Origin: Nitrososphaeria archaeon
Lineage (GTDB): Archaea > Thermoproteota > Nitrososphaeria > Nitrososphaerales > JAAOZN01
Length of the DNA stretch: 64,000 nucleotides
NCBI GenBank assembly: GCA_029775855.1
Contig: JARVJZ010000001.1
Location: forward strand, 192,001-256,000
Direction of reading: 5' to 3'
Below are positions 1 through 64,000 of this stretch, one piece after another (positions within the stretch are counted from its first letter, which is position 1; the number at the start of each line of letters is the position of its first letter). Position numbers and translations under genes: made by a program. A model generated the notes under the pieces. It saw only the letters and a program-made list of their open reading frames with translations, made no database searches and had not been told where the DNA came from.

Positions 1-1
1 A

Positions 2-190
2 GCTGCGGTGCAGAAGGGGCTTGAGGAAGCAGATAAAATAGACCACATTTACGGCGTGTTTATCGTAAAAGGTAGATATGTTGGCAGAAAGGGCAGGCTT
101 CCAAAAATAGTCAAGATACGAAACCTAGATATAAATAGACAAATACACCTTCAGTTCCATACTGCAGTCTCGCTCGAAAGATATTTTTAG
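2..190 (+). CDS. C-terminal fragment of UPF0280/ApbE-like protein (5' truncated by window)
   Basis: Frame is open from the window edge; AVQKGLE..IYGVFIVKG...GRLPKIV resembles the UPF0280 C-terminus. Confidence 0.5.
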   Translation, partial: AAVQKGLEEADKIDHIYGVFIVKGRYVGRKGRLPKIVKIRNLDINRQIHLQFHTAVSLERYF

Positions 191-216
191 CGGCTAAATC
201 AATTAAAAGAGGTAAA

Positions 217-834
217 ATGGAGAACTTGATAGATGCAGACACCTTAAGTAGAATAGAATCTAGGCTTAAAGAGATAGAGGAGCGACGGGAAAAGATCTTG
301 AGAGATATGCGCTCAATAACACTTAACGCATCTAAAGCCATCATAAATGTGCACGCTGGAAGGAAGAAGGATGCTGAACAACTACTAAAAGAATCAAAAA
401 AAGTTCTACTCAAAACCTCTAAGATTGCTGGTAATGATCTCCAAAAATACTTAACCCAACCAGCAGCAGAATATGTCGAAGCATCGATAACCGTAGCAGT
501 ATCAAAGAAGAAGCAGGCGCCAACACAAGAAGAGCTGGGCGTAGAAGATATCCCCTATCTACTGGGCATCTTAGATGCGGTTGGAGAAATCAAAAGAATG
601 GTCTATGACCGCTTAAGGGAGGGTAAGGTAAAAGAAGCCATAAGGCTCTTCAGAGCGATGGAGAACGTCTACGCTTCACTAACACCCTTCGCGGCATACG
701 ACCACATCGTCCAAGGAATCAGAAGAAAGATAGACATCGCCAGAGTGCTTATCGAAGACACAAGAGCCATTGTGACAGAGGAATTAAGACGCAGTGCGCT
801 CATAAAAGACTTGCAGAAAACACTTCGAGTGTGA
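217..834 (+). CDS. Translin/Trax family RNA-binding protein
   Basis: All-helical; ERREK, EYVEA and YLLGILDAVGEIKR motifs typical of archaeal translin. Confidence 0.88.
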   Translation: MENLIDADTLSRIESRLKEIEERREKILRDMRSITLNASKAIINVHAGRKKDAEQLLKESKKVLLKTSKIAGNDLQKYLTQPAAEYVEASITVAVSKKKQAPTQEELGVEDIPYLLGILDAVGEIKRMVYDRLREGKVKEAIRLFRAMENVYASLTPFAAYDHIVQGIRRKIDIARVLIEDTRAIVTEELRRSALIKDLQKTLRV

Positions 835-1463
835 GGATGATCTTAGAACCTACACCAGATCAAATAATCTTCTACCAGATAATACAAACCGCTCTCGCGA
901 AGCTTTATAGAGCGGGTAAAGAACCAAACATAAAAAAGGTCTGTGGACTCGACGTAGCATACCGAAACGAAACAGCAACGGCAGCAGCAGTCATCTTACA
1001 AATTGGCAAAGGGGTAGTTGAAAAAAGCATAGTCAAAGGTCGTTCTCAATTTCCATACATACCTACACTACTTTACGCTAGAGAAGCCCCCCTCTTACTA
1101 GCTGCATACAAAAATCTAAAAACAACACCCGACCTAATTGTCGTGGACGGCCACGGTATAGCGCATCCACGAAAAGCGGGTTTAGCAACGATAATAGGGA
1201 TCTTACTAGATAAGCCAACAATAGGTGTAGCCAAAAGGCTGTTGGTTGGTGAAGTTAAAGAGAGTAATAAAGTATTAGCAAGAATATTTTACAAGAGTAG
1301 ATGTGTAGGCTATCGCGTCAAACCAGAAGGAAGTAAAGCCTTCTATATTAGCCCAGGGTATAAAATAGGATTAAATGGTGTAAAAAGAATAATTCAACTA
1401 CTAGGCTTACGATACCCTGTTGTGTTGAAAGAGGCGGATAGGATTGCACGGTGCTGGAGTTAA
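831..1463 (+). CDS. nfi: Endonuclease V
   Basis: GLDVAY, FPYIPTLLYARE, VDGHGIAHPRKAGLA, PTIGVAK, YISPG motifs. Confidence 0.95.
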   Translation: MRMILEPTPDQIIFYQIIQTALAKLYRAGKEPNIKKVCGLDVAYRNETATAAAVILQIGKGVVEKSIVKGRSQFPYIPTLLYAREAPLLLAAYKNLKTTPDLIVVDGHGIAHPRKAGLATIIGILLDKPTIGVAKRLLVGEVKESNKVLARIFYKSRCVGYRVKPEGSKAFYISPGYKIGLNGVKRIIQLLGLRYPVVLKEADRIARCWS

Positions 1464-2163
1464 ACAGTCAAAGATTAAACCAGCCCTCATACCAGCGCTA
1501 ATAGAGCTACTCATGCTGGGCGCAAAGGATGAACCTGTCAAAATCTCAACGACCGAAATAGCCAAGAGAATAGGGCGTTCACAGCAGTCGGCATCAAATC
1601 ATCTGCTTGAATTAGAAAGAGAAGGATATGTGGAGCGAATAAGGGTTAAAGGAGGCTACGGAATACGGTTAAGCGAAAAAGGTGTTCAAGCCCTAGCCGA
1701 AATCTACCATAAGTTGAAGCAAGCATTAGAAACGCTACCAGAATCAATAACCTTGAAAGGTAGAGTCTTTACAGGAATCGGAGAGGGAGCCTACTATGTC
1801 TCATTAAAAGGCTATCGAAAACAGTTCCTAGCAAAACTAGGCTTCGACCCCTACCCAGGCACACTAAACATCAGGCTTTCAACCACTTTGGATAGGCGTT
1901 TAAGAAGGGAGTTAGAGCATTACCGAGGTATACGAATTCACGAATTTGAAGATGGGCAAAGGACGTTTGGAGGCGCTAGATGTTTTCGTGCTGTGCTAAA
2001 CGATGTGGTAGAAGGAGCGGTGTTAGCTATAGACCGCACACATTACGATGATACTGTAGTTGAGTTTATAGCGCCTGTGAATGTGAGAGAGAGGCTTGGG
2101 TTAAAGGACGGTGCTGAAGTAAGTCTTAACATCCGTTTGACTGAAGATGATTCAAACCACTAG
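1444..2163 (+). CDS. ribK: CTP-dependent riboflavin kinase with N-terminal wHTH (RbkR type)
   Basis: N-terminal HTH (SQQSASNHLLELE); GIGEGAYYV, LGFDPYPGTLN, RTHY motifs (DUF120). Confidence 0.93.
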   Translation: MHGAGVKQSKIKPALIPALIELLMLGAKDEPVKISTTEIAKRIGRSQQSASNHLLELEREGYVERIRVKGGYGIRLSEKGVQALAEIYHKLKQALETLPESITLKGRVFTGIGEGAYYVSLKGYRKQFLAKLGFDPYPGTLNIRLSTTLDRRLRRELEHYRGIRIHEFEDGQRTFGGARCFRAVLNDVVEGAVLAIDRTHYDDTVVEFIAPVNVRERLGLKDGAEVSLNIRLTEDDSNH

Positions 2164-2786
2164 AAGTCCTCTAACACATCTCTACTCCTTAGTATTGTAG
2201 ATGTCTTTATAGTGGGTTTGGGTGAATCTAGTCTAACTACCTCTAATTTTATACCACGCTTCACACTTTCACGCAGCAAATCCTCTTCTTTATGCTTCTG
2301 ATCATAACCTATAGCTATAACATCTGGTCGTATAGACTCAACGACCTCAAAGATATTTGACTCACTGCCAAGAAGCGCTAGGTCAACATACCTAATCGAC
2401 GAAACGAGTTCCAGTCTTTCAGATTCACTATTTAGAGGCATATGCCCTTTATTCGCTAAAACCGTCTTATCTCTTGCCACAGAAACTATGAGCACATCCC
2501 CCAAGGCCTTAGATGACTTAAGTGTATAGATATGTCCAGGGTGTATAACATCGAATACACCGCCGGCTAAGATAACCTTCAGCCTACCTCTACCTCTTTC
2601 GGTCAAAGAATATGTGTCGCCGCCTTTCTTAACCAATCCACGTTTAACAGCTTCTTTAAGCACGCTCCTTAATGTAGCCGTGTTAAATGGTAGTGTAGAT
2701 AGCAGATCTTCAAATCTAACCATCCCATGCTTCACTTGCAGTATGAAGGTCTTCGCTAAAACCTCCTTCATCTGCCTACTTACCAA
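2160..2786 (-). CDS. ribL: FAD synthase (cytidylyltransferase family) with N-terminal wHTH-like extension
   Basis: GGVFDVIHPGH (HxGH), VSVARD, RPDVIAIGYDQ; convergent with ribK. Confidence 0.85.
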   Translation of the reverse strand: MVSRQMKEVLAKTFILQVKHGMVRFEDLLSTLPFNTATLRSVLKEAVKRGLVKKGGDTYSLTERGRGRLKVILAGGVFDVIHPGHIYTLKSSKALGDVLIVSVARDKTVLANKGHMPLNSESERLELVSSIRYVDLALLGSESNIFEVVESIRPDVIAIGYDQKHKEEDLLRESVKRGIKLEVVRLDSPKPTIKTSTILRSRDVLEDF

Positions 2787-3853
2787 GGCACATCCACCAA
2801 ACCTAGGAAGCGAAGTGAATCTAGAAGCCCCTCTGCGTACCCTATGCTCAATATGGCAAGCTCAGACTTCCCCTCATTTAAAAACCTCAGTGCATCGCTA
2901 CTGTAGCAGTCAACATTCTCCAGCAGATCAAGCATATTAATCTGCCCTCTTCTCTCATCCAACATTCTCCTAACCTTAGCTAACGTCGCACGAGTCTTCT
3001 CTACATACTTAGGTACTAAAAGGTTAGCCTTGCTCTTTACATATAGCGTGTTATTAACCTTACTGCACTCACTACACTTAAATAGCGTCTCCAAGGCTTC
3101 AACTTCAGTAAAATGTAGATCAGCGGGGATAACTATGCTAAACGGCGGTTCACCATAATCCTCATCAAGCACCTCTCTAAGCAGAGCCAATTTTACAAGT
3201 TGATTTCTTTGGCTAAGCCTCGCAACCACGATGACAAAAAGGTTTTCGTTAAACACACCTAACCTCAAATCTTCATCCGCCTCCTTTAACATCTTTAAAG
3301 CGCTGTTTGGTGTTAAGGCATGCTTTGGCGTCCACTCCAGGAGCAGAAGGGTATGCAGCCCTCTAAGTAGGTTCCAGTAGACCGTGTCGAGCACCGTGTT
3401 GAGAGCCGGCTTAGAAGTGGTTACCGTTACCATCTTTCCAAATTTGTATTGATGAAGACCGAGCTCTCCAGATATACAGCCTACTATAGATACCCCGTGG
3501 ATTATGCGGGTCTCTAAACCCTCTTTTACAGCTCTTACACGAAGCTCTTGATGTGTAGTAGCAACCATAGGATCTCCGGAGCATGTTAATGCAACATCCC
3601 CATCTCTAGCTTCACTAAGAATCCTCCTACCATCCTCCACAACCTCCCTTGACACCTCGACAACATCCCGACCGAGAAAATCGCCTAACTCCTTAGAGGA
3701 CGGTGCAGATGGGTTTGTGTAGCGCTCAAGATACACAACCCTACAACTCTTAAGAACCCTATAACCCTCTAGCGAAAGCCCGTCAACCCCGCTTAAACCC
3801 AAGCCAACAAAGTAAAGCGTCAAAACACTCTCTCCAACACGAATATCATACAA
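2780..3853 (-). CDS. dph5: Diphthine synthase fused to C-terminal DUF357
   Basis: FVGLGL, GDPMVATTH, GLHQYKFG, GLHTLLLL, LHFTE; C-terminal YSSDALRF..G..ELAILSIGYAEGLLD (DUF357). Confidence 0.93.
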   Translation of the reverse strand: MYDIRVGESVLTLYFVGLGLSGVDGLSLEGYRVLKSCRVVYLERYTNPSAPSSKELGDFLGRDVVEVSREVVEDGRRILSEARDGDVALTCSGDPMVATTHQELRVRAVKEGLETRIIHGVSIVGCISGELGLHQYKFGKMVTVTTSKPALNTVLDTVYWNLLRGLHTLLLLEWTPKHALTPNSALKMLKEADEDLRLGVFNENLFVIVVARLSQRNQLVKLALLREVLDEDYGEPPFSIVIPADLHFTEVEALETLFKCSECSKVNNTLYVKSKANLLVPKYVEKTRATLAKVRRMLDERRGQINMLDLLENVDCYSSDALRFLNEGKSELAILSIGYAEGLLDSLRFLGLVDVPW

Positions 3854-3940
3854 CCATATAATAACATTAAGAGCGATAGGATGAGTATAAACGAAAACAA
3901 ATCAATTTAAATAGGAAACCTAAAGCACCAGATGATAGAA

Positions 3941-4047
3941 GGGCCTGTGGCTCAGCCAGGTAGAGCGGCTGGCTCTTACGGACGACGTATCCTGCCTTGA
4001 ACGGGGAAACCAGTAGGTCGTGGGTTCAAATCCCACCAGGCCCGCCA
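3941..4047 (+). tRNA. tRNA-Lys(CTT) with 30-nt intron at 37/38 (3979-4008), CCA encoded
   Basis: Acceptor GGGCCTG/CAGGCCC, D stem GCTC/GAGC, anticodon stem GCTGG/CCAGT, loop CT-CTT-A[intron]A, T arm GTGGG-TTCAAAT-CCCAC. Confidence 0.93.
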
Positions 4048-4088
4048 AATAGTGTCTTAACAAGGGTGAATGTTAAAACTTCAGCTCC

Positions 4089-4106
4089 TATGTTAGTTCT
4101 AACATA
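4089..4106. repeat. Inverted repeat TATGTTAG-TT-CTAACATA between convergent tRNA-Lys and AbrB-like gene (terminator or protein-binding site)
   Basis: Perfect 8-bp arms read directly; function not determined. Confidence 0.4.
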
Positions 4107-4109
4107 AGG

Positions 4110-4694
4110 CTATATAACCCACTTGTAAGATATTTTGGTAGGGCTGTGCTTTTGGGCTTGTGCTACTATCGAAGGGTCTACTCCTTCTAGGTTTACAGTT
4201 TCTTCCACAATCTCTAAATTGTTTACAGTGTAGCCTTTGGCTTCTGCTAGCCTTTTAAGCTCATCCATAACCATTCGCAGCTCTCTTCCGCTTCTCGGTC
4301 TAAAGCCGTTTTTTAATATTGACCCTAGGTAAATCTTAACTTCAATACCCTCTTTAACCTTCTTAATTTCATGGTCTGTTGCTGCATATCTATGAATTAA
4401 CTCCTCTATAAACGGTAGCTTTTCATCTTTGGCTGAAGGGTGTGTGAATACGCACTTTATGGCTGTGACCCTTTCGGAGCAGCTGAAGAAACCTAAATGT
4501 ATGAGTAGGGCTCCTTCTAGCATCATGCCGATTTTAACCGCACCAACAATCCTTACAGGTTGATCTTCTGAAATGAGCATTCTTCGCGTTAACTCTGGAG
4601 GCACCGTTATCACTAAGCTGTTACCGCTTCTCCTCACTGTAGCGTCAAAGTAAATTGGATCATATACCCAGCTCGTCTGCTCTGCCATGCGCAT
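4110..4694 (-). CDS. AbrB/MazE/SpoVT-type DNA-binding domain protein with uncharacterised C-terminal domain
   Basis: VRRSGNSLVITVPPELTRRMLISEDQPV matches the AbrB swapped-hairpin motif. Confidence 0.75.
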   Translation of the reverse strand: MRMAEQTSWVYDPIYFDATVRRSGNSLVITVPPELTRRMLISEDQPVRIVGAVKIGMMLEGALLIHLGFFSCSERVTAIKCVFTHPSAKDEKLPFIEELIHRYAATDHEIKKVKEGIEVKIYLGSILKNGFRPRSGRELRMVMDELKRLAEAKGYTVNNLEIVEETVNLEGVDPSIVAQAQKHSPTKISYKWVI

Positions 4695-5184
4695 TTAAGG
4701 TATCATTAGAAGACATAAATAATTTTGCTGTATTACATACCTTAAGATAGTCTTCTTCGCCTATCTTCACTATGCCGCCTTGAAGGTACACAAATGGCTT
4801 CTGACTATTTTTGATGAAGGTTAAGTTGCCGTGTATACTCTTAAAAGGTAAAGGTTTAGGCCAAACTTCAATATCCGCTAGGTCAACTATGTAGCTATAT
4901 TTATCTAACAATGCCAGACACAATCTCCTCTCAACATCAGACACAAGGTAGGGGTTTGAATCTATAACACCACATCCAGTAAATAATGCTGGTCGATTCT
5001 TCTTTTTACTGCTTACGTAGAAGATGACCTTATCCCCTTTACTCAACTTTCTTTTATGCGCTACATATCTAGTCAGCCCCCAAAGCCTCTTCTTCACCCT
5101 ATCTTCAAATATAGTAAAGGCGTCGATAACAGCCCCACCACAAATATGATCCTTCGCAACAAAGATGTAGTGGTTTACCATCAA
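4660..5184 (-). CDS. EVE (PUA-like) domain protein
   Basis: LWGL...KLSKGDKVIFYVS...FTGCGVI...LTFIKN...YLQGGIVKIGEEDY matches the EVE pattern. Confidence 0.8.
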   Translation of the reverse strand: MMVNHYIFVAKDHICGGAVIDAFTIFEDRVKKRLWGLTRYVAHKRKLSKGDKVIFYVSSKKKNRPALFTGCGVIDSNPYLVSDVERRLCLALLDKYSYIVDLADIEVWPKPLPFKSIHGNLTFIKNSQKPFVYLQGGIVKIGEEDYLKVCNTAKLFMSSNDTLNAHGRADELGI

Positions 5185-5528
5185 CTCTTAACAGAATCTT
5201 CTTCTAAATTAAGTTGACGGATAATACTCTTATCTAAAGCTAATTTTGCTAAACGCTCAAGAGGATTCTTAATCCACAAAAGCCCCGCCACAAAGACCCC
5301 GCTCGTAAAGAAATCCAACCAACCATAAATCCAAGTCAAATCAAAGATGTAAAGTATTATTAATATGCTTGGTCTGAGGGTTAGTAATAGGGAACCTACT
5401 AGAAAAAGGTTCAAGCCACGACTCAGAGCAGAGCCTCTAAAAAGTCTGTTAAAGAAAAAAAATGAGGTAAGGAGGAGTAGAGCGAGTACACCTGAAGCCG
5501 CTTGCACCAATATATCACTCAACTGCAA
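5181..5528 (-). CDS. Small 3-TM membrane protein, unknown function
   Basis: Three hydrophobic segments; abuts arlB and overlaps the EVE gene start. Confidence 0.65.
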   Translation of the reverse strand: MQLSDILVQAASGVLALLLLTSFFFFNRLFRGSALSRGLNLFLVGSLLLTLRPSILIILYIFDLTWIYGWLDFFTSGVFVAGLLWIKNPLERLAKLALDKSIIRQLNLEEDSVKS

Positions 5529-5552
5529 CTCTACATCCTCCTTTCTAAGTCT

Positions 5553-6140
5553 TCACCCGAGGAACATGACAGGCTCCAGAGCAGGCGGAAGTCGTCTAGA
5601 TAATGTAAGCACCGCACCTTTAGGAGGCTTAAGTTCTATCTTAAACTCAGCATTCGCTCGAAGTTCGTCGTCAACTCCATCATTCTTTAAATTAATGAAG
5701 ACCCTATACTTGTCTCCATATTTAAGGTACATGTCGGTATCAGATGTAAAGACCGGTGTTACAGTAGCTTTAGTTCCATCATAGATGTTGTCTTCATGCT
5801 TGTTTGCGCTTGTCCACGTTATTGCGAGCTTACCTTGAGTTAGATCTACTGGGGACTTGCCTGCTGAAAGTTTTATGATGAAGCTAACGTTATGTAGATA
5901 GGTGGTGTTGCTTTTAGCTATTACAGCTCCATCTATCTCCATAACTGATGATGCTTCTTCTATGCCTGCCGCTATGACTTCTTGGCTCTTTTGTGTTGAT
6001 TGAAATCCTATGTTCAGCACCGTAAAGGCAAATGCTGAGGCGACGATAACGAAGGCGATGAGGATTATTGCTGTCTCTAGACCAGTTAGCCCCTTACGTC
6101 TATGGTTGCATCCCTCTTTTTTAGAGCTTGCTCGCATCAT
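5553..6140 (-). CDS. arlB: Archaellin
   Basis: Class III signal peptide RRKG/LTGLETAIILIAFVIVASAFAF; C-terminal IELKPPKGAVLTLSRRLP. Confidence 0.96.
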   Translation of the reverse strand: MMRASSKKEGCNHRRKGLTGLETAIILIAFVIVASAFAFTVLNIGFQSTQKSQEVIAAGIEEASSVMEIDGAVIAKSNTTYLHNVSFIIKLSAGKSPVDLTQGKLAITWTSANKHEDNIYDGTKATVTPVFTSDTDMYLKYGDKYRVFINLKNDGVDDELRANAEFKIELKPPKGAVLTLSRRLPPALEPVMFLG

Positions 6141-6166
6141 ATCGGTCGGTTGTAGTATAGATATAC

Positions 6167-6207
6167 CATATAAATAAGTTTTATGTCGTATTTAAAACTT
6201 ATATATG
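6167..6207. promoter_or_regulatory. Divergent promoter region with perfect 10-bp inverted repeat ATAAGTTTTA-N9-TAAAACTTAT
   Basis: Arms at 6174-6183 and 6193-6202, extended by CATAT/ATATG; lies between divergent arlB and the V4R-arl operon. Confidence 0.55.
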
Positions 6208-6717
6208 TGTGATATAGATAATGATGATGGGGTAGAAATGCTTGGGCAAATAGCTATGTTAGTAGATAAAGAAAGTTTTATGCAGCGGTCTATACAAGAA
6301 GTTGATTCAAACTATTCAAACAGTAAATTTATTGACACACTACAGACAGTAATACCAAATCTATTAGGACCTATTGGTGCTGCAGTACTTTTTTATCATA
6401 TAGGTGCAAAGTTGGTTGACAACATGTTTGAAGAATGTGCCGGAGACCTACATGAGCTAAAACGCTCAATAATTGTTCTCTTCGCTAAAAATAGTTTCGG
6501 TGTAATAGAGATAGAAGATAACAAATGCCTGAGTCGACTTAACATTTGCACCAAGCCTCTACCATTGGCTGGAAGTAGTTCAATAGGTTGCTACTTTGTT
6601 AGGGGTATCTTCCAAAGGTATCTAAAGCTTGTTAAAGGATTTGATGTAGAAGTTGAGGAAAGTCGTTGCGTATCTAAAGGTAGCCGCTTCTGTGAATTTA
6701 GGGTAAAAGAGGTTTGA
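6205..6717 (+). CDS. V4R domain protein (true start possibly 6238 or later)
   Basis: AAVLFYHIG, FGVIEI, GCYFVRGIF, VEESRCVSKGSRFCEF (Zn ligands C/E/C/C). Confidence 0.85.
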   Translation: MCDIDNDDGVEMLGQIAMLVDKESFMQRSIQEVDSNYSNSKFIDTLQTVIPNLLGPIGAAVLFYHIGAKLVDNMFEECAGDLHELKRSIIVLFAKNSFGVIEIEDNKCLSRLNICTKPLPLAGSSSIGCYFVRGIFQRYLKLVKGFDVEVEESRCVSKGSRFCEFRVKEV

Positions 6718-6723
6718 ACAACT

Positions 6724-7134
6724 TTGAAACAACAAGCTTTAGTTGATGAGATAAAAAGCATTTTAGCTAATCTCAAGGCTGAAGTTGGTGCTGAAATATG
6801 TGCATTATATGACAAGAAAGGACTACTCTTTGGAATCGGCTACCGGGCTGAGGCTGCAATTTTATCAAAAGTCACACAGATAGTCATATCAGCAAATAAT
6901 ATTTTTGAAAGTAGCAGAGTAGGTTGCTTAGAGTCCGCACTTGTTGCAACAGAGCAAGCAGGTATAATTATTAGTAGGGTATTTAATTCACCAACTACAT
7001 ATCTATGCCTAATTCTTCCAAGCAGTGATGTTCTTGGTCTTGCATCACTTGGGGTAAATGCTGCCAGAGTAGAAATTACTTCGTTGTTAAGTAGACTTCT
7101 AGATAAAAAGAGTGAGGGTGAGCATTTACTATGA
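6724..7134 (+). CDS. Roadblock/LC7 (MglB-like) domain protein
   Basis: ILANLKAEVGAEICALYDKKGLL...VGCLESALVATEQAGIII...VLGLASL; size and pattern of a Roadblock fold. Confidence 0.7.
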   Translation: MKQQALVDEIKSILANLKAEVGAEICALYDKKGLLFGIGYRAEAAILSKVTQIVISANNIFESSRVGCLESALVATEQAGIIISRVFNSPTTYLCLILPSSDVLGLASLGVNAARVEITSLLSRLLDKKSEGEHLL

Positions 7135-7769
7135 GCAGCGAAGTTTCCGAGCTAGAGAGGCGAATAAAATCTATTGAAAAAGAGATACAAGAGATCAGAG
7201 AGCCTCTCTATACAACACTCACCGATTTACGCAGCACAATCGCCGAGCTCGAAAACCCATTTAACTATATATCCAAAATGATCGATAGTATCGATCTTAA
7301 AGAGAAAAAAAAGGAAGGCAAAGAAGCTATAGGCAGTATTAAGGTAGGTGAAGCTAAAGACAATAATAAAGATGGTGGTTTAGATGTATCTGCGAAAGAA
7401 TCGTCCTCATCCACCAATTTACACACAGGATTTAAGATGGATTCTGAGCAATGGTATTACCAGTTCAACGTACTTGTTGTCTCAAACCTACTTCTTGAAA
7501 TCTTCGAAAAGGATGAACTTAAGAAGGTTCTTGCAGAGTATGTCAAAGACGGTTGGGTAAGTAGAGAGCTAGCAAAAACTATTGAAGAAGCTGTCGATAA
7601 ACTAACGGTTAATAGAAAAGTCTCACAAATAGACAACGAAGTGTTAGAGTCGCATCTTTTTGCACTATATATCCTCTATAAGCTCTCCAATCAACCTAAT
7701 GATCCAGTTTTGCCTTTTCTACTAATCTTGTTGAATCGCCTAAGACGCGCTAATAATGCTATTAAATAA
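7131..7769 (+). CDS. ArlC/D/E (FlaD/E)-like archaellum accessory protein
   Basis: N-terminal coiled coil ending ELENPF; C-terminal YVKDGWVS and ESHLFALYIL resemble FlaD/E; directly upstream of arlG. Confidence 0.6.
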   Translation: MSSEVSELERRIKSIEKEIQEIREPLYTTLTDLRSTIAELENPFNYISKMIDSIDLKEKKKEGKEAIGSIKVGEAKDNNKDGGLDVSAKESSSSTNLHTGFKMDSEQWYYQFNVLVVSNLLLEIFEKDELKKVLAEYVKDGWVSRELAKTIEEAVDKLTVNRKVSQIDNEVLESHLFALYILYKLSNQPNDPVLPFLLILLNRLRRANNAIK

Positions 7770-7775
7770 GGAGGT

Positions 7776-8279
7776 TTGCTAGAGAAGTTGGCTACAAGCA
7801 GCGTAATTTCCGAAGTTTACATAACATTAGCTGTAGTTATTGCGATTTCCATCTTCTCAGCTACAATCTTTGGGAGCCTACAGAGGGTGGCAGATGCGGA
7901 GAGGGAGAAAACAGTAGATTTGAAGAGAAAGCTGGGTACAAACGTGGAAGTGGTTTTTGCAGCGCAATATAATGCCACTGCAGTTAAAGTGTGGATTAAG
8001 AATACTGGTGTTGAATCAATAAGACCTTCACTTATCAGTTCTAACTCTGATCTCTTCTTCGGTCCACAAGGCTTGTTTACAAGGATAAGTTATAACTCAA
8101 CGTCTCCACCAACTTGGCTCTACATATTAGTAAATGATATGGACAACGACTCGGTATGGGACAGCTCTGAAACCATTGAAATAACTTTGAATAACGGTTC
8201 AATACTGCAGCATGGTGACTACTACATACGATACGTGACATACAATGGTGTTTACAGCGAATATACCTTTACCATCTAA
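7776..8279 (+). CDS. arlG: Archaellum stator protein ArlG
   Basis: ATSSVISEVYITLAVV N-terminus, VWIKNTG, DLFFGP, WDSSETIEI. Confidence 0.85.
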   Translation: MLEKLATSSVISEVYITLAVVIAISIFSATIFGSLQRVADAEREKTVDLKRKLGTNVEVVFAAQYNATAVKVWIKNTGVESIRPSLISSNSDLFFGPQGLFTRISYNSTSPPTWLYILVNDMDNDSVWDSSETIEITLNNGSILQHGDYYIRYVTYNGVYSEYTFTI

Positions 8280-8292
8280 GGAAGGTGGTAAA

Positions 8293-8844
8293 GTGGCTGG
8301 CTTTGCTGGTTTAGCAGCGTTCGTCTTGGCGTCTTTTATTCTCCTATGGGTAAATCTCATAACATTAGAGGAAAGTTATGCGAACTATTCAATAGAAATG
8401 GAAAGTATTTTGAAGAGGATAAAGCTTGAAGCACAAACTGCAAAGGAAGCATATGCTCTCTCTGCAATCAACAAAAGTTTGTCAACAATCTCAGTTAATG
8501 TAACAAATGTTGGTGCAAAGTCGCTGCCAGTTAAGAGCTTCACTTACTGCGATGTTGTGGTCGCCTTCTTTGATCTTAATATAGGTAGCTATTCTTCATA
8601 CTGGCTACCATATGGTAAGCCATCTGATCGCGGATACTGGTATGTTGCAGCAATTTATACTGGCGCGGTTCTAGGAGAGAGCATCAATCCATTTAATTTA
8701 ACGAAATTAACTGGGCATCTTGATCCCGGTGAGACGATGCTTATTATCGCTGTGGTGCCACAAGGTAGTTTAGTTGATGTTGATAGTGCGGTATCTGTGC
8801 TCTTTGTATCGTCTTCTGGTGTTGAGGTGTTGGAGGTTGGGTAG
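8293..8844 (+). CDS. arlF: Archaellum stator protein ArlF (GTG start at 8293 after SD-like GGAAGGTGG; ORF track start 8245)
   Basis: MAGF + TM helix, VNVTNVGAKSL, DVVV, INP....LDPGET. Confidence 0.75.
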   Translation: MAGFAGLAAFVLASFILLWVNLITLEESYANYSIEMESILKRIKLEAQTAKEAYALSAINKSLSTISVNVTNVGAKSLPVKSFTYCDVVVAFFDLNIGSYSSYWLPYGKPSDRGYWYVAAIYTGAVLGESINPFNLTKLTGHLDPGETMLIIAVVPQGSLVDVDSAVSVLFVSSSGVEVLEVG

Positions 8845-9424
8845 TTTCTCTTCTCTTCTTGTTTTTGGTTTAGTATTCTTGCTAATAGTTAACGTAGTTC
8901 CATTAAGCTACTATTTGAATGAGGCTAGATTAGATAAAGGTAAGATACCTTCAGAAATTCTTTTGGTTAACAGCCGGTGCTTCTCGCGTCTCTATTTAAC
9001 AGGCTTCGCAGTAGAACATGGACACAATCTTACTGTCTCAAGAGTTTCTTTTAATGTGACATATTTTGGTGAAAGACCTGTTAGAGCGGCTGAGCTGTGG
9101 TATGCTAACTTGATCACAGCTTATGCACGGATTATTAGTGGTTCCAATGGGGAGCTTAAGATACAACCTACTGTAAAAAGGATACCTTATACAAAGATAC
9201 TATCTTCAGATACGGCGTGGACGATAGATGTTGTTTACGGTGATAATTTAGAACCGTTAAACAAGATGTTAGAGAGCGGAGCGTTAAATAGTGGAGAGAC
9301 CGCATCGATTAGAATCGAATTCGCCTCAGATGATTCACCCTGCTTTAACCCGCAGAGTGCAGGCTACTTCTATGTTCTATTAGACTTCTCTAATGGTGCG
9401 AAAGGGGTTATTTCGATTAAGTGA
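8837..9424 (+). CDS. Second ArlF-like protein (TTG start at 8837; ORF track start 8774)
   Basis: MGSFS + TM helix, FNVTYFGERPV, EPLN....LNSGETASI parallel the preceding ArlF. Confidence 0.6.
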   Translation: MGSFSSLLVFGLVFLLIVNVVPLSYYLNEARLDKGKIPSEILLVNSRCFSRLYLTGFAVEHGHNLTVSRVSFNVTYFGERPVRAAELWYANLITAYARIISGSNGELKIQPTVKRIPYTKILSSDTAWTIDVVYGDNLEPLNKMLESGALNSGETASIRIEFASDDSPCFNPQSAGYFYVLLDFSNGAKGVISIK

Positions 9425-9436
9425 GGTGAAGCATCT

Positions 9437-10147
9437 GTGTCCCAACCTAAGCTCATCAGTTGGTACAATAATGAGCTTCAACAAAAGTTAGGTGAAATCC
9501 CTGTACCGACTTTAATGCTCATCGAAGGTTCTAATGATACTGGTAAGAGTGTGTTTGCTCAGCAGCTGACTTATGGTGCATTGCGCAGCGGTCTGAAGGT
9601 TTCATACATCACGACGGAGAATATGGTTAAAAGTCTTATCTCACAGATGCTAAGCCTTTCTTTTGATGTTCGACAATATTTTCTAAAAGGTGAGTTAAAG
9701 ATATTTCCATTACATGTTGAAAACATCGATTGGAGGGAAGAGATTGCTAATCTTTTCTTAGAAGTTATTTCAAGCTACCTTAACAATAGATGCGCCGCGA
9801 GTGTGGTTATAATAGATTCATTAACCTATATGATAACTTATGCTAATGAAGAAGGTGTCTTAACATTCTTTTCTAGCTTAAGAAACATATGTGATAAGCA
9901 GCGTAAAACAGTGATTCTCACTGTACATCCATATGCATTTTCCCAAGAGCTTCTGATCAGAGTGAGATCGATATGTGATGGGCATCTTATCTTAGAGATC
10001 AAGACTGTTGGTGACAAAATAGTTAGAATGCTTTTTGCCTCTAAGCTTAGAGGTGTTATCGGCGGTTCAGGTTCTGTAATAGTTGCATTTGAAGTCGATC
10101 CAGCTTTTGGAATAAAGGTGATTCCTTATTCGCAGGCTAGGGCGTAA
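9437..10147 (+). CDS. arlH: ArlH KaiC-like ATPase
   Basis: Walker A GSNDTGKS, YITTE, IIDSLT, LTVHP, FEVDPAFGIKVIP. Confidence 0.95.
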   Translation: MSQPKLISWYNNELQQKLGEIPVPTLMLIEGSNDTGKSVFAQQLTYGALRSGLKVSYITTENMVKSLISQMLSLSFDVRQYFLKGELKIFPLHVENIDWREEIANLFLEVISSYLNNRCAASVVIIDSLTYMITYANEEGVLTFFSSLRNICDKQRKTVILTVHPYAFSQELLIRVRSICDGHLILEIKTVGDKIVRMLFASKLRGVIGGSGSVIVAFEVDPAFGIKVIPYSQARA

Positions 10148-10150
10148 AAT

Positions 10151-11869
10151 ATGAGTGCAAACAAGAATATCTTCTACGATTTGCTGCCAACAGACTTTAA
10201 TGAACTTATAAGAATAAAGCTTCACTTAAGACAGTATGTAAGTAAACTTGAAGAAGATCGCATCGACACTCCGTCTTGGTTTTTAACGCTTGACAAGAAG
10301 ATGAATAAAGAAAAAGTTAATCTGATCTATCCTGTCTCTGAAGATGTCTTTATTCACATCCTGCGGCAAGAAGGGATGGAGAGGGCAAGGTATACGATTA
10401 TCGAGCCTACCACGGGTCACGATTTAAGAAATATCGTAAATGTGTTAGAGAATATGTTTGCATTTAAGATGAATGAAGAGCATATATACAGGAATTTAGA
10501 AGAGAAGAAAAAGGTATTAAAGAATCTTATTGATAACACTTTAAAGGTTGATCCGTCGATAAACGAGCTCGCATCATTCCGTGTTGTAGGGAAAGGTAAG
10601 GATTCGATAGTTTTAGTTGGAGAAAAGACAAAAAATCTTCTTGAATATCTGCTCGTGAGAGATAAGATAGGTATAGGTCTACTTGAACCGTTGATAAAGG
10701 ATCCATACATCGAAGATATATCTTTTAACGGTGTTGGTCCTGTATTTGTTGAGCATAAAATCTTCAGCAGCTGCCTCAGCAGTTTAAGGTTTGACGACCC
10801 AGAACTATTAGATGAATATATCAAGAGGTTGGCTGAGCGAGTAGGTCGACCAATAAGCTATAGAAACCCTATCGTGGATGGCACTTTACCAGATGGCTCA
10901 AGAATAAATATCGTGTACGGTAGTGACATCAGCAAACACGGGACGAACTTTACTATTAGGAAGTTTTCTAAAGTGCCCATCAGCATACTTCAACTATGCC
11001 TATGGAACACTATAGGTTATCTTCCAGCGGCTTACCTCTGGATGCTTCTAGAATTCGGGATAAGCGTCTGGGTTTGCGGTGAAACCGCTTCAGGCAAGAC
11101 AACAACCTTAAACGCTCTATGTGCCTTCATAAACCCAACCGCCAAGATTGTTAGCGTCGAGGATACACCAGAGGTCACTGTGCCTCACGAAAACTGGATC
11201 AGAGAGGTTACTAAGGAGAGTGAGGATAGCGAAAGTAAAATCGATCTTTTTGCTTTGCTTAAATCAGCATTAAGGCAGAGGCCGAATTATATCATAGTAG
11301 GTGAGATACGAGGGCGTGAAGGAAATGTGGCTTTCCAAGCCATGCAAACAGGGCACCCCGTTATAGCTACATTCCACGCATCTACTGTGCAAAAACTAAT
11401 TCAACGCCTTACTGGCTCGCCTATTGAAGTTCCTAAAACCTACATAGACAACATAGGTGCTGTGATCATACAGAGTGCTGTAAAAGTTCCTAAGACTGGT
11501 AAGATTGAACGGCGCGTCTTAAGTGTGAATGAAATATTGGGATATGACTCTTTAGAAGACCGTTTCAACTATATCGAAATATTTAATTGGGATCCTCTTA
11601 CAGATACCTTCCTGTTTAGAGGCGAAGGTACAAGCTACCTTCTGGAGAATAAGCTTGCAGTCTTTTATGGCTACTCTAAGCGTGAGGTAAGAGCAATCTA
11701 CAATCATCTACATCTAAGGGCTGAGCTGTTAAAACTCCTTGCAGAGGCTGGTATCACAGATTATTTTGATCTATGGTACACTTTGAAGACGATAAAAGGG
11801 CTTGGAATCGAACGCGCCTTTGAATTGATGCGACAAGGGCGTCTACTGAAGGTGGTAAAGCGTATATGA
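10151..11869 (+). CDS. arlI: ArlI archaellum motor ATPase
   Basis: DPYIEDIS, LPDGSRINI, FTIRKF, GETASGKTT, LRQRPNYIIVGEIRG, QTGH. Confidence 0.96.
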   Translation: MSANKNIFYDLLPTDFNELIRIKLHLRQYVSKLEEDRIDTPSWFLTLDKKMNKEKVNLIYPVSEDVFIHILRQEGMERARYTIIEPTTGHDLRNIVNVLENMFAFKMNEEHIYRNLEEKKKVLKNLIDNTLKVDPSINELASFRVVGKGKDSIVLVGEKTKNLLEYLLVRDKIGIGLLEPLIKDPYIEDISFNGVGPVFVEHKIFSSCLSSLRFDDPELLDEYIKRLAERVGRPISYRNPIVDGTLPDGSRINIVYGSDISKHGTNFTIRKFSKVPISILQLCLWNTIGYLPAAYLWMLLEFGISVWVCGETASGKTTTLNALCAFINPTAKIVSVEDTPEVTVPHENWIREVTKESEDSESKIDLFALLKSALRQRPNYIIVGEIRGREGNVAFQAMQTGHPVIATFHASTVQKLIQRLTGSPIEVPKTYIDNIGAVIIQSAVKVPKTGKIERRVLSVNEILGYDSLEDRFNYIEIFNWDPLTDTFLFRGEGTSYLLENKLAVFYGYSKREVRAIYNHLHLRAELLKLLAEAGITDYFDLWYTLKTIKGLGIERAFELMRQGRLLKVVKRI

Positions 11870-13395
11870 CTCTTAATTTAATAAGCACCGTTGCCCTTAA
11901 AGCCAAGTCAGAAGGTAAAAGTGTAAGAGTTAAAAGTAGAGCCGACTTCCCCCTTCTAATACTACTTTTATATTTGGCTGCTTTCTCAAATCAAGGTTTG
12001 CACTATATTTTAGATGCCCTCAAGAAACCGATTACTCCGCTAAAAGGGTTCGCAACATTATTTATGAAACTCGACATCATGATCAATAAATGGAATTACA
12101 GGCAAGATTACGCGCTACAAATAGCCTCAAATATGAGTGACAACAGAAGCCTCTCACAGTTCTTGCTTAGGTTGTCCCAAGCAATTAATGTGGGCACATC
12201 CTTCAAAGACTTTATGAAGATAGAGTATACAAAGTTTATTATTATAAGTCAGAAGGAGCATCAGATACTAATAGATAAGCTGAGATGGCTTAGTGAAGCT
12301 TACTCCGCAATGATCACAGCTGGAACTGTGCTCTCAGTTTCTATGATTGCTGTTTCAACACTTTTAGGCACAGCTTCAGCTAACCAGAGTTTGCAGCTAA
12401 CTCTTGTTGGGGTTCCCACCGCAGCCTCAGCTTTAGTAGTTCTTATCGCGAGGGCTGGTCTAAAATATGAAACAATAACCGATTTAGACGCTAAACCATA
12501 TAAGTTAACCCTACTCTCAAGATCTGGGAAGATTCTCTTCTTTATCTTAGTCTTTCTCACACCAATCATCTTTTATGTATCTCATTTGTTTGGTAGCAGC
12601 TTTTGGGGTTGGCTTGGTATGGCTATCAGCGGCTTAGCCTTGCTATTATTCGGCAAAATCGCCCTTAGAGAAATAAAACGCATAAAAGGCTTAGAAAATC
12701 AGTTCATGCTCTTTATCAAGGTCTTAGGTGAAGCAGCATCGGCTACCGGCACGCTAAATCAAGGACTTATACTAGTCTCACATAGCGAATTCGGCAAGCT
12801 GTCAAACCACATAAAGAAGCTTGTTTCTAAGCTTACAATAGGGTTTGACAATGAAGTCTCGTGGCTGAATTTTGCAGCTGAAACCGGTAGCAAACTCATC
12901 TCTGATTTTACACAAATACTTCTATTCTCTGTCAAGATAGGCGGAAAGATAATTGAAACATGCCAAACTATATCTGACTGGATGAATGAGGAGCTAAGTA
13001 GAAGAAGTAGGCGTGAACAAGCTTCAAACTACCTAAAAGGTCTGGTCTTTCCTATTCAAGGCACACTCATAGCGATACTGACTATGACAAGTGTGTTAAT
13101 AGAGATCTTTAATAGATTCGCAGCATTCTCTACAAACATTCAAGTAAGGTTCGTGAACCCAATAGATCTTCAGCTACTACTATTCTTCAACTTTATACTT
13201 CTCTTCGCTTTAGCAATAATAAGTGCTTCTGCAATATACTTTACAGAAGGTGGTTCTCTATTTAACCTCTACTATAATTTGGGTCTTCTTCTACTAATCT
13301 CTGGTCTCGGTGTGATTCTTGTCCAAGCCTTTACCTTTAACATTCTAGGCTTGTTTTCAGAACTCGGCTCTAATTTAGGCACGGTGATACCTTGA
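11866..13395 (+). CDS. arlJ: ArlJ archaellum membrane platform
   Basis: Multi-TM protein with two GspF-like domains directly after arlI. Confidence 0.88.
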   Translation: MTLNLISTVALKAKSEGKSVRVKSRADFPLLILLLYLAAFSNQGLHYILDALKKPITPLKGFATLFMKLDIMINKWNYRQDYALQIASNMSDNRSLSQFLLRLSQAINVGTSFKDFMKIEYTKFIIISQKEHQILIDKLRWLSEAYSAMITAGTVLSVSMIAVSTLLGTASANQSLQLTLVGVPTAASALVVLIARAGLKYETITDLDAKPYKLTLLSRSGKILFFILVFLTPIIFYVSHLFGSSFWGWLGMAISGLALLLFGKIALREIKRIKGLENQFMLFIKVLGEAASATGTLNQGLILVSHSEFGKLSNHIKKLVSKLTIGFDNEVSWLNFAAETGSKLISDFTQILLFSVKIGGKIIETCQTISDWMNEELSRRSRREQASNYLKGLVFPIQGTLIAILTMTSVLIEIFNRFAAFSTNIQVRFVNPIDLQLLLFFNFILLFALAIISASAIYFTEGGSLFNLYYNLGLLLLISGLGVILVQAFTFNILGLFSELGSNLGTVIP

Positions 13396-14006
13396 AGGCC
13401 ATCACTATAGCAGCCATCTTGACTTTGAGCACAGTCTTATCGTTAGGCTCAGCTCTGCTACTGGCGCTAAATGTGACAGGAATCTATACTCCAACATCAA
13501 CCATCTATATCTTACTGCCCTACATGTTAGCAGTTCCCCCCTCATACTTTGTGTTAAGAACATTTTTAGAAGCCCTAACTCCACAACCAAAGGTAGAAAG
13601 TAAAAAAGAAGTCCTAGAAGTTGAAAAACCAAAATCTATAGCGTCTGAAACTATAGAAGTGCCTAAGCCAGTGCCCCAAGCCGAAGGTGTAAAGATTGAT
13701 GAAAAGAAGTTAGAAGAAAAAGAAGTGGAGCAACCTAAGAAAGAGGCTCCTCCACAACCAATCCAAGATACTAACACCATCGTAGAAGAGCAACTTAAGA
13801 TAGAGCCGTCAACATCAAAACAAGAAGTCCCGTCCCCCACGCAAACATCTGAAGAGAATGCCTCTGTGTCGAACGAAGATAAAGTGATAATCTTAACCCC
13901 AATTCTCGAAGAACTTAAATTACTGCAAAATGAATTAAACGGTTTAAAAACGAGATTAAAAATTCCAAAACTAGAGAAAACAGTAAAAGAGAAGTCGGAA
14001 GAATAG
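13392..14006 (+). CDS. Membrane-anchored protein (2 TM, E/K/P-rich linker, C-terminal coiled coil)
   Basis: Overlaps the arlJ stop; composition read from translation. Confidence 0.65.
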   Translation: MKAITIAAILTLSTVLSLGSALLLALNVTGIYTPTSTIYILLPYMLAVPPSYFVLRTFLEALTPQPKVESKKEVLEVEKPKSIASETIEVPKPVPQAEGVKIDEKKLEEKEVEQPKKEAPPQPIQDTNTIVEEQLKIEPSTSKQEVPSPTQTSEENASVSNEDKVIILTPILEELKLLQNELNGLKTRLKIPKLEKTVKEKSEE

Positions 14007-14033
14007 AGTTCCTAGGCGTGTGAACACCTTACG

Positions 14034-14177
14034 CTACTTGATGTATCTAGCAGGGTTTTTGTCAAAAGCGTCCTTACAAGGTTTACAGCAGAAATAATAT
14101 GTCACACCTTTATACATAGACTTAAACTCAGCCTTCTTCTCATTTACCTCCATCCCGCACACAGGGTCTCTAGCCAA
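14034..14177 (-). CDS. YHS/TRASH metal-binding protein (47 aa; absent from ORF track), probable copper chaperone
   Basis: Translated by hand: MARDPVCGMEVNEKKAEFKSMYKGVTYYFCCKPCKDAFDKNPARYIK*; directly downstream of copA. Confidence 0.88.
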   Translation of the reverse strand: MARDPVCGMEVNEKKAEFKSMYKGVTYYFCCKPCKDAFDKNPARYIK

Positions 14178-14202
14178 CCTTGTTCAATTTATTATTATTA
14201 GC

Positions 14203-16278
14203 TTACTCTCTTTTTAAGGTTAATGAGTTAGCAACCACACTAACCGAGCTCATAGCCATCGCTACCGCTGCAAAGATTGGGTTAAGTAGGCCGGAAGCTG
14301 CGATTGGTATAAATGCTGTGTTGTAGGCGAAGGCCCAAAATAGGTTCTGCCTTATCTTCTTCATAGTCTTTCTACTGAGTTTTATCGCTTCAGCTACATC
14401 TCTCGGGTCGTCTTTTATCAGCACTACCCCTCCAGCTTCTACAGCTACATCTGTGCCGCTTCCTATCGCTATACCCACATCTGCCTGAGCTAAAGCAGGT
14501 GCATCATTAACACCATCGCCAACCATAGCTACACATTTACCTTCTTCCTGCATCTTCTTGATGACAGACGCCTTATCAGCTGGTAAAACCTCAGCCAAAA
14601 CCTCTTCTACACCAATTTCCCTCGCCACTGCTTCCGCAGTCACCTTATGGTCACCAGTTAGTATAATCACCTTTAATCCTAGCCTCTTTAACTCCTCTAC
14701 TGCACTCTTTGCACCCTCCTTTAACACATCTGCAACAGCTATTATCCCAATTAATCTACCGGATAAAGCAGCATACAATACCGTCTTACCCTCATTTGTT
14801 AGATGCTCTACAGTTTCTTCAACCCCATTTAGGGGAACGCTGCCCTCAATCATCAACCGACGGTTACCTACAAGTACCTCACCATCGTTAAGTTGAGCCT
14901 TCACACCCAAGCCAGATAGCGCCTCGAATCTTCTTGGCTCTTCTAAGATTATACCCATCTCTTCTGCCTTTTTTATAATCGCTTCAGCTATTGGATGCTC
15001 TGAATTCTTCTCCGCAGCTGCTGCTATACGCAAAACATCCTTCAAATCCATACCATATGCTACAACATCTGTTACTGTGAGTATACCTTTGGTAAGGGTG
15101 CCTGTTTTGTCGAATATTACAGTATCCAGATTATTTGCTCTTTCAAGATACTCACCACCTTTTATAAGTATGCCTTTTTCAGCACCTCGCCCAGTTCCTA
15201 CAACTATCGCCGCTGGTGTAGCTAACCCAAGTGCACAGGGGCAAGCTATTATCAAAACCGCCACAAGAGCTGTGAATGCTTGACTAAAGTTTGATGCAAG
15301 GAGCAGCCAAACAGCAAAGGACGCTACAGCTATTGAGACAACCGTCGGAACAAAATAGCTAGAAACCCTATCTGCCAAACGCTCTATGGGCGCCTTCGCA
15401 GCTGAAGCCTCTTCAACAAGCTTAACTATCTGAGAGAGTGTTGTGTCGGCGCCAACTCGAGTCGCTCTAATCTTAAGTACACCGCTCTTATTGATAGTTG
15501 AACCTATCACCTCATCACCAACCTTCTTCTCAACAGGTATACTCTCACCAGTAATCATCTTCTCATCAACACTTGAGTAGCCTTCCTCAACAACACCGTC
15601 GGTTGGAACACTTTCGCCTGGTTTAACCAGCAGAAGGTCACCAACCTTAATCTCTTCGACTGGAACCACCATTAACTCAGCGCCCTTGATTACAGTAGCA
15701 GTCTTAGGCTGCAGAGCCATTAATTTGCGTATAGCGTCTGACGCTCTTCTTCTCATCTTATGCTCCAAGAGCCTACCAAGAAGTATGAATCCAATTATCA
15801 GAGTTGAGGTTTCGAAGTAGACGCTTCTAGCTTCTAATGGCACAGATTGAGGGAAGAATGTGACAAGTGTGCTATAGCCCCAAGCCGCTGTAGTGCCGAT
15901 TGCGATGAGAGTATCCATGTTTGCTGCTTTAGCTTTTAAAGCATGCAGAAAACCACTGTAGAACCTTCGTCCAGCGATAAGTTGAACTGGTGTAGCAAGT
16001 ACAAAGAGGATAAGGTTTAGATATCTCTCTTCCAAGAATGTTGGTAAGCCCATTAGCCCACCCATGCTGAAGACGAAGATAGGTATACCCAAAGAGAAGC
16101 TGAAGATCGTCATAAGCCTAATGCTTTTGAGCTCTACTTCGGGCTTAAGGAATGTACTTAGGCATCCTTCAGAGCAGAAGTAGTAGGTGCTCCCCCTAAC
16201 CTCAGCCTTAAGAGAATTAGGCCCCTCTTCAACAAACATTCCGCAGACAGGGTCTTTAGCCATTTTATCCTCCTCCAA
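14203..16278 (-). CDS. copA: Cu(+)-translocating P1B-type ATPase with N-terminal YHS/TRASH domain
   Basis: DPVCGM..YYFCS, TGES, CPC, DKTGT, SEHP, GDGVND, YN and MAMSS. Confidence 0.95.
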   Translation of the reverse strand: MEEDKMAKDPVCGMFVEEGPNSLKAEVRGSTYYFCSEGCLSTFLKPEVELKSIRLMTIFSFSLGIPIFVFSMGGLMGLPTFLEERYLNLILFVLATPVQLIAGRRFYSGFLHALKAKAANMDTLIAIGTTAAWGYSTLVTFFPQSVPLEARSVYFETSTLIIGFILLGRLLEHKMRRRASDAIRKLMALQPKTATVIKGAELMVVPVEEIKVGDLLLVKPGESVPTDGVVEEGYSSVDEKMITGESIPVEKKVGDEVIGSTINKSGVLKIRATRVGADTTLSQIVKLVEEASAAKAPIERLADRVSSYFVPTVVSIAVASFAVWLLLASNFSQAFTALVAVLIIACPCALGLATPAAIVVGTGRGAEKGILIKGGEYLERANNLDTVIFDKTGTLTKGILTVTDVVAYGMDLKDVLRIAAAAEKNSEHPIAEAIIKKAEEMGIILEEPRRFEALSGLGVKAQLNDGEVLVGNRRLMIEGSVPLNGVEETVEHLTNEGKTVLYAALSGRLIGIIAVADVLKEGAKSAVEELKRLGLKVIILTGDHKVTAEAVAREIGVEEVLAEVLPADKASVIKKMQEEGKCVAMVGDGVNDAPALAQADVGIAIGSGTDVAVEAGGVVLIKDDPRDVAEAIKLSRKTMKKIRQNLFWAFAYNTAFIPIAASGLLNPIFAAVAMAMSSVSVVANSLTLKRE

Positions 16279-16290
16279 TTGTTAAGCTCC

Positions 16291-17316
16291 TTAGATCCAG
16301 CTTGGTGCGAGAAGGAAGTCCTCTAACTCTTTTCCCTCGAGCAGATTTAGTAAAGCGTAGGCTTGTGGTGTTGAGAGCACGGGTTTATTGAAGCCTAAAC
16401 CGTCTATGGAGATCCTTGGGCAGGCTGTCTGTATAAATGCATCAAACCATGTGAAGGTGTTCACACGCTCAGGAGTTATCTCCCTCATAGCTATCAATGT
16501 GCTGTATTTACCGTGTTTTGCTAACCCCTCTCTTATACGCTTTACATGGTGTAATCTCATCTGCCCTTCTCTTAACCCAATTATGACGCCGAACCTCTCA
16601 GCCTCACGAGCCTTATAGACTGCGAGTAGACTTCGCCTCCGCGCCTCTTCAGCCAAAGGTGTGGCATCAACAACCTCATTCAAATAGGGGTCTAACATGT
16701 AAGTAGGCTTACCTGTGGAGAGAGCTAGTGCTGTAGCGTGGAATCTACTCTGCCCCAAAAAGACAAATGCTTCTACATCATCTTTCACAGAATAGGCGGG
16801 TTGAAATTCGCATCCAAGTATCTGTCCGTAGCTGAGTTTCTCTCCACCCTCGATTTCAACCTTTAAGCCTAATTCTTCAAAGAGCCTTTTTGCCTCAGGT
16901 AGTTTATGCAGGTGCTGAGTTATTGTGTAGAGACCTACCTTCCTATACTTTCTCAGGTTTTCTGAAGCTTTAGATATTACTTCTCCAAACTCTATATCAT
17001 CTTCTGCCGCTATAAGAATCGTTCTTCGACCTACTCTATTCGTGCGTAAGGTGTGCCCTATATGTATTATCAGATCAGCCTTAACAGCCTCGGATACATA
17101 CTCTTTAAGATCGCATGAGCCATAGCAAGCTTCACCAGAGATAATAGCCTCGATGCCTTTCGCTTCTAGAATATCCACTAAATTTTGAGCCTCTTTAAGT
17201 AAGCCGTCTGGGGCGACGACCAACACAGAGCTAGGTTTATTTCTATCAACCTCTTCGAGAGCTTTAGAATAGTCAACTCTAATCAATGCACAAGATATTA
17301 TATGAGGAGGATACAC
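16291..17316 (-). CDS. dph2: Diphthamide biosynthesis Fe-S protein Dph2
   Basis: CYGSCD, HIGH, GQILGC, FH, ACPRI. Confidence 0.93.
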   Translation of the reverse strand: MYPPHIISCALIRVDYSKALEEVDRNKPSSVLVVAPDGLLKEAQNLVDILEAKGIEAIISGEACYGSCDLKEYVSEAVKADLIIHIGHTLRTNRVGRRTILIAAEDDIEFGEVISKASENLRKYRKVGLYTITQHLHKLPEAKRLFEELGLKVEIEGGEKLSYGQILGCEFQPAYSVKDDVEAFVFLGQSRFHATALALSTGKPTYMLDPYLNEVVDATPLAEEARRRSLLAVYKAREAERFGVIIGLREGQMRLHHVKRIREGLAKHGKYSTLIAMREITPERVNTFTWFDAFIQTACPRISIDGLGFNKPVLSTPQAYALLNLLEGKELEDFLLAPSWI

Positions 17317-17838
17317 TTAGGTCTTTGCTCGCTGCGCAGCCTCAGCCTTAAGGGGAATTATGTTCACAGATGTCTTAACTGGTAGTTTGCTGGCCGCACC
17401 TTTAATTGCCTCCTTTGCTGCCTCAAGATCGTTAGCATAAACTGAAACTTCCATAAGCGTGGTTCCGTCGTCTACTCGAGCCGCAAGCCCGATGGGTTTG
17501 CCATAAGCCTTTCTCATACCTTCTTGAAGCCTATCGGCCCCAGCTGTGGCTATCATCTTATTCTCCCTCAGTATCACATGCGGATAGACTTTAACTTGGA
17601 GAAAATATCTATCTTCACCTATCTTACCTAGCTTCTTGTTAGCAGCAACTCTAGCAGCCTCTAAAGCATTATGCCTTATCTGGCATCGAGCTTTAGCTAT
17701 GAGTTGAAGCTTGTAATCATAATTATTACTTGCATTACCTACTGAGAACTTTGCTATCTTTGGGTTAGGTGCGCCCGGCGCATATTCTTTTCTAGCCAAA
17801 GGCATACCGCTTGGGATTCGGTAATTTCTTCCATGCAT
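17317..17838 (-). CDS. rpl10e: 50S ribosomal protein uL16 (L10e); probable start 17838
   Basis: QIRHNALEAARV, YPHVILRENKM...GADRLQEGMRKAYGKP. Confidence 0.97.
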   Translation of the reverse strand: MHGRNYRIPSGMPLARKEYAPGAPNPKIAKFSVGNASNNYDYKLQLIAKARCQIRHNALEAARVAANKKLGKIGEDRYFLQVKVYPHVILRENKMIATAGADRLQEGMRKAYGKPIGLAARVDDGTTLMEVSVYANDLEAAKEAIKGAASKLPVKTSVNIIPLKAEAAQRAKT

Positions 17839-17897
17839 ATTCTTTAACCTCTTAAGGCGCCTACGCTCTACCCCATTCAACTAAATAAGTCTGTTGG

Positions 17898-19022
17898 TCA
17901 GTCTCTTAAGATATAGTCTTGAAGATGATCTCGCGCCTTCTCCCGCTTCTTCTGATGTTCAACTAAGAATGATGTAACCTTCCTAGTCAGATTCGCTTTA
18001 CACTCTCCACAAAGTAGGTTACCAGACTTACAGGAGACATAGATCTCACGAAGTTTCGTGTCTTCAGCTTCAAAGAGCATGTGATAGTAGTAGTAGACTG
18101 GGCAGATATCCGGCTGCCCTCCGAGTTTGCGCTGCTCTTCTACAGTAGCCCTTCCACCGGTATAAGCATTCATAATCTTCTTGGCAGCTTCTTCAGGAGG
18201 GTCAACAGTAAATATTGCCGTATCTGGTTCGCTCGCGCTCATCTTCCCACCTTTTCCAAGTCCTGGTAGAAACTTAGAGTGAAGTTGAGCAGGCTTATAG
18301 AAGCCTAGTTTAGGAGCAACTTCTCGTGCAACCCCTCTCCAATAGCTGTCTTGATCTATTGCGGCTGGTATCAAGACTGGTATGTTTTTCCCTTTAAGAA
18401 TAGAGGGTAGGAAGCATGGGACAGCTTGAATGGATGGGAAGAAGATCATCCCTATGTTGGTGCTTTCGGTGAAGCCGAAGACAGCTCTAACTGTAGAGAA
18501 GGTTATGTGCTTAGCAACCTGCACAGCCATTTTATATAGGGTCTTAGCGTAGTGTATGTCCGAAAAGATAAATGTCTTACCCTTCTCGAAGCCGCAAGCT
18601 ATAACATCAAGAGCATTCTCATAAGTGAAGCCTACGCTCTTATCCAATGTTAACTGAGGGTCGTGAAGAAACTTTTCGTCATCTGTCATCTGAAAATACA
18701 GTTCTGCACCAAACTTCTCCTGCAGATGTTGAGTAAGAATCCAAGGAACAAGATGACCTAAATGAGTATGCCCAGATGGGCCTCTACCAGTATATAGAGC
18801 AAATCTCTCTCCAGCCTCATATTTATCAAGTATCCAGTCGAAGTCTCTGTGGCTGAAGAAGACCTTTCTTCTAAACAGTAGGTGTAGGGTCCCTGTGTGC
18901 TTCTCTACTCTTCTAAGTATTGTTTCGTCGAGAGGTTGCGTGCCAAATTCTCTTATGAGTTTATCATAGTCTACCTCGCCTCTTACTTCCCACGGTGTTA
19001 CTATGAAGTCTTTTTCACTCAA
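17898..19022 (-). CDS. trpS: Tryptophanyl-tRNA synthetase
   Basis: VTPW, YTGRGPSG, HLGH, IDQD, KMSAS. Confidence 0.97.
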   Translation of the reverse strand: MSEKDFIVTPWEVRGEVDYDKLIREFGTQPLDETILRRVEKHTGTLHLLFRRKVFFSHRDFDWILDKYEAGERFALYTGRGPSGHTHLGHLVPWILTQHLQEKFGAELYFQMTDDEKFLHDPQLTLDKSVGFTYENALDVIACGFEKGKTFIFSDIHYAKTLYKMAVQVAKHITFSTVRAVFGFTESTNIGMIFFPSIQAVPCFLPSILKGKNIPVLIPAAIDQDSYWRGVAREVAPKLGFYKPAQLHSKFLPGLGKGGKMSASEPDTAIFTVDPPEEAAKKIMNAYTGGRATVEEQRKLGGQPDICPVYYYYHMLFEAEDTKLREIYVSCKSGNLLCGECKANLTRKVTSFLVEHQKKREKARDHLQDYILRD

Positions 19023-19488
19023 CTTTCTTCTTCACACGCCCCTCTGTATCTATACTTCCGCTTCTTATGCGTGATGATGATATAGGTTTACCGTCTTCAG
19101 CAAGCACCATATTAACTTTTATAACCTTTAGTGGCTTTAACCCCATCTCAACCCTTTTCTTATTTGCTAATTCAACTCTGCTTGCGGTTTCAACGCTTGC
19201 GACAAGCGCCTCAACTTCTTCGCGGTATATGCCTGAGCCGAAGTAGTCGTCTAATGGATGGATCTCAAATCTTTCAATAGAATACTGGGATAAGAGGTAT
19301 TCTTTGAGCTTCCTTACTCTATCCTCATATCTGTTGTGTGTGCTCTTACCCAGTTTTAGAACAAAATTATCCGTTGTAACCCCAATTATAACTTTCTCAC
19401 CACATTCGAATGCCTTCGCAAGTAGCTCCCGATGCCCTTTATGAATATAGTCAAATGTGCCTCCAACAGCCACAACCCTAAACTTCAA
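19015..19488 (-). CDS. coaD: Phosphopantetheine adenylyltransferase
   Basis: VGGTFDYIHKGH, VASVET, DGKPISSSRIRSG. Confidence 0.92.
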   Translation of the reverse strand: MKFRVVAVGGTFDYIHKGHRELLAKAFECGEKVIIGVTTDNFVLKLGKSTHNRYEDRVRKLKEYLLSQYSIERFEIHPLDDYFGSGIYREEVEALVASVETASRVELANKKRVEMGLKPLKVIKVNMVLAEDGKPISSSRIRSGSIDTEGRVKKKVE

Positions 19489-19525
19489 ACTCTAACCCCT
19501 CTTCCCATTATTTTTTTTAGCCTTC

Positions 19526-20821
19526 TCACTCCTCCACTGGTTTACTTTTAATAGATTTAACTATCAACTCAACAGCCGCCAAAACAAACCCAACAACCGT
19601 GAGCATCAACCCTACTATCATAGCCTTAAAACTTATAGTCGGTATTATCAATAAAGTGCTAATAAGAGCAAGAAGAGGAATAAAAATCTGCGACAGCCTT
19701 CTGTGCCCATTGCTCCGACGCTTTATTAAAATGCCAGCTGGATTTATTATGATTAAACCCAGCAGATAAGCTAAATCTGAAATATACACTATCAACTCTA
19801 TATCAAAGAGAAATACGATTAACAGTGCTAAGGCGAAGGTAAAGAGTAGTGAAAAGTAAGGGGTTCTGAACGACGCATGTATATTCTCAAAGATCTTTGG
19901 AATATGTCTATCTCTGCTCAAAGAGTAAAGCGTTCTTGATGCTGCTATCAAAGATGCGTTAAGCGATGCAAGCGAAGCTATCACAGCAGCGACAGCCATT
20001 AAGAACCCTAAGGTGCTGAATAGCTGGAATGCTGACTTAATAAGGGGCGTTTCTGAAGATATGATCTCACTGTAGTCTAATGTGCCTATCAACACTGCGA
20101 TAATAGATGGAAAGATCAAGAGTGCAATTATTATCGTTAATATTATGGCTTTAGGGACTACTTTGCGCGCCCTCTTAACCTCCTCAGACACATTTGTAAT
20201 CAACTCAAACCCTATGTAAATTGAGAAGACATATCCTAGCGATGAGAAGACGGGGTAAAGCACAAACGGAGTAAGCAACTCATACCTAGATACATCAATC
20301 TTGAAAACACCAAATAATATGAAGAGCAGCAGGATTCCAAAAACAAAACTCGTTAACATGACTTGAAGGCTACCTGCCTTTTTGACACCAACCAAGTTGA
20401 CTACTAAGAACAATGCTAGAATTAGAGCAGCGATTTCAGATGTAGAGATAGGCAGCAGCTGAGAAAGCATAATTGCAGCGGTATATGCGCTTAGAGCAGC
20501 ATACGCAACATTACCTATATGCATAAACCAACCTGACAAGAACGCTGGAACACCTCCAAGCGCATAGCTGACGAACGAATATCCGCCTCCAGCCTTTGCG
20601 ATGCGTGAACTCATGTCAGCATAGTTCAGTGCGATGAAAAGCGAAAACACTCCAGCAAGAATAAAGGTGAAGATCGCAGCCGAGCCCGCCATCTCAACAG
20701 CAAGTCTTGGTACAACAAAGATGGTAGGACCTATCGTAGGACCAAGGCCTATCATCACTGCCTCCAGTAGACTTAGGTTGCGTAATAGCTTGATACTGCC
20801 CAAGTAAGGGGTCTGCGGCAA
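19526..20821 (-). CDS. APC-family amino acid permease
   Basis: About 12 TM; GPTIF, AGGGY, GFE, SRDRHIP. Confidence 0.9.
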   Translation of the reverse strand: MPQTPYLGSIKLLRNLSLLEAVMIGLGPTIGPTIFVVPRLAVEMAGSAAIFTFILAGVFSLFIALNYADMSSRIAKAGGGYSFVSYALGGVPAFLSGWFMHIGNVAYAALSAYTAAIMLSQLLPISTSEIAALILALFLVVNLVGVKKAGSLQVMLTSFVFGILLLFILFGVFKIDVSRYELLTPFVLYPVFSSLGYVFSIYIGFELITNVSEEVKRARKVVPKAIILTIIIALLIFPSIIAVLIGTLDYSEIISSETPLIKSAFQLFSTLGFLMAVAAVIASLASLNASLIAASRTLYSLSRDRHIPKIFENIHASFRTPYFSLLFTFALALLIVFLFDIELIVYISDLAYLLGLIIINPAGILIKRRSNGHRRLSQIFIPLLALISTLLIIPTISFKAMIVGLMLTVVGFVLAAVELIVKSIKSKPVEE

Positions 20822-20835
20822 AGAGATAGTACTTA

Positions 20836-21783
20836 TTGTTAACGGTAAAGCAGTTAAGTATCTTTGTTAGAAAGGTGTATGCTGTGGTAAAGAAGTCTGC
20901 TGGAAAAGAGGGTGTGGAGTGGAGCTGGGATAATTCCCCTATCTTGCTTCCTCTAGCCTATGAGCCGCGCGAGGAGAATGCGTTGCTCGCTGCGTTTGCG
21001 ATAGCTGAATACTGCGGCTCGAAGGTGATAGTATATCATGTTAAGACTGAAGTTGATACAGAAGCGGCGAAAGACAAGACTCTTAGGAATCTTCGTGAAC
21101 TTGCTAAGGTGTTTAATGTTCCTTATGTGGTAAATGAAAGCGACTATATTGTTGACGCTGATGATGTGTCAAAGATCTCTAAGAGCATAGTTGATGTTGC
21201 CAAAAAAGAGGGTTGCCAAGCCATTATTATGTCTGCGCATAGGGAATCTTTTTTGCGTGAACTCTTGGGGCGAATTTCAGATAGAGTAGCCAGAATGGCT
21301 GACAGAACCGTAGTGTTGGTTGAAAGTGCATTTAAAGGAGCAAGGTTCACAAGGCAGCCTAGAAAGATTATGGTTATAGTTTTGGAGAACAAATTCTACA
21401 AAGATTCTTTGACGCTTGCTGCGATATTCACAAGCTCGCTCTCAACACCGAATTGTGAACTCCTTGCTGTAAATGTGTTGAAGATACCTGAGGCTACTCC
21501 GATTGATGCCACAGAAACTTCAAAGGTCTTTAGAAAAATGGAAAGAGAATTTGCGCAGAAGATAGCCCTAGCTATAACATCGCTAGGTAGGCTCTTTACT
21601 CCACGCATTCTACCTGTAAGAGATATAGGACGAGATTTGGCTGAGTTCGCTGCTGAAGAAGGTGTGGAGTTGATTATAATAGGTTGTGACAAGCCTGGTA
21701 GACTTGGTCCGGTGCTTACAAAGGATGAATATGCAATCGTTAAGAAGGCGGGTTGTGTAGTTTTAGTTGTTATTCCACCTTAA
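20836..21783 (+). CDS. Tandem universal stress protein (true start probably downstream)
   Basis: Two UspA repeats (LLGRISDRVAR; IVKKAGCVVLVV); divergent from the APC permease. Confidence 0.8.
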   Translation: MLTVKQLSIFVRKVYAVVKKSAGKEGVEWSWDNSPILLPLAYEPREENALLAAFAIAEYCGSKVIVYHVKTEVDTEAAKDKTLRNLRELAKVFNVPYVVNESDYIVDADDVSKISKSIVDVAKKEGCQAIIMSAHRESFLRELLGRISDRVARMADRTVVLVESAFKGARFTRQPRKIMVIVLENKFYKDSLTLAAIFTSSLSTPNCELLAVNVLKIPEATPIDATETSKVFRKMEREFAQKIALAITSLGRLFTPRILPVRDIGRDLAEFAAEEGVELIIIGCDKPGRLGPVLTKDEYAIVKKAGCVVLVVIPP

Positions 21784-22712
21784 CATTTAACTTTAGGCCT
21801 AATTATTGGTTGGTTAAGTTGTCTATAGCTGAAGAATATTTTAAGGCTGGAAAAATCGCTTCAGAAGTTAAAGAAAAGATTAAGGGAAGCATTAGCGTCG
21901 GCTCAAGGCTTGTTGATATAGCTGAGATGGTGGAACAATCTATCATAGGTAGAGGTGCTCACCCAGCCTTTCCTTGCAACATCTGCCTAAACAGCGTAGC
22001 AGCACATTACACACCGAGACCAGAAGATGATCTGAAGATAAGGGAGGGCGATGTTGTTAAAATAGACTTTGGCGTGCATATAGACGGCTACGTAGTCGAC
22101 ACAGCAATCACTCTATCGTTCAACGTTGGATATGACGCTATGGTTAGAGCGGTTGAGGTTATGCTCCAAGAAGCATTAAAAGTAGTTAAAGTTGGTGTCA
22201 AAGCTGGTGAAGTAGGTAGAGCTATCCAAGCGGCAGCACAACGCTTAGGCTTCAAACCCATAGTAAACCTCTCAGGCCACGCAATCGCACCTTACACGGT
22301 TCACGCTGGATTATCTATACCCAACACCTATACTGCTGGCACACCAAGTCTCAAGCTAGGTCAAGTTTATGCCATCGAACCATTCGCTACAACCCAGAAA
22401 GGTGCAGGCGTTGTAGTCAACGGCCCCTTAATAAACATCTTTAGTCTAGTCGCTCGAAAACCATTAGGCGACCCTTCTTTAGACGCTTTTGTTGAAGAAC
22501 TCTGGGCTAGGTTTCGAACACTACCTTTCACTTATAGGCAGATTAGAGATCTTGGGGATGCTGCTTGGTTGGAGCGTATTGTTAAAACCTTGATGCAGAA
22601 GCGTGTTTTAAGAGGTTATCCGATGCTTGTTGAAGCTCGAAACGAGATTGTGGCTCAAGCTGAACACACCGTTACGCCGGTTGAGAATGGAGTGGTAATC
22701 CTTACTGAGTAG
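21753..22712 (+). CDS. map: Methionine aminopeptidase type II (true start about 21819)
   Basis: AFPCN, AAHYT, KIDFGVHIDG, NLSGH, AIEPF, QAEHT. Confidence 0.96.
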   Translation: MCSFSCYSTLTFNFRPNYWLVKLSIAEEYFKAGKIASEVKEKIKGSISVGSRLVDIAEMVEQSIIGRGAHPAFPCNICLNSVAAHYTPRPEDDLKIREGDVVKIDFGVHIDGYVVDTAITLSFNVGYDAMVRAVEVMLQEALKVVKVGVKAGEVGRAIQAAAQRLGFKPIVNLSGHAIAPYTVHAGLSIPNTYTAGTPSLKLGQVYAIEPFATTQKGAGVVVNGPLINIFSLVARKPLGDPSLDAFVEELWARFRTLPFTYRQIRDLGDAAWLERIVKTLMQKRVLRGYPMLVEARNEIVAQAEHTVTPVENGVVILTE

Positions 22713-22908
22713 GTTTTATAGGCTCGGCGTAGATCATCGTTATCAAGATGTTCCCACTGCACTTTTTGCACTGACCATTCTGTTTGAAGACATAATCTCC
22801 TACTGTAAAGGTTCGTTTATTCTTTTCCCCGCAGCCTAGACATTCCTCTATGGTGTAGACGATCTGTTTCCCTCTTTTTTCACCTATTGACGGTATCATC
22901 GTTGCCAT
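22702..22908 (-). CDS. Small Zn-ribbon protein
   Basis: CxxC...GDYV...CxxC...IYAE; adjacent to DUF1512. Confidence 0.75.
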   Translation of the reverse strand: MATMIPSIGEKRGKQIVYTIEECLGCGEKNKRTFTVGDYVFKQNGQCKKCSGNILITMIYAEPIKPTQ

Positions 22909-22909
22909 T

Positions 22910-24022
22910 TTATTGCGCCACCCCTAAGGTGTTGCCTACACCAACTATCAGCACGTTATCATTGGGTTGTGTCTTTTCCTCTACAAGCCTATATACGATC
23001 TTGGTCACTTTCTCAGCAGCTTCAGCTATCTCCTTTCTCATAACTGATATAGCATCTATAAGAGACTGCTTTATGACTACTGCATAGAGAGGTATGTTCA
23101 TCTTCGTCGCAACCTCCTCTATCTTAAAGCGGTCTACACCTATACCTCCAATAGCAGCACCCACCCCCTCAGCCACCTCACCAGTCTTTTCACCCTCTAG
23201 CTTTAGAGCTGCATCTATCATAATTATACTGTTAATCTTCACACCTAGCTCGCTAATTAATCTCTCAACGGCGGTGCCAGGTTCTCCTACATTACCACCG
23301 GGCCCAACAGCTTTTATCAAATAGAGATTTCTATCCTTATATTCTGACTTTACCATAACAGTATCTTTGGATATATCCATCTTCTCGTGGTTAAGCATCA
23401 TCCTCCCCACAACCATAGGCCCTATGCCGTCGCCAATAGGTTGAGACAGTTTAAATGCTTCTAACGCGTTCACTAAAGCGTCCGCCTCTTGCAGTATCAT
23501 AGGCATAATCATTTGAAGCTGCACAAGTATGTAGATGTTTGAGGTTCTCTTGCCCAGCAGGTAGAAGTGTCTAACGAGTTTGTAGATGTAGTTGATAGAT
23601 GATGCAGCTTCAAGTATGTTTTCAGCAGTGCTCACCTTAACTAAATCCGTCTCAGGCGCTAACCTTCTAATCTCAGAGCGTATCCTATCATTCCTAACAG
23701 TCACAACATGCTCAATCTTCCTAACTATACCAGAAGGATCCAAATCCACAGGCATAATTGTGAAGTATTCAAGCAGCTGATCTACTTGCTCCTGTGGATC
23801 AGATTTGGGCTTAAGATGATTAACTAAATAGTCTATAACCTCCTTTCTAGACTTCTCACGCATAATCTTAAGCTTACCAAGCGCCCTAGAAACCTCACCA
23901 AGTATCATAAACGCTTGAATCCTCTGACCGTAAAAAAGAAAGAGCAAGAAAGGTAAATAAAAGAGCAAGAGATACAGTGTATTATCACCAAACTGCCCAG
24001 GACCCAACTGCAAAGGAAGCAA
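22910..24022 (-). CDS. DUF1512 family protein
   Basis: PVDLDPSGI, PIGDGIGP, IDAALKLEGE, GVGNTLGVAQ. Confidence 0.88.
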   Translation of the reverse strand: MLPLQLGPGQFGDNTLYLLLFYLPFLLFLFYGQRIQAFMILGEVSRALGKLKIMREKSRKEVIDYLVNHLKPKSDPQEQVDQLLEYFTIMPVDLDPSGIVRKIEHVVTVRNDRIRSEIRRLAPETDLVKVSTAENILEAASSINYIYKLVRHFYLLGKRTSNIYILVQLQMIMPMILQEADALVNALEAFKLSQPIGDGIGPMVVGRMMLNHEKMDISKDTVMVKSEYKDRNLYLIKAVGPGGNVGEPGTAVERLISELGVKINSIIMIDAALKLEGEKTGEVAEGVGAAIGGIGVDRFKIEEVATKMNIPLYAVVIKQSLIDAISVMRKEIAEAAEKVTKIVYRLVEEKTQPNDNVLIVGVGNTLGVAQ

Positions 24023-24093
24023 TCTAACTACCCTTACTCTAAGTTAGCTGTGAAGACACTACTCTTTAAGCATTTTCCTTAGCAACATGTAAA

Positions 24094-24212
24094 GGCGCCG
24101 GCACCGCCGATTCGCGAAGCCTTGCGGACTTCACTAAAGCGGCGGCGACACACGGTTTGACTTCTGGGTTCGGAATGAGACCAGGTCGGACCCGTGTGCT
24201 ATGGCCGGCTGG
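24094..24212 (-). rRNA. rrf: 5S rRNA (unlinked from 16S/23S); ends approximate
   Basis: Reverse complement GCCGGCCATAGC...CTCATTCCGAACCCAGAAGTCAAACC...GCCGGC with helix I GCCGGC/GCCGGC and the CCGAAC loop. Confidence 0.93.
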
Positions 24213-24274
24213 CTTATGCTTGTTAATTGGTGGTAGATTAATTTATCGATGATGTTAGGGGGAAAGGCTAATTT

Positions 24275-24850
24275 ATGGCTTGTATGTATATTAGGTCTGG
24301 TTTGTCTGAAGATCTTGTTTGTGATGAGTTTGGTCGATGGAGGCGGGTTATAAAGAATAGGCCTAAATTGATTTATGAGTTTGTTTCTAAGAGTGGAGAA
24401 AGGGCTGAAGTTGATGTAGCTTCTGAGCAGTTGTATGGCGGTGAAGAAGTGTTATGGTGGTATAGTGTTGAACGTGGAGTCTTTAGAAAGAGGCTAGAGC
24501 GCTATTGGTTCATAACTAACCTTAGAGTATGTAAATTCGATTACGAAGAAGGTAATGTTGAGGCGACCCCTCTAAAGGATTTAGACGTGGTTGTAACTGA
24601 AAAGGAGCACACAACTTCCTCGCAAAGAATAGGCATGTATACTGGTAAACTAGAGAATATAGTAGGTATTGTAGGCGTAGGTACCTCGCGCACCAAGAGC
24701 CGAACAATCGGTAATCTACTTTTTATACGTGAAGGGCGTGTTCTAGTGAAGTTTACAAAGATTAGTGACCCTGATGGTGTTAAGAAACTTGTTGAAGTCT
24801 TAAAGAGAAATTTGAGAGATGTAGAAGTTCGACCCTTAAGCCTAGCTTAA
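24275..24850 (+). CDS. Hypothetical protein with PH-like (bPH) domain
   Basis: GEEVLW...YWFITNLRV...IGNLLF...ISDPDGVKKLV pattern. Confidence 0.6.
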   Translation: MACMYIRSGLSEDLVCDEFGRWRRVIKNRPKLIYEFVSKSGERAEVDVASEQLYGGEEVLWWYSVERGVFRKRLERYWFITNLRVCKFDYEEGNVEATPLKDLDVVVTEKEHTTSSQRIGMYTGKLENIVGIVGVGTSRTKSRTIGNLLFIREGRVLVKFTKISDPDGVKKLVEVLKRNLRDVEVRPLSLA

Positions 24851-24892
24851 CATTCTGGTAAGAGATAGGTATTAAAGCCTAGGTCTGGTAGG

Positions 24893-25933
24893 TTGTTTGA
24901 TAGACGATTGAACATAGAGGATATAGTTCGCACCTATAGGCAAGAAGTCTACACCTACATAGATGCAAAGCTCCCAAGGTCTCATGCTCATTCTGATATT
25001 GTAACATTTTACGAGATGCTGAGGGATTACCCTTCAAGACCAAGCAAAGGGTTGAGAGCTGCTTTATGTATGCTCACATGCGAAGCGTTTGGCGGTCAAA
25101 GAGATCTATGTATACCAACCGCAGCAGCTATAGAGATCTTTCAGAGCTGGGTTCTGATACACGATGATATCGAGGATGATTCTGAAATGAGGAGAGGGCA
25201 GCCTGTGCTGCATAAAAAATTTGGTATACCTATGGCGATCAATGCGGGCGATGCATTGCATGGGAAGATGTGGGAGGTTCTGCTTGAAAATAAGAGAATA
25301 TTAGGTGAAAGTAAGACTTTATCTATTCTTGAAGAGTTCTGCAAGATGGTAAACGAGACGACAGAAGGGCAGCACTTAGAGTTGACTTGGGTTTGTAAGA
25401 GAAGATGGGATCTTGTAGATGAAGACTACTTCTTTATGTGCGGTAAGAAAACATCTTGGTACACAGCTATAACCCCTTTCCGATTAGGTGCAATTATAGC
25501 TGATGCTGATAAGCACACACTCGAGCAGATGGTTCATTTAGGCTACAAATTAGGATTAGCCTTTCAAATAAGAGATGACGCGCTTAATCTTATGGCTGAG
25601 GAGAAATACGGCAAAGAAGCGGCTGGAGACATCTACGAAAGCAAGAGGACGCTCATATTAATTGATGCGCTTAAAAGATGTAGCGCTGAAGAGCGGGAAA
25701 AGGCAAAACAAATCTTAGATAAACCTAGACCCTCAAAGAATCCTGAAGAAGTTAAGTGGATCCTAGATCTAATCAACAAGACGAATAGTCTCCAATATGC
25801 TCTTGGTGTTGCAGAGAAGTTGGCGCAGGAAGCAAAACAATACTTCGAGGAAGTCTTTAAGGAAGCTCAATGTGCTGAAGCTAAAGATGCTATTAGAAGC
25901 TTCATAGAGTATATGGTAAGTAGAAGATGGTAA
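24893..25933 (+). CDS. idsA: Polyprenyl (geranylgeranyl) diphosphate synthase
   Basis: LIHDDIEDDSEMRRG, GQHLE, KT, FQIRDD. Confidence 0.9.
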   Translation: MFDRRLNIEDIVRTYRQEVYTYIDAKLPRSHAHSDIVTFYEMLRDYPSRPSKGLRAALCMLTCEAFGGQRDLCIPTAAAIEIFQSWVLIHDDIEDDSEMRRGQPVLHKKFGIPMAINAGDALHGKMWEVLLENKRILGESKTLSILEEFCKMVNETTEGQHLELTWVCKRRWDLVDEDYFFMCGKKTSWYTAITPFRLGAIIADADKHTLEQMVHLGYKLGLAFQIRDDALNLMAEEKYGKEAAGDIYESKRTLILIDALKRCSAEEREKAKQILDKPRPSKNPEEVKWILDLINKTNSLQYALGVAEKLAQEAKQYFEEVFKEAQCAEAKDAIRSFIEYMVSRRW

Positions 25934-25956
25934 TCTAATCTCTAGAGGGGGGAGGA

Positions 25957-27660
25957 ATGAGTGTATCCGACTCTTTAACTGAGAAGATAAGGCAGTATGC
26001 TCTCCTAAACGCTACAAAGCATGGTGGTAAGGCTGAAGTAGGTGCGGTAGTAAGTAAAATCTTAGGTGCTCATCCAGAGTTAAGGTTGCAAGCTAAACTA
26101 ATCGTTGAAGTGGTTAAGCAAGTCGTTGAAGAGATAAATGCTCTCAAACCAGAAGAGCAACTAGCTGAATTAGAAAATTATCCCACAATATCTACAGAAA
26201 CCAAAACCGAGGAGAAGAAGCTACCCCCTCTACCCAACGCAGTAAAAGGAGCGGTTGTCGTTCGCCTACCTCCAGAGCCCTCTGGTTATATGCACATAGG
26301 CCACGCGATGGCCGGCTTAATAAACTCTGAATATGCAAAGATGTATGATGGAAAGATCTGGCTTAGATTTGAAGATACAAACCCAAGAAAGGTTAAGCTA
26401 GAATATTATGATAGCTTCAGATCCGGCTACAGTTGGCTTGGAATAAAATGGGATTACGAGAAAAATGTCTCAGACGACTTAGATCTAATCTACGGATTCG
26501 GAAGGCAGCTTGTTGAGAAGGGTTTAGCATACGCCTGCACCTGTGAGGAGTCAAGAATAAAGGCTGCCCGCTTCGCAGGTAAGGGATGCGAGTGCAGAGA
26601 AAGAAGTGTAGAAGAGAATCTTGAAGCTTGGGATAAGATGCTCTCAGGAGCTTATAGAGAAGGCGAGATCGTAATAAGATACAAAGGCGACTTATCAAGC
26701 CAAGACTACTCTCTACGAGACCCCAACCTCTTCCGAATAGTAGACCACCCACATCCTATACAAGGTTCAAAATATAGGTTATGGCCAGTATATGATTTTG
26801 CTGTAGTGGTAGAAGATTATCTGTGCAAAGTAACCCACATACTCAGAAGCTTAGAGTTTCACGTATCTTTACAAGATAGGCTTAGAGCTGACCTCGGTCT
26901 CCCAAAGGTTCACATAACACAGTTCTCACGCTTTAGGTTTAAGGGTACACCAGTCTCAAAGAGGATGCTCAGACCCCTATTGGAGCAAGGACTTGTCTCA
27001 GGCTGGGACGACCCGCGTATGCCTACAATCATGGGGTTAAAGAGACGCGGCATCGACCCTGAAGCCATAAAGAACTTTACCTTAGAGGTTGGTTACACTT
27101 TAGCGGAGCATGAGTTTGAATGGAGTCTTCTCTTTGCAGCGAACCGAAAGGTTTTAGATCCTAAGGTCAGACGCTACATGTTCGTCCCAGACCCCATTCG
27201 TCTTAAGGTTAAAGGAGCGCCGGAGAAAAGTGTAAACCTCCGATTCCACCCAGATAAAGACCTCGGTTTCAGAGCTATACAAACAAAAGGTATCTTCTAC
27301 ATAGCGAGGAGCGATGCCTCAAATCTACACACGGGCGACGAGTTTAGGCTCATAGAGCTATATAATGTGGTGGTTGAAGAAGTTAGTGAAGATGAGATTA
27401 AATCGGTCTACATCGGCTCAGAGCTAAAAGAAGGCATACCCAAGTTTCAATGGGTTACCGAAGATAACACAGCGCTCAAAGTTCTGATACCCGATGTGCT
27501 GTTCAAAGATGATGAATTTAACCGTGAAAGCTTGAATGAGGTAAGAGGCTTTGCCGAGCCCTCAGTAGCCAAACTAAAGGTTGGTGAAGTGGTTCAATTC
27601 ATCCGATTCGGATTCTGCAGAATAGACAGTGAAGGTGTAGCAATCTTTGCCCACAAGTGA
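25957..27660 (+). CDS. gltX: Glutamyl-tRNA synthetase
   Basis: PPEPSGYMHIGH, RFEDTNP, VTHILRS, SKR, WDDPRMPT. Confidence 0.97.
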   Translation: MSVSDSLTEKIRQYALLNATKHGGKAEVGAVVSKILGAHPELRLQAKLIVEVVKQVVEEINALKPEEQLAELENYPTISTETKTEEKKLPPLPNAVKGAVVVRLPPEPSGYMHIGHAMAGLINSEYAKMYDGKIWLRFEDTNPRKVKLEYYDSFRSGYSWLGIKWDYEKNVSDDLDLIYGFGRQLVEKGLAYACTCEESRIKAARFAGKGCECRERSVEENLEAWDKMLSGAYREGEIVIRYKGDLSSQDYSLRDPNLFRIVDHPHPIQGSKYRLWPVYDFAVVVEDYLCKVTHILRSLEFHVSLQDRLRADLGLPKVHITQFSRFRFKGTPVSKRMLRPLLEQGLVSGWDDPRMPTIMGLKRRGIDPEAIKNFTLEVGYTLAEHEFEWSLLFAANRKVLDPKVRRYMFVPDPIRLKVKGAPEKSVNLRFHPDKDLGFRAIQTKGIFYIARSDASNLHTGDEFRLIELYNVVVEEVSEDEIKSVYIGSELKEGIPKFQWVTEDNTALKVLIPDVLFKDDEFNRESLNEVRGFAEPSVAKLKVGEVVQFIRFGFCRIDSEGVAIFAHK

Positions 27661-28915
27661 GTCCGAGGCTCTTCTTCAGAAATTGGTTGATAATCGTCTA
27701 AACGAATGGATGCTCAAACCAGACTATAATCAATACGGGTTATCAAACTTAGCAGCAAGCATAATGAAGTTCTTCGGAGATAAGCATCTAAAACACAAAC
27801 CTATAGCTGACCCAAGGTTAGACGAAGTCTTAGATGGTGTAGAGAACATCATTCTTCTACTCGTAGATGGGTTATCTTACTATCAAATATCTGGTGAAGT
27901 TGAGAAGTATCTACATGCTTCACTTAACCCAACAACAATACCCATAACCTCAACCTTCCCATCTACTACAACAACCGCTTTGACGACGCTTAACACAGGC
28001 TTGACACCACAAGAGCACGCCATAATAGGATACACAACATATCTAAAAGAGATTGGAGTAGTTCTAAGTTTAACAAACTTCGCTCCTTCAGCTGCGCCTG
28101 AAAGTATTTCTTTAATACAAGCCGGTCTAGACCCCTCTAGCATCCTTGGTGTTGAGACAATCCATTCACAACTCAGAAAAAGCGGCGTTAAATCAATCAT
28201 AATGACCAGAAGAATGTACAGAGAAAGCCCCCTTACAACTATGCTCGGTCTAGGAGCGGATATAGAAACCTATGTAGGTGTATCTGACATCTTCGTGCGT
28301 ATGCGTAAGCTGCTAGAGAACTCCAGAACACCAACACTTCTCTTTCCATATTGGGATGGTTTAGACATAGCGGCACATATATATGGTCATCAAAGTGAAG
28401 AAGCAGTTAGCGAGCTTAAAAACTTCTTAGCTTCAATGAAGGTCAATCTAATGGAAAAGATAAACTCTAACACTGCGAAGAAGAGTGCCTTGCTAATCAC
28501 AGGAGACCACGGACAAGTCACATTCTCCCCGCAAGAAGTGTTAGCGGTAGAAAAGCATCCAAACCTACTGAATGCTCTACATATACCACCAACAGGAGAC
28601 TCAAGAGCAGCTTGCCTTTACCCAAAACCAGAAATGAAAGAAAAAATAATAGAATATGTGGAAACCCACCTTTCTCAATCCTTCTCTATATATGAAACTC
28701 AACACCTTCTCAGAGAAGGCGTCTTTGGTTTAGGTGAGGCGAAGCAGAATCTACTAGATAGAACAGGTGAACTCATACTCTTACCTAAAAGAAATGGGGC
28801 TATAGCCTACAGCTATAAACCAAAGTATAAAGAATTCGATCTTAAAGGTGGGCACGGCGGTCTAACCCCAACAGAATTGATAGTCCCGCTAATATGCAAA
28901 AACTTGATTAGATGA
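27647..28915 (+). CDS. Alkaline phosphatase superfamily (nucleotide pyrophosphatase/phosphodiesterase-like) protein
   Basis: LLVDG, TFPSTT, DIAAHIYG, TGDHG, GGHGG metal motifs. Confidence 0.85.
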   Translation: MPTSESEALLQKLVDNRLNEWMLKPDYNQYGLSNLAASIMKFFGDKHLKHKPIADPRLDEVLDGVENIILLLVDGLSYYQISGEVEKYLHASLNPTTIPITSTFPSTTTTALTTLNTGLTPQEHAIIGYTTYLKEIGVVLSLTNFAPSAAPESISLIQAGLDPSSILGVETIHSQLRKSGVKSIIMTRRMYRESPLTTMLGLGADIETYVGVSDIFVRMRKLLENSRTPTLLFPYWDGLDIAAHIYGHQSEEAVSELKNFLASMKVNLMEKINSNTAKKSALLITGDHGQVTFSPQEVLAVEKHPNLLNALHIPPTGDSRAACLYPKPEMKEKIIEYVETHLSQSFSIYETQHLLREGVFGLGEAKQNLLDRTGELILLPKRNGAIAYSYKPKYKEFDLKGGHGGLTPTELIVPLICKNLIR

Positions 28916-29047
28916 TGAAATATTCAAAGAGCTGGAATGGTAAGCAAGTGACATGTTTATTAGACAGCGGATAAAAGCGGGTATGGGGGAAGTTAGATGA
29001 ACCCAAAGAAAGCATCAAAAGGCTGATGCAGCGAAGGTGCATATGAG

Positions 29048-29422
29048 TTGACAGGTAAACCATACTATGTTAAATTTGATGTTCCAAAGGAGCTTGCTGA
29101 CGCAGCATACGAAGCCGTTCGTCAAGCCAAGCAGACAGGTAAGGTAAAGAAAGGCACAAACGAAACTACAAAGGCGGTAGAGCGAGGATTGGCTAAACTA
29201 GTGGTGCTGGCTGAAGATGTAGAACCTCCAGAGGTGGTAGCGCACCTACCACTCCTATGTGAAGAAAGGAATATACCATTTATATTTGTCCCAAGCAAAG
29301 CACAACTGGGTTCAGCACTAGGATTAGATGTAGCTGCAGCATCAGCAGCAATAGTTGAACCGAATGAAGCACAAGCGTTAGTTGAGCAGATTATAAACGA
29401 AATAGCTAAGATAAAGAAGTAG
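29048..29422 (+). CDS. rpl7ae: 50S ribosomal protein L7Ae
   Basis: [28 protein letters not shown]. Confidence 0.98.
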
Positions 29423-29437
29423 TTCGGTGAGTTAAAT

Positions 29438-29653
29438 ATGAGTAAGGCTGCTGAAGAGAAACTTACACCCGCTGAAGTCATACAGATAGTCGGTAGAACA
29501 GGTGTAGCCGGTGAAATAACCCAAGTGCGTGTTCGCATACTTGAAGGTAAAGATAAAGGACGCATACTTACTCGAAATGTTAAGGGTCCGGTGAGACTGC
29601 AAGATATTCTTATGCTTAGAGAAACAGAAAGGGAAGCTAGAAAGATAAAGTGA
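29438..29653 (+). CDS. rps28e: 30S ribosomal protein S28e
   Basis: [24 protein letters not shown]. Confidence 0.98.
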
Positions 29654-29657
29654 TCGT

Positions 29658-29849
29658 GTGATGCTCACAGGCAAAAGATGCAGCTTTTGTAGCAGAGAGC
29701 TAAAGCAAGGCTATGGTATAATGCTGGTTCGCATAGATGGTTCAATTGAATATTACTGCTCATCAAAGTGTAGAAAAAACGCGTTGCATCTTAAAAGAGA
29801 CCCGCGGAAACTTAAATGGGTTACCAAACGTAAGGGGAGCAAACCTTGA
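29658..29849 (+). CDS. rpl24e: 50S ribosomal protein L24e
   Basis: CSFC..G.G....DG....CSSKC...RDPRKLKW. Confidence 0.96.
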
Positions 29850-30247
29850 CTCAACGCACATTAATCGTCATAAAACCAGACGCTGTTCGCCGCGGGCTGA
29901 TAGGTAAAATAATCACGAGGTTCGAAGAGAAAGGTTTCAAGATACTCGACTTAAAGATGCTTACCTTCACAAGGCAGCAAGCGGAAAAGTTTTACGAGCC
30001 ACACCTTGGTAAGCCTTTCTTTCAAGACCTTGTAAACTTCATAACCTCTGGACCAGTCGTAGCAGCTATACTTGAAGCACCTAACGCTGTTAGTGTTGTA
30101 AGGCTGATGATAGGCTCAACTAGATCCTTTGAAGCCTCTCCTGGAACTATACGTGGAGACTTCGGCTTAGGTATAACAGAGAATGTAATACATGCTTCGG
30201 ATTCAGAGGAAAGCTTCAAGAGAGAGTCTGCGATAGTTTTCAGCTAA
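29846..30247 (+). CDS. ndk: Nucleoside diphosphate kinase
   Basis: [22 protein letters not shown]. Confidence 0.98.
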
Positions 30248-30318
30248 TCTAAGCTCTGCTTAAATTCTAGTCTGCAGTATAGTCTTCTGGATGGCTAATC
30301 GAGAAGAGGGATGCATAT

Positions 30319-32106
30319 TTGACTTCACAGTGGGTAAGGCAGCCCGTTGTCGTAGTGCTTGGGCACGTGGACTCTGGAAAGACTTCCCTACTGGATAAGA
30401 TAAGGGGCACAGCCGTTCAAGCACATGAAGCGGGTGGTATGACTCAGCATATAGGTGCGAGCTTCTTTCCCACAGATACACTCATACACATCTGCGGTCC
30501 TCTGCTTAAGAAGGTTGGTGGTGCTGTTAAGGTTCCTGGGCTTCTAGTTATAGACACTCCGGGGCATGAGGCTTTTAGCAACCTTAGGAGTAGGGGTGGT
30601 TCTGCTGCAGATATCGCTATATTGGTTGTTGATGTGACTAGGGGGTTTGAAGCACAGACTTATGAAAGTGTTGAGATACTTTCGCGAAGGAAGGTCCCCT
30701 TTGTCGTTGCATTAAATAAGATTGATAGGCTTAGTGGATGGAGACCTTCTTCAACCCCTTTTTTGACCGAGTCGCTAAAAAAGCAGGATAAGTTTGTGCT
30801 GGATGAACTTGACACTAAGATCTATGAGGTTGTAGGTAGCCTATCGCGTTTAGGGTTTAAAAGTGAAGCATACTATAGGGTAAAAGACTTCTCAAAAGAA
30901 GTAGCTATAGTCCCCATTAGCGCTAGAACTGGAGAGGGCATACCAGAGCTCATTATGGTGCTCATTGGCTTAACACAACATTATCTGACAAAGAGATTAA
31001 CCACCTCGGAAACTCAGACAAGAGGTATAGTGCTTGAGCTAAAGGAGGAGGTTGGGTTAGGTCTTACAGCGAACCTAATTCTGCTGGATGGTTCACTAAA
31101 GGCTGGGGATACTGTTGCCTTGGTTAAGCGGGAAGGTGCCTTTAAAACGAAGGTAAAAGGGCTGTTTTTACCCAAACCTCTGGATGAGATGAGGGACCCT
31201 AGAGATCGGTTTATCCCCGTAGATGAAGTTAGGGCAGCGGCTGGTGTGAAGATCGTCGCCTCAGATCTTGAAGGAGTTCTAGCAGGTTCACCTCTGGTTG
31301 GTGTGCATTCAGAGGAAAGATGGGACGAGGTTAAGAAGGCTATAGAGAGTGAGGTTTCAAAGGTTTTTATAAAGACCGATAGTTTAGGTGTAATCGTTAA
31401 GGCAGACACACTAGGTTCACTTGAAGCTATAACTGATATGCTGAAGCGGCAAGGTGTCCCCTTAAGAATTGCCGATGTAGGTGCGGTGACGAGGCGTGAA
31501 GTGATAGAGGCTGCTATGGTGGCTAAAGAAGACCCATATTTAGGTGTGATCTTAGGTTTTAACGTAAAGATTCTGCCGGATGCGCAGGAAGCAATCACTT
31601 CTGAAAAGGTAAAGGTGTTTAACGAATCAATCATATATAATCTAATAGAGGGATACACAAGGTGGGTTCAAGAGGAGAAAGAGAAGGCTGCCAGCAGAGA
31701 ATATAGTAGTCTAACACCGCCTTGCAAGTTTAAGGTGCTTGAAGGCTACATCTTTAGAAGAAGTAATCCAGCGATCTTTGGGGTAGAAATTATAACTGGG
31801 CGGTTAAAGCAGAAAGTGCAGGTTATGAATAGTGAAGGCAAAGTTGTAGGTGTCGTGCATCAAATACAGGATAAAGGTAAACCTATAGAGGAAGCGGCTC
31901 AAGGTTCCCAAGTAGCAATCTCGATGTTAGAGCCGATAGTTGGTAGACACATAGTTGAGAAAGAGGTGTTGTATTCGCTACCTAAGGAAGCTGAGGTGCG
32001 GACCTTAAAAGAGAAGTATCTGAATAGGCTTACCCCAGAAGAGCAGCAGCTGCTTGAAGAGATTATTTTAGTTAGAAAGAAGGTGCTCTCAACCTACCCC
32101 TATTGA
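30319..32106 (+). CDS. infB: Translation initiation factor aIF5B (IF-2)
   Basis: GHVDSGKT, TQHIG, DTPGHEAF, NKID; normal length, no intein. Confidence 0.98.
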   Translation: MTSQWVRQPVVVVLGHVDSGKTSLLDKIRGTAVQAHEAGGMTQHIGASFFPTDTLIHICGPLLKKVGGAVKVPGLLVIDTPGHEAFSNLRSRGGSAADIAILVVDVTRGFEAQTYESVEILSRRKVPFVVALNKIDRLSGWRPSSTPFLTESLKKQDKFVLDELDTKIYEVVGSLSRLGFKSEAYYRVKDFSKEVAIVPISARTGEGIPELIMVLIGLTQHYLTKRLTTSETQTRGIVLELKEEVGLGLTANLILLDGSLKAGDTVALVKREGAFKTKVKGLFLPKPLDEMRDPRDRFIPVDEVRAAAGVKIVASDLEGVLAGSPLVGVHSEERWDEVKKAIESEVSKVFIKTDSLGVIVKADTLGSLEAITDMLKRQGVPLRIADVGAVTRREVIEAAMVAKEDPYLGVILGFNVKILPDAQEAITSEKVKVFNESIIYNLIEGYTRWVQEEKEKAASREYSSLTPPCKFKVLEGYIFRRSNPAIFGVEIITGRLKQKVQVMNSEGKVVGVVHQIQDKGKPIEEAAQGSQVAISMLEPIVGRHIVEKEVLYSLPKEAEVRTLKEKYLNRLTPEEQQLLEEIILVRKKVLSTYPY

Positions 32107-32162
32107 GGAAACTAAACACTTTTTAAATAACTGCAAACCCTAACCTTACACGGATATGTAAA

Positions 32163-32468
32163 TTGGTCAAGGTAACAGTAATAGCAATGGGTAGTGTAAG
32201 AGAGGCATTAGGCGGCTGGGGCACAAGAACGGTAGAGGTGACTGGAAGCGTAAAAGACCTACTACTGACACTTAAGACTAAAGAAGGAAAGACCCTCTAT
32301 GAACTTATGGTTGACCCAGACGGCACAAAAGATCGATACTTGATACGCTGGGTTAGAGGAGATCTAAGACCATCCAACCTAATCTACCAAAAAGACCTTG
32401 AGATGCAACTAGAAGACGGAGACCGCATCTGGCTCCTGGATAACCCACCCGTTATAATAGGCGGCTAG
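32163..32468 (+). CDS. Ubiquitin-like MoaD/ThiS/SAMP protein
   Basis: Beta-grasp pattern, LEDGDRI, C-terminal GG (PPVIIGG). Confidence 0.85.
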   Translation: MVKVTVIAMGSVREALGGWGTRTVEVTGSVKDLLLTLKTKEGKTLYELMVDPDGTKDRYLIRWVRGDLRPSNLIYQKDLEMQLEDGDRIWLLDNPPVIIGG

Positions 32469-32470
32469 TC

Positions 32471-32556
32471 TGTCAAAAAACGACAAATCAGATAGCGGTG
32501 CTGCCATTTATAGACAAGTTTATAAACACCCTAAGATATACTCATTAAGACAAGTT
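32471..32556 (+). promoter_or_regulatory. Putative promoter/operator of the HTH-V4R operon
   Basis: TATA-like TTTATAAA 32519-32526; TGTC-N7-GACA palindrome 32471-32485; AGACAAGTT direct repeats 32512-32520 and 32548-32556. Confidence 0.5.
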
Positions 32557-32559
32557 GGT

Positions 32560-33237
32560 TTGCTGAAAATGTTGAATAAATCGGGATTTGAAGTAGATGA
32601 TATCGACTTAAAGATCATTCAAGTCTTAGTAAAAAATGCAAGGGCAGACTTCAAAGATATCGCAGAAATTGTTGGTGTTTCAGACCGAACTGTTGCAAGA
32701 AGAATAGAGCGCTTGGAAAAGAATAAAGTAATCAGAGGGTATCACGTCGATTTAGATCAAGAAGCGTTAATGCAACAAGGCATTAACCTTCCAGAATGTG
32801 ATGAATACGTGAAGTTGAGCCGCCTAGAGTGGGAGGAGCTCTGGAATGCGCTTGGAAAGATAATGGGAAGCGGGCTTGGCATCTTGCTTTTCCACGCGGG
32901 GAAGGCTGTAGGCTCAGAAATAGGCTCAAAGCTGCTTAAACGATACATAGAGCCATCAACTGCGTTAAATATGCTGCCAACGATGCTCGTTGGACGAGGA
33001 TGTAAAGAATGTAGGCTAATCGACTTAAATCAAGATAAAGGTTTGGGCAAGCTTGAAGTAGTAAAGCAGGGTATAACCATCCAGAAAAACACTGGCATTT
33101 TCTTAGAGTGGCTAAGAGGTCTAATTTCAGGAGCCCTAGAGACAATATTAGGTAAGAAGATTGATGTTGTCGAAGATTCATCGGTAGCTGACCGCATAAC
33201 TTACAGATTCAGCCAAGGTGGTGATATAAAAACTTGA
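32560..33237 (+). CDS. Lrp/AsnC-type HTH fused to V4R-like ligand-binding domain
   Basis: DDIDLKIIQVL..NAR....IAEIVGVSDRTVARRIERLE...IRGY; C-terminal LLFHAGKAVG, WLRGLISGALE; V4R C-terminal Cys pair absent. Confidence 0.82.
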   Translation: MLKMLNKSGFEVDDIDLKIIQVLVKNARADFKDIAEIVGVSDRTVARRIERLEKNKVIRGYHVDLDQEALMQQGINLPECDEYVKLSRLEWEELWNALGKIMGSGLGILLFHAGKAVGSEIGSKLLKRYIEPSTALNMLPTMLVGRGCKECRLIDLNQDKGLGKLEVVKQGITIQKNTGIFLEWLRGLISGALETILGKKIDVVEDSSVADRITYRFSQGGDIKT

Positions 33238-33926
33238 ACAGCCAGAGGGTAAAGACTGGTGTAGATAGACTCGACTACATACTTAAGGGCGGAATACCAA
33301 GAGGTTCAGTGGTGCTCTTAGCTGGCGGACCTGGCACAGGCAAGACCATATTATCTGCACGCTTCCTCTACAGCGGTATAGTTGATTATAATGAAGGCGG
33401 GATGTATGTGAGCTTCACAGAGACACGGGAAGCATTCAAAAACTATATGTTAAACTTTGGCTGGAACTTTGACGAGCTCGAGAAGAAAGGACTCTTCACT
33501 TTTCTAGACCTCTTCTCCACATCTGAAGAAGGCTTAGATCACGTCATCAAAACCATTTTAGAACCGATCTCTATACGGAAGATAAAACGGTTAGTGATCG
33601 ACTCTGTCACAGCACTCTCAATAAGCCTAGGTGAGAGATACAAGGTTAGGAACATTGTATATCTTCTGAAGCAGCTCCTCAAGCAGACTGACTGCACCTC
33701 AATATTCGTAGCCGAAGTGCCCTTCGGCTACCCTATGATGGGTGTAGGGATTGAAGAGTTCGTTGTTGATGGTGTCATAGTTTTAGAGCTGCAGCGTGAA
33801 GGCTATGAGTTTAGAAGGAGGATTGCCGTTCTTAAGATGCGTGGAACAGAGCACGACCTAAAATACTATAGATTCGACATCCAGCATACAATCGGACTCA
33901 AGATAATGCCTATACTCGCGGAGTAG
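33234..33926 (+). CDS. Single-domain KaiC/RecA-superfamily ATPase
   Basis: KTGVDRLD..LKGGIP, Walker A GGPGTGKT, LVIDS, EEFVVDGVI, LKMRGT. Confidence 0.93.
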   Translation: MNSQRVKTGVDRLDYILKGGIPRGSVVLLAGGPGTGKTILSARFLYSGIVDYNEGGMYVSFTETREAFKNYMLNFGWNFDELEKKGLFTFLDLFSTSEEGLDHVIKTILEPISIRKIKRLVIDSVTALSISLGERYKVRNIVYLLKQLLKQTDCTSIFVAEVPFGYPMMGVGIEEFVVDGVIVLELQREGYEFRRRIAVLKMRGTEHDLKYYRFDIQHTIGLKIMPILAE

Positions 33927-33935
33927 GATCTAAGT

Positions 33936-35543
33936 TTGGATGAAAAAACTTTATACGAACAAACCTGCAGCTTCTTTGAAAAAAGTTTCTCCCGTCAACT
34001 CGAATTCAACCAAACGCAGCTTCAAGAGCATCTTAAACGATGGCAGCAAACGATAACCTCAAAGCGGATAGCTGCAAGCACAGAGCGTAGAGAGCAGGTG
34101 CCTCTCACAGAATATTACGATTATCAAGAGATGATTGAATTCGGGAATGCTCTTCAAAAGCTTGTAGAACAAAACGTAAGGGGAAAAGATGAGCTACTAG
34201 CTGATTATTACTGCCGGTTAGCAGGAAAGATCAAATATATTGTAGAAGGCGCTCTCCCTTACGAGTTAGCATTTGTAGTGAAGACTACTGGTTCAACTGG
34301 TAATAGCAAATGGCTGGTGCACGGTGACCTCTTCTGGGAAAACTTTCGACTCGACTCGATAGCTACTGGCATCCTTGCTTGTAGCGAAACATGGGGCAAG
34401 ACGAAATATCAAATAGGTGATAAAGGTCTCAATGTAGTCGCTCCAGTACCTTACTTAAGTGGTTGGTCAATAAAGTCTGTCATACCCTACTTTCAACCAG
34501 TCCCACCATTAGAAGTTACAGACAATATCCCGGACACTAGAAGAAAGTTCTACCTTGCTCTCAAGGTGATGGAGAAGGGTGAAAAAATTGTTGTTGGCGG
34601 AGCAAACGCAGCAACCTTCTACATGCTTTTCAGATACTTCACAGACCAAACAGCCTTCTTCAAAGACCTTTACAAGTCTGTAAATGTTAGTCTAATAAAA
34701 TTCTACTTCTTATACAGAATGATTCAAAGCTTATTCAAATCAAGAAACATCGTACCCATCTTAGATGTCTTCCCTCTTAAAGGAGCCATGGTTGGAGGAG
34801 CCGACACAAAGGTCTACTGTGAATTCTTTAAGAACACCTTTGGCTTTGTTCCATTAAACATATATGGTTCTTCTGAAGCCGGTATAGCTTTCTTAGGTAC
34901 ACCTGATGATAGACTTAATCTTATTCCAAATCTCCGCTCGGGATATTATGAATTTGTTAATGATCTTGGAGAAATATTGGCGTTAAATGAGGTTAAGAAA
35001 GATGAGGTGTATGAATTGGTGGTGTCTCCTTTTGGCTCAGGTTTGGTTAGATACAGAAGTGGAGACCTCTTCAAAGTGGTAAAGATAAGAGATGACGGTT
35101 TACCAATCTTCTCCTGCGAGGGTAGGAAGATTAACGTCATCGACATATACGGCTACTTTAGGCTCACAGAAGGGCTTATTGCCGAAGCACTTGCTCAAGC
35201 CGGGTTAAAAAACTCCGACAAATGGGCTGTCATAAAACAATCTACACCAGAAGAACACATACACTTCCTAATGGAGAAGGAATGGGAGTATTCAGAAGAG
35301 GAAGCTGAAAAACAAATATTTCGCGCACTCATAAACGTCTCAGATGAATTTGCGCAATATATAAGGGTGTTTAGAATAAAGAAGCCTTCGCAGATAATCA
35401 AAGTTGAATATCTAAAACAAGGTGCATTCACTAGATACATAATTCGAGCAACTAAACTTGGATTACCTTTGGGCCAACTTAAAGTTCCAAAGATAATACC
35501 AATGGATAGAGCTGACATATTTGACCTTATAAAGAGTGTATAA
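33936..35543 (+). CDS. GH3-family acyl-acid amido synthetase (ANL adenylating superfamily)
   Basis: VPLTEYYDY, P-loop KTTGSTGNSK, YGSSE, YYEF, YELVVS..SGLVRYRSGD, C-terminal GQLKVPKI. Confidence 0.88.
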   Translation: MDEKTLYEQTCSFFEKSFSRQLEFNQTQLQEHLKRWQQTITSKRIAASTERREQVPLTEYYDYQEMIEFGNALQKLVEQNVRGKDELLADYYCRLAGKIKYIVEGALPYELAFVVKTTGSTGNSKWLVHGDLFWENFRLDSIATGILACSETWGKTKYQIGDKGLNVVAPVPYLSGWSIKSVIPYFQPVPPLEVTDNIPDTRRKFYLALKVMEKGEKIVVGGANAATFYMLFRYFTDQTAFFKDLYKSVNVSLIKFYFLYRMIQSLFKSRNIVPILDVFPLKGAMVGGADTKVYCEFFKNTFGFVPLNIYGSSEAGIAFLGTPDDRLNLIPNLRSGYYEFVNDLGEILALNEVKKDEVYELVVSPFGSGLVRYRSGDLFKVVKIRDDGLPIFSCEGRKINVIDIYGYFRLTEGLIAEALAQAGLKNSDKWAVIKQSTPEEHIHFLMEKEWEYSEEEAEKQIFRALINVSDEFAQYIRVFRIKKPSQIIKVEYLKQGAFTRYIIRATKLGLPLGQLKVPKIIPMDRADIFDLIKSV

Positions 35544-37626
35544 GATGAGTACAGCACTGCTATGGTCAAGCCAGTATATTGCTGCCGTAATAATAGGGTT
35601 AGCGCTCGCTCTACGTATCTTACAAAAAGAACCTAGGGTGCTGGTGAACTATCTTTTGCTAATTTATTCGCTACTAGTGTCAATTTGGTCTTGCTCTGTC
35701 TTTATACATAGAACTACTCCATATCTTGATCTATCGATGCTTGCATTTAGAATAGGTGCGATCTCACTCTTCTTAGCTCAGGGAACATATTTATCTATGG
35801 CATTTTCCATCCGTTCACTTAAAAAACGATACTTGTTTATGATTTTACCGGCATTGGTAGTCTCAATAATCTATCTTGGCTTCGGCGACTTCACATTTAC
35901 CTACACAAGCTTTGGTTGGTCATATCGCTTGGCTGGTGATTTATTTTCACAGAGTATACGTGGGTTGACTAACGAAGCCTATAACTTTGCTATTCTCTTA
36001 ACACTTTACTCGTTATATAAAGGAGCAGCTAGTCCTGTGTTAAAACGTAAATTAAAGTTCCTATTACTTCCTTACTTGACCTTTCAGTTTATTGGCTTTT
36101 CGGCAACAAACCTTATATTAATAGTGAGTGAGGACGTGCCGCCCTTTGGAGGAATGCTGCATATAGGGACGTTTATAACTATGAGCTATGCGCTAACTCT
36201 CTCACCTAAACCTTTGATAGCCTACGCATCAGCTTCAGATACGTCTGGGAGATATACCCGCTTTCTAAACCAACTACTTGATAAGTTGCCCGGAGAAGCA
36301 TTAGGCCAAAAGTATGTCCTCTTTTCCCAGTTCCTAAAGCAAACTAACATAGATAAATGTGTATCATATATAGGTGACCGACCGTTTTTCAAGGCAAGAA
36401 TCCAATTAGACTTGGTATTAAGTATTGAGAAGACGCTCGACTATTTATGTGAAATCAAATCAATTTCCCTTTTGGATAGCTATCTACCTGTCATAAATGC
36501 TGCCTATACGAGTCTATCTGCTTCGGAAAGGCAGAAGTTAGATGAGGTGATCTTGAAGCATGCGAAGTTTCTGATGGAATGTGATGTATTTTATGGTGTA
36601 GATGGAGGAAGACTCCTGCAGAAGGTTGAGGTAGACAGTAGCTTAAATAGTATCCAAGATACAGAAGCCGCTTTAAGAATATACAAGAGGATACTGCTTG
36701 CAACCTTTACGGAGTTTAACAGCGTTTTAGGTAGCGAGTTCCTCAACCGCCTCCTTCTCTACGATGTTTTGAAGGATATAGAATTGGAGGCTGACGGTTA
36801 CATTTCGATAACAAACTGCTTAGAGAAGCATAAGAATGACCCGCCTGTAAAGATTATAACATTGTTCAACAGTTTCCTCTCTCAAGCTATATCTCAAGTC
36901 GAAGACACAGCGCCAAGGACCGCTAGCGTAATATTAGGCAAGATAAATAGAGTCCTGGAGTTAAACTGGCGCCGCGCGTCAAAATTAGGTATCGTATCCG
37001 CTCTGAGAATTGCCCTCGGTGATTTGGTTTCTGAGCCAATAACCATACCTTTGCTAAATGAACCTATAACCACAGACACCTTTAGAGCTTCGTCAATCAT
37101 ACTAGGCAAATCTATAGAAGAGGTTGCAGGGAAGGTTATCCTCTTAGAGTTCACAACACCAATACCTCTACAGCTCGCTGCAAGAAGGTTAGCAGTAGAA
37201 GCGCTGGCAAAAGGATATGATGTGGTAGTCTTCACTAGAAAGGGTAGTGTGGTCGAAGAATCCCTCACACCATTAGACGTGAAATATATTTACCTCACAC
37301 TAATACCTCACACAGAAAAGGAAGGAGGCAAATCCTATGTCCAGCTCAGAGATCCAACCGAAGTGTTAACCGCACTTAGCGAGCTAAGCCCATCTGAGGC
37401 ATCACTCATACTCTTTGACAACCTCACCGACCTAATCCTAACAACCGGCTTCGACAAAACATACACCCTTCTGCGACACGTGGTTGAACTAGCGGCGGAG
37501 ACGAAAGCGGTCATATTACTCGGACTCAACAAAGACGCACACGAAAAGCAGCAAGTAGCCGCCTTAGAAGCCCTAGTAAACCTAACTATAAACCTAGAAA
37601 AGGCAGCTAAACTGTTAGAGCGTTAA
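35536..37626 (+). CDS. HisKA_7TM-like membrane sensor fused to a helical linker and a C-terminal DUF835 (inactive KaiC-like) domain
   Basis: About 7 TM in the first 225 aa; C-terminal VVFTRKGS, LILFDNLTDLILTTGFDKTY, AHE....LE.L typical of DUF835; no His-kinase H-box seen. Confidence 0.72.
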   Translation: MYKMSTALLWSSQYIAAVIIGLALALRILQKEPRVLVNYLLLIYSLLVSIWSCSVFIHRTTPYLDLSMLAFRIGAISLFLAQGTYLSMAFSIRSLKKRYLFMILPALVVSIIYLGFGDFTFTYTSFGWSYRLAGDLFSQSIRGLTNEAYNFAILLTLYSLYKGAASPVLKRKLKFLLLPYLTFQFIGFSATNLILIVSEDVPPFGGMLHIGTFITMSYALTLSPKPLIAYASASDTSGRYTRFLNQLLDKLPGEALGQKYVLFSQFLKQTNIDKCVSYIGDRPFFKARIQLDLVLSIEKTLDYLCEIKSISLLDSYLPVINAAYTSLSASERQKLDEVILKHAKFLMECDVFYGVDGGRLLQKVEVDSSLNSIQDTEAALRIYKRILLATFTEFNSVLGSEFLNRLLLYDVLKDIELEADGYISITNCLEKHKNDPPVKIITLFNSFLSQAISQVEDTAPRTASVILGKINRVLELNWRRASKLGIVSALRIALGDLVSEPITIPLLNEPITTDTFRASSIILGKSIEEVAGKVILLEFTTPIPLQLAARRLAVEALAKGYDVVVFTRKGSVVEESLTPLDVKYIYLTLIPHTEKEGGKSYVQLRDPTEVLTALSELSPSEASLILFDNLTDLILTTGFDKTYTLLRHVVELAAETKAVILLGLNKDAHEKQQVAALEALVNLTINLEKAAKLLER

Positions 37627-37632
37627 CCAAAA

Positions 37633-37731
37633 TGGTGGACCGGGGGGGATTCGAACCCCCGACCTCCCGCGTGCGAGGCGGGCGTCTGCACCAGCCACAG
37701 CAGACTGCTCATACCACTGAACTACCGGCCC
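37633..37731 (-). tRNA. tRNA-Ala(CGC) with 23-nt intron at non-canonical position 23/24 (37686-37708), CCA encoded
   Basis: Acceptor GGGCCGG/CCGGTCC (G3:U70), anticodon arm CCCGC-CTCGCAC-GCGGG, T arm GGGGG-TTCGAAT-CCCCC; removing the intron restores D stem GTTC/GAAC and gives 76 nt. Confidence 0.94.
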
Positions 37732-37754
37732 ACTTAAACAAGGCCTCGGGACTA

Positions 37755-37830
37755 GAGCGCAACCCAACATATATTCTTCATCCCAGAGGCGTGGTCAGAT
37801 CGCCCGTCGTAACGTTGGGCTGCGCATCTC
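37755..37830 (-). ncRNA. Putative C/D-box-like guide RNA for 16S rRNA C1402 (E. coli numbering)
   Basis: 14-bp terminal stem (37757-37770/37812-37825), guide CGACGGGCG, D box CTGA (37795-37798), C-like GGGATGA (37778-37784). Confidence 0.65.
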
Positions 37831-37965
37831 CCCCTTTTACCCCATTACTATAATCAGTTCAAGCATATTACAGTTACCAAACCCATTCTTCCATCCACCA
37901 CACAAGCACTACTCTATTATAACCATCATAAAAGTTTAATATATTCGCTTAACATACCTACATAA

Positions 37966-38007
37966 GCTTACACCCAAATTTCACACTTGTGTAAAAAGGG
38001 TGTGAGC
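37966..38007 (+). promoter_or_regulatory. 5'-leader hairpin of the eif1a-rio1-KH-top6 operon
   Basis: GCTTACACCC/GGGTGTGAGC 10-bp stem with inner ACA-CTTG-TGT; TATA-like TTTAATAT 37935-37942; SD AGGTGA 38010-38015. Confidence 0.5.
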
Positions 38008-38021
38008 CTAGGTGAAATAAA

Positions 38022-38333
38022 ATGGGAAAGAGGAAGGTAATCAGCGAAGAAGAGTTAAAAGAAATGGTCTACCCAGGACCAGGAGAAGTACTGGGTAGAG
38101 TAGTTAAAAGACTTGGAAGCGACCTTATGGTAGTAAAATGCGCTGACGGTAAAACCAGAATTGGTAGAATAAGAGGGAAATTGAAGCGCAGAATCTGGGT
38201 AAGAGATAACGACGTAGTTCTCGTCGCACCATGGGACTTTAAAAGTGATGAAAGAGGAGATATAATCTGGCGCTACACCATAGCACAAATAGATATTCTA
38301 AAGTCACAAGGATACCTACCACTCGACCTCTGA
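38022..38333 (+). CDS. eif1a: Translation initiation factor aIF-1A
   Basis: CADGKTRIGRIRGKLKRRIW, APWDF, RGDIIWRY. Confidence 0.96.
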   Translation: MGKRKVISEEELKEMVYPGPGEVLGRVVKRLGSDLMVVKCADGKTRIGRIRGKLKRRIWVRDNDVVLVAPWDFKSDERGDIIWRYTIAQIDILKSQGYLPLDL

Positions 38334-38344
38334 GGCTGAACCCT

Positions 38345-39130
38345 ATGTGGAGCGGAGGCGACGACCTCCCAGAAGAGGTCAAAGAAAGTCTACTTGAGTA
38401 TGAAAAAAAGAGCAGATACCTAATAAAACGCTCAGAAGACCAGCAGGTAATCGAAGACGTCTTTGACAAAGCAACAAAGATGGCCTTATACAAACTCATA
38501 AACAAAGGTGCACTTCAAACACTCATCGGCGTAGTCAAAACAGGGAAAGAATCAAGGGTCTACTGGGGGAAAAAAGCAGACAACACAGACGTAGCAGTAA
38601 AGATTTACCTAACAGTAGCAGCTGACTTTAGAAGAAGACTACCATACATCCAAGGCGACCCAAGATTCACAAATGTCGGTAAAGGAATAAGAAACATAGT
38701 TGAAGTCTGGGCTAAAAAAGAATACCGCAACCTAAGCGAAGCCTACAAAGCGGGCGTCAAAGTGCCGCAACCATTCAACCTAAACAAAAACATACTCGTT
38801 ATGCAGTTCATAGGTGAAGAAGGCAAACCAGCACCCACCCTAAAAGAAGTAGATAAACTGACACAAAAAGACTACCGCAACGTAATAGAGCAGATAACCT
38901 TACTCTACCAGAAGGCTGAGCTCGTGCACGCAGACTTATCCGAATACAACATCTTTAAATGGAGAGATGAAGTAATCCTATTTGACTTCGGCTCAGCAGT
39001 ATCCAGAGAACATCCAAATGCAGACGATTTCCTACAAAGAGATATAGAAAACCTAAACCGCTTCTTCAGCAAAAAAGGAGTTAGAACGCAGCAAACACAA
39101 ACCTTACTCAAAAAAGTGAAAGGCGAATGA
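38345..39130 (+). CDS. rio1: RIO1 serine/threonine kinase
   Basis: TGKESRVY, AVKIY, YIQGDPRF, LVHADLSEYNI. Confidence 0.95.
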   Translation: MWSGGDDLPEEVKESLLEYEKKSRYLIKRSEDQQVIEDVFDKATKMALYKLINKGALQTLIGVVKTGKESRVYWGKKADNTDVAVKIYLTVAADFRRRLPYIQGDPRFTNVGKGIRNIVEVWAKKEYRNLSEAYKAGVKVPQPFNLNKNILVMQFIGEEGKPAPTLKEVDKLTQKDYRNVIEQITLLYQKAELVHADLSEYNIFKWRDEVILFDFGSAVSREHPNADDFLQRDIENLNRFFSKKGVRTQQTQTLLKKVKGE

Positions 39131-39687
39131 CCTTTGAACAAACACTCAAGATCCCCATAGATCGTATAGGCGCACTGCTAGGAAAGCAAGGCTCAACCAA
39201 AGCAGAAATAGAAAAGCTGTGCAACGTATCCATCAACGTAGACAGCAACACAGGTGAAGTAACTGTAAAGATCAAAGGAGCAGTTGAAGAAGCAGAACCA
39301 TTTAAAGCCCTAGCCATAATCAACGCAATAAGCAGAGGTTTCTCACCTCAAAGAGCATTCAAACTTACAAAAGACAACACAACACTAGAAACCATAGATC
39401 TAAGAGAATACGCAGGCAGATCTAAAGACGCATTAACTAGAATAAAGGGCAGAATAATCGGGCAAAACGGCAAAGCAAGGAGAGTGATAGAAGAACTCAC
39501 GAGAACAGAAGTATCAGTATATGGACACACAGTATCCATAATAGGTGAACCAGAAGGCGTTAAGCTTGCCGCGGAGGCTGTAAAGACACTCGCATCAGGA
39601 AGCCAACACAGCACAGTATATCGAATGCTTCAAAGAGCAAGGCAAAAAGCAAAACTTGAGCGCCTAAAACTATGGGAGGAAGAGTGA
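39127..39687 (+). CDS. KH-domain RNA-processing protein (Dim2/Pno1-like)
   Basis: RIGALLGKQG, RGFSPQRA, KGRIIGQNG, GSQHSTVY. Confidence 0.92.
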   Translation: MTFEQTLKIPIDRIGALLGKQGSTKAEIEKLCNVSINVDSNTGEVTVKIKGAVEEAEPFKALAIINAISRGFSPQRAFKLTKDNTTLETIDLREYAGRSKDALTRIKGRIIGQNGKARRVIEELTRTEVSVYGHTVSIIGEPEGVKLAAEAVKTLASGSQHSTVYRMLQRARQKAKLERLKLWEEE

Positions 39688-41310
39688 ATGTCAAAAAGGC
39701 AGACAATCTTCAAAGAAATCTCGCCAAGCGAATTCTTCTACCGAAACCGAGACCTAGCTGGATTCAGCAACCCAAGCAGAGCCCTCTACGCAGCTACCAG
39801 AGAATTGGTCGAAAACGCATTGGATGCTTGTGAAACAGCATGTATACTACCAGACATATTCGTAAGAATAACATCAGCAACCATAGATGGAACATTAGCT
39901 GACCCCAAACCGTATACGCTTAAAGTTCAAGACAACGGTCCTGGCGTAGAGCCAAAATATGTGCCAGACGCATTCGCCCGCATCTTCTACGGAAGCAAGT
40001 TCCAACTTAAGCAGTCAAGAGGCATGTTTGGCATGGGTGCAACGATGGCAATTCTCTATGGGCAAGTCACAACAAACAAACCCGTGTTAGTAACAACCTC
40101 AGTCGATGGTGAGAAAGCATATACATTTGAGATGATGGTCAATATACACGACAATACACCCCTTGTACTGAACAGAACGGTCAAACCAGCTAACGGTAAG
40201 ACAGGCCTATCTGTACAGCTAACATTAGAAGGCGACTACAGCAGATCAGGGTCAAAGATTCAAGAATACTTTAAGCAGACCGCCCTAGTAACACCATACG
40301 CCAACATACTATTCATAGATCCAAATGGCAGACTCTTCTTCTATAGCCGAGCCACCGATAAGATGCCAAAACCAGCAAAAGAGACACTGCCACATCCACT
40401 AGGCATAGACATAGAAGCGCTAAGAAGACTGCTTAAGGAATCTAAAGAGCCCACACTCAAAAAGTTTCTCTCAAAGAACTTCCACAGAGTTGGAGACAAC
40501 ATCGCAGAAGACTTCTTAAAGTTCGCAGGTTTAGACGCAGAAGCAGACCCAAAAAGGTTATCAAACGACGAGATAACCAGATTCGTAAGCGCATTACACT
40601 CATACAAAAACTTTCTACCCCCGGACGCAAGATGCCTATCACCTTTAGGTGAAGAACTCCTTGCAGCTGGCATAGAGAAGGAACTGCAGCCTGAGTTTTT
40701 AGCAGTTATACAAAGACCTCCTTCAGCCTACTCCGGCTTCCCCTTTATAGTTGAAGTTGGTTTAGCGTACGGTGGAAAGGGTGTTGAGCAAGGGTTAAAA
40801 CTGCTAAGGTTCGCAAACAGGATACCCCTTTTATACGACGAAGCGAACGACATATCTTGGAAGGTAGTTAACGAGGAGATAGATTGGAAGAGATATAACA
40901 TACCTCAAGATGCACCACTTACCATCATAACACACGTCTGCTCAACGAAGGTACCATACAAAACAGTAGGAAAAGAATACCTTGCAGACAGACCAGAACT
41001 CGAAAGGGAGCTTAAAAACGGAGTGAGAGAGGTTCTTCGAAGGCTCGGCACATACCTCTCACGCAAAAACACGCTTGCATTCGCTAAAAAGAAAATGAAT
41101 ATCTACGAAAAATACCTACCGCTTATAGCAAGATTCTCAGCCGACCTAATAGGTGCAACAAAGCTTCCAAACTATAAGAAACTACTTAAGAAAAGCGTAG
41201 AAGAAACCGCTGAAAATTTTGAAGAACCTATAGTAGAAGTGGAGAATAAGCCCATTGAAAATAAGGTGGTGAAACTTGAGCAGAGGAGACTCGAAGACTT
41301 TAGCCAGTAG
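39688..41310 (+). CDS. top6B: DNA topoisomerase VI subunit B
   Basis: FFYRN, RELVENALDA, DNGPG, QSRGMFGMG, RFANRIPLLYD. Confidence 0.97.
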   Translation: MSKRQTIFKEISPSEFFYRNRDLAGFSNPSRALYAATRELVENALDACETACILPDIFVRITSATIDGTLADPKPYTLKVQDNGPGVEPKYVPDAFARIFYGSKFQLKQSRGMFGMGATMAILYGQVTTNKPVLVTTSVDGEKAYTFEMMVNIHDNTPLVLNRTVKPANGKTGLSVQLTLEGDYSRSGSKIQEYFKQTALVTPYANILFIDPNGRLFFYSRATDKMPKPAKETLPHPLGIDIEALRRLLKESKEPTLKKFLSKNFHRVGDNIAEDFLKFAGLDAEADPKRLSNDEITRFVSALHSYKNFLPPDARCLSPLGEELLAAGIEKELQPEFLAVIQRPPSAYSGFPFIVEVGLAYGGKGVEQGLKLLRFANRIPLLYDEANDISWKVVNEEIDWKRYNIPQDAPLTIITHVCSTKVPYKTVGKEYLADRPELERELKNGVREVLRRLGTYLSRKNTLAFAKKKMNIYEKYLPLIARFSADLIGATKLPNYKKLLKKSVEETAENFEEPIVEVENKPIENKVVKLEQRRLEDFSQ

Positions 41311-42373
41311 AAGAAAAGCTGAGGTAAAGAAACTGCTACGCCAATTAGGGCAGAAAGTATACGAAGACTTAGAAAAAGAAACCTTTCCAGAAGTAACGTT
41401 AGCAAGCAGATCTGTAAGCAACATAGTGTATGATGAACGGCTTAAACAATATGTTCTCGGACCGAGTAAAACAAGAAGATCAGCCCATAATATCAAGCAC
41501 ATACGTTCATTTACTCAGCTGATCTGGCTTGCCTCATTTGTGAATAAGCTTGTTGAGACATCTAAGACCTCCACACTTAGAGACGTCTTCTATTCCTCTC
41601 AAGCGTATGGTGTAGACTTTAGCGATCAATCTGAATCTGATGAGATCATAACTGATCTAGAGGTTTTACTATCAAAGGCGCGTGAAGACTTCAACGTATA
41701 CCCAGAGGAGCGCTCCGCAATATTCGGGGACTTAACGATAGAATATACTGTGCCTGGATATGAGGGGCGGCGCCTAAATCTAGCATCTCACCCAGATGGA
41801 TACCTTATAGGACCTAGTCTGAGCACTGCAGAGTTTGTGGATACTTCAGCTGAAATGGTTATAGCGGTCGAGAAGGGTGGTCTGTTCACTAGGTTTGTTG
41901 AAGAGAATGTGCATAAGAGGTATAAGGCGTTAATTGTAGATACAGCAGGCCAACCTCCTAGGTCAACACGATACATGCTGAAGCGGTTGAATACAGAGCT
42001 AAAGCTTCCAGTCTACATTCTTGCTGATGGCGATGTTTATGGTGAACACATAGCTATGGTTATAGTTTCAGGCTCTGTGGGCGCTGCTCACCTCCACGAT
42101 CTAACCGTTCCGGACGCTAAGTGGATAGGTGTATGGGGAACCGATATAGTGAAATATCGTCTGCCAAGCGACCCTCTAAGCGAAATCGACATAAAGAGGA
42201 TATATGAATTAAAGAAGGATCCTAGGTATGCAAAAGGCATCTGGCAGCGTGAACTTGACATGTTTCTTAAGATAAAGAGGAAGAGTGAACTAGAGGCGTT
42301 TGCAAAATATGGCTTAACCACAATAGTAGATAAGTATCTCCCTGAGAAGCTGCAGGAGGCAAAGAGCCTTTAA
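41276..42373 (+). CDS. top6A: DNA topoisomerase VI subunit A
   Basis: STLRDVFY (catalytic Tyr), AVEK, GQP, DGDVYG, KSELEA. Confidence 0.97.
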   Translation: MSRGDSKTLASRRKAEVKKLLRQLGQKVYEDLEKETFPEVTLASRSVSNIVYDERLKQYVLGPSKTRRSAHNIKHIRSFTQLIWLASFVNKLVETSKTSTLRDVFYSSQAYGVDFSDQSESDEIITDLEVLLSKAREDFNVYPEERSAIFGDLTIEYTVPGYEGRRLNLASHPDGYLIGPSLSTAEFVDTSAEMVIAVEKGGLFTRFVEENVHKRYKALIVDTAGQPPRSTRYMLKRLNTELKLPVYILADGDVYGEHIAMVIVSGSVGAAHLHDLTVPDAKWIGVWGTDIVKYRLPSDPLSEIDIKRIYELKKDPRYAKGIWQRELDMFLKIKRKSELEAFAKYGLTTIVDKYLPEKLQEAKSL

Positions 42374-42966
42374 CCTCTACTTCTTGGCTTGACCACAATC
42401 TCTCTAACATAGAGCTCAAAGAAGTTATTTGAATGGGCTGGTTTAAGCACAACCGCTGTATCAGCGCCCCCACCACTACCAGCTACTGCAACACAATCTC
42501 TCTCCACAGAGATAAGACCAGCATCAGCAGCCATAACAGCTATCTCTATGCAAACCTTCAAACCATTACCCAGCAGCTTAAGCCCCTCCGCTAAGATCTC
42601 TACTGGTCCGTAGGTGTTCAACTTTCTTCTGATAGAGCGCTCTACTCCAGATAGAGCGTGTGTCGCTGTAAGCAGCTTTGCACCACTCCTCAGTATCTCA
42701 GACTCTAACTCAGGCCTCATCTGCTGAACATCAGGCTGCTCAAAGCCGGTATGATGCCTAACTATAATTAGATTGAAGCCTTTGAATATCTTGCAAGCCT
42801 TTACCCCCGTCGCTCCAGATGTGGAGGCGACGACTATATCTCTAATCTTTAAGGTTTCAGCACGCTCTTTAGCAGCGTGTAAGGTTAGTTCTGTATCTGC
42901 TTCTTCAGGTGAATCGAAGTAGATTATCTTTTCTACCCTCAATCTTAATTCACCGTGTCTATGCAT
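42370..42966 (-). CDS. Pyruvate kinase C-terminal-like protein (COG1751 type)
   Basis: IVVASTSGATG, HALSGVER, GLKVCIEIAVMAADAG, GADTAVV. Confidence 0.85.
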   Translation of the reverse strand: MHRHGELRLRVEKIIYFDSPEEADTELTLHAAKERAETLKIRDIVVASTSGATGVKACKIFKGFNLIIVRHHTGFEQPDVQQMRPELESEILRSGAKLLTATHALSGVERSIRRKLNTYGPVEILAEGLKLLGNGLKVCIEIAVMAADAGLISVERDCVAVAGSGGGADTAVVLKPAHSNNFFELYVREIVVKPRSRG

Positions 42967-43118
42967 CTTAGATACACATATAGAAAGGTTGTGAATTATT
43001 TTAGCTTCTCTAACTACAGGTTGGCGATGAAGGTGGATTTTACTGTGAAGGGTTTAAAACAGCTCTGCTGCTAATAGGTAGACAAGCATATTTACGCAAG
43101 AAGCGTAGGAGGGTTACC

Positions 43119-43946
43119 TTGAGCTCTGCTAAAGAAACCCCAAACAAGCAGCAACTACCACCAAGTTTAGACTTGAAGAACTGGCTACCCTTTGTTAAGA
43201 AGTGGAGTATAATCACCGAAACCCTCTGGCTCATACCTAAGAGAGATAACAGTGGGTCGATGAAGGAGCTTCACCACGGTGAGTTCATCCCTCAGATACC
43301 TAGACAAGCCATACTAAGATTCACGAAACCCTATGAGTTGGTCATAGACCCCTTCGTCGGCTACGGCACTACACTCGTAGAATGCCAAAGGCTCGGTAGA
43401 AATGGTATAGGTGTTGAATTAGAGCGCCACATCGCAGAAGTCGCTAACCGAAGAATCAAAGAGGAACAAAACCCCTATAATGTAAAAGTTGAAGTCATAG
43501 AGGGAGACAGTAGTGACTTCGATTTTAATGAAATCCTTCACGAGAGAAACTTTGCTGAGGCATCGTTAATAATCGCACATCCCCCATATCACGATATTAT
43601 CAAATATGGTCAAGATCCTAGAAACCTTGCGAATGCCCGCACATTAGAAGATTTCCTTCAAGCATACGGCAAGGTTCTTGATAATGTGTTGAGAGTTTTA
43701 GCCAGAAGCGGATATTATGTGCTTGTTATTGGGGATAAGTATACGAAAGGGGAGTGGATTCCACTCGGATTTCATACGATGAACGAGACTCTCAAGCGAG
43801 GATTGAAGCTTAAAGCAATCTGCGTTAAAAACTTTGAAGAAACCATGGCTAAGCGTAGGCAGATTAACCTTTGGAAGTATAGAACATTAAAATTGGGGAC
43901 CTACTTCTTTAAGCATGAATATGTTATGTTCTTTCGAAAGGAGTAG
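43119..43946 (+). CDS. Orphan amino-methyltransferase (N4-C/N6-A DNA methylase-like)
   Basis: HHGEFIPQIP, motif I DPFVGYGTT, motif IV HPPY, HEYVMFFRK. Confidence 0.85.
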   Translation: MSSAKETPNKQQLPPSLDLKNWLPFVKKWSIITETLWLIPKRDNSGSMKELHHGEFIPQIPRQAILRFTKPYELVIDPFVGYGTTLVECQRLGRNGIGVELERHIAEVANRRIKEEQNPYNVKVEVIEGDSSDFDFNEILHERNFAEASLIIAHPPYHDIIKYGQDPRNLANARTLEDFLQAYGKVLDNVLRVLARSGYYVLVIGDKYTKGEWIPLGFHTMNETLKRGLKLKAICVKNFEETMAKRRQINLWKYRTLKLGTYFFKHEYVMFFRKE

Positions 43947-44020
43947 AGAATATGCGACTCATAGCAGATGCTTTGATTAGTTTTTATAAGGTTGGTTTGC
44001 GTATATAATGGTGTTCGAAA

Positions 44021-44587
44021 TTGTATGCTTCGAAGCCTAAGTTTACCTTCATCTTTATTCTTTTTATACTAGCATTCTTCATTTACCAGAACATCTCAGA
44101 TGCTTGGATTAACTTAGCCTTCTTTCCAGCCTTTGCTTTTACAGAGCCTTGGACGTTTATAACATCCGTCTTTCTACACGCGGATTTTATACATCTATTC
44201 TTTAACATCTTCGCACTCTTCTTTTTCGGCATATATCTAGAGAGAATAATAGGTAACGGAGCCTTCGCAGCCCTCTTCTTCGTTTCAGGCGTAGTAGGGA
44301 ACTTGGGGTATTTGATTACCTCATCTAACCCTTACATACCAGCCATAGGGGCTTCAGGAGCAATATATGGTGTAATCGGCACGCTAGCTGTACTAGCTCC
44401 ATCACTTCTAGTCTATATCTACGGCTTTATACCTGTGCCTATGGCTTTAGCAGCAGTCATCTGGGCTCTAATAGATCTAGGCGGTCTATTTGTGCCCTCT
44501 GGAATTGCGCATGGCGCGCATCTAGGAGGTATGCTTGTAGGTCTACTTTACGGCGCGTATCTAAGAATTCGGGTTAGACGGGGTTAA
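44021..44587 (+). CDS. Rhomboid intramembrane serine protease
   Basis: FLHADFIHLFFN, GASGA, AHLGG. Confidence 0.95.
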   Translation: MYASKPKFTFIFILFILAFFIYQNISDAWINLAFFPAFAFTEPWTFITSVFLHADFIHLFFNIFALFFFGIYLERIIGNGAFAALFFVSGVVGNLGYLITSSNPYIPAIGASGAIYGVIGTLAVLAPSLLVYIYGFIPVPMALAAVIWALIDLGGLFVPSGIAHGAHLGGMLVGLLYGAYLRIRVRRG

Positions 44588-45581
44588 GTTCGAGTGAAAT
44601 TTGTGTAGTTTTAGCTGCTGGCAGATTCTTCCAATCACCTTTGATAGCCGGCTTTCCCCTTAACCTCTGTATGTAGTTATAAGCGGAGAGAGCTGCTATT
44701 GCACCTTGGGCTGCTGAGATCACAACCTGCTTATATGGAGAATCGGTCACATCACCAGCTGCAAATACCCCTGGATGTGAAGTTGAACCGTCTTTAGCGG
44801 TTACGATTTCGTTCTTAGCGTTAAGCTGCACTAAATGTTTAACCAAGTCTGTCTTTGCAACATAACCCATCTCTACAAACACACCTTGCACTGGTATATC
44901 CCTCATTACACTCCCTTTCTCTTTAATTGTGACCGACTCAACAGTGTTGTTGCCATTAATTCTTACAACCTCTGATTCCGGCATAAACAACACATTACTC
45001 TTGCCTCGCAGAGCCTCAACTAGCTCATCTGCTGCAAGGAGTTTAGCCAACTTATATATTAAATGCACTTTGGAAGCGATGTTACTTAGCAGCAAGGCTG
45101 CTTCTGCAGCTGGTTCGGAAGAGCCTACTACAGCAACATCTTTTCCTCTGAACAGTGGGCCGTCACAAATAGCGCAGTAAGAAACACCTTTAGACTTTAA
45201 CCGCTCTTCGCCTTCTACGCCCAAGTCTCTTGGCGTCTTTCCGAATGCTAGAATTAAGGCGCAAGCATCATACTCTCCACCTGTGGTTCTGACTGTGAAG
45301 CAGACTCCGTCTTTATCCTTGATCTCCTTGACCTCTTCGAACATTATCTTTACACCATAGAGCATCGCCTGCTCCTGAAACTTCTTCATCAACTCTAAGC
45401 CACTTATGTTTATGAAGCCTGGATAATTCTGTATGGAGTCTGTTAGAAGCGCTTGCCCACCTATATCTTTGGTTACGAGAAGAGTCTTCAAACCTTGTCT
45501 TCCTGCATAGAGCGCTGCTGTTAGACCCGCTGAAGCCCCCCCGATTATTATCAAGTCGTATAGACGATCGTTACTATTCAA
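44574..45581 (-). CDS. trxB: Thioredoxin reductase
   Basis: GVSYCAICDG (CxxC), NYPG, FAAGDVT. Confidence 0.9.
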   Translation of the reverse strand: MNSNDRLYDLIIIGGASAGLTAALYAGRQGLKTLLVTKDIGGQALLTDSIQNYPGFINISGLELMKKFQEQAMLYGVKIMFEEVKEIKDKDGVCFTVRTTGGEYDACALILAFGKTPRDLGVEGEERLKSKGVSYCAICDGPLFRGKDVAVVGSSEPAAEAALLLSNIASKVHLIYKLAKLLAADELVEALRGKSNVLFMPESEVVRINGNNTVESVTIKEKGSVMRDIPVQGVFVEMGYVAKTDLVKHLVQLNAKNEIVTAKDGSTSHPGVFAAGDVTDSPYKQVVISAAQGAIAALSAYNYIQRLRGKPAIKGDWKNLPAAKTTQISLELNPV

Positions 45582-45630
45582 CTAAATTCACCCAATCTAA
45601 CATGTGTAAAAGGGTAATCCTTTAAAAGGG

Positions 45631-45918
45631 TTGAGCTATGAGCATCTATCGTTGAGCTACATAGACTTCGGTTTAGCATTAGCAGGCGCTTGGTTCGCTA
45701 CCTTGACTGGAGCAGTAGCGTTGATTATAGTGGTTATAGAGTTCTTCAAAAAGTTTGGTGTTAGAAGTGAGGAATCAACTCAGAGTGCTGAAACCAAGAT
45801 TCAAGCCTCAGAAGAAAAAATAGAGCAGCTTAGCGAAGAAGAAGCCACAACCGTAGTGGCCCTAGCAGCGATCCAAGCCTATCTCAGCGAAGAGCAAAAG
45901 GAGGCGACAGAATCTTGA
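45631..45918 (+). CDS. OadG/MmdD-like membrane subunit of a Na+-translocating decarboxylase
   Basis: Single TM, C-terminal VVALAAIQAY; precedes biotin carrier and beta subunit. Confidence 0.75.
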   Translation: MSYEHLSLSYIDFGLALAGAWFATLTGAVALIIVVIEFFKKFGVRSEESTQSAETKIQASEEKIEQLSEEEATTVVALAAIQAYLSEEQKEATES

Positions 45919-46394
45919 AGCGCCGATTCAAGATTACCGTAGGTGGAAAGACCTATGAAGTCGAAGTCGAAGAAACTACACCTGCTGAACCAGAACCAGC
46001 ACCTCCACCATACATAGGGCCACCTAGGATACTTACAGAGCCTCCGAAGCGCACACCTACACCGCGACCAGCTTTATCACCTCCTCCAAAGAAAATTGAG
46101 GCATCAAGAGCAGCGGTGGCACCAACCCCACAACTTCAGCAGATCCAGCCTTCTCCTCCGGAGACGGCTGCAGCTGTAACTGGTGAGACCATAAAAGCAC
46201 CCTTACCTGGCGTTGTTGTCTCGATTAAAGTAAAAGAAGGAGATCAGGTCAAGCAAGGTGATACGTTGCTCATTTTGGAGAGTATGAAGATGGAGAATTC
46301 TTTAGCCGCGCCTCGAAGTGGTGTTGTTAAGCGTATTTTAGTTCAGCATAGAGCTTCGGTTCAGCACGGTGACCCGCTTATTGTATTAGAATAG
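45915..46394 (+). CDS. Biotin carboxyl carrier subunit (MmdC-like)
   Basis: FKITVGGKTYEVEVEE, Pro/Ala linker, ESMKMEN biotinylation motif. Confidence 0.92.
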   Translation: MKRRFKITVGGKTYEVEVEETTPAEPEPAPPPYIGPPRILTEPPKRTPTPRPALSPPPKKIEASRAAVAPTPQLQQIQPSPPETAAAVTGETIKAPLPGVVVSIKVKEGDQVKQGDTLLILESMKMENSLAAPRSGVVKRILVQHRASVQHGDPLIVLE

Positions 46395-46404
46395 GCTGAG
46401 CTGC

Positions 46405-47517
46405 TTGTCTGCTCTTCTACCCTTTCCTTTCAGTAATATTGTTATGATAGGTGTGGGTGTGCTTCTTGTGTACGTTGCTGTGTGGAAGCGGTATGAGCCT
46501 TTACTTCTTGTTCCTATAGGCTTCGGAGCGATTTTAGTCAACCTACCTTTCAGTGGACTTAACGAGCCGGGGGGGTTTCTGAGGATACTTTATGACGTCG
46601 GTATTGCTACTGAGCTCTTCCCGATTTTGATATTTATCGGCTTAGGTGCTATGATAGACTTTAGCGCTCTTTTCGAGAGACCTTGGGTTATGGTCTTCTC
46701 TATCCCCGCGCAGCTCGGGATACTAGCAGCTTTACTCTTATCTTTGGCTCTTGGCTTTAATCCGGCAGAAGCTATAAGTATTGGGATAATTGGTGCGATG
46801 GATGGGCCTACAGCCATCTACGTGACATCTACTTACGCACCTAGTCTCCTACCAGCGGTGACGGTCTGCGCTTATTCGTATATGTCACTCATACCACTCT
46901 TACAGATCCCCCTTTCTAAGCTTATTGTTTCAAAGAGGGAGAGAGCCATAAGGATGGATTATAAACCAAGCAGATATCCTAAAGTAATGAAGATCGTCTT
47001 TCCAATCCTTGTGACTGTGATTGTAGGAAGCTTAGCGCCAAAAGGCATACCCCTTATAGGCTCACTTATGTTCGGAAACTTTCTAAGAGAGAGCGGTGTA
47101 GTAGATAGACTTGCTAAGTCTGCTCAAAATGAATTAGCAAACATAACTACCATACTACTTGGCATCGCGATAGGCGGTACAATGGTTGCAGACCAATTCC
47201 TACGCCTGCAAACCATTTTAATCTTTGCACTCGGATTAGTGGCCTTCATAGTAGGCTTAAGCTGCGGGTTACTCTCAGCAAAACTACTTAACATAATAAC
47301 AAAAGGCAAGGTGAATCCACTTTTAGGAGCAACTGGGGTATCAGCCTTCCCTATGGCTGGAAGGACAGCTCACTTAATCGCCAGAGAAGAGGATCAAGGT
47401 AATTGGCTTCTAATGCACGCTATGGCTGCTAATGTAGGTGGGCAGATAGCATCGGTAATAGCTGGTGCAGCCCTCTTAACTTACGGAGAGATGCTCGGTG
47501 CGCTCCCGGCCGTCTGA
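46405..47517 (+). CDS. Na+-translocating decarboxylase beta subunit (OadB/MmdB)
   Basis: YEPLLLVPIGFG, GIIGAMDGPTAI, AYSYMSL, GVSAFPM. Confidence 0.94.
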   Translation: MSALLPFPFSNIVMIGVGVLLVYVAVWKRYEPLLLVPIGFGAILVNLPFSGLNEPGGFLRILYDVGIATELFPILIFIGLGAMIDFSALFERPWVMVFSIPAQLGILAALLLSLALGFNPAEAISIGIIGAMDGPTAIYVTSTYAPSLLPAVTVCAYSYMSLIPLLQIPLSKLIVSKRERAIRMDYKPSRYPKVMKIVFPILVTVIVGSLAPKGIPLIGSLMFGNFLRESGVVDRLAKSAQNELANITTILLGIAIGGTMVADQFLRLQTILIFALGLVAFIVGLSCGLLSAKLLNIITKGKVNPLLGATGVSAFPMAGRTAHLIAREEDQGNWLLMHAMAANVGGQIASVIAGAALLTYGEMLGALPAV

Positions 47518-47518
47518 T

Positions 47519-49279
47519 CTACTTTACTGTAACTGACTTGGCTAAGTTTCTAGGGTAGTCTGGGTTCTGGCCGCGCTCTAATGCTGAGTAGTATGCGAAC
47601 ATCTGAAGTGGTATGACCTCCACTATCGGATAAAAGATGCTTTCGACTGAAGGAATCTCCACATAATAGTCGTAAAGAGGGTTTGCAACGTCTGATACAC
47701 CTATCACCTTAGCCCCCCTCGCCTTAAGCTCAGCAACATTACTTAACGTATCGTGGTAAGTCTTATCATTGGGGTTAAGCGCCACAACAGGCACACCTTC
47801 GGATATGAGCGCCAGCGTGCCGTGTTTAAGTTCACCTGCTGCAAACCCTTCAGCGTGGATGTAAGATAACTCTTTAAGTTTCAAAGCGCCTTCGAGCGCT
47901 ATAGGGTAATTTAGACCTCTGCCTATGAAGTAGCAGTCTTTAGCTGTTAAAAACACTTGAGCAAGATATGCGAGCTGGCGTTCAACATCAAACACTCTGT
48001 TAACAGCTTTACTGAGACGCTGTAGGTCAGCGGCTGTGTTAGAAAGTCTAAAAGCGATGCTGTAGATGACCGCTAATTGGGCTGTAAAAGACTTTGTAGC
48101 AGCAACACCAACTTCAGGGCCGCATTTTAAGTAGAGTGTATAGTCACTCTCTCTTGCTAATGATGAAGTCGGTGTATTTACTATCGAAAGTACAGAGGCG
48201 CCCTTCCTCTTACCGACGTTAATCGCTGATAACACATCGGCAGTTTCTCCGCTCTGGGAGATGGCAAGCAGAAGCGTATCTTCATCCACAAGTGGTATAT
48301 AATCTTCAAACTCGCTCGCTAAGATCACTTCCGCGGGAAGCTTAGCCATCTTAATGAATAGATGCTTAGCTATTAGCGCCGCATGGTAGCTCGTTCCAGC
48401 TCCTATGATATATACCCTGTTTACTCCTTGTAGTGATAGGCAGAAGCGGTCAACCTCGTTTATATCTTGGTTAAAGGCTTTGAATATGGATTCACGCTGC
48501 TCATGAATCTCTTTTAACGTATAGTGCGTGAACTCCTTCTTTTGAAAGCTTGTAGCTTCCCACGCTAAGGTTGATATTGTATGCAGAACTTCTTCGCCGT
48601 TAAAGTTCCATATTGTATAGCTATTTCTTCTAACCTCAGCTACCTCAAAGTTATCCAAGAATATAGCTTCTTTTGTATGCTTAAGGAATGAGAGTACATC
48701 ACTCGCTACAAAATTTTTATTTCCACCTAGACCTATTATAAGTGGTGCATCCTTCCTCACACCGTACAACCTATCGTTTAGATCTCTAAATAGGACAAGG
48801 AAGGCATATGAACCCTTTAACTTGTTTACCGCAGCCAACAAAGCGTCCCTTTGATTTCTACCGGTCTTCAGCTCTTCTTCTATTAAATGCGGAATTATCT
48901 CTGTGTCTGTTGTGCTTCTGAAGATATGCCCTTTTAATTCTAATTCGTTTTTAAGTAGCTGATAGTTTTCGATGATGCCGTTATGAACAACTGCGATGCT
49001 TCTATCGCACGATAGGTGAGGATGGGCGTTCTCTGGTGTGACCCCTCCGTGTGTTGCCCAACGAGTATGCGCCAAACCTATCTTTCCACATGTACTCTTT
49101 AGGTCTGGGTTTTTGGCTAATTCGGCTACTCGACCTACAACTTTAATAACTTTGATGGTTTTCCCGTCGTGCACACCTACACCAACAGAATCATATCCCC
49201 TATACTCCATATTTGTTAAACCGTCAAGCAGTATCTCTAACACATCAGAATCGCTAACACAACCTATGATGCCACACAT
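47519..49279 (-). CDS. glmS: Glutamine-fructose-6-phosphate transaminase
   Basis: MCGIIG, EYRGYDS, HTRWATHG, SQSGETAD, PRNLAKSVTV. Confidence 0.98.
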   Translation of the reverse strand: MCGIIGCVSDSDVLEILLDGLTNMEYRGYDSVGVGVHDGKTIKVIKVVGRVAELAKNPDLKSTCGKIGLAHTRWATHGGVTPENAHPHLSCDRSIAVVHNGIIENYQLLKNELELKGHIFRSTTDTEIIPHLIEEELKTGRNQRDALLAAVNKLKGSYAFLVLFRDLNDRLYGVRKDAPLIIGLGGNKNFVASDVLSFLKHTKEAIFLDNFEVAEVRRNSYTIWNFNGEEVLHTISTLAWEATSFQKKEFTHYTLKEIHEQRESIFKAFNQDINEVDRFCLSLQGVNRVYIIGAGTSYHAALIAKHLFIKMAKLPAEVILASEFEDYIPLVDEDTLLLAISQSGETADVLSAINVGKRKGASVLSIVNTPTSSLARESDYTLYLKCGPEVGVAATKSFTAQLAVIYSIAFRLSNTAADLQRLSKAVNRVFDVERQLAYLAQVFLTAKDCYFIGRGLNYPIALEGALKLKELSYIHAEGFAAGELKHGTLALISEGVPVVALNPNDKTYHDTLSNVAELKARGAKVIGVSDVANPLYDYYVEIPSVESIFYPIVEVIPLQMFAYYSALERGQNPDYPRNLAKSVTVK

Positions 49280-49332
49280 TAAACAATCTAAGCAAGTTAT
49301 TTAGATAAATATCTTACGAAAACGTATTCTGT

Positions 49333-49734
49333 CTAAGCCCTCCTCCCTCTTCTACCGCCTTTCTTCCTTGTTGTATCGTGTGGAATGGGGGTGACATCTT
49401 CTATTCTGCCTATTTTGAAGCCAGCTCTAGCTAGAGCTCTTATGGCTGCTTGCGCACCTGGTCCTGGTGTTCTAGGTCCTGTTCCTCCTACAGCTCTAAC
49501 TTTGATGTGTATGTTGGTTATGCCCTTTGCTTTGGCGGTTTCGGCTGCTGCGGTTGCTGACTTCATGGCTGCATATGGTGATGATTCGAATCTGTCTGCT
49601 TTGACGTGTCTTCCTCCTGAGCTGAATGCTATGGTTTCTGCGCCGCTTAGGTCTGTTATGTGAACTATTGTGTTGTTGTAGCTGCTGTAGATGTGTGCAA
49701 CGCCCCATTTAGTTGGTTCTTCTTTTTGCGCCAA
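49333..49734 (-). CDS. rps11: 30S ribosomal protein S11
   Basis: [35 protein letters not shown]. Confidence 0.98.
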
Positions 49735-49737
49735 TCT

Positions 49738-50271
49738 TTATGCCTCCTCAGTGGTTGGTGTTGTTAGGGTTGCTGGGGCTATTCTACCTTTATAAACGCT
49801 ATCTGCTCTAAAGCCTACTTTGGGCTCTTCTTCTGCGGATACAATGTAGCTTGGTTTTGTAATGACTCTATCTCCTATTGCGATGTGTCTATGTGTTATG
49901 AGTTGACGGGCTTGGTAGGGTGTTTGAGCTAAACCTTTTCTCCACACTATGGTTTGAAGTCTTCTCGCCAAAATGTTTTCTACCGTAAGGCTTAGTATGT
50001 CATCTAGAGTAGCGTCTTTTGATACTATGCCTCTCTTTGCTAGTGAGTTTAAGAGAGTAGCTTCTCTTTTCGCTCTGATCTCTGGTGGTGCGGCTAGAAG
50101 TGTCCTTGCCTGTTTGCGTATATTAGAGAGAATTGTCTGCGCCTTCCACAGTTCCCTTTTATTTCTTAACCCATAGGTGCCAAGCAGATATAGTTCTTGA
50201 GAAAGCAGGTCTGCTCTCCAAGGTGTCCTAGGTCTGCTGAATGTTTTTCTAGGTTTTTTAGGGTCTCCCAT
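49738..50271 (-). CDS. rps4: 30S ribosomal protein S4
   Basis: MGDPKK, YGLRNKRELW, RRLQT, ARQLITHRHI. Confidence 0.98.
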   Translation of the reverse strand: MGDPKKPRKTFSRPRTPWRADLLSQELYLLGTYGLRNKRELWKAQTILSNIRKQARTLLAAPPEIRAKREATLLNSLAKRGIVSKDATLDDILSLTVENILARRLQTIVWRKGLAQTPYQARQLITHRHIAIGDRVITKPSYIVSAEEEPKVGFRADSVYKGRIAPATLTTPTTEEA

Positions 50272-50278
50272 ATGCTGA

Positions 50279-50725
50279 TCACGACGCCGACTTTCTTACA
50301 CCTACGGTTCTACCTTTTCTACCTGTTGTGCGTGTTCTTTGTCCTCTGACCTTTAATCCTAGTGAGTGGCGTATTCCTCTCCAGCTACCGACCATCTTCT
50401 CACGCTCTATATCATTCTTTACTGCTAGCTCAAGATCTGCGCCTATAAGATGGTAGTTTAACCCTGTGTCAAGGCTCTTTCTTCGGTTAAGCTTCCAGCT
50501 CGGTATTCCTATTCTGCTTGGATCGCTCAAGCCTTTCTCTATCTCATTTATTTCGATATCTGAAAGAGCGCCCAGTCTCATTTTTGGGTCAAGCCTTAAA
50601 GCGTTAACTATGGCGTAAGCTAGGTTTAAGCCTACGCCTTTGAGGTCGGCTAGCGCTGCTATCAACTTTTTTGACCCGTCGAGGTCTTTACCTTTTATTC
50701 TCACGATATGCTTGAATTCACTCAA
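50279..50725 (-). CDS. rps13: 30S ribosomal protein S13
   Basis: IVRI, WRGIRHSLGLKVRGQRTRTTGR. Confidence 0.98.
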   Translation of the reverse strand: MSEFKHIVRIKGKDLDGSKKLIAALADLKGVGLNLAYAIVNALRLDPKMRLGALSDIEINEIEKGLSDPSRIGIPSWKLNRRKSLDTGLNYHLIGADLELAVKNDIEREKMVGSWRGIRHSLGLKVRGQRTRTTGRKGRTVGVRKSAS

Positions 50726-50828
50726 TCTTCAGACTCACTTTGACTCCTTTAGTAAGATGGCTCAACCTAACCCTTTAAAGACTTTTCGCGTATCAACTTA
50801 AAAACATCTATGTCTATCTCTTTCTGAT

Positions 50829-51794
50829 ATGGGTAGTTGGAGAAGCGTCTACGGAGATGTGTTAGAGAATCTTCTTGATGAGCATAAAGAGTCAGCCGTT
50901 GGTGTTGTTGGCTGCTGGGCTAAAGATATTAGCCACCCCGTCTGTGAACTCGACTTACTTGTTGTCTCGTCTCGTCAACCATTCTTTGAAAGGAGGGTAG
51001 AGAATCAACTTATTATAGATATCATATTTGTGGATGAACAGCAGTTATCTAGGCAGAGTGAGGGGCTTCTTGCTTCAACTTTAAGTGAATGCTTAATCTT
51101 GCAAGATCCAAAGCTGCTTTTAGCCTCAATAATATCTTCAGCAAAAACTCGTGCTTTAAATGAATGTAGGCCTCTCGCCGCTTCGGCTCTTACAAACACT
51201 GTAGGCTACCTTGGCTTGGCTAAGCGTGCACTTAAAGATGGTTGTAGTATGAGTGGAGGCTTTTGGCTTCTTTCAGCTGGCTATAGTCTACTTGAAGTTT
51301 TACTTTGGGCTGCTGGTGATAAACCTCGTCCTTCACACTTGCTTAGTCAGTTTAGGTCGTATAGCGGTTCTCACTCAGATGTTCTTGGCGCCGCGTTAGG
51401 TCTTGTAGACGCTACATCAACGAGTGTTAAAAGGCGGCTTAATTTTCTATCTATGGTTTATGATGCAGAGGCTTTAGGGCTTTTAGATGGTTGTAAGTTA
51501 GAGGTACTCCTCCCTACTCTCGCTTCGAAGAAGGCTCTGTATCTGCTGGAGTCTAATAGAGTGGTTGATGCCTACATCTACCTAGGGTATCTTATCGTAG
51601 AAGTGCTTAGGCGTATCTACCGAAGTTGTGTGGAACTACTACCAAAAGCTAGACTCCACAGATTTATTGAAGACTTAGATAGCAAAGGTACTCTTGGTAA
51701 GGGCGCTGTAAGAGCGGCTTCTTTCCCACCTATTGACACAACGCTAATACAAGGATTAGAACAGACAACTTTTAAGCTTGCTCAAAAGATATAG
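50829..51794 (+). CDS. Hypothetical protein, degenerate Pol-beta nucleotidyltransferase-like N-terminus plus helical (HEPN-like) C-terminus
   Basis: VGVVGC...CELDLLVV and IDIIF resemble the NTase hG[GS]..DxD motif; helical C-terminus with PRPSHLL. Confidence 0.5.
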   Translation: MGSWRSVYGDVLENLLDEHKESAVGVVGCWAKDISHPVCELDLLVVSSRQPFFERRVENQLIIDIIFVDEQQLSRQSEGLLASTLSECLILQDPKLLLASIISSAKTRALNECRPLAASALTNTVGYLGLAKRALKDGCSMSGGFWLLSAGYSLLEVLLWAAGDKPRPSHLLSQFRSYSGSHSDVLGAALGLVDATSTSVKRRLNFLSMVYDAEALGLLDGCKLEVLLPTLASKKALYLLESNRVVDAYIYLGYLIVEVLRRIYRSCVELLPKARLHRFIEDLDSKGTLGKGAVRAASFPPIDTTLIQGLEQTTFKLAQKI

Positions 51795-51835
51795 ATGTTA
51801 AGCTTAAATGACACATCGTAGCATATTACTTTAGA

Positions 51836-52900
51836 ATGTCATCCCCAAAGACTACATTCAAGGATTTCTACCACATAGTTGTTGACAGCGGTCAATGCTG
51901 CGGCTGCGGTTCCTGTGTTGCTGTATGCCCCCTCTCGGCTTTAAGCTATCTTTACGATGAGACACTACCTGTGCTGGTTGGTAAATGCACAGACTGTGGT
52001 GTCTGCTTCAAAGCTTGCCCACGCTACAACTTTAATGTGGAGGAGGTGGAGAAGATGCTCTTTAATCGAACAAGAAGCGAAAGCGAAGTCTTCGGCGTGC
52101 ATCACAATATACTTGCAGCCAGGAGTCGCATCCCTGATGTGCTTAAGGTGTGTCAAGATGGGGGGTTAGTGTCCTCTCTACTCATATGGGCTCTTGAAAA
52201 TAAGGTTGTTGACGCAGCTGTTGTTGCAAGCTTTAACCCAGAAACTTGGGACGCTAAGCCAAGATTTGTTAGAACAAGAGAAGAGGTTCTCTCATCAGCC
52301 GGTACACGCTACACCTATAGCCCTAATAATCTGTTGCTGCGTGAAGCTGGGGCTAACAATATTAAAGTAGCCTTCGTTGGAACGGGGTGTGAAGTTGAAG
52401 CGGTTAGAAAGATGCAGTATCATAAGCTGAGGAAGAGTGTGGGCACAGTTGTCTTCACAATAGGTTTGATGTGCCACGAAAGCTACACGATGAATGGGCT
52501 AATAGACAAGAAGATACGCGGAGAACTGGGAATAGAGCCTAATCAAATAGCTAAAATGAACATCAAGGGTAAGATAATAATTGAGACAAAAGATGGTAAA
52601 GTTGCAGAAATAGGGCTAAAGGACGCTAGACAATATGTAAGGAAAGGATGCTTCTACTGCGGAGACTTCTCAGCGGAGCTAGCAGATATATCGGCTGGAG
52701 GCGCTGGTGCACAAGGCTGGACGATATGTGTAGTAAGGACAGATCAAGGTAAAAACATTCTTGAGTCTGCTGAGAAAGCTGGCTACTTGGAAATAGAGCC
52801 GATAGAGAAGCATAAATCATCATATGATACCGTAGTCAAGCTATCCAACATCCAGAGAAACAGAAGGGCAAAGGCTCTAAGCGGCGCCTTAAACATCTAA
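51836..52900 (+). CDS. FrhB/FpoF-family F420-interacting Fe-S flavoprotein
   Basis: Two CxxCxxCxxxCP ferredoxin motifs, QDGGLVS, AGTRY, VGTGC, CFYCGDFSAELADISAG. Confidence 0.9.
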   Translation: MSSPKTTFKDFYHIVVDSGQCCGCGSCVAVCPLSALSYLYDETLPVLVGKCTDCGVCFKACPRYNFNVEEVEKMLFNRTRSESEVFGVHHNILAARSRIPDVLKVCQDGGLVSSLLIWALENKVVDAAVVASFNPETWDAKPRFVRTREEVLSSAGTRYTYSPNNLLLREAGANNIKVAFVGTGCEVEAVRKMQYHKLRKSVGTVVFTIGLMCHESYTMNGLIDKKIRGELGIEPNQIAKMNIKGKIIIETKDGKVAEIGLKDARQYVRKGCFYCGDFSAELADISAGGAGAQGWTICVVRTDQGKNILESAEKAGYLEIEPIEKHKSSYDTVVKLSNIQRNRRAKALSGALNI

Positions 52901-53902
52901 ACCTATTTTGAGCCTCCGCTCAGCGATCTCTGTGCTATGTTCATATGAAGGCGCACTAGGCTCTATAAACTTCTTAGCAGAGTTAACCGCAATAGCAACA
53001 TCGGCAAACCCTACCACAAGCAGATTAAGCTTTACAGATTCAGGTTTATAGGCTACATCCCCAGCTGCATAAACACCTGGCAGAGATGTCTCCATTCTGC
53101 TGTTAACTTTTATTTGCCTACCGTGTATTTCCATCCCCCAGTTCTTTATCGGTCCGAGGTCTGCTTTAAAGCCTATGAACACAAGTATGGCGTCAACGGG
53201 TATTGTGTCTTCTTCCCCCGTTTTATTGTTGTAGATTGTTGCTTGCTCAATATGGCTTTCTCCTTGTGCCTCTTTGATTTCATGTGAGAGGCGTATATCT
53301 ATACCTAGCTCTTTAACCTTCTTAACCGTATATTCATGTGCTCTAAACACATCCCTCCTATTAATTAATGTGATGTGCTTAGCATAAGTTGCCAGCTCAT
53401 AAGCCCAATCAAGCGCTGAGTCTCCTCCACCTATTATTAGAAGCCGCTTACCTCTGAACTCCTCTTTACTCTTAACAGAATAATATACTCCTCTACCCTC
53501 AAATCTATCGATAGCTTGATTACCAAGCTTATTAGGTTGAATAGCCCCAACACCAGCAGTTATCAAAACAGTCTTGGTGAAATGCTCACCTCTATCAGTC
53601 CTAAGAATGTAAACCCCATCTTTACGCTCTAAATCTATAGCAGTCTCATTAAATCGGAAGACCGCACCCATCGAAAGCGCTTGCTCATAAAGGTTCTTAG
53701 CAAGAGCTTTTGCCTGAATCTTCAAGAAGCCAGGCACATCTATTATATACTTCTCAGGGTAAAGTGTGATGAGCTGCCCACCAGCCTGAGGCAGAGTTTC
53801 TAAAACTTTGCAAGTCATCTCTCTTAATCCAGCGTAGAAGGCGCCGAATAGTCCAGAAGGGCCTGACCCTATTACTGTTATGTCGAAGATATCCATTAAC
53901 AT
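52889..53902 (-). CDS. TrxB-like ferredoxin-NADP+ reductase (YumC type)
   Basis: GGQLITLYPEKYIIDVPG, GGGDSALDWA, no CxxC, C-terminal HST. Confidence 0.88.
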   Translation of the reverse strand: MLMDIFDITVIGSGPSGLFGAFYAGLREMTCKVLETLPQAGGQLITLYPEKYIIDVPGFLKIQAKALAKNLYEQALSMGAVFRFNETAIDLERKDGVYILRTDRGEHFTKTVLITAGVGAIQPNKLGNQAIDRFEGRGVYYSVKSKEEFRGKRLLIIGGGDSALDWAYELATYAKHITLINRRDVFRAHEYTVKKVKELGIDIRLSHEIKEAQGESHIEQATIYNNKTGEEDTIPVDAILVFIGFKADLGPIKNWGMEIHGRQIKVNSRMETSLPGVYAAGDVAYKPESVKLNLLVVGFADVAIAVNSAKKFIEPSAPSYEHSTEIAERRLKIGLDV

Positions 53903-53957
53903 ACCTATCAGATTTTGCTACATATATTGTTTATATTCATCTTCGCCTTACCATTAA

Positions 53958-54989
53958 TTGTTGAAGATAGGTAGGCGGAAGCTAATCACTTTATCCGCTT
54001 TAGGGGTTGTTGGAGCTTTGGCTACAGCATACTTTACTGTAATGTCAATTAGGAAGATGAAAGTTAATACTGAAGTTGTGAAGCCCGCTGAAGTATATTT
54101 GGTTAAGACTAATGATAGAGTTAACGGTGTGAAAAGACTCTTAGCTAAATCTGATTTAGCAGAGTATAAGGGTAAACGGGTCTTCTTGAAAGCTAACTTT
54201 AACAGTTCTGACCCCTACCCCGCTTCAACCCACCCAGACACACTCAGAACGATAGTTAATAGCCTAAGAAGCGTAGAAGTAAAAGAAGTGGTTCTAGGAG
54301 AGCGCAGTGGAATGGGTAACACAAGAGATGTCCTCAATAAAGTAGGCGTATTCAATATATCCGCTGAATCTGGATTAAAGATAGAAGTGCTTAACGAGAA
54401 CCCCCTCGATAAATGGGTTAAGATTGAACCAAACGGCACACATTGGTTAAACGGCTTCTATTTACCTAAAACCCTACTAGAATCAGATAAAGTTATCCAA
54501 ACATGCTGCTTAAAGACACATAGATTTGGTGGGCACTTTACCATGTCTTTAAAGAACTCGGTTGGTCTCGTCGCAAAAAGTGTGCCAGGAGAACTTTACG
54601 ATTATATGGTTGAATTGCATACTTCTCCTTATCAGCGGCTTATGATAGCTGAAATCAACGCATTTTATAATACAGATTTTATAATCTTGGATGCGTTATC
54701 TGGTTTCGCTACAGGCGGCCCAGAGAGCGGTAAACTCATTAACCCTAACTTGATTATCGCTGGTAAAGATAGAGTTGCGGTAGATGCGGTTGGTGTGGCT
54801 GTGCTGAGAAGATTCGGCTCCACATCTGAAGTTATGAGAGGTAGAATATTTGAGCTTGAGCAGATCAAGAGAGCTGCTGAAATAGGCGTTGGTGTTAACG
54901 CGGCTAAAGATATAAAACTTAGACCTTTAGATGAAGAAAGCAGAGAGGATGCTGAGCAGATAGAGGAAATACTACAACAACAGGGATAA
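53958..54989 (+). CDS. DUF362 family protein with twin-arginine-like N-terminus
   Basis: GRRKLITL + hydrophobic helix; KANFNS, GERSG, LKTHRFGGHFTMSLKNSVG. Confidence 0.85.
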   Translation: MLKIGRRKLITLSALGVVGALATAYFTVMSIRKMKVNTEVVKPAEVYLVKTNDRVNGVKRLLAKSDLAEYKGKRVFLKANFNSSDPYPASTHPDTLRTIVNSLRSVEVKEVVLGERSGMGNTRDVLNKVGVFNISAESGLKIEVLNENPLDKWVKIEPNGTHWLNGFYLPKTLLESDKVIQTCCLKTHRFGGHFTMSLKNSVGLVAKSVPGELYDYMVELHTSPYQRLMIAEINAFYNTDFIILDALSGFATGGPESGKLINPNLIIAGKDRVAVDAVGVAVLRRFGSTSEVMRGRIFELEQIKRAAEIGVGVNAAKDIKLRPLDEESREDAEQIEEILQQQG

Positions 54990-54994
54990 CAAAC

Positions 54995-55414
54995 CTATTC
55001 TTCTCTAACAACCTTACTGCTCGAAATTATGTGCCTAACCTCCACAGATAATTCACTTAGATATTTCGATATATACCTTCTATGACAACCAGTTGGGCTA
55101 ACTTCTAAACACATGATGCATACCGTATTTTCTGCAATCTCTTTAAGAAGAAGTTCAACTCCTCTTTGGAACTCGGCACTTTCCATGTATTTGTCGAAGC
55201 CACCTTTACGGTAGCCGCCTAACTCATCACCAAGCCAGAGATATTTGATAGCAGCCTCTCCAAGCCACTTCTCCATTATAACCTTTTTGAAATCTTCGAA
55301 CTTTGAGTTAGGATACCTTCTAACATCCACAAGAACCTTTACCTTATGTTTTCTTAGAAGCTCAAGAAAAGATGACCTACTTCTCCCGCCGTAGCCTATA
55401 GTGTAGACGATCAT
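54995..55414 (-). CDS. DUF488 family protein
   Basis: YTIGY, LVDVRRYP, ELGG, MCLE....CHR. Confidence 0.9.
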   Translation of the reverse strand: MIVYTIGYGGRSRSSFLELLRKHKVKVLVDVRRYPNSKFEDFKKVIMEKWLGEAAIKYLWLGDELGGYRKGGFDKYMESAEFQRGVELLLKEIAENTVCIMCLEVSPTGCHRRYISKYLSELSVEVRHIISSSKVVREE

Positions 55415-56439
55415 CTAAGTTTCTTCGCCGCAAGCCTAGCTATCTCATCAGCCATTTCAGACGATTTAGCGTCGCCGCCTAGATCATATGTGACCACTCT
55501 CTTTTCAGATATGACTTCTTCTGTCGCTTCGAATATAGCGCGGCTTCGCTTTACATCGCCAAGATACTCAAGCATCCACGCGCCTGAGAGGATAGTGGCT
55601 GTTGGGTTAACTTTGTCTAAGCCCTTATACTTTGGTGAACTACCGTGGGCTGGCTCAAACATGGCGTAATTGTCTCCGAAGTTGCCTGAGTAGACCATAC
55701 CTATGCTACCGACTAGGGCTGAAGCCTCCTCTGAAATTATGTCCATAAAGAGGTTGGTGCTCAATATCACATGCCGATTGAAGCGTTGCGGATTCTTAAT
55801 GAGCTGCTGAGTAAAGTTATCTATATAATATTCCTCAACAGTAACATTTGGATATTCTCTACCAACCTCTTGAACAGAGTTAAAGAAGAGACTGTCCGTC
55901 TCTTTCAAAATATTTCTCTTAGTCACAACTATAAGGTTGCTCCACCCCCTTTTCAAAGCCTCCTCAAAAGCTCGTTTAGCAACCCTCACAGAAGCACCTC
56001 TTGTAATCTTTCTAATAGCAAAGGCAGCATCATCGCTGATTCGAAACTCTAAGCCGCTATACAAACCTTCAGTAGCTTCTCTAACGCAGACAAACTCAAC
56101 CGGACCTAACGGCCCCTCCGCACTCTTGAATGTCTTGATCGGTCTTATGTTTGCGTAGAGTTTGAACCTCTGCCTTATGCTTACAGCTACGCTTCTAGGC
56201 GTATTTGGGTCTGGAGGTGTTGTAGTAGGGCCTTTAAAGCAAGCATCTGAGCTTTCAAGTATAGCCCAAGTTTCTTTAGGTATGAATGAGTCTCCGCCGT
56301 GCTTCTGCCACCACTCAAGCCCAGCATCACAAACATTCATCTCAACTTTAGCCTCGACAGCTTTAAGCACCTTTATCATGCAGTCTACTAACTCTGGTCC
56401 AATTCCGTCTCCTCTGATTAAAGCGACCTTCTTAACCAT
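55411..56439 (-). CDS. Isocitrate/isopropylmalate dehydrogenase family protein
   Basis: GDGIGPE, YANIRP, REATEGLY, NLFMDIISE, FEPAHGS, TYDLGG. Confidence 0.93.
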   Translation of the reverse strand: MVKKVALIRGDGIGPELVDCMIKVLKAVEAKVEMNVCDAGLEWWQKHGGDSFIPKETWAILESSDACFKGPTTTPPDPNTPRSVAVSIRQRFKLYANIRPIKTFKSAEGPLGPVEFVCVREATEGLYSGLEFRISDDAAFAIRKITRGASVRVAKRAFEEALKRGWSNLIVVTKRNILKETDSLFFNSVQEVGREYPNVTVEEYYIDNFTQQLIKNPQRFNRHVILSTNLFMDIISEEASALVGSIGMVYSGNFGDNYAMFEPAHGSSPKYKGLDKVNPTATILSGAWMLEYLGDVKRSRAIFEATEEVISEKRVVTYDLGGDAKSSEMADEIARLAAKKLR

Positions 56440-56457
56440 CGACTCTCTTCTACCTTG

Positions 56458-56736
56458 CTAATATCTTATCGCAAACTCTTTAAACTCACCTTTATATTCT
56501 TCTCTATTGACTTCTACCGACTCTACTTCAGCCCCTATTGGTCCACGCTTACACCACTCTACAAATTTACTGAGATTCTCCTCTTCCCCCTCAACCACAG
56601 CCTCAACACGCCCATCGCTAAGATTTCTTACCCACCCCGTTAAGGAAAGAGACTCAGCGATTCTTTTCGCTGTAGACCTGTAGAAGACGCCTTGAACATA
56701 ACCCGAGATGTATATGTGAAGCCTACTTTTTGCCAA
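56458..56736 (-). CDS. acyP: Acylphosphatase
   Basis: GYVQGVFYR, GWVRNLSDGRVE. Confidence 0.96.
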   Translation of the reverse strand: MAKSRLHIYISGYVQGVFYRSTAKRIAESLSLTGWVRNLSDGRVEAVVEGEEENLSKFVEWCKRGPIGAEVESVEVNREEYKGEFKEFAIRY

Positions 56737-56814
56737 ACTACTAGCCCTAAAACTGAGGGCAAATTTAAGCAGAGCTGCTTAATCTATAAATAATTTGAAT
56801 GTGTCTAAAATAAT

Positions 56815-57120
56815 ATGGCTTACAATATGGGTGAACAAGTAAGCGTGGAAGATGTAGAAGACGCGCTGGCTACCATTGTTGACCCAGAGATTGGACTTCC
56901 TATCCTAGAGTTGAAGATGGTGGATAAAATATTGATAGAAGGGGGCGACGTTTCAATAGACTTTCATCTAACAGCACCCCTCTGCCCACCGTTCTTCGCC
57001 CTTAAGATAGCTACAGACATAAAAGAAGCTGTATCAAAGATAAAAGGTGTAAAATCGGTCAAGGTTAACCTCAAACAACACTACTTAGCTGACATGATAA
57101 ACAAAGAAGTCAACAAATAA
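56815..57120 (+). CDS. DUF59/SufT-like Fe-S assembly protein
   Basis: IVDPEIG, LTAPLCP. Confidence 0.88.
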   Translation: MAYNMGEQVSVEDVEDALATIVDPEIGLPILELKMVDKILIEGGDVSIDFHLTAPLCPPFFALKIATDIKEAVSKIKGVKSVKVNLKQHYLADMINKEVNK

Positions 57121-57132
57121 CAATAGGAAAAA

Positions 57133-57885
57133 TTGAAATACGGTAATATTATGTCTAGCACTGTGATTAAAGATATAAAGATAGCTGTAATCGGCGGCGC
57201 TGGGTTAGAAGGTAGAGCAATAGCATCAGAACTTGCAGCATCAGGATATGAAGTCTATATAGGCTCCAGAAACCTCTTTAGAGCACAAGAAGCAGCCCAA
57301 AAGATCGCAAAGACACGAGGTCTAAATGAGGAAAGAGTTATAGGAGCAACAAATGTAGAAGCCGCTAAAGCAGCCGATCTCGTGTTTCTAACAATACCAT
57401 ATGAAGCACTTAAAGACACGCTAGACCAACTTGCACAACATCTTATCGATAAACACATCGTCGATGTTATAGTTCCTTATAAACTCCGCTCACCCATGCT
57501 TCTTAATACAAGGCAGCTCGATAGGTATAGAAGCCACTTTGGCCCAGGGAAGAGCCCCTCAGTCACAGAAGAGATCTATCTATATCTACAAGAGGCTACT
57601 CAGCGTAGACCACACATTACAGCAGCACTTAAGACGCTCTCCTATAAGACGCTTGCTCTAAGCAAGAACATGAAGGAACCTATCCTAACTTGGGGTTACA
57701 ATTCAGAAGACATGCAGATTCTACTAAGCATCTTAAGGCAAGTCTTCCCAAACGCTGAATTAGTTGAAGTGCCTCAGATGTATTGGAGATCAGTAGAAGG
57801 GGTCTGTGAACTCATAAGATTCTTGACGCTGCAAGGCGTGAAGATAGAAGCATTAAACTTCTCGTATAGCCAAAGTAAGCAGTAA
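57133..57885 (+). CDS. Divergent F420-dependent NADP oxidoreductase (Fno/NpdG)-like protein
   Basis: IAVIGGAGLEG, IGSR, N.EAA..AD.VFLTIPY in the N-terminal half; C-terminal half diverged. Confidence 0.65.
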   Translation: MKYGNIMSSTVIKDIKIAVIGGAGLEGRAIASELAASGYEVYIGSRNLFRAQEAAQKIAKTRGLNEERVIGATNVEAAKAADLVFLTIPYEALKDTLDQLAQHLIDKHIVDVIVPYKLRSPMLLNTRQLDRYRSHFGPGKSPSVTEEIYLYLQEATQRRPHITAALKTLSYKTLALSKNMKEPILTWGYNSEDMQILLSILRQVFPNAELVEVPQMYWRSVEGVCELIRFLTLQGVKIEALNFSYSQSKQ

Positions 57886-57910
57886 AATACTTTATAACCC
57901 ACGCTTTAAG

Positions 57911-58225
57911 TTGTATCTGGGGATGCATACAACTAAGAGCACACCATTCACTGGGCTGGTATTAATCATCCTTTCAATAATAACGTTAAAGCTGGATGCA
58001 CCCTTATTTGCAGCGACTTCATTTCTTATGGTTATATTAGGGCTCATCCTTATACTTCTACCAGATCTAAAAGGGGTAAAGATGAAGCCTCGACAATACT
58101 CACTTAGAGAACCTTCAACCTCCACAACTTCAGCAAATGAATGGACAGACAAATGTGTAATCTGCGGTAAGCCTGTGCCGCCTGATGTAGCGTACTGCGA
58201 TGAATGCTCTAAGAAAAGAGGTTAA
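57911..58225 (+). CDS. Small 2-TM protein with C-terminal Zn ribbon
   Basis: Two hydrophobic helices; CVICGKPVPPDVAYCDEC. Confidence 0.7.
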   Translation: MYLGMHTTKSTPFTGLVLIILSIITLKLDAPLFAATSFLMVILGLILILLPDLKGVKMKPRQYSLREPSTSTTSANEWTDKCVICGKPVPPDVAYCDECSKKRG

Positions 58226-58234
58226 AGCGCTCTG

Positions 58235-58360
58235 CTACCACTTTCTTCTATCGCCTTCAAGTAGACCCTTACCAATATGAACTTGGTCAATATGCTTTGA
58301 GAGGGCAGCCTTATCTGGGAAGACAGAGTCACAATATGGACATCTTACACCTTCAACCAT
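58235..58360 (-). CDS. Small C2H2 zinc-finger protein (41 aa; ATG at 58360)
   Basis: CPYCDSVFPDKAALSKHIDQVH followed by GLLEGDRRKW. Confidence 0.75.
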   Translation of the reverse strand: MVEGVRCPYCDSVFPDKAALSKHIDQVHIGKGLLEGDRRKW

Positions 58361-58410
58361 ATGCTCTACACCAACACAAGTAGTAAATATATAGTTAGAT
58401 AGATAAACAT

Positions 58411-58968
58411 TTAAGCCCTCCACCAATCAAAAGTGATAAACTCAACACGCTTTTGAACCACATCCGCAACAGCCAAGATGAACTGCTTCCTCACAGTAGT
58501 AGCTAACCTACCTGATAGAATAATTCTGGTAGCAGTGAGATCTTGGGAAGGTTTGACGACTTCAACAAGATAAGGTGCGTGGTCTATTCCGGGACCATGC
58601 TCATAGACTGCAAAATCACAACCAAACTTGATTCCAGGGCTTACAACTAACCCCGCATCTCTAAGATTTCTATACACCAGATACTTCTCTGGGAATTCAA
58701 TGTACTCAGACTCACAGATCTTCTTTAACATCTTTATACCAACCTTACTATGTAAAGGAGATCGCCTTATTGTAATCCTACCGCGCTCCAAAAGATAGTA
58801 TCCCTCTATTAAATCGAGAACCAAAGGTGCGTTGAATTCAGCGTTTTTAGGCTTAGGTATACCTAACGGCTTACCGTAGAAGCCTTCTTTAAAAAGGGAC
58901 CTTGCATCCTCAATGCTCCAGATGATTATTCTGTTTCCGACAAGCTCTGCGGGTATAGCAGCGCTCAA
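58411..58968 (-). CDS. endA: tRNA-splicing endonuclease, catalytic alpha subunit
   Basis: GIKFGCDFAVY..GPGIDHAPY, RLATTVRK (Y/H/K triad); GFYGKPLGIPKPK loop. Confidence 0.95.
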   Translation of the reverse strand: MSAAIPAELVGNRIIIWSIEDARSLFKEGFYGKPLGIPKPKNAEFNAPLVLDLIEGYYLLERGRITIRRSPLHSKVGIKMLKKICESEYIEFPEKYLVYRNLRDAGLVVSPGIKFGCDFAVYEHGPGIDHAPYLVEVVKPSQDLTATRIILSGRLATTVRKQFILAVADVVQKRVEFITFDWWRA

Positions 58969-58979
58969 TCTAAATTACC

Positions 58980-59633
58980 TTATAGGCTGAGGGCTATTAC
59001 TGTTACTGAATCAGCAGCTTTGAGGCATTGATCTGCCATGCTCTCGACTCTTTCAATTATGTCCTTCAAGACAAGCACCTCTTTTAACGAGTCTAACTCG
59101 TTCAGCAACCTTAAGGTAAGCGCCCTATATTGGTCATCAACTTGCCTCTCGATCTTCTGAATGCTGTTAGTGAGCTCTAACACCATACTTGGGTTTATAG
59201 TCAATGCTCTCACAACCTCGTTGAGCCGGTGTATCATCTCAACCGCCAAGTCAATCACCGAACCGAGATCCTTCAACATAGTAGTCTTCTTAAAGTCCTT
59301 AAGCTTGAAGCCAGCCAACCTAAAGGCAGCGCTAGATATGTAGCTAGAAATTTCCTCAATATCATAAGCCGCGCGTAAAACATCCTCCCGATTTATTACC
59401 ATAGGTCCGAGTTCCGCAAGCTCCCTAGTCAGCATCCGTCTTAGATTCTCTACATCATCCTCCGCCTTCATAATCTTCTCAACAGATGCGTTAAGCGTTT
59501 GCTGGTCGTTAGAGACAACCGCCGGAAAGGTTTCAGAAAGTTCTCTAGCAGCGTCAAGCACACGCCTAGTCTCATCTTGGAGAATAGAGAGCGTCTTTCT
59601 CCTTGCTTGAAGTTCTGTACCACCGCTGAACAT
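58980..59633 (-). CDS. DUF47/PhoU-like protein
   Basis: Helical repeats AEDDVE...REDV, IERQVDD, ESMADQC. Confidence 0.85.
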   Translation of the reverse strand: MFSGGTELQARRKTLSILQDETRRVLDAARELSETFPAVVSNDQQTLNASVEKIMKAEDDVENLRRMLTRELAELGPMVINREDVLRAAYDIEEISSYISSAAFRLAGFKLKDFKKTTMLKDLGSVIDLAVEMIHRLNEVVRALTINPSMVLELTNSIQKIERQVDDQYRALTLRLLNELDSLKEVLVLKDIIERVESMADQCLKAADSVTVIALSL

Positions 59634-59700
59634 AGATTTCCAATAAATGTCGGGACAGTTTATTAATAATTTTTACTATCGCCTTATCTAACCGGCTTCC

Positions 59701-60753
59701 TTAACCTGATGCAAATAAGTGCTCTCTACGCTTTAGCCACTCCATCTGCTCTGGTGTAAGCTTATCTTCTACAACAGGGTTCCTCAAGATGCCTATATTC
59801 TCGATCTCTGCTTCAACAACGTCGCCTGGCTTAAGCCAGTAGGGCGTGGGGTCGGGTGTTCTGAACGCAGCAACACCAGACACGGTTCCTGTGGTGATTA
59901 TGTCGCCAGGCTCAAGGGTCATCACAGACCAGTGTGAAACTATCTCATTTATCTTGACAGATAGGTGGTTGGTGTTTGAAACTTGCCTCGGATCGCCGTT
60001 TACTCTAAGCTCTATTTTGAGGTTGTGCACATCTCCAATAGCCTCTTTAAGTGTTATACACGGCCCCAAGGGTGCAAATGTGTCTAGGTTCTTACCTAGG
60101 TTCAATAGACCGTTCTTCATCTCGTTGCGCTGGATATCTCTTGCAGTAATATCGTTAAAGACGGTGAAGCCTGCTATGTGATCCCAAGCCTTATTCTCAG
60201 TGATATATCTACCGCCCTTTCCTATAACTATAGCCATCTCTATTTCGTGATCAAGCTTCTTTGTCAACTTAGGGTAGATAATAGGCTCATCTGGACCTAT
60301 TATGGCTGAAGGAGCCTTAAGAAAGGATATCCAAGGCGGTATAGGAAACTCCCAGCCAGCCTGACCTCCCTCCTTGGCATGCTCCCTAAAATTGCCAGCT
60401 GTGTGGATAATTTTCCCAGGTCTTATAGGTGCTTTAATCTTAACAGTAGATAAATCAAAGACCATTGGCTCGTCGCAAGGTCCGCATACCTGCTGACCTT
60501 TATTCAGCTTTTCAGCAACATAGCTCCCCGCTTCCTTCACAGCGTTCAGAGAGCGTTCTCCGCCACGTAGCATACTCAGCATACATGGCGGTACAATTGT
60601 CGAAGCTAACAGATATGGTTGTGTTTCACCACGATCTCTTAAAAGCTTTGCATAAGCTAGTGTAAGGTCAACAACTTTATTATCATACAGAAAGCCTATT
60701 CGCTCTTGCTTATAGTATGGTTCTACAAAGGTAACAAGCTTCATACTCCACAC
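59701..60753 (-). CDS. Fumarylacetoacetate hydrolase family protein
   Basis: FLKAPS, DHEIE, NDITARD, GKNLDTFAPLGP, GDIITTGT. Confidence 0.93.
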   Translation of the reverse strand: MWSMKLVTFVEPYYKQERIGFLYDNKVVDLTLAYAKLLRDRGETQPYLLASTIVPPCMLSMLRGGERSLNAVKEAGSYVAEKLNKGQQVCGPCDEPMVFDLSTVKIKAPIRPGKIIHTAGNFREHAKEGGQAGWEFPIPPWISFLKAPSAIIGPDEPIIYPKLTKKLDHEIEMAIVIGKGGRYITENKAWDHIAGFTVFNDITARDIQRNEMKNGLLNLGKNLDTFAPLGPCITLKEAIGDVHNLKIELRVNGDPRQVSNTNHLSVKINEIVSHWSVMTLEPGDIITTGTVSGVAAFRTPDPTPYWLKPGDVVEAEIENIGILRNPVVEDKLTPEQMEWLKRREHLFASG

Positions 60754-60824
60754 ACCTTATACCTTCAACAACTATTATTTAATAATCTTTATGTAAAAAG
60801 ATTGTGGATGAGCCTTTGATAGGC

Positions 60825-62138
60825 TCATCTGAATAGGTCTGGTCTCACCTCTTCCCTAGTCTTGCTGCACACATCTAGCGCAACTAGTGTGTAGACTTTT
60901 GTGCAGTCATAGAGGTCTTGTACGCTGATATATTCTCTATCTCGATCTGAGAGTGTAAGCCCCTTGATCTTTCTGCCGCCTGAAGGGCCGTAGTTGACCG
61001 CTCTAGCACCTACTGAGTTCAGTGGTGGGGCGTTGGAGTACCAAAGCTCGTATATTATTTCTGGCTCAGAGCCTAGGACCTTTTTGTGATTCTCTTTTAT
61101 TGACTTCACGATATATTCGTCTTCACTTATCTCTGTGGGTGGATTAGAGCAGAAGGGTGTTAACTCAAGCTTAAGGGTTGGATCCTCTGTGTTCAATTCG
61201 TGTATAACCTTCTCGAGCTGAGCCTTTACGTGGAGAGGGGTCATTCCAGGAGGATACCTAATGTCAAGGTAAATGCTTACTGAGTCGGGTGTCCTAGAGC
61301 TCTTCCAAGGTCTACCACCTTGTATCGAGGCTATGTTGACGATTCCACGATACCCCTTGTAGACGGTCTTCGCTTCAAACTCCTTCTTCCACTGGCTTAG
61401 CCTCTGGATCACTTTGGGTATCTGCTCGATCTTATTAGGCACATCTCTAGACCAAGCGGTGTGCACAACAGTGCCTCCTGTTGCTGTGATCTTAGCCCAA
61501 AATGAGCCGAAGTGTCCAATCATAAGCTTAAGACCTGTAGGTTCACCTAATATGGCGAAGTCTGGTACTATACCGTGTGTGGCTGCGTACGCTGCGCCAT
61601 AGCCGTAGCCTCGGTAGAACTTTCCTGTGTATTCGTCCACCTGTGAAGCCTCTATTTCGCCGACTGTTGCTGTAAGCATGATGTCGCCTTTTAGCTTCAC
61701 TCCAGATTCAACTATGGCTTTCACCGCGCCTAAGTAGGCTGCGTGTGCACCCTTCATGTTAAAGCTTCCTGCTCCAAAGATCCATTCTTCACCTTGGACT
61801 GTTGCTACTCTCCCTATGTCTGCGGTTGTTGCGCCTCTCATCCAAGGCTCTTTGCCTGTGAAGGAGACATCCAAGTGCCCATCAAACTGTAAAGTAGGTC
61901 CTCCGCCGGTACCTCTAAGTATGCCTATAACGTTGGTTCTACCTTCTTCAACTTCCTGCTTGATTACTTGAAGCCCGAGGTCAAGGTATCTGTTTTCCAT
62001 GTAGGCAGCCATCTCAGCTTCTGAGCCTGTTGGGCTCATGATACGCACCATCTCAACGACCCACTTCTTGAGTTCCTCGCGGTCGATCTTACTTAACACC
62101 GCGTTCACATCTATAGTACTCGACAACCTCTTCACCAA
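60825..62138 (-). CDS. M20/ArgE-DapE family metallohydrolase with altered metal ligands
   Basis: SPTGSE, GHLDV, GSFNMKG, GEIE, GEPT, NYGP. Confidence 0.85.
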   Translation of the reverse strand: MVKRLSSTIDVNAVLSKIDREELKKWVVEMVRIMSPTGSEAEMAAYMENRYLDLGLQVIKQEVEEGRTNVIGILRGTGGGPTLQFDGHLDVSFTGKEPWMRGATTADIGRVATVQGEEWIFGAGSFNMKGAHAAYLGAVKAIVESGVKLKGDIMLTATVGEIEASQVDEYTGKFYRGYGYGAAYAATHGIVPDFAILGEPTGLKLMIGHFGSFWAKITATGGTVVHTAWSRDVPNKIEQIPKVIQRLSQWKKEFEAKTVYKGYRGIVNIASIQGGRPWKSSRTPDSVSIYLDIRYPPGMTPLHVKAQLEKVIHELNTEDPTLKLELTPFCSNPPTEISEDEYIVKSIKENHKKVLGSEPEIIYELWYSNAPPLNSVGARAVNYGPSGGRKIKGLTLSDRDREYISVQDLYDCTKVYTLVALDVCSKTREEVRPDLFR

Positions 62139-62210
62139 TTGGTTAGCATCACAACTAATATTTAAGACTGTCCGATTTGTGAAAAGCCGTCAAGTGAAAA
62201 ATAAGTGGGA

Positions 62211-62235
62211 AGGCGTGAATACTTTATCCACGCCT
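62211..62235. terminator. Hairpin AGGCGTG-N11-CACGCCT just downstream of the SDR gene
   Basis: 7-bp inverted repeat in the intergenic space; function inferred from position only. Confidence 0.35.
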
Positions 62236-62240
62236 ATCGT

Positions 62241-63086
62241 TTATGCACCTGGCATGCTGAAGCCGCCGTCACATATTACAAGGTTTCCAGTCATGTGGAA
62301 TGAGTCTTGTGAGGCAAGGAACATAACGATGTGAACTATGTTTTCTGGTTTGCCTATGCTTCTAAGCGGCGTGTGGTCTATTATCCACTTTTTACGTTGT
62401 GGTGTCCAATCCTTTCTAGCTCTAAGTGATTCGGTATCCATATATCCAGGGCCGATTGCGTTTACTCTAACGAAGGGTGCAAGTGCTAGAGCATAGGATT
62501 TTGTGATTCCTAATACACCGTATTTTGCTGCAGCGTATTCGGGAGCTCTTGGACTTCCTGTTACGATTACGTTGGAGCAGACGTTGACTATTGTGCCGCT
62601 TTTTTGTAGATCAAGCATTCGGCTTCCGAATTCGTGTGTGCAGAGTAGTGTTCCTTTGACGTCTAGTCTAAGTGTCTCATCTATAATCTCTTCATTTAGG
62701 TCTCGCCAAGACATCTTAGTAGCCGCTGTTTCTCCAGCGTTGTTTATCAGTACATCGCACCTACCAAATTCCTGCCAAACTTTGTCAGCCATAGCTTTGA
62801 CTTGGTCGTATTTTGACACGTCTGCTTGAACCGCGATTGCTTTTCTGCCTTTCGCCTGAATCTCCTTCACAACGTTATTTGCAGCTTCTGCTGATTTAAC
62901 ATAGTTTACGACAACGTGTGCGCCTTCGTCTGCTGCTGTTAAGGCTATTAATCTGCCGAATCCTCTTGACGCACCTGTGACAACTACTATCTGGTCGTAT
63001 AGTCTCTTTCCGGGTGGTGTTGGTCTTCTTACCCAGTCGATTTCTCCTTCTACTTTAACGCTTCCTGGTGCTGTACCCCAGCTCAT
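62241..63086 (-). CDS. Short-chain dehydrogenase/reductase
   Basis: TGASRGFG, NNAG, YAAAK, VNAIGPG, DGG. Confidence 0.94.
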   Translation of the reverse strand: MSWGTAPGSVKVEGEIDWVRRPTPPGKRLYDQIVVVTGASRGFGRLIALTAADEGAHVVVNYVKSAEAANNVVKEIQAKGRKAIAVQADVSKYDQVKAMADKVWQEFGRCDVLINNAGETAATKMSWRDLNEEIIDETLRLDVKGTLLCTHEFGSRMLDLQKSGTIVNVCSNVIVTGSPRAPEYAAAKYGVLGITKSYALALAPFVRVNAIGPGYMDTESLRARKDWTPQRKKWIIDHTPLRSIGKPENIVHIVMFLASQDSFHMTGNLVICDGGFSMPGA

Positions 63087-63181
63087 TTTAGATCGGTAGT
63101 TGATAGGCTTATATGTTATTTAAGTTAATCTACATGTTTGAAAAAGGATTAACTTGGAAAAAATAGAGAAGGGGGTCTTTG

Positions 63182-64000
63182 TTAAGCTAGGGCTATAGGT
63201 CTGATTAGAGAGGCTTCTCCGCCTTTGATCTTTAGGGGTAGTACTATTACTGTTGAGACGTATTGCTTGTCTTTCGCGAGCGCCTCTAGGTTAAGGCTCT
63301 TCATTACATATATGCCGTTGTCTGAGAGGAAGATGTTGTGGCATTCGAAGGGCTTGGGGACACCTATAGCAAGGTTGTCTATGCCGAAGAGCCTAATCTT
63401 CTTGGCTGCCAGCCACCTCGCCCCGTCAGCACCCAAACCAGCGAATTTATGTAGATAGGCGTCAGCATCGGTCTGGAAGTATCTTGAATAGCCTGTTCTA
63501 ACTAGAACGCAGTCGCCTTCTTTGATCTCTACGCCTTCTTTCTTCGCAGCGCCATCCAAGTCCTCGGGTCTTATTTCATACCTCTCGGGCAATATGTCAA
63601 GACCTTTGTATGCTGGTATGTCAAGGAGTACGCCTCTTAAGACGAGTGGTGGAACCTTCTCCATGCTGTGTAATGGCTCAGGCAGATTAACGTAGCCTTT
63701 ATCTTGCTGATAAGGTGTTATGTCGTGCCCCAGAACCTTTAGATTTCTTGACATGTGTATTGGCACATCGAAGTGTGTGCCTGCGTGCATAGATGTGACG
63801 ATGAGGCTTATGGAGTCAGCGAATCCTGGTGCGATCTCTTTGAATAGTTCTTTTGTGTGCTCGTGGTAGCGGTAGAGGAAGAAGAGGAAGGGTGGGTCAG
63901 CTGGGTGAACTGGCATACCCCACCAATATGGCTGACCTAGATCATACACCTTGGCTTTGCTAATCACATCCCATAACGCTTGACCAGACAATTCAAGCAC
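63182..64000 (-). CDS. Cyclase/kynurenine formamidase (KynB-like) family metallohydrolase, possibly 5' truncated
   Basis: HAGTHFDVPIH, VLVRTG, GID, H..FL, PLKIKGGEASLIRPIA. Confidence 0.9.
   Translation of the reverse strand: MLELSGQALWDVISKAKVYDLGQPYWWGMPVHPADPPFLFFLYRYHEHTKELFKEIAPGFADSISLIVTSMHAGTHFDVPIHMSRNLKVLGHDITPYQQDKGYVNLPEPLHSMEKVPPLVLRGVLLDIPAYKGLDILPERYEIRPEDLDGAAKKEGVEIKEGDCVLVRTGYSRYFQTDADAYLHKFAGLGADGARWLAAKKIRLFGIDNLAIGVPKPFECHNIFLSDNGIYVMKSLNLEALAKDKQYVSTVIVLPLKIKGGEASLIRPIALA

Follow-up and report, generated by a model that had tools for sequence, protein, structure and literature searches.

A GH3-like amido synthetase gene adjoining a 7TM sensor gene: a candidate small-molecule signalling module in archaea

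Organization of the locus

The locus occupies positions 32560-37626 of the window, by which we mean the whole 64,000-nucleotide stretch of a Nitrososphaeria archaeon contig that was analysed. The ORF listing and translations give four abutting ORFs, all co-oriented on the plus strand: a 225 aa protein with an AsnC-HTH and a V4R fold (32560-33237), a single-domain KaiC of 230 aa (33234-33926), a distant GH3-like amido synthetase of 535 aa (33936-35543), and a 696 aa protein that consists of a 7TM domain, a helical middle domain and a C-terminal DUF835 (35536-37626). The first and last junctions overlap by 4 and 8 nt, and 9 nt separate the KaiC and GH3 genes; an earlier reading of this DNA (hereafter the sequence-only reading) had described four co-oriented genes with the same ends (33234/33237, 33926/33936 and 35536/35543). 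For the first gene, the ATG at 32569 is the likelier start. A convergent tRNA gene on the minus strand (37633-37731) bounds the operon, which is flanked in the window by genes for translation factors. Contigs from two RNA libraries span 32749-33842 (HTH/KaiC junction), 33882-34072 (KaiC/GH3 junction) and 36547-36789, and so bridge two of the three operon junctions; they come from a single study in which DNA carry-over is possible, and a contig over two genes is not proof of a single transcript. The four-gene arrangement is more than chance, since further families of the phylum, and metagenomes too, show the genes in the same order.

Upstream of the first gene lies an inverted repeat, TGTC-N7-GACA (site 1, 32471-32485), which may serve as an operator of the HTH-V4R regulator and is invariant among four close orthologous upstream regions. 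A similar sequence with one mismatch (site 2, TGCC...GACA, 32502-32516) sits directly 5′ of a TATA-like box, and at its position the site is perfect (TGTC-N7-GACA) in three close relatives. The box itself is the palindrome GTTTATAAAC (32518-32527, plus strand), about 35-40 nt 5′ of the start codon, which we take to be a candidate promoter from what is known of archaeal promoters; TTTATA(A/T)A is kept in the alignment of upstream regions. Matches to TGTC-N7-GACA number 14 in 3450 nt 5′ of HTH-V4R genes, against 78 in the 300,972 nt of the whole loci, and the motif occurs upstream in 10 of 23 loci, whereas shuffles averaged 0.9 and reached 5 at most. It is strict in about four lineages only, the loci labelled g56 having variant half-sites.

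The regulator and the KaiC and DUF835 parts

The product of the first gene is a transcription regulator in which an AsnC-type wHTH (residues about 13-59; HTH_AsnC match of 8.2e-15) is joined to a C-terminal ligand-type domain of the V4R/H-NOX fold (residues about 88-220). In the window protein, the V4R family (PF02830) scores without significance (E of 0.068-0.12; 12.9-13.7 bits, where the cut-off is 31), whereas the C-terminal domains of three of nine orthologues pass the cut-off (1.5e-11 to 5e-13, 41.6-49.3 bits). The AF2 model of the regulator has a pLDDT of 77.4, and Foldseek likened its C-terminal domain to Bet3, H-NOX and the sensor domains of PoxR, MopR and DmpR (E of 2.7e-4 to 3e-3, TM of at most 0.6 on the target). 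In fold, this domain resembles the V4R-containing sensory domains of the last three and the H-NOX/Bet3 proteins; the regulator differs from the last three in carrying it on an AsnC-type wHTH rather than a sigma-54 AAA+ activator, and in lacking the conserved cysteines. In the alignment the V4R cysteine pair near the C-terminus is absent from the window regulator, which has VVEDSSVADRITYRF at the place where the proteins of four other loci (L089, L090, L092 and L093) show a CxxGxxxC pattern; orthologues above the Pfam cut-off retain the pair.

The second gene encodes a KaiC-family ATPase (PF06745, 2.1e-66) with the Walker A motif GGPGTGKT, the Walker B motif RLVIDS and the conserved Glu. Walker motifs are kept across 12 cassette KaiCs, and the window protein is active-looking, to judge from its intact motifs. 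It does not qualify as a circadian KaiC (119.9 against a circ_KaiC cut-off of 546 and 158.8 against 408 for PRK09302, with a single 230-aa domain) or as ArlH (75 against the NCBIfam cut-off of 215).

At the C-terminus of the sensor (37096-37626) is a DUF835 of RecA/KaiC-like fold without Walker A, for which PF05763 is matched at residues 556-678 with 1.1e-8, its score of 35.4 bits exceeding the cut-off of 33.1. Its nearest fold match by Foldseek was PH0250 (2ekd, 3.7e-3), followed by RadA, Rad51, DnaB and KaiC, and no GxxGxGKT motif was found in it. The window sensor is the sole DUF835 protein above the cut-off within its genome. A KaiC-centred archaeal signalling network was proposed by Makarova, Galperin and Koonin in 2017, as cited in PMC5847659, which counts DUF835 and MEDS as iKaiC. 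The window resembles that network in that a single-domain KaiC adjoins an inactivated KaiC-like domain and a transcription factor; it differs in having a defined input side, formed by the sensor and the GH3-like enzyme, that in other loci is connected to a histidine kinase instead.

The GH3-like enzyme

The third gene is predicted to encode a cytoplasmic, adenylate-forming acyl-acid amido synthetase. GH3_M is matched at 1.6e-8 (35 bits against a Pfam cut-off of 23.6), while GH3_C (0.0096) and the GH3 N-terminal domain (0.63) fall below the cut-off, and phmmer aligned the protein with JAR1 at 1.2e-7. When a profile of 29 orthologues was compared with the PDB, the ten matches with E of at most 0.01 were all plant GH3 enzymes, GH3.12 being the best (1.2e-12). 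The catalytic motifs TTGSTGNSK, YGSSE, RYRSGD and QLKVP that had been read from the DNA are all present in the translation (the last within GQLKVPK), and the last three align in the profile alignment with YGSSE, RMRVGD and GQYKTPR of GH3.12. A P-loop-like KT(S/T)G(S/T)TGxxKW shows little or no variation across the 29 orthologues, and by inspection we take it to be GH3 nucleotide motif 1. The window enzyme shares YGS(S/T)E, RYxxGD and GQxKxP(K/R) with the plant GH3 enzymes (JAR1, GH3.12/PBS3 and GH3.5/6), to which the family profile is similar at 1.2e-12 to 2.6e-7, and differs from them in that GH3_M alone passes Pfam and the N-terminal acyl-binding domain is so divergent that it points to no particular substrate.

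The orthologous group is small, with about 10 full-length clusters (50% identity) among 1.84 billion representatives, and its members are annotated by their sources as 'GH3 auxin-responsive promoter family protein'. Certain second-tier GH3-like proteins carry a fused membrane domain that contains an RHPG motif, a hint that lipophilic carboxylates may serve as substrates within the wider clade.

The 7TM-MID sensor

The fourth gene begins with a 7TM domain (35536-36240, residues 1-235) in an N-out/C-in orientation, its K/R-rich loops lying on alternate sides of the membrane. The AF2 model (pLDDT 85.1) has seven TM helices in a bundle with short loops and no large extracellular domain. VIA-align likened the domain to GPCR 7TM bundles (Z of 19.4, rmsd of 2.8 Å over 204 residues), with Z of 16.9-17.3 for GABA-B receptors. 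On the outer face there is a conserved beta hairpin (FGWSY, residues 118-133) together with the outer-loop motifs HRxxP and PPxGG. Across 23 sensors, G127, W128 and G206 do not vary, and conservation is at least 90% at R59, P62, P202 and G205. The 7TM domain is followed by a cytoplasmic middle (MID) domain (36241-37095, residues about 236-520), which is helical in the model; it has no Pfam match, and none of the PDB fold matches covers it, MID not having been a separate query.

HisKA_7TM (PF16927) gave no match to the window sensor at E of up to 10; it matches 4 of the 23 homologous sensors, at best with 2.9e-5. The four domain families that the sequence-only reading proposed to confirm (GH3, HisKA_7TM, DUF835 and V4R) are borne out, V4R and HisKA_7TM only by way of orthologues and fold.

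Recurrence of the GH3-sensor pair

A survey of linkage had been set beforehand as a refuting test, and the pairing of GH3 with the sensor proved recurrent. The sensor gene lies beside the GH3 gene in 55 of the 72 loci from metagenomes and 20 of the 21 from genomes, and where at least 700 bp are available on both flanks the two are adjacent without exception (26/26 metagenome and 18/18 genome loci, 44/44 together); several of the metagenome loci are near-identical, and the patterns used in the metagenome scan were derived from one subgroup. Of 401 genomes of the phylum, 18 carry the N-terminal part of the sensor, and every one of them belongs to the 20 genomes with a GH3 match, 14 of these 20 being from a single genus. 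The two GH3-positive genomes without a sensor are G190, where GH3 is cut by the contig end, and G397, which has a distant paralogue.

Within the 61 genomes of the order, the sensor was matched outside its DUF835 part in five only (G000-G003 and G018) and the regulator over its full length in four (G000, G001, G002 and G018). The order HTH-V4R/KaiC/GH3/sensor occurs also in G001 and G002, which belong to the same genus, and in G018 of another family, where GH3, present as two contig pieces, is 49% and 36% identical. The complete order is found in 14 loci of two families (f25 and f36), and five more loci cut by contig ends are consistent with it. The linkage extends to five or more further families of the phylum and to a large number of metagenome contigs. 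In many loci, GH3 stands between regulator and KaiC on one side and the sensor on the other, the stop of one gene overlapping the start of the next; 22 of the 55 sensor-adjacent metagenome loci (about 40%) have divergent transcription. In the surveyed loci, no transporter, catabolic or exporter genes are conserved around the pair and no OlsI-like acyltransferase partner is conserved beside GH3; in other lineages, the flanks hold MoCF, Mrr, helicase, rhomboid or UbiA genes.

Three output forms

The loci fall into three forms, as classed by custom HMMs of which that for the histidine kinase was built from two sequences. In the form seen in the window, the sensor ends in DUF835 and lies beside KaiC and HTH-V4R. 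In a second form, represented by L060 and L061, the sensors share residues about 6-500 with the window sensor and end in HisKA-HATPase_c (HisKA 5e-11 and 9e-9; HATPase_c 3.5e-27 and 5.5e-28), and neither KaiC nor HTH-V4R was found within 8 kb. No locus combines an upstream KaiC with a histidine kinase. The kinase-linked GH3s form one clade (35 rows, SH-aLRT 100), and a stand-alone receiver is sometimes near. The third form, with another GH3 clade, has split parts: KaiC, GH3, a stand-alone 7TM protein, two DUF835 proteins and a MEDS-PadR regulator. MID is kept in the first two forms and shortened in the third. The kinase form resembles the HisKA_7TM kinases in having an N-terminal 7TM followed by HisKA-HATPase, whereas the window sensor differs from these in its additional 285-residue MID and its DUF835 end.

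The C-terminal transmitter of the sensor is thus interchangeable between DUF835 and HisKA-HATPase, and the invariant core is GH3 with the 7TM-MID sensor, not GH3 with KaiC. The coupling of GH3 to a KaiC/DUF835 module, which the sequence-only reading had put forward, holds for one of the three output forms; as obligate partner of GH3, the 7TM-MID sensor takes the place of KaiC, DUF835 and V4R.

Proposed mechanism and alternatives

The adjacency of enzyme and sensor across several archaeal lineages points to an undescribed small-molecule signalling module, and no description of a GH3-sensor module was found in the literature examined. The reading that we favour, with a probability of roughly 0.45, is that GH3 makes an acyl-amino-acid signal for which the sensor is the receptor, in a pairing comparable to bacterial autoinducer systems, and that the transmitters can be exchanged. 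GH3 would adenylate a lipophilic carboxylic acid, whether fatty, isoprenoid or aromatic, and couple an amino acid to it, and the conjugate would leave the cell or partition into the membrane, where the conserved outer face or the bundle of the 7TM domain could perceive it. MID would then transmit the change to DUF835, which might shift the oligomeric state or the ATPase/autophosphorylation of the adjacent KaiC. KaiC would in turn set the activity of HTH-V4R, perhaps together with the conjugate itself in the V4R pocket, and binding of HTH-V4R to the TGTC-N7-GACA sites before its own operon would provide feedback. Since the outer-face motifs and GH3 are conserved across all three forms, one common ligand fits better than diversified 'dialects'.

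Bacterial pairs of an autoinducer synthase and a polytopic membrane sensor kinase include CqsA/CqsS, LuxM/LuxN and LqsA/LqsS. As in the cassette, the gene of a cytoplasmic enzyme adjoins that of a multi-pass sensor without a large periplasmic domain, and the HisKA-HATPase sensor kinase is shared with the kinase form. The cassette differs in its enzyme, which is a GH3/ANL adenylating amido synthetase and not of the LuxI, LuxM or PLP type, and in its sensor, which has a GPCR-shaped 7TM and MID and, in the window, DUF835 and KaiC as transmitter instead of a kinase. A receptor gene as neighbour likewise sets the archaeal GH3 apart from the plant GH3s.

The tight pairing fits equally well a system of substrate sensing and response, to which we give a smaller though still appreciable chance. 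Here the 7TM domain would detect an external or membrane-borne carboxylic acid, which GH3 would conjugate and so inactivate, trap or assimilate, and within the cell this compound could also be a ligand of V4R; such a system corresponds to the 'quenching' option of the sequence-only reading. The products of plant GH3 enzymes are hormone conjugates, and conjugation can also inactivate the hormones. Phenols are sensed by the V4R-fold domains of PoxR, MopR and DmpR, and sensor genes commonly adjoin the genes under their control. However, neither transporter nor catabolic genes accompany the pair as conserved neighbours, the flanks vary by lineage, and the placement of GH3, which in many loci has the regulator/KaiC genes on one side, the sensor on the other and ends that overlap, suggests a component of the system rather than a separate target.

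We regard as rather unlikely a loop of membrane homeostasis, in which GH3 would make an N-acyl amino acid lipid and the 7TM-MID sensor, responding to a membrane property or to the lipid level, would tune its synthesis via KaiC/HTH-V4R or the histidine kinase. PMC12493201 describes OlsH of planctomycetes as a GH3-like lyso-ornithine lipid synthase that N-acylates ornithine with free fatty acids, using ATP and Mg2+, and thereby sets a precedent for prokaryotic GH3-like N-acyl amino acid synthesis that counts for the synthase-receptor reading as well; the survey reported there covered bacterial genomes only. OlsH and the window enzyme are likened as prokaryotic GH3-like enzymes by that description and not by sequence, and they differ in partner, which is the acyltransferase OlsI in the OlsH operon (PMC12493201) and the sensor in the window. 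The 7TM bundle with its short loops also resembles membrane-state sensors, and the lipophilic carboxylates hinted at by the RHPG fusions would suit such a loop. Yet an OlsI-like acyltransferase is not conserved beside GH3, a rare and patchy cassette (20 of 401 genomes) would be odd for a core membrane function, and the outer-face beta hairpin and motifs look like a ligand site.

An activity on protein seems improbable. The GH3-like enzyme would then adenylate a carboxylate of the sensor or of some other protein and go on to amidate or AMPylate it, and the modification would serve adaptation much as receptor methylation does in chemotaxis. Only the strict pairing and the frequent translational coupling with the sensor speak for it, while the characterised GH3 enzymes (PDB matches and OlsH) all use small acyl acids and the 22 divergent loci are not translationally coupled. 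Neighbourhood without common function is scarcely credible, given that the pair is kept in all 44 assessable loci, that the two genes co-occur in the 401-genome set and that the pair survives changes of transmitter type and gene orientation.

If the synthase-receptor reading is correct, the cassette would be a signalling circuit assembled from an enzyme of the plant-hormone type and an archaeal KaiC relay.

Organization of the cassette

The four co-oriented genes with overlapping or abutting ends described by the sequence-only reading were confirmed in the ORF listing, in which, all on the + strand, the regulator gene (32560-33237) overlaps the KaiC gene (33234-33926) by 4 nt, a 9-nt gap separates the latter from the GH3-like gene (33936-35543), and this in turn overlaps the sensor gene (35536-37626) by 8 nt. 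From a reading of the translations, the cassette is flanked by housekeeping genes, with ndk, aIF5B and a 101-aa ORF upstream and aIF1A, a Rio kinase, a KH protein and topoisomerase VI B and A downstream. It is closed by a convergent tRNA gene (37633-37731, - strand, 99 nt), called by ARAGORN with an undetermined 4-base anticodon, which is probably an intron-containing archaeal tRNA. Elsewhere in the window, whose genome (G000) is assembled as 1.5 Mb in 6 contigs, we noted a second KaiC-like ORF of 240 aa (9488-10126, + strand; G000:C1:201488-202126), with a weak KaiC match (9.4e-23) and a sub-threshold DUF835 match (3.5e-6), which is possibly an inactivated gene.

Conserved linkage of GH3 and the sensor

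The sequence-only reading had made its interpretation depend on recurrent linkage of GH3 homologues, and such linkage was found, by adjacency in genomes and metagenomes and by co-occurrence. In an order-level survey GH3 was present in 6 of 61 genomes. Two genomes of the window's genus (G001 and G002) share this four-gene order, as does one from another family (G018), where GH3 is split across two contig ends; in a further genome (G003) the sensor is found at the end of a contig, and GH3 is therefore probably missing from the assembly. A database of 5.8 billion proteins yielded 45 GH3 homologues labelled Nitrososphaerales, Thermoplasmatota or Bathyarchaeia, about 40 of them full-length (about 535 aa, 35-84% identity). 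At the level of the phylum, a profile search was positive in 20 of 401 genomes, comprising 14 of the 17 genomes of one genus and members of families f33, f36 (two genomes), f52 and f21. When 8-kb flanks were searched with tblastn and custom HMMs, all four genes were found in order at 14 loci, and five more were incomplete at contig ends but consistent.

A metagenome scan, built on an alignment (A2) of the closer GH3 subgroup, added 72 further loci. The sensor gene lies within 600 bp of GH3 at 55 of these and at 20 of 21 genome loci, and every locus lacking an adjoining sensor is interrupted by a contig end on one or both sides. Where at least 700 bp were available on both flanks, the sensor was adjacent without exception (26/26 metagenome and 18/18 genome loci), in a set whose members are not independent, one genus being dominant and some contigs near-identical. 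The N-terminal 520 residues of the sensor found a match in 18 of the 401 genomes, all 18 of them GH3-positive and each match beside GH3; GH3 occurred without a sensor match only in G190, a contig-end case, and G397, a distant paralogue.

Some GH3-like genes were excluded from these counts. The matches in genomes G020 and G030 (21-25% identity) are members of a separate GH3-like group, and a tblastn search found neither KaiC nor HTH nor sensor in their vicinity. Also excluded was the G397 locus (L077; G397:C37:1-2847), whose more canonical 466-aa GH3-like gene, with GH3_M, GH3_C and the GH3 N-domain all matched, follows a KaiC-GvpD_bR2 fusion gene at a distance of 64 nt and is not accompanied by a 7TM sensor; it is a second, independent GH3-KaiC adjacency. 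One genome bin (G166) holds two complete cassettes, L070 (G166:C66) and L074 (G166:C90), which share 74% identity in GH3, 79% in the sensor and 92% in KaiC; they represent two channels working in parallel or else a mixture of strains within the bin.

Exchangeable outputs

The invariant core of the cassette is the pair of GH3 and sensor, and the transmitter is exchangeable. The coupling of GH3 to a KaiC/DUF835 module, as first put forward, is thus present in the window's form but is not the core pairing, since the same GH3-sensor pair also feeds a histidine kinase or a split form with a MEDS-PadR regulator. In the kinase form of genomes G140 and G217, the sensor matches the window's sensor over residues ~6-500 (30% identity) and carries HisKA and HATPase_c at its C-terminal end, along with a typical H-box, and no KaiC or HTH-V4R gene was found within 8 kb. 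This form is common in the metagenome sample, where it is found downstream in the same orientation or upstream in divergent orientation. At no sensor-adjacent locus with 800 bp or more of upstream sequence did a kinase occur together with an upstream KaiC: 15 metagenome loci had the kinase only, 10 KaiC only and 12 neither, and 2 genome loci had the kinase only and 16 KaiC only. DUF835 accompanied KaiC at 7 of the 10 metagenome and 15 of the 16 genome KaiC-only loci.

In a quick IQ-TREE analysis of 74 GH3 rows, the loci linked to a kinase fall into a single clade of 35 rows (SH-aLRT 100), with the kinase visible in 22 and the others incomplete; the third form is a clade of 14 rows (support 98), and the window's form is spread over several groups. 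Family f36 contains both the window's and the kinase form. The third form, as seen at locus L094, has the order KaiC, GH3, a stand-alone 234-aa 7TM protein, a protein composed of a short MID (the helical middle domain of the sensor) and DUF835, a 626-aa protein ending in DUF835, and the MEDS-PadR regulator. One input pair is therefore wired to three kinds of output.

Several neighbouring genes were also observed. MscS-like and rhomboid genes precede the third-form cassettes at L094 (L094:3858-5024) and at L133, which has the same arrangement. At locus L083, a UbiA prenyltransferase gene lies between the sensor and a separate histidine kinase. At three divergent kinase loci (L060:6479-7631, L115:6676-7828 and L121:6584-7749), a receiver-domain gene and two small ORFs are convergent on the 3′ end of GH3, these ORFs being conserved partners of about 100 and 130 aa with no Pfam family.

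The four proteins

The domains named in the sequence-only reading were found in the window's proteins for GH3_M, KaiC, DUF835 and the wHTH; V4R and HisKA_7TM, however, gave no significant match there and were recognized through homologues and, for V4R, through fold. The regulator carries an AsnC-type wHTH (8.2e-15), and its C-terminal 130 residues reach an E-value of only 0.07-0.12 against V4R, which passes the Pfam cut-off in three of nine orthologous C-terminal domains (1.5e-11, 1.3e-10 and 5.2e-13); the window regulator is without the cysteine pair of those orthologues. In a fold search its AlphaFold model (pLDDT 77.4) matched Bet3, H-NOX and the phenol-sensing domains of PoxR, MopR and DmpR. 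The KaiC protein (PF06745, 2.1e-66) consists of one domain, in which Walker A, Walker B and a conserved Glu are present, and scores under the equivalog cut-offs of circadian KaiC and ArlH.

The GH3-like enzyme is over the Pfam cut-off for GH3_M and under it for GH3_C and the N-domain, and matches JAR1 at 1.2e-7 (phmmer). With a profile of 29 orthologues, all 10 structure matches were plant GH3 (best 1.2e-12), and its YGSTE, RYxxGD and GQxKPPK motifs align with those of GH3.12. The orthologous group is small, with about 10 full-length clusters at 578-766 bits among 1.84 billion representatives and then a gap to about 210 bits. A second-tier GH3-like family, with P0109, P0126 and P0130 among its members, scores about 110-210 bits against the profile; some of its proteins have an additional membrane domain of about 190 aa at the N-terminus, with an RHPG motif, presumably comparable to isoprenylcysteine or phospholipid carboxyl-methyltransferase-type domains; this fusion hints at lipophilic carboxylate substrates.

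In the sensor model (pLDDT 85.1) there are seven TM helices, with a beta hairpin (residues 118-133) inserted between TM4 and TM5, followed by a helical region at 236-500 and, at 534-695, an alpha/beta domain. Alternating K/R-rich loops place the N-terminus outside and the C-terminus inside, and the highest conservation (R59/P62, G127/W128 and P202/G205/G206) is found in the three loops on the outer side. The 7TM part can be superposed on GPCR bundles (Z 19.4, rmsd 2.8 Å over 204 residues; GABA-B receptors, Z about 17) with Z values that exceed the tool's typical range for unrelated helical bundles, although a common fold says nothing on function. HisKA_7TM has no match in the window sensor and matches 4 of 23 sensor homologues. 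The C-terminal domain, the sole DUF835 above cut-off in the genome (1.1e-8), has a RecA/KaiC-like fold and no P-loop; the ATPase motifs are intact in KaiC and lost in DUF835. For MID, no Pfam family, no usable ESM Atlas match and no PDB match covering it were found, the fold searches having used larger sensor models, and the predicted complex of GH3 with MID (residues 232-525) reached a score of 0.01 where the mark was 0.32, which is uninformative either way.

Promoter region and expression

Within the 91 nt that precede the first gene, that of the regulator, lie a TATA-like palindrome (32518-32527) and two TGTC-N7-GACA sites (32471-32485 and 32502-32516) that are conserved in three close relatives while adjacent columns vary. 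Allowing at most one mismatch, the motif occurs 14 times in the 3450 nt upstream of 23 HTH-V4R genes, against 78 times in the 300,972 nt of whole loci, and is present at 10 of the 23 loci from about four lineages (shuffles: mean 0.9, maximum 5); the g56 loci have related TGTC-containing repeats instead. This enrichment suggests autoregulation through a candidate operator. A scan for sigma-70 promoters and terminators found about as many as expected from shuffled sequence, under a model that is not relevant to an archaeon.

The stretch is present in DNA of hot-spring metagenomes, and parts of it occur in two sediment metatranscriptome runs of one study. The contigs of these runs cover 32749-33842 and 33882-34072, which together bridge two gene junctions, and 36547-36789; they do not establish one transcript and may include DNA carry-over, and the gaps between them (34073-36546 and others) are uninformative. 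Many RNA-library contigs of other organisms match 37633-37685 only, as expected for a conserved part of the tRNA.

A candidate enzyme-receptor module

We favour a synthase-receptor reading of the cassette, at a probability of roughly 45%. GH3 would conjugate a carboxylic acid to an amino acid, and the sensor would perceive this conjugate, or the GH3 substrate, either on its conserved outer face or inside the helix bundle. The neighbouring KaiC may then be modulated by MID and DUF835, and KaiC and/or the ligand may set the activity of HTH-V4R at its own promoter. According to the OlsH study, which surveyed bacteria only, this bacterial GH3-like enzyme makes N-acyl ornithine from free fatty acid, ATP and Mg2+ (PMC12493201), and because of this precedent a lipophilic N-acyl amino acid is a reasonable guess for the product of the window's GH3.

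If the sensor perceives the substrate rather than the conjugate, the cassette would be one of substrate sensing with quenching, which we consider unlikely but worth keeping in view. With a lipophilic product, a membrane-lipid homeostasis loop is another reading, less likely again. Protein modification by GH3 is very improbable. The 101-aa ORF just 5′ of the cassette (32163-32468, + strand) ends in Gly-Gly, has no Pfam or NCBIfam match and may be a small beta-grasp, ubiquitin-like protein of the SAMP/MoaD/ThiS type; it has a counterpart in G001 (86% identity) and was found neither in the G002 locus nor in any distant cassette searched, and for this reason we dropped it as a protein substrate of GH3. 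With the sensor beside GH3 at every locus with sufficient flanks, chance adjacency is hardly credible.

The synthase-receptor reading modifies the circuit of GH3, 7TM sensor, DUF835-KaiC relay and V4R-HTH regulator that was originally proposed: its recurrent linkage and domain families stand, but the core partner of GH3 is the sensor, and KaiC/DUF835 is one of three outputs. The cassette resembles the pairs of autoinducer synthase and membrane sensor kinase of bacteria. It also uses parts of the KaiC/iKaiC network proposed by Makarova et al. 2017, as cited in PMC5847659. Within the limited literature searched, no account was found of an archaeal GH3 enzyme associated with KaiC, DUF835 or a sensor kinase. 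From sequence, the cassette is a candidate signal enzyme-receptor module, in which both the enzyme and the receptor are unusual and the output, KaiC or histidine kinase, is interchangeable. We propose, tentatively, that in several archaeal phyla (sources: Nitrososphaerales, Bathyarchaeia and Thermoplasmatota) GH3 may make an acyl-amino-acid conjugate that a dedicated GPCR-shaped 7TM receptor perceives, with output via a histidine kinase or a DUF835-KaiC relay to HTH-V4R, in a hormone- or autoinducer-like manner.

Little is known of how archaea signal from cell to cell or by hormone-like compounds, and gene neighbourhoods provide most of the basis for the proposed role of KaiC-like ATPases as signalling hubs in archaea. 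The cassette offers a complete and compact test case, in which a candidate signal enzyme and a receptor whose outer face is conserved are accompanied by a relay and by a regulator with a candidate operator. The kinase form, as a sister wiring of the same enzyme and receptor, is amenable to standard two-component tools, and results would be transferable to the KaiC form. If the synthase-receptor reading is true, the transmitter swap would be a natural experiment in which KaiC/iKaiC modules are functionally equivalent to two-component transmitters, GH3 chemistry, seen in plant hormones and one bacterial lipid pathway, would extend to archaeal signalling, and the GPCR-like 7TM fold would be tied to a defined prokaryotic ligand system. 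The host organisms are uncultured and the function is a predicted one; the strong conservation evidence would give a clear experimental handle on archaeal KaiC signalling.

Follow-up and report, generated by a model that had tools for sequence, protein, structure and literature searches.

A conserved hairpin upstream of tRNA-Ala in a Nitrososphaeria archaeon is a candidate stem-capped C/D-type guide for the decoding-centre residue C1402

Introduction

Box C/D guide RNAs are defined by two kink-turn motifs, and the closest described counterpart of the element reported here, in which a plain helix stands at the position of one of them, is man-made. BMG1 was engineered from the Sulfolobus solfataricus RNA sR1c by deleting the terminal C/D motif while keeping the terminal stem, and its D′ guide directs methylation when combined with the S. 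solfataricus proteins L7Ae, Nop5 and fibrillarin (Wang, Yang, Ye 2022, RNA 28:1597, PMC9670817). According to the same article, the stem substitutes for the C/D motif in Nop5 binding, a stem of more than 4 bp is tolerated, and archaeal enzymes accept in vitro an RNA in which a simple stem takes the place of one motif or of both; its authors leave the existence of natural stem guides open and suggest that such RNAs might resemble a primordial form (PMC9670817). The only work that we found citing it in the open-access literature deals with IS110/Nop5 evolution. Halfmers with only C′/D′ likewise guide site-specific methylation in vitro (Yang et al. 2020, PMC7229835). That study reports that substrates forming 9-10 bp are modified efficiently and that the two Nop5 domains cap the pairing at 10 nt, and it judges C′/D′-only halfmers unlikely to assemble in eukaryotic cells (PMC7229835).

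The residue to which the present element points is itself well described. C1402 lies at the P-site codon and belongs to the small set of rRNA positions that are methylated in bacteria as well as in eukaryotes: it is m4Cm in Escherichia coli, Cm1639 in yeast, where snR70 serves as the guide, and Cm1703 in human (PMC2794176). In yeast without Cm1639, reading-frame maintenance and termination are altered (PMC2794176). Among archaea, sR12 of Pyrococcus and Sulfolobus is the predicted guide for the C1402 equivalent and is perhaps related to SNORD43/snR70 (PMC3511168), and Table 4 of PMC2584109 gives the equivalent residue of Haloferax volcanii as lacking methylation. An earlier note on this DNA had named C1402 as a 2′-O-methylation site served by U43/snR70 in eukaryotes, which the literature confirms. 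In the open-access articles searched, we found no description of a naturally occurring guide whose C/D motif is replaced by a stem, nor of C/D sRNAs in Nitrososphaeria. Here, we analyse a hairpin encoded immediately upstream of tRNA-Ala that combines these two subjects.

Results

Anatomy and predicted fold of the hairpin

The element spans 69 nt on the minus strand, at positions 37757-37825 of the window (the whole 64-kb stretch of DNA that was analysed; G+C 40-46%). Read 5′ to 3′, it consists of helix, guide, CUGA, loop, GAUGA, linker and helix, with the following parts:

37812..37825, minus strand: 5′ strand of the terminal helix (14 bp here, with the outer 12 bp kept in relatives)
37799-37811, minus strand: 13-nt spacer upstream of CUGA, as read from the sequence
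37799..37809, minus strand: 11-nt guide block (positions 11 to 1 upstream of the D′-like box; 11/11 columns invariant)
37795..37798, minus strand: D′-like box CUGA (4/4 invariant)
37785..37794, minus strand: inter-box loop (invariant CC at its start and CU at its end, variable middle)
37778..37784, minus strand: C′-like box GGGAUGA (GAUGA at 37782-37778)
37771..37777, minus strand: 3′ spacer (7 nt here, 9-10 nt in relatives, variable in sequence)
37757..37770, minus strand: 3′ strand of the terminal helix, pairing with 37812..37825

A 14-bp stem enclosing a spacer, CUGA, a loop, GGGAUGA and a second spacer is what the earlier note had described, and all of these parts are present on the minus strand; its span of 37755-37830 contains the element but was drawn slightly too wide, running past the helix by 5 nt at the upstream end and by 2 nt at the downstream end. 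The hairpin has a minimum free energy of -29.4 kcal/mol (z = -3.6), with 1/200 shuffles as stable, the z-scores for the three species that carry it are -3.6, -3.3 and -3.2, and the terminal helix dominates the predicted fold. In two of the three single folds, and weakly in RNAalifold, the GGGCG of the guide pairs with the loop. We rejected this inner hairpin as a true structure, because the loop sequence varies between species.

Judging from the box consensus in PMC9670817, we infer that CUGA and GAUGA can form a K-loop with G.A/A.G, U.U and G-C pairs. The first base of the C′-like box is G, whereas the consensus has U. The inter-box loop measures 11-12 nt across the three species, and the 3′ spacer, on the sequence evidence, reads as a linker rather than as a second guide. 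The arrangement as a whole is rare. Both strands of 614,620 b (the window plus 36 related loci, described below) contain 93 CUGA...GAUGA motifs, only four of which have a correctly placed flanking helix of at least 9 bp, namely the three orthologues and one ORF-internal case. The latter, in locus L004, was discarded as a further copy since its spacer measures 8 nt and the ORF that contains it encodes 401 aa.

Conservation in relatives

To survey relatives, the neighbouring aIF-1A gene was used as an anchor, with one genome per species, which yielded 36 loci from Nitrososphaeria, Conexivisphaerales and Bathyarchaeia. The element is present in two of them (L001 and L002), both times ahead of the same tRNA-Ala. 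These are the two nearest loci; one of the MAGs bears the label Nitrososphaerales (97% identity) and the other Nitrosopumilales (94%), which makes the host a thaumarchaeon in the broad sense. Within up to 10 kb of aIF-1A at the other 34 loci, which belong to more distant Nitrososphaeria and to Bathyarchaeia, tRNA-Ala and the element are absent. All conservation counts given here therefore refer to three sequences (window, L001 and L002) of close kin, with an intergenic identity of ~82%.

Within this set, conservation is sharply focused. The guide, CUGA and the following CC are invariant in 17/17 columns, and CUGG with GAUGA in 9/9, together 26/26 columns in three species; a lack of such conservation in relatives would, by the earlier note, have refuted the guide reading. 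The other unpaired parts drift: invariant columns number 0/4 in the 5′ linker, 0/7 in the loop core and 4/10 in the 3′ spacer. An unchanged single-stranded block beside CUGA is a guide-like pattern.

The helix is likewise maintained. Twelve pairs are retained in all three species (36/36 cells paired), with one compensatory C-G to U-A change and two GC/GU switches, and sliding the helix partners by 1-3 columns lowers the pairing to 28-44% of cells. RNAalifold recovers the same helix from the three-species alignment. The covariation is not significant, as 158/500 shuffles equal the observed score with three sequences, so that the case for the helix depends chiefly on thermodynamics and full retention. 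Hence, of the covariation upstream of tRNA-Ala that the earlier note had proposed to look for, the pairing is kept in full but the covariation signal falls short of significance.

With a covariance model built from the element, the minus strand reaches 90-95 bits, but the plus strand only 22-23 bits, because the G.U pairs are broken there. A coding reading was rejected, as the overlapping ORFs differ in frame and in stops among the three species. The strand-biased model score and the lack of a common reading frame together indicate a minus-strand RNA. Run over the window and the 36 loci, the model finds the three orthologues only and no further copies or paralogues; its other five matches reach at most 13.4 bits, with E of at least 2.5. 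Nine-nucleotide matches to the guide or its complement occur in L012 and L032, without boxes.

Three close relatives and a non-significant covariation signal would also suit a functionless chance hairpin with box-like words, kept only by close kinship. However, the non-coding surroundings are invariant in just 30/78 columns of the upstream flank and 8/25 columns of the spacer to the tRNA, against 26/26 for guide and boxes. Moreover, the build recurs elsewhere in 614,620 b only once, inside the ORF mentioned above. We thus regard chance as very unlikely: the element is a real, conserved and structured RNA gene fused to tRNA-Ala.

Linkage to tRNA-Ala and the transcription unit

The surroundings of the element contain the following features:

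37865..37870, minus strand: TAATAT, in a 14-nt block kept in three species; first TATA-box candidate
37848..37853, minus strand: TTATAG, second promoter candidate, 22 nt upstream of the helix
37732..37756, minus strand: 25-nt spacer between hairpin and tRNA, with no run of four or more T and 8/25 columns invariant
37633..37731, minus strand: tRNA-Ala(CGC), 52.8 bits in Rfam, with encoded CCA
37629..37632, minus strand: T-run (TTTT) right after the tRNA, candidate terminator

The tRNA reads as alanine-specific from its CGC in the anticodon loop and its G3:U70 pair. Its fold reveals an intron, a 22-nt hairpin between the D arm and the anticodon arm, and it is because this intron lies outside the anticodon loop that ARAGORN mislabels the gene. 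The tRNA begins 25 nt after the helix, on the same strand, in agreement with the distance of ~24 nt given in the earlier note, and the interval from hairpin to tRNA is 21-25 nt in all three genomes. In L002, a 401-aa gene has come to lie between the element and aIF-1A, and hairpin and tRNA are still joined.

Either AT-rich block could be the TATA box. TTATAG is conserved as (T/A)TATAG in 3/3 species, but its distance to the helix is uneven (22 nt in the window, 14 nt in L002 and 24 nt in the remaining species), which makes its promoter role uncertain. As for a separate conserved promoter of the tRNA, the sole AT-rich candidate, the hairpin's own 3′ spacer, has diverged in L002. Co-transcription of the sRNA with the tRNA is suggested by the linkage kept in L002, by the absence of a T-run between them and by the lack of a conserved tRNA promoter, and a single transcript carrying both would be the simplest reading of the sequence. 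In the predicted fold of the whole precursor, hairpin and tRNA form independent modules.

The same linkage raises the question of whether the hairpin is simply a structured 5′ leader of pre-tRNA-Ala that acts in processing, stability or regulation, for example by binding L7Ae or a factor related to RNase P, and does not guide methylation at all. Its fusion to the tRNA in 3/3 genomes, 21-25 nt upstream, and the missing separate tRNA promoter would suit such a role, and L7Ae binds many archaeal K-turns that do not belong to guides (PMC5539422, PMC6298567). Yet a leader would leave unexplained why 11 unpaired nucleotides beside CUGA are invariant while the other unpaired stretches drift, and why the fifth of them is in register with a known methylation site; we consider it unlikely.

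Relation to known classes of guide RNA

Where a canonical archaeal C/D sRNA has terminal C and D boxes, the element has a Watson-Crick helix of 12-14 bp, and the three-way alignment contains neither a conserved C box upstream nor a conserved D box downstream. A scan with the full C/D sRNA pattern returned five weak matches in the window, none of them at the element, and the strict canonical pattern had no match in the window plus 36 loci (614,620 b). With its terminal boxes missing and the pattern scans passing it by, the element was rejected as a canonical C/D sRNA. Its spacers differ, too: those of archaeal C/D RNAs measure ~12 nt (PMC9670817), and here the 5′ spacer has 13-15 nt and the 3′ spacer 7-10 nt. 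No family of Rfam 15, the curated C/D models included, matched at gathering score, the best lax match being sR60 with 10.5 bits (gathering 50; E = 4), and the SNORD43/snR70/sR12 clan CL00059 gave no match at E <=10 in scans of 801 nt and of 96 nt.

What the element does possess is the internal pair of boxes, with CUGA and GAUGA invariant in 3/3 species and 11-12 nt apart. The single D′/C′-type pair, with a helix where the terminal C/D motif belongs, is thus borne out by the sequence and by the relatives, as the earlier note had maintained. This is the architecture of BMG1-type guides. Their terminal duplex of at least 4 bp has its counterpart in the 12-14 bp helix, whose pairing is retained in 3/3 species, and their coupling of C′/D′ to a 5′ guide in the invariance of guide plus CUGA (15/15 columns) and of GAUGA (5/5). 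BMG1 and the element share a stem at the site of the C/D kink-turn, an intact C′/D′ motif, a 5′ spacer coupled to D′, and the form of a closed RNA with two spacers; BMG1 targets the position paired to the fifth nucleotide upstream, and position 5 of the element faces C1402 on the E. coli proxy used below. They also differ in several respects. BMG1 is man-made, with a 4-bp stem and two 12-nt spacers that both guide, whereas the element is a natural, predicted guide fused to a tRNA, with a stem of 12-14 bp and with only its 5′ spacer (13-15 nt) conserved, the 3′ spacer being a variable linker of 7-10 nt. On balance, it is probably a natural variant of the known guide class, with a stem standing in for the C/D motif.

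A single hairpin with a K-loop-like apex might also be taken for an atypical H/ACA-like pseudouridylation guide, whose pocket would be the internal loop, the more so as atypical H/ACA RNAs whose bulges form K-turns occur in Nanoarchaeum equitans and Pyrobaculum (PMC3491384). However, there is no ACA behind the helix, where the three species read UCUAG, UUCAG and UUCAG. Furthermore, the 3′ side of the internal loop, which would form one strand of the pocket, is unconserved (4/10), the conserved strand runs directly into CUGA, as the guide of a C/D RNA does, and pocket and K-loop are not separated by an upper stem. We therefore rejected an H/ACA guide, which appears highly improbable.

Predicted target of the guide

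Neither the window nor the 36 loci contains rRNA from which the organism's own 16S or 23S could be taken, and the guide was compared with E. coli K-12 rrsH as a proxy. On this sequence, guide positions 3-10 pair with 16S 1400-1407, so that position 5 faces C1402, the register of SNORD43/snR70/sR12 as far as the E. coli proxy alone can tell; position 1 also pairs (with A1398), and positions 2, 11 and 12 are mismatched. The duplex comprises eight contiguous pairs on the proxy and would comprise nine if position 1408 were G. In archaea, this position is A or G (PMC4644070; 2024 bioRxiv preprint), and a G would provide the ninth pair and explain the conserved guide position 11.

How much such a match means was gauged by shuffling. 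Eight contiguous pairs including position 5 were reached on E. coli 16S+23S by 1025/5000 shuffled guides, and nine pairs by 260/5000. At a chance rate of ~20%, complementarity by itself is weak evidence, and what lends weight to the target assignment is that the guide is invariant and that the site is a known site of methylation. The earlier note had proposed that the guide matches small-subunit rRNA with its fifth base on C1402; the register holds on E. coli rrsH, but the complementarity does not exceed chance (1025/5000). Overall, C1402 is a plausible target. As a target it is not new for archaea; what is new is the architecture of the RNA.

Given how often an eight-pair rRNA match arises in shuffles (1025/5000), a fibrillarin guide of the same build could serve another target, such as the 23S helix 38 region or a tRNA. 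The invariant C at guide position 11, unpaired opposite A1408 of the proxy, would fit this idea, and with G.U allowed, guide positions 3-13 pair with E. coli 23S 959-971. Nevertheless, the 23S pairing depends on two G.U pairs, including the one at position 5, and falls in a region whose sequence is not universally conserved. Moreover, the three species differ at guide positions 12-13, which argues against selection for this pairing. Position 11 would find its explanation in a ninth 16S pair if the archaeal residue at 1408 is G, and the 16S site is methylated in two domains of life and predicted to be so in archaea. As for tRNAs, the adjacent tRNA-Ala offers six contiguous pairs, and none of the RNA genes within the window pairs with the guide over seven or more. 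A different target thus seems rather unlikely.

The same 16S complementarity would be expected of an RNA that acts as a chaperone of folding or assembly, or as a checkpoint, on the decoding-centre strand of nascent 16S without any methylation, and an RNA-based checkpoint near 1405-1415 has been proposed for N. equitans sR13. The genomic setting is suggestive in this regard, with aIF-1A, Rio1 kinase, a Dim2-like KH protein and topoisomerase VI B and A encoded next to the element on the plus strand, and Rio1 and Dim2 being late small-subunit maturation factors. However, the adjacency to Rio1 and Dim2 is broken in L002, and a chaperone could do without an N+5 register that falls precisely on a residue methylated elsewhere. 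We hold this to be quite improbable.

Discussion

The hairpin described here, which is short, devoid of terminal boxes and joined to a tRNA, is best explained, with somewhat better than even confidence, as a C/D (fibrillarin)-type guide for C1402 in an unusual build, which would form the 5′ part of a tRNA-Ala(CGC) precursor. This reading draws on the invariant guide and boxes, the retained helix, the strand bias, the N+5 register, the BMG1 precedent and the linkage to the tRNA. Several observations weigh against it, namely that only three close sequences are available, that the covariation is not significant and that the complementarity amounts to eight pairs on an E. coli proxy, and further that the C′-like box has G for U, that the 3′ spacer is 7-10 nt long and that the guide pairs with the loop in 2/3 folds. 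Finally, 614,620 b contain no canonical C/D sRNA, and Rfam offers no C/D match. Genes for fibrillarin, Nop5 and L7Ae do not occur within the 64-kb window; to our knowledge, all three are near-universal in archaea, and we assume that the host lineage uses C/D guides.

The anatomy, the conservation, the tRNA linkage and the register on the proxy, all of them observed, allow a course of events to be proposed. Transcription from an upstream promoter would yield a precursor with the hairpin followed by tRNA-Ala(CGC). Cleavage by RNase P at the 5′ end of the tRNA would release the hairpin, and trimming would halt at the helix. The D′/C′ pair would then fold into a K-loop and be bound by L7Ae and, subsequently, by the C-terminal domain of one Nop5, while the helix of 12-14 bp might dock on the second Nop5 of the dimer, in a BMG1-like manner, or might merely cap and stabilise the ends. 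The 11-nt spacer 5′ of CUGA would pair with the top of 16S helix 44 (1400-1407, perhaps 1408), and fibrillarin would methylate the 2′-OH opposite guide position 5, which is C1402. The invariant 11-nt block is close to the 10-nt limit that Nop5 sets on pairing.

Set beside other guides, the element combines traits that have so far been seen apart. It resembles sR12, SNORD43/U43 and snR70 in its predicted role as a guide for the C1402 equivalent, but these are canonical RNAs with terminal C and D boxes, which the element lacks. With halfmers it shares the single box pair and the single guide. Human C/D-like snoRNAs represent the opposite reduction, as they keep the terminal C/D motif without C′/D′, whereas the element keeps only the internal-type pair. 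Finally, the dicistronic tRNA-sRNA genes of N. equitans (and of plants) place guide and tRNA in one precursor (PMC3491384), as we propose here. In N. equitans, however, the tRNA comes first and RNase Z frees an sRNA that has full C/D and C′/D′ boxes (PMC3491384), whereas in the present unit the sRNA comes first, would be freed by RNase P and has D′/C′ only.

A tentative further step, which we regard as slightly less probable than its opposite, is that the element, located in a tRNA leader and serving Cm1402, represents the first methylation guide from nature to use a plain helix in the role of the terminal C/D kink-turn. If so, the engineered BMG1 would have a counterpart in living cells, which would mean that archaeal Nop5-fibrillarin uses stem-anchored guides in vivo. 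Cm1402, made by a protein enzyme in bacteria and by way of U43/snR70 in eukaryotes, would here depend on a stem-capped guide. Searches that rely on four boxes will miss guides of this kind, which may matter for lineages such as Nitrososphaeria; were the build usual there, it would explain why canonical C/D sRNAs went unseen in 614 kb. For a class defined by two kink-turn motifs, a natural candidate of 69 nt provides a concrete object for testing, and its interest lies mainly in being a natural test case for stem-anchored guides.

Intron-bearing tRNA genes

The tRNA-Ala(CGC) gene downstream of the predicted stem-capped methylation-guide hairpin carries a 22-nt hairpin intron that separates the D arm from the anticodon arm and thus lies outside the anticodon loop. 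This intron is present in all three species, namely that of the window and those of the two related aIF-1A loci (L001 and L002), with a loop sequence that varies among them. ARAGORN miscalled the gene, returning either '???' or Ser, and made no call at all for a second, 104-nt tRNA in the window, which presumably also bears an intron. The window further encodes a tRNA-splicing endonuclease in which both the N- and the C-terminal domains are present, a gene that bears on the unusual tRNA introns found within the same stretch.

tRNA-related genes
37633-37731, minus: tRNA-Ala(CGC) (L001, 1777-1872; L002, 894-992)
3941-4044, plus: second tRNA, 104 nt (Rfam, 60.3 bits)
58411-58968, minus: tRNA-splicing endonuclease

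Guide-loop pairing and the search for canonical C/D sRNAs

Within the hairpin, base pairs can form between the GGGCG part of the guide (37799-37809, minus strand) and the 3′ half of the inter-box loop (37785-37790). Such pairing, of 4-5 bp, is possible in each of the three species despite their species-specific loop sequences, and is seen in two of the three MFE folds; it might reflect self-masking of the guide, or else chance.

Requiring strict C and D boxes and allowing at most one mismatch per internal box, we found no canonical four-box C/D sRNA in the window and 36 aIF-1A loci from Nitrososphaeria, Conexivisphaerales and Bathyarchaeia (614,620 b), which suggests that such guides are either rare in the sampled lineages or differently built. 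A weak C/D-like word pattern with three box mismatches, located inside the gene for ribosomal protein S11 on the antisense strand, is probably due to chance.

49578-49625, plus: weak C/D-like word pattern

Genomic surroundings

Elsewhere, the window holds a stand-alone 5S rRNA gene, with neither 16S nor 23S rRNA genes within its 64 kb, and an archaellum cluster comprising two archaellin genes, a KaiC-like ATPase, a FlaI-type ATPase, a FlaJ-type membrane protein and several ORFs without a Pfam match.

5553-13395: archaellum gene cluster
24093-24212, minus: 5S rRNA gene (65.5 bits)
38022-42373, plus: aIF-1A, Rio1 kinase, Dim2/Pno1-like KH protein, topoisomerase VI B and A

In the window, the sRNA-tRNA unit formed by the hairpin and tRNA-Ala(CGC) adjoins the last of these gene groups in divergent orientation; in L002, a 401-aa gene is interposed between the unit and its aIF-1A-side neighbours. 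Rio1 and Dim2 are late-acting factors in the maturation of the small subunit, and the small-subunit particle is common to their action and to the predicted contact of the guide.
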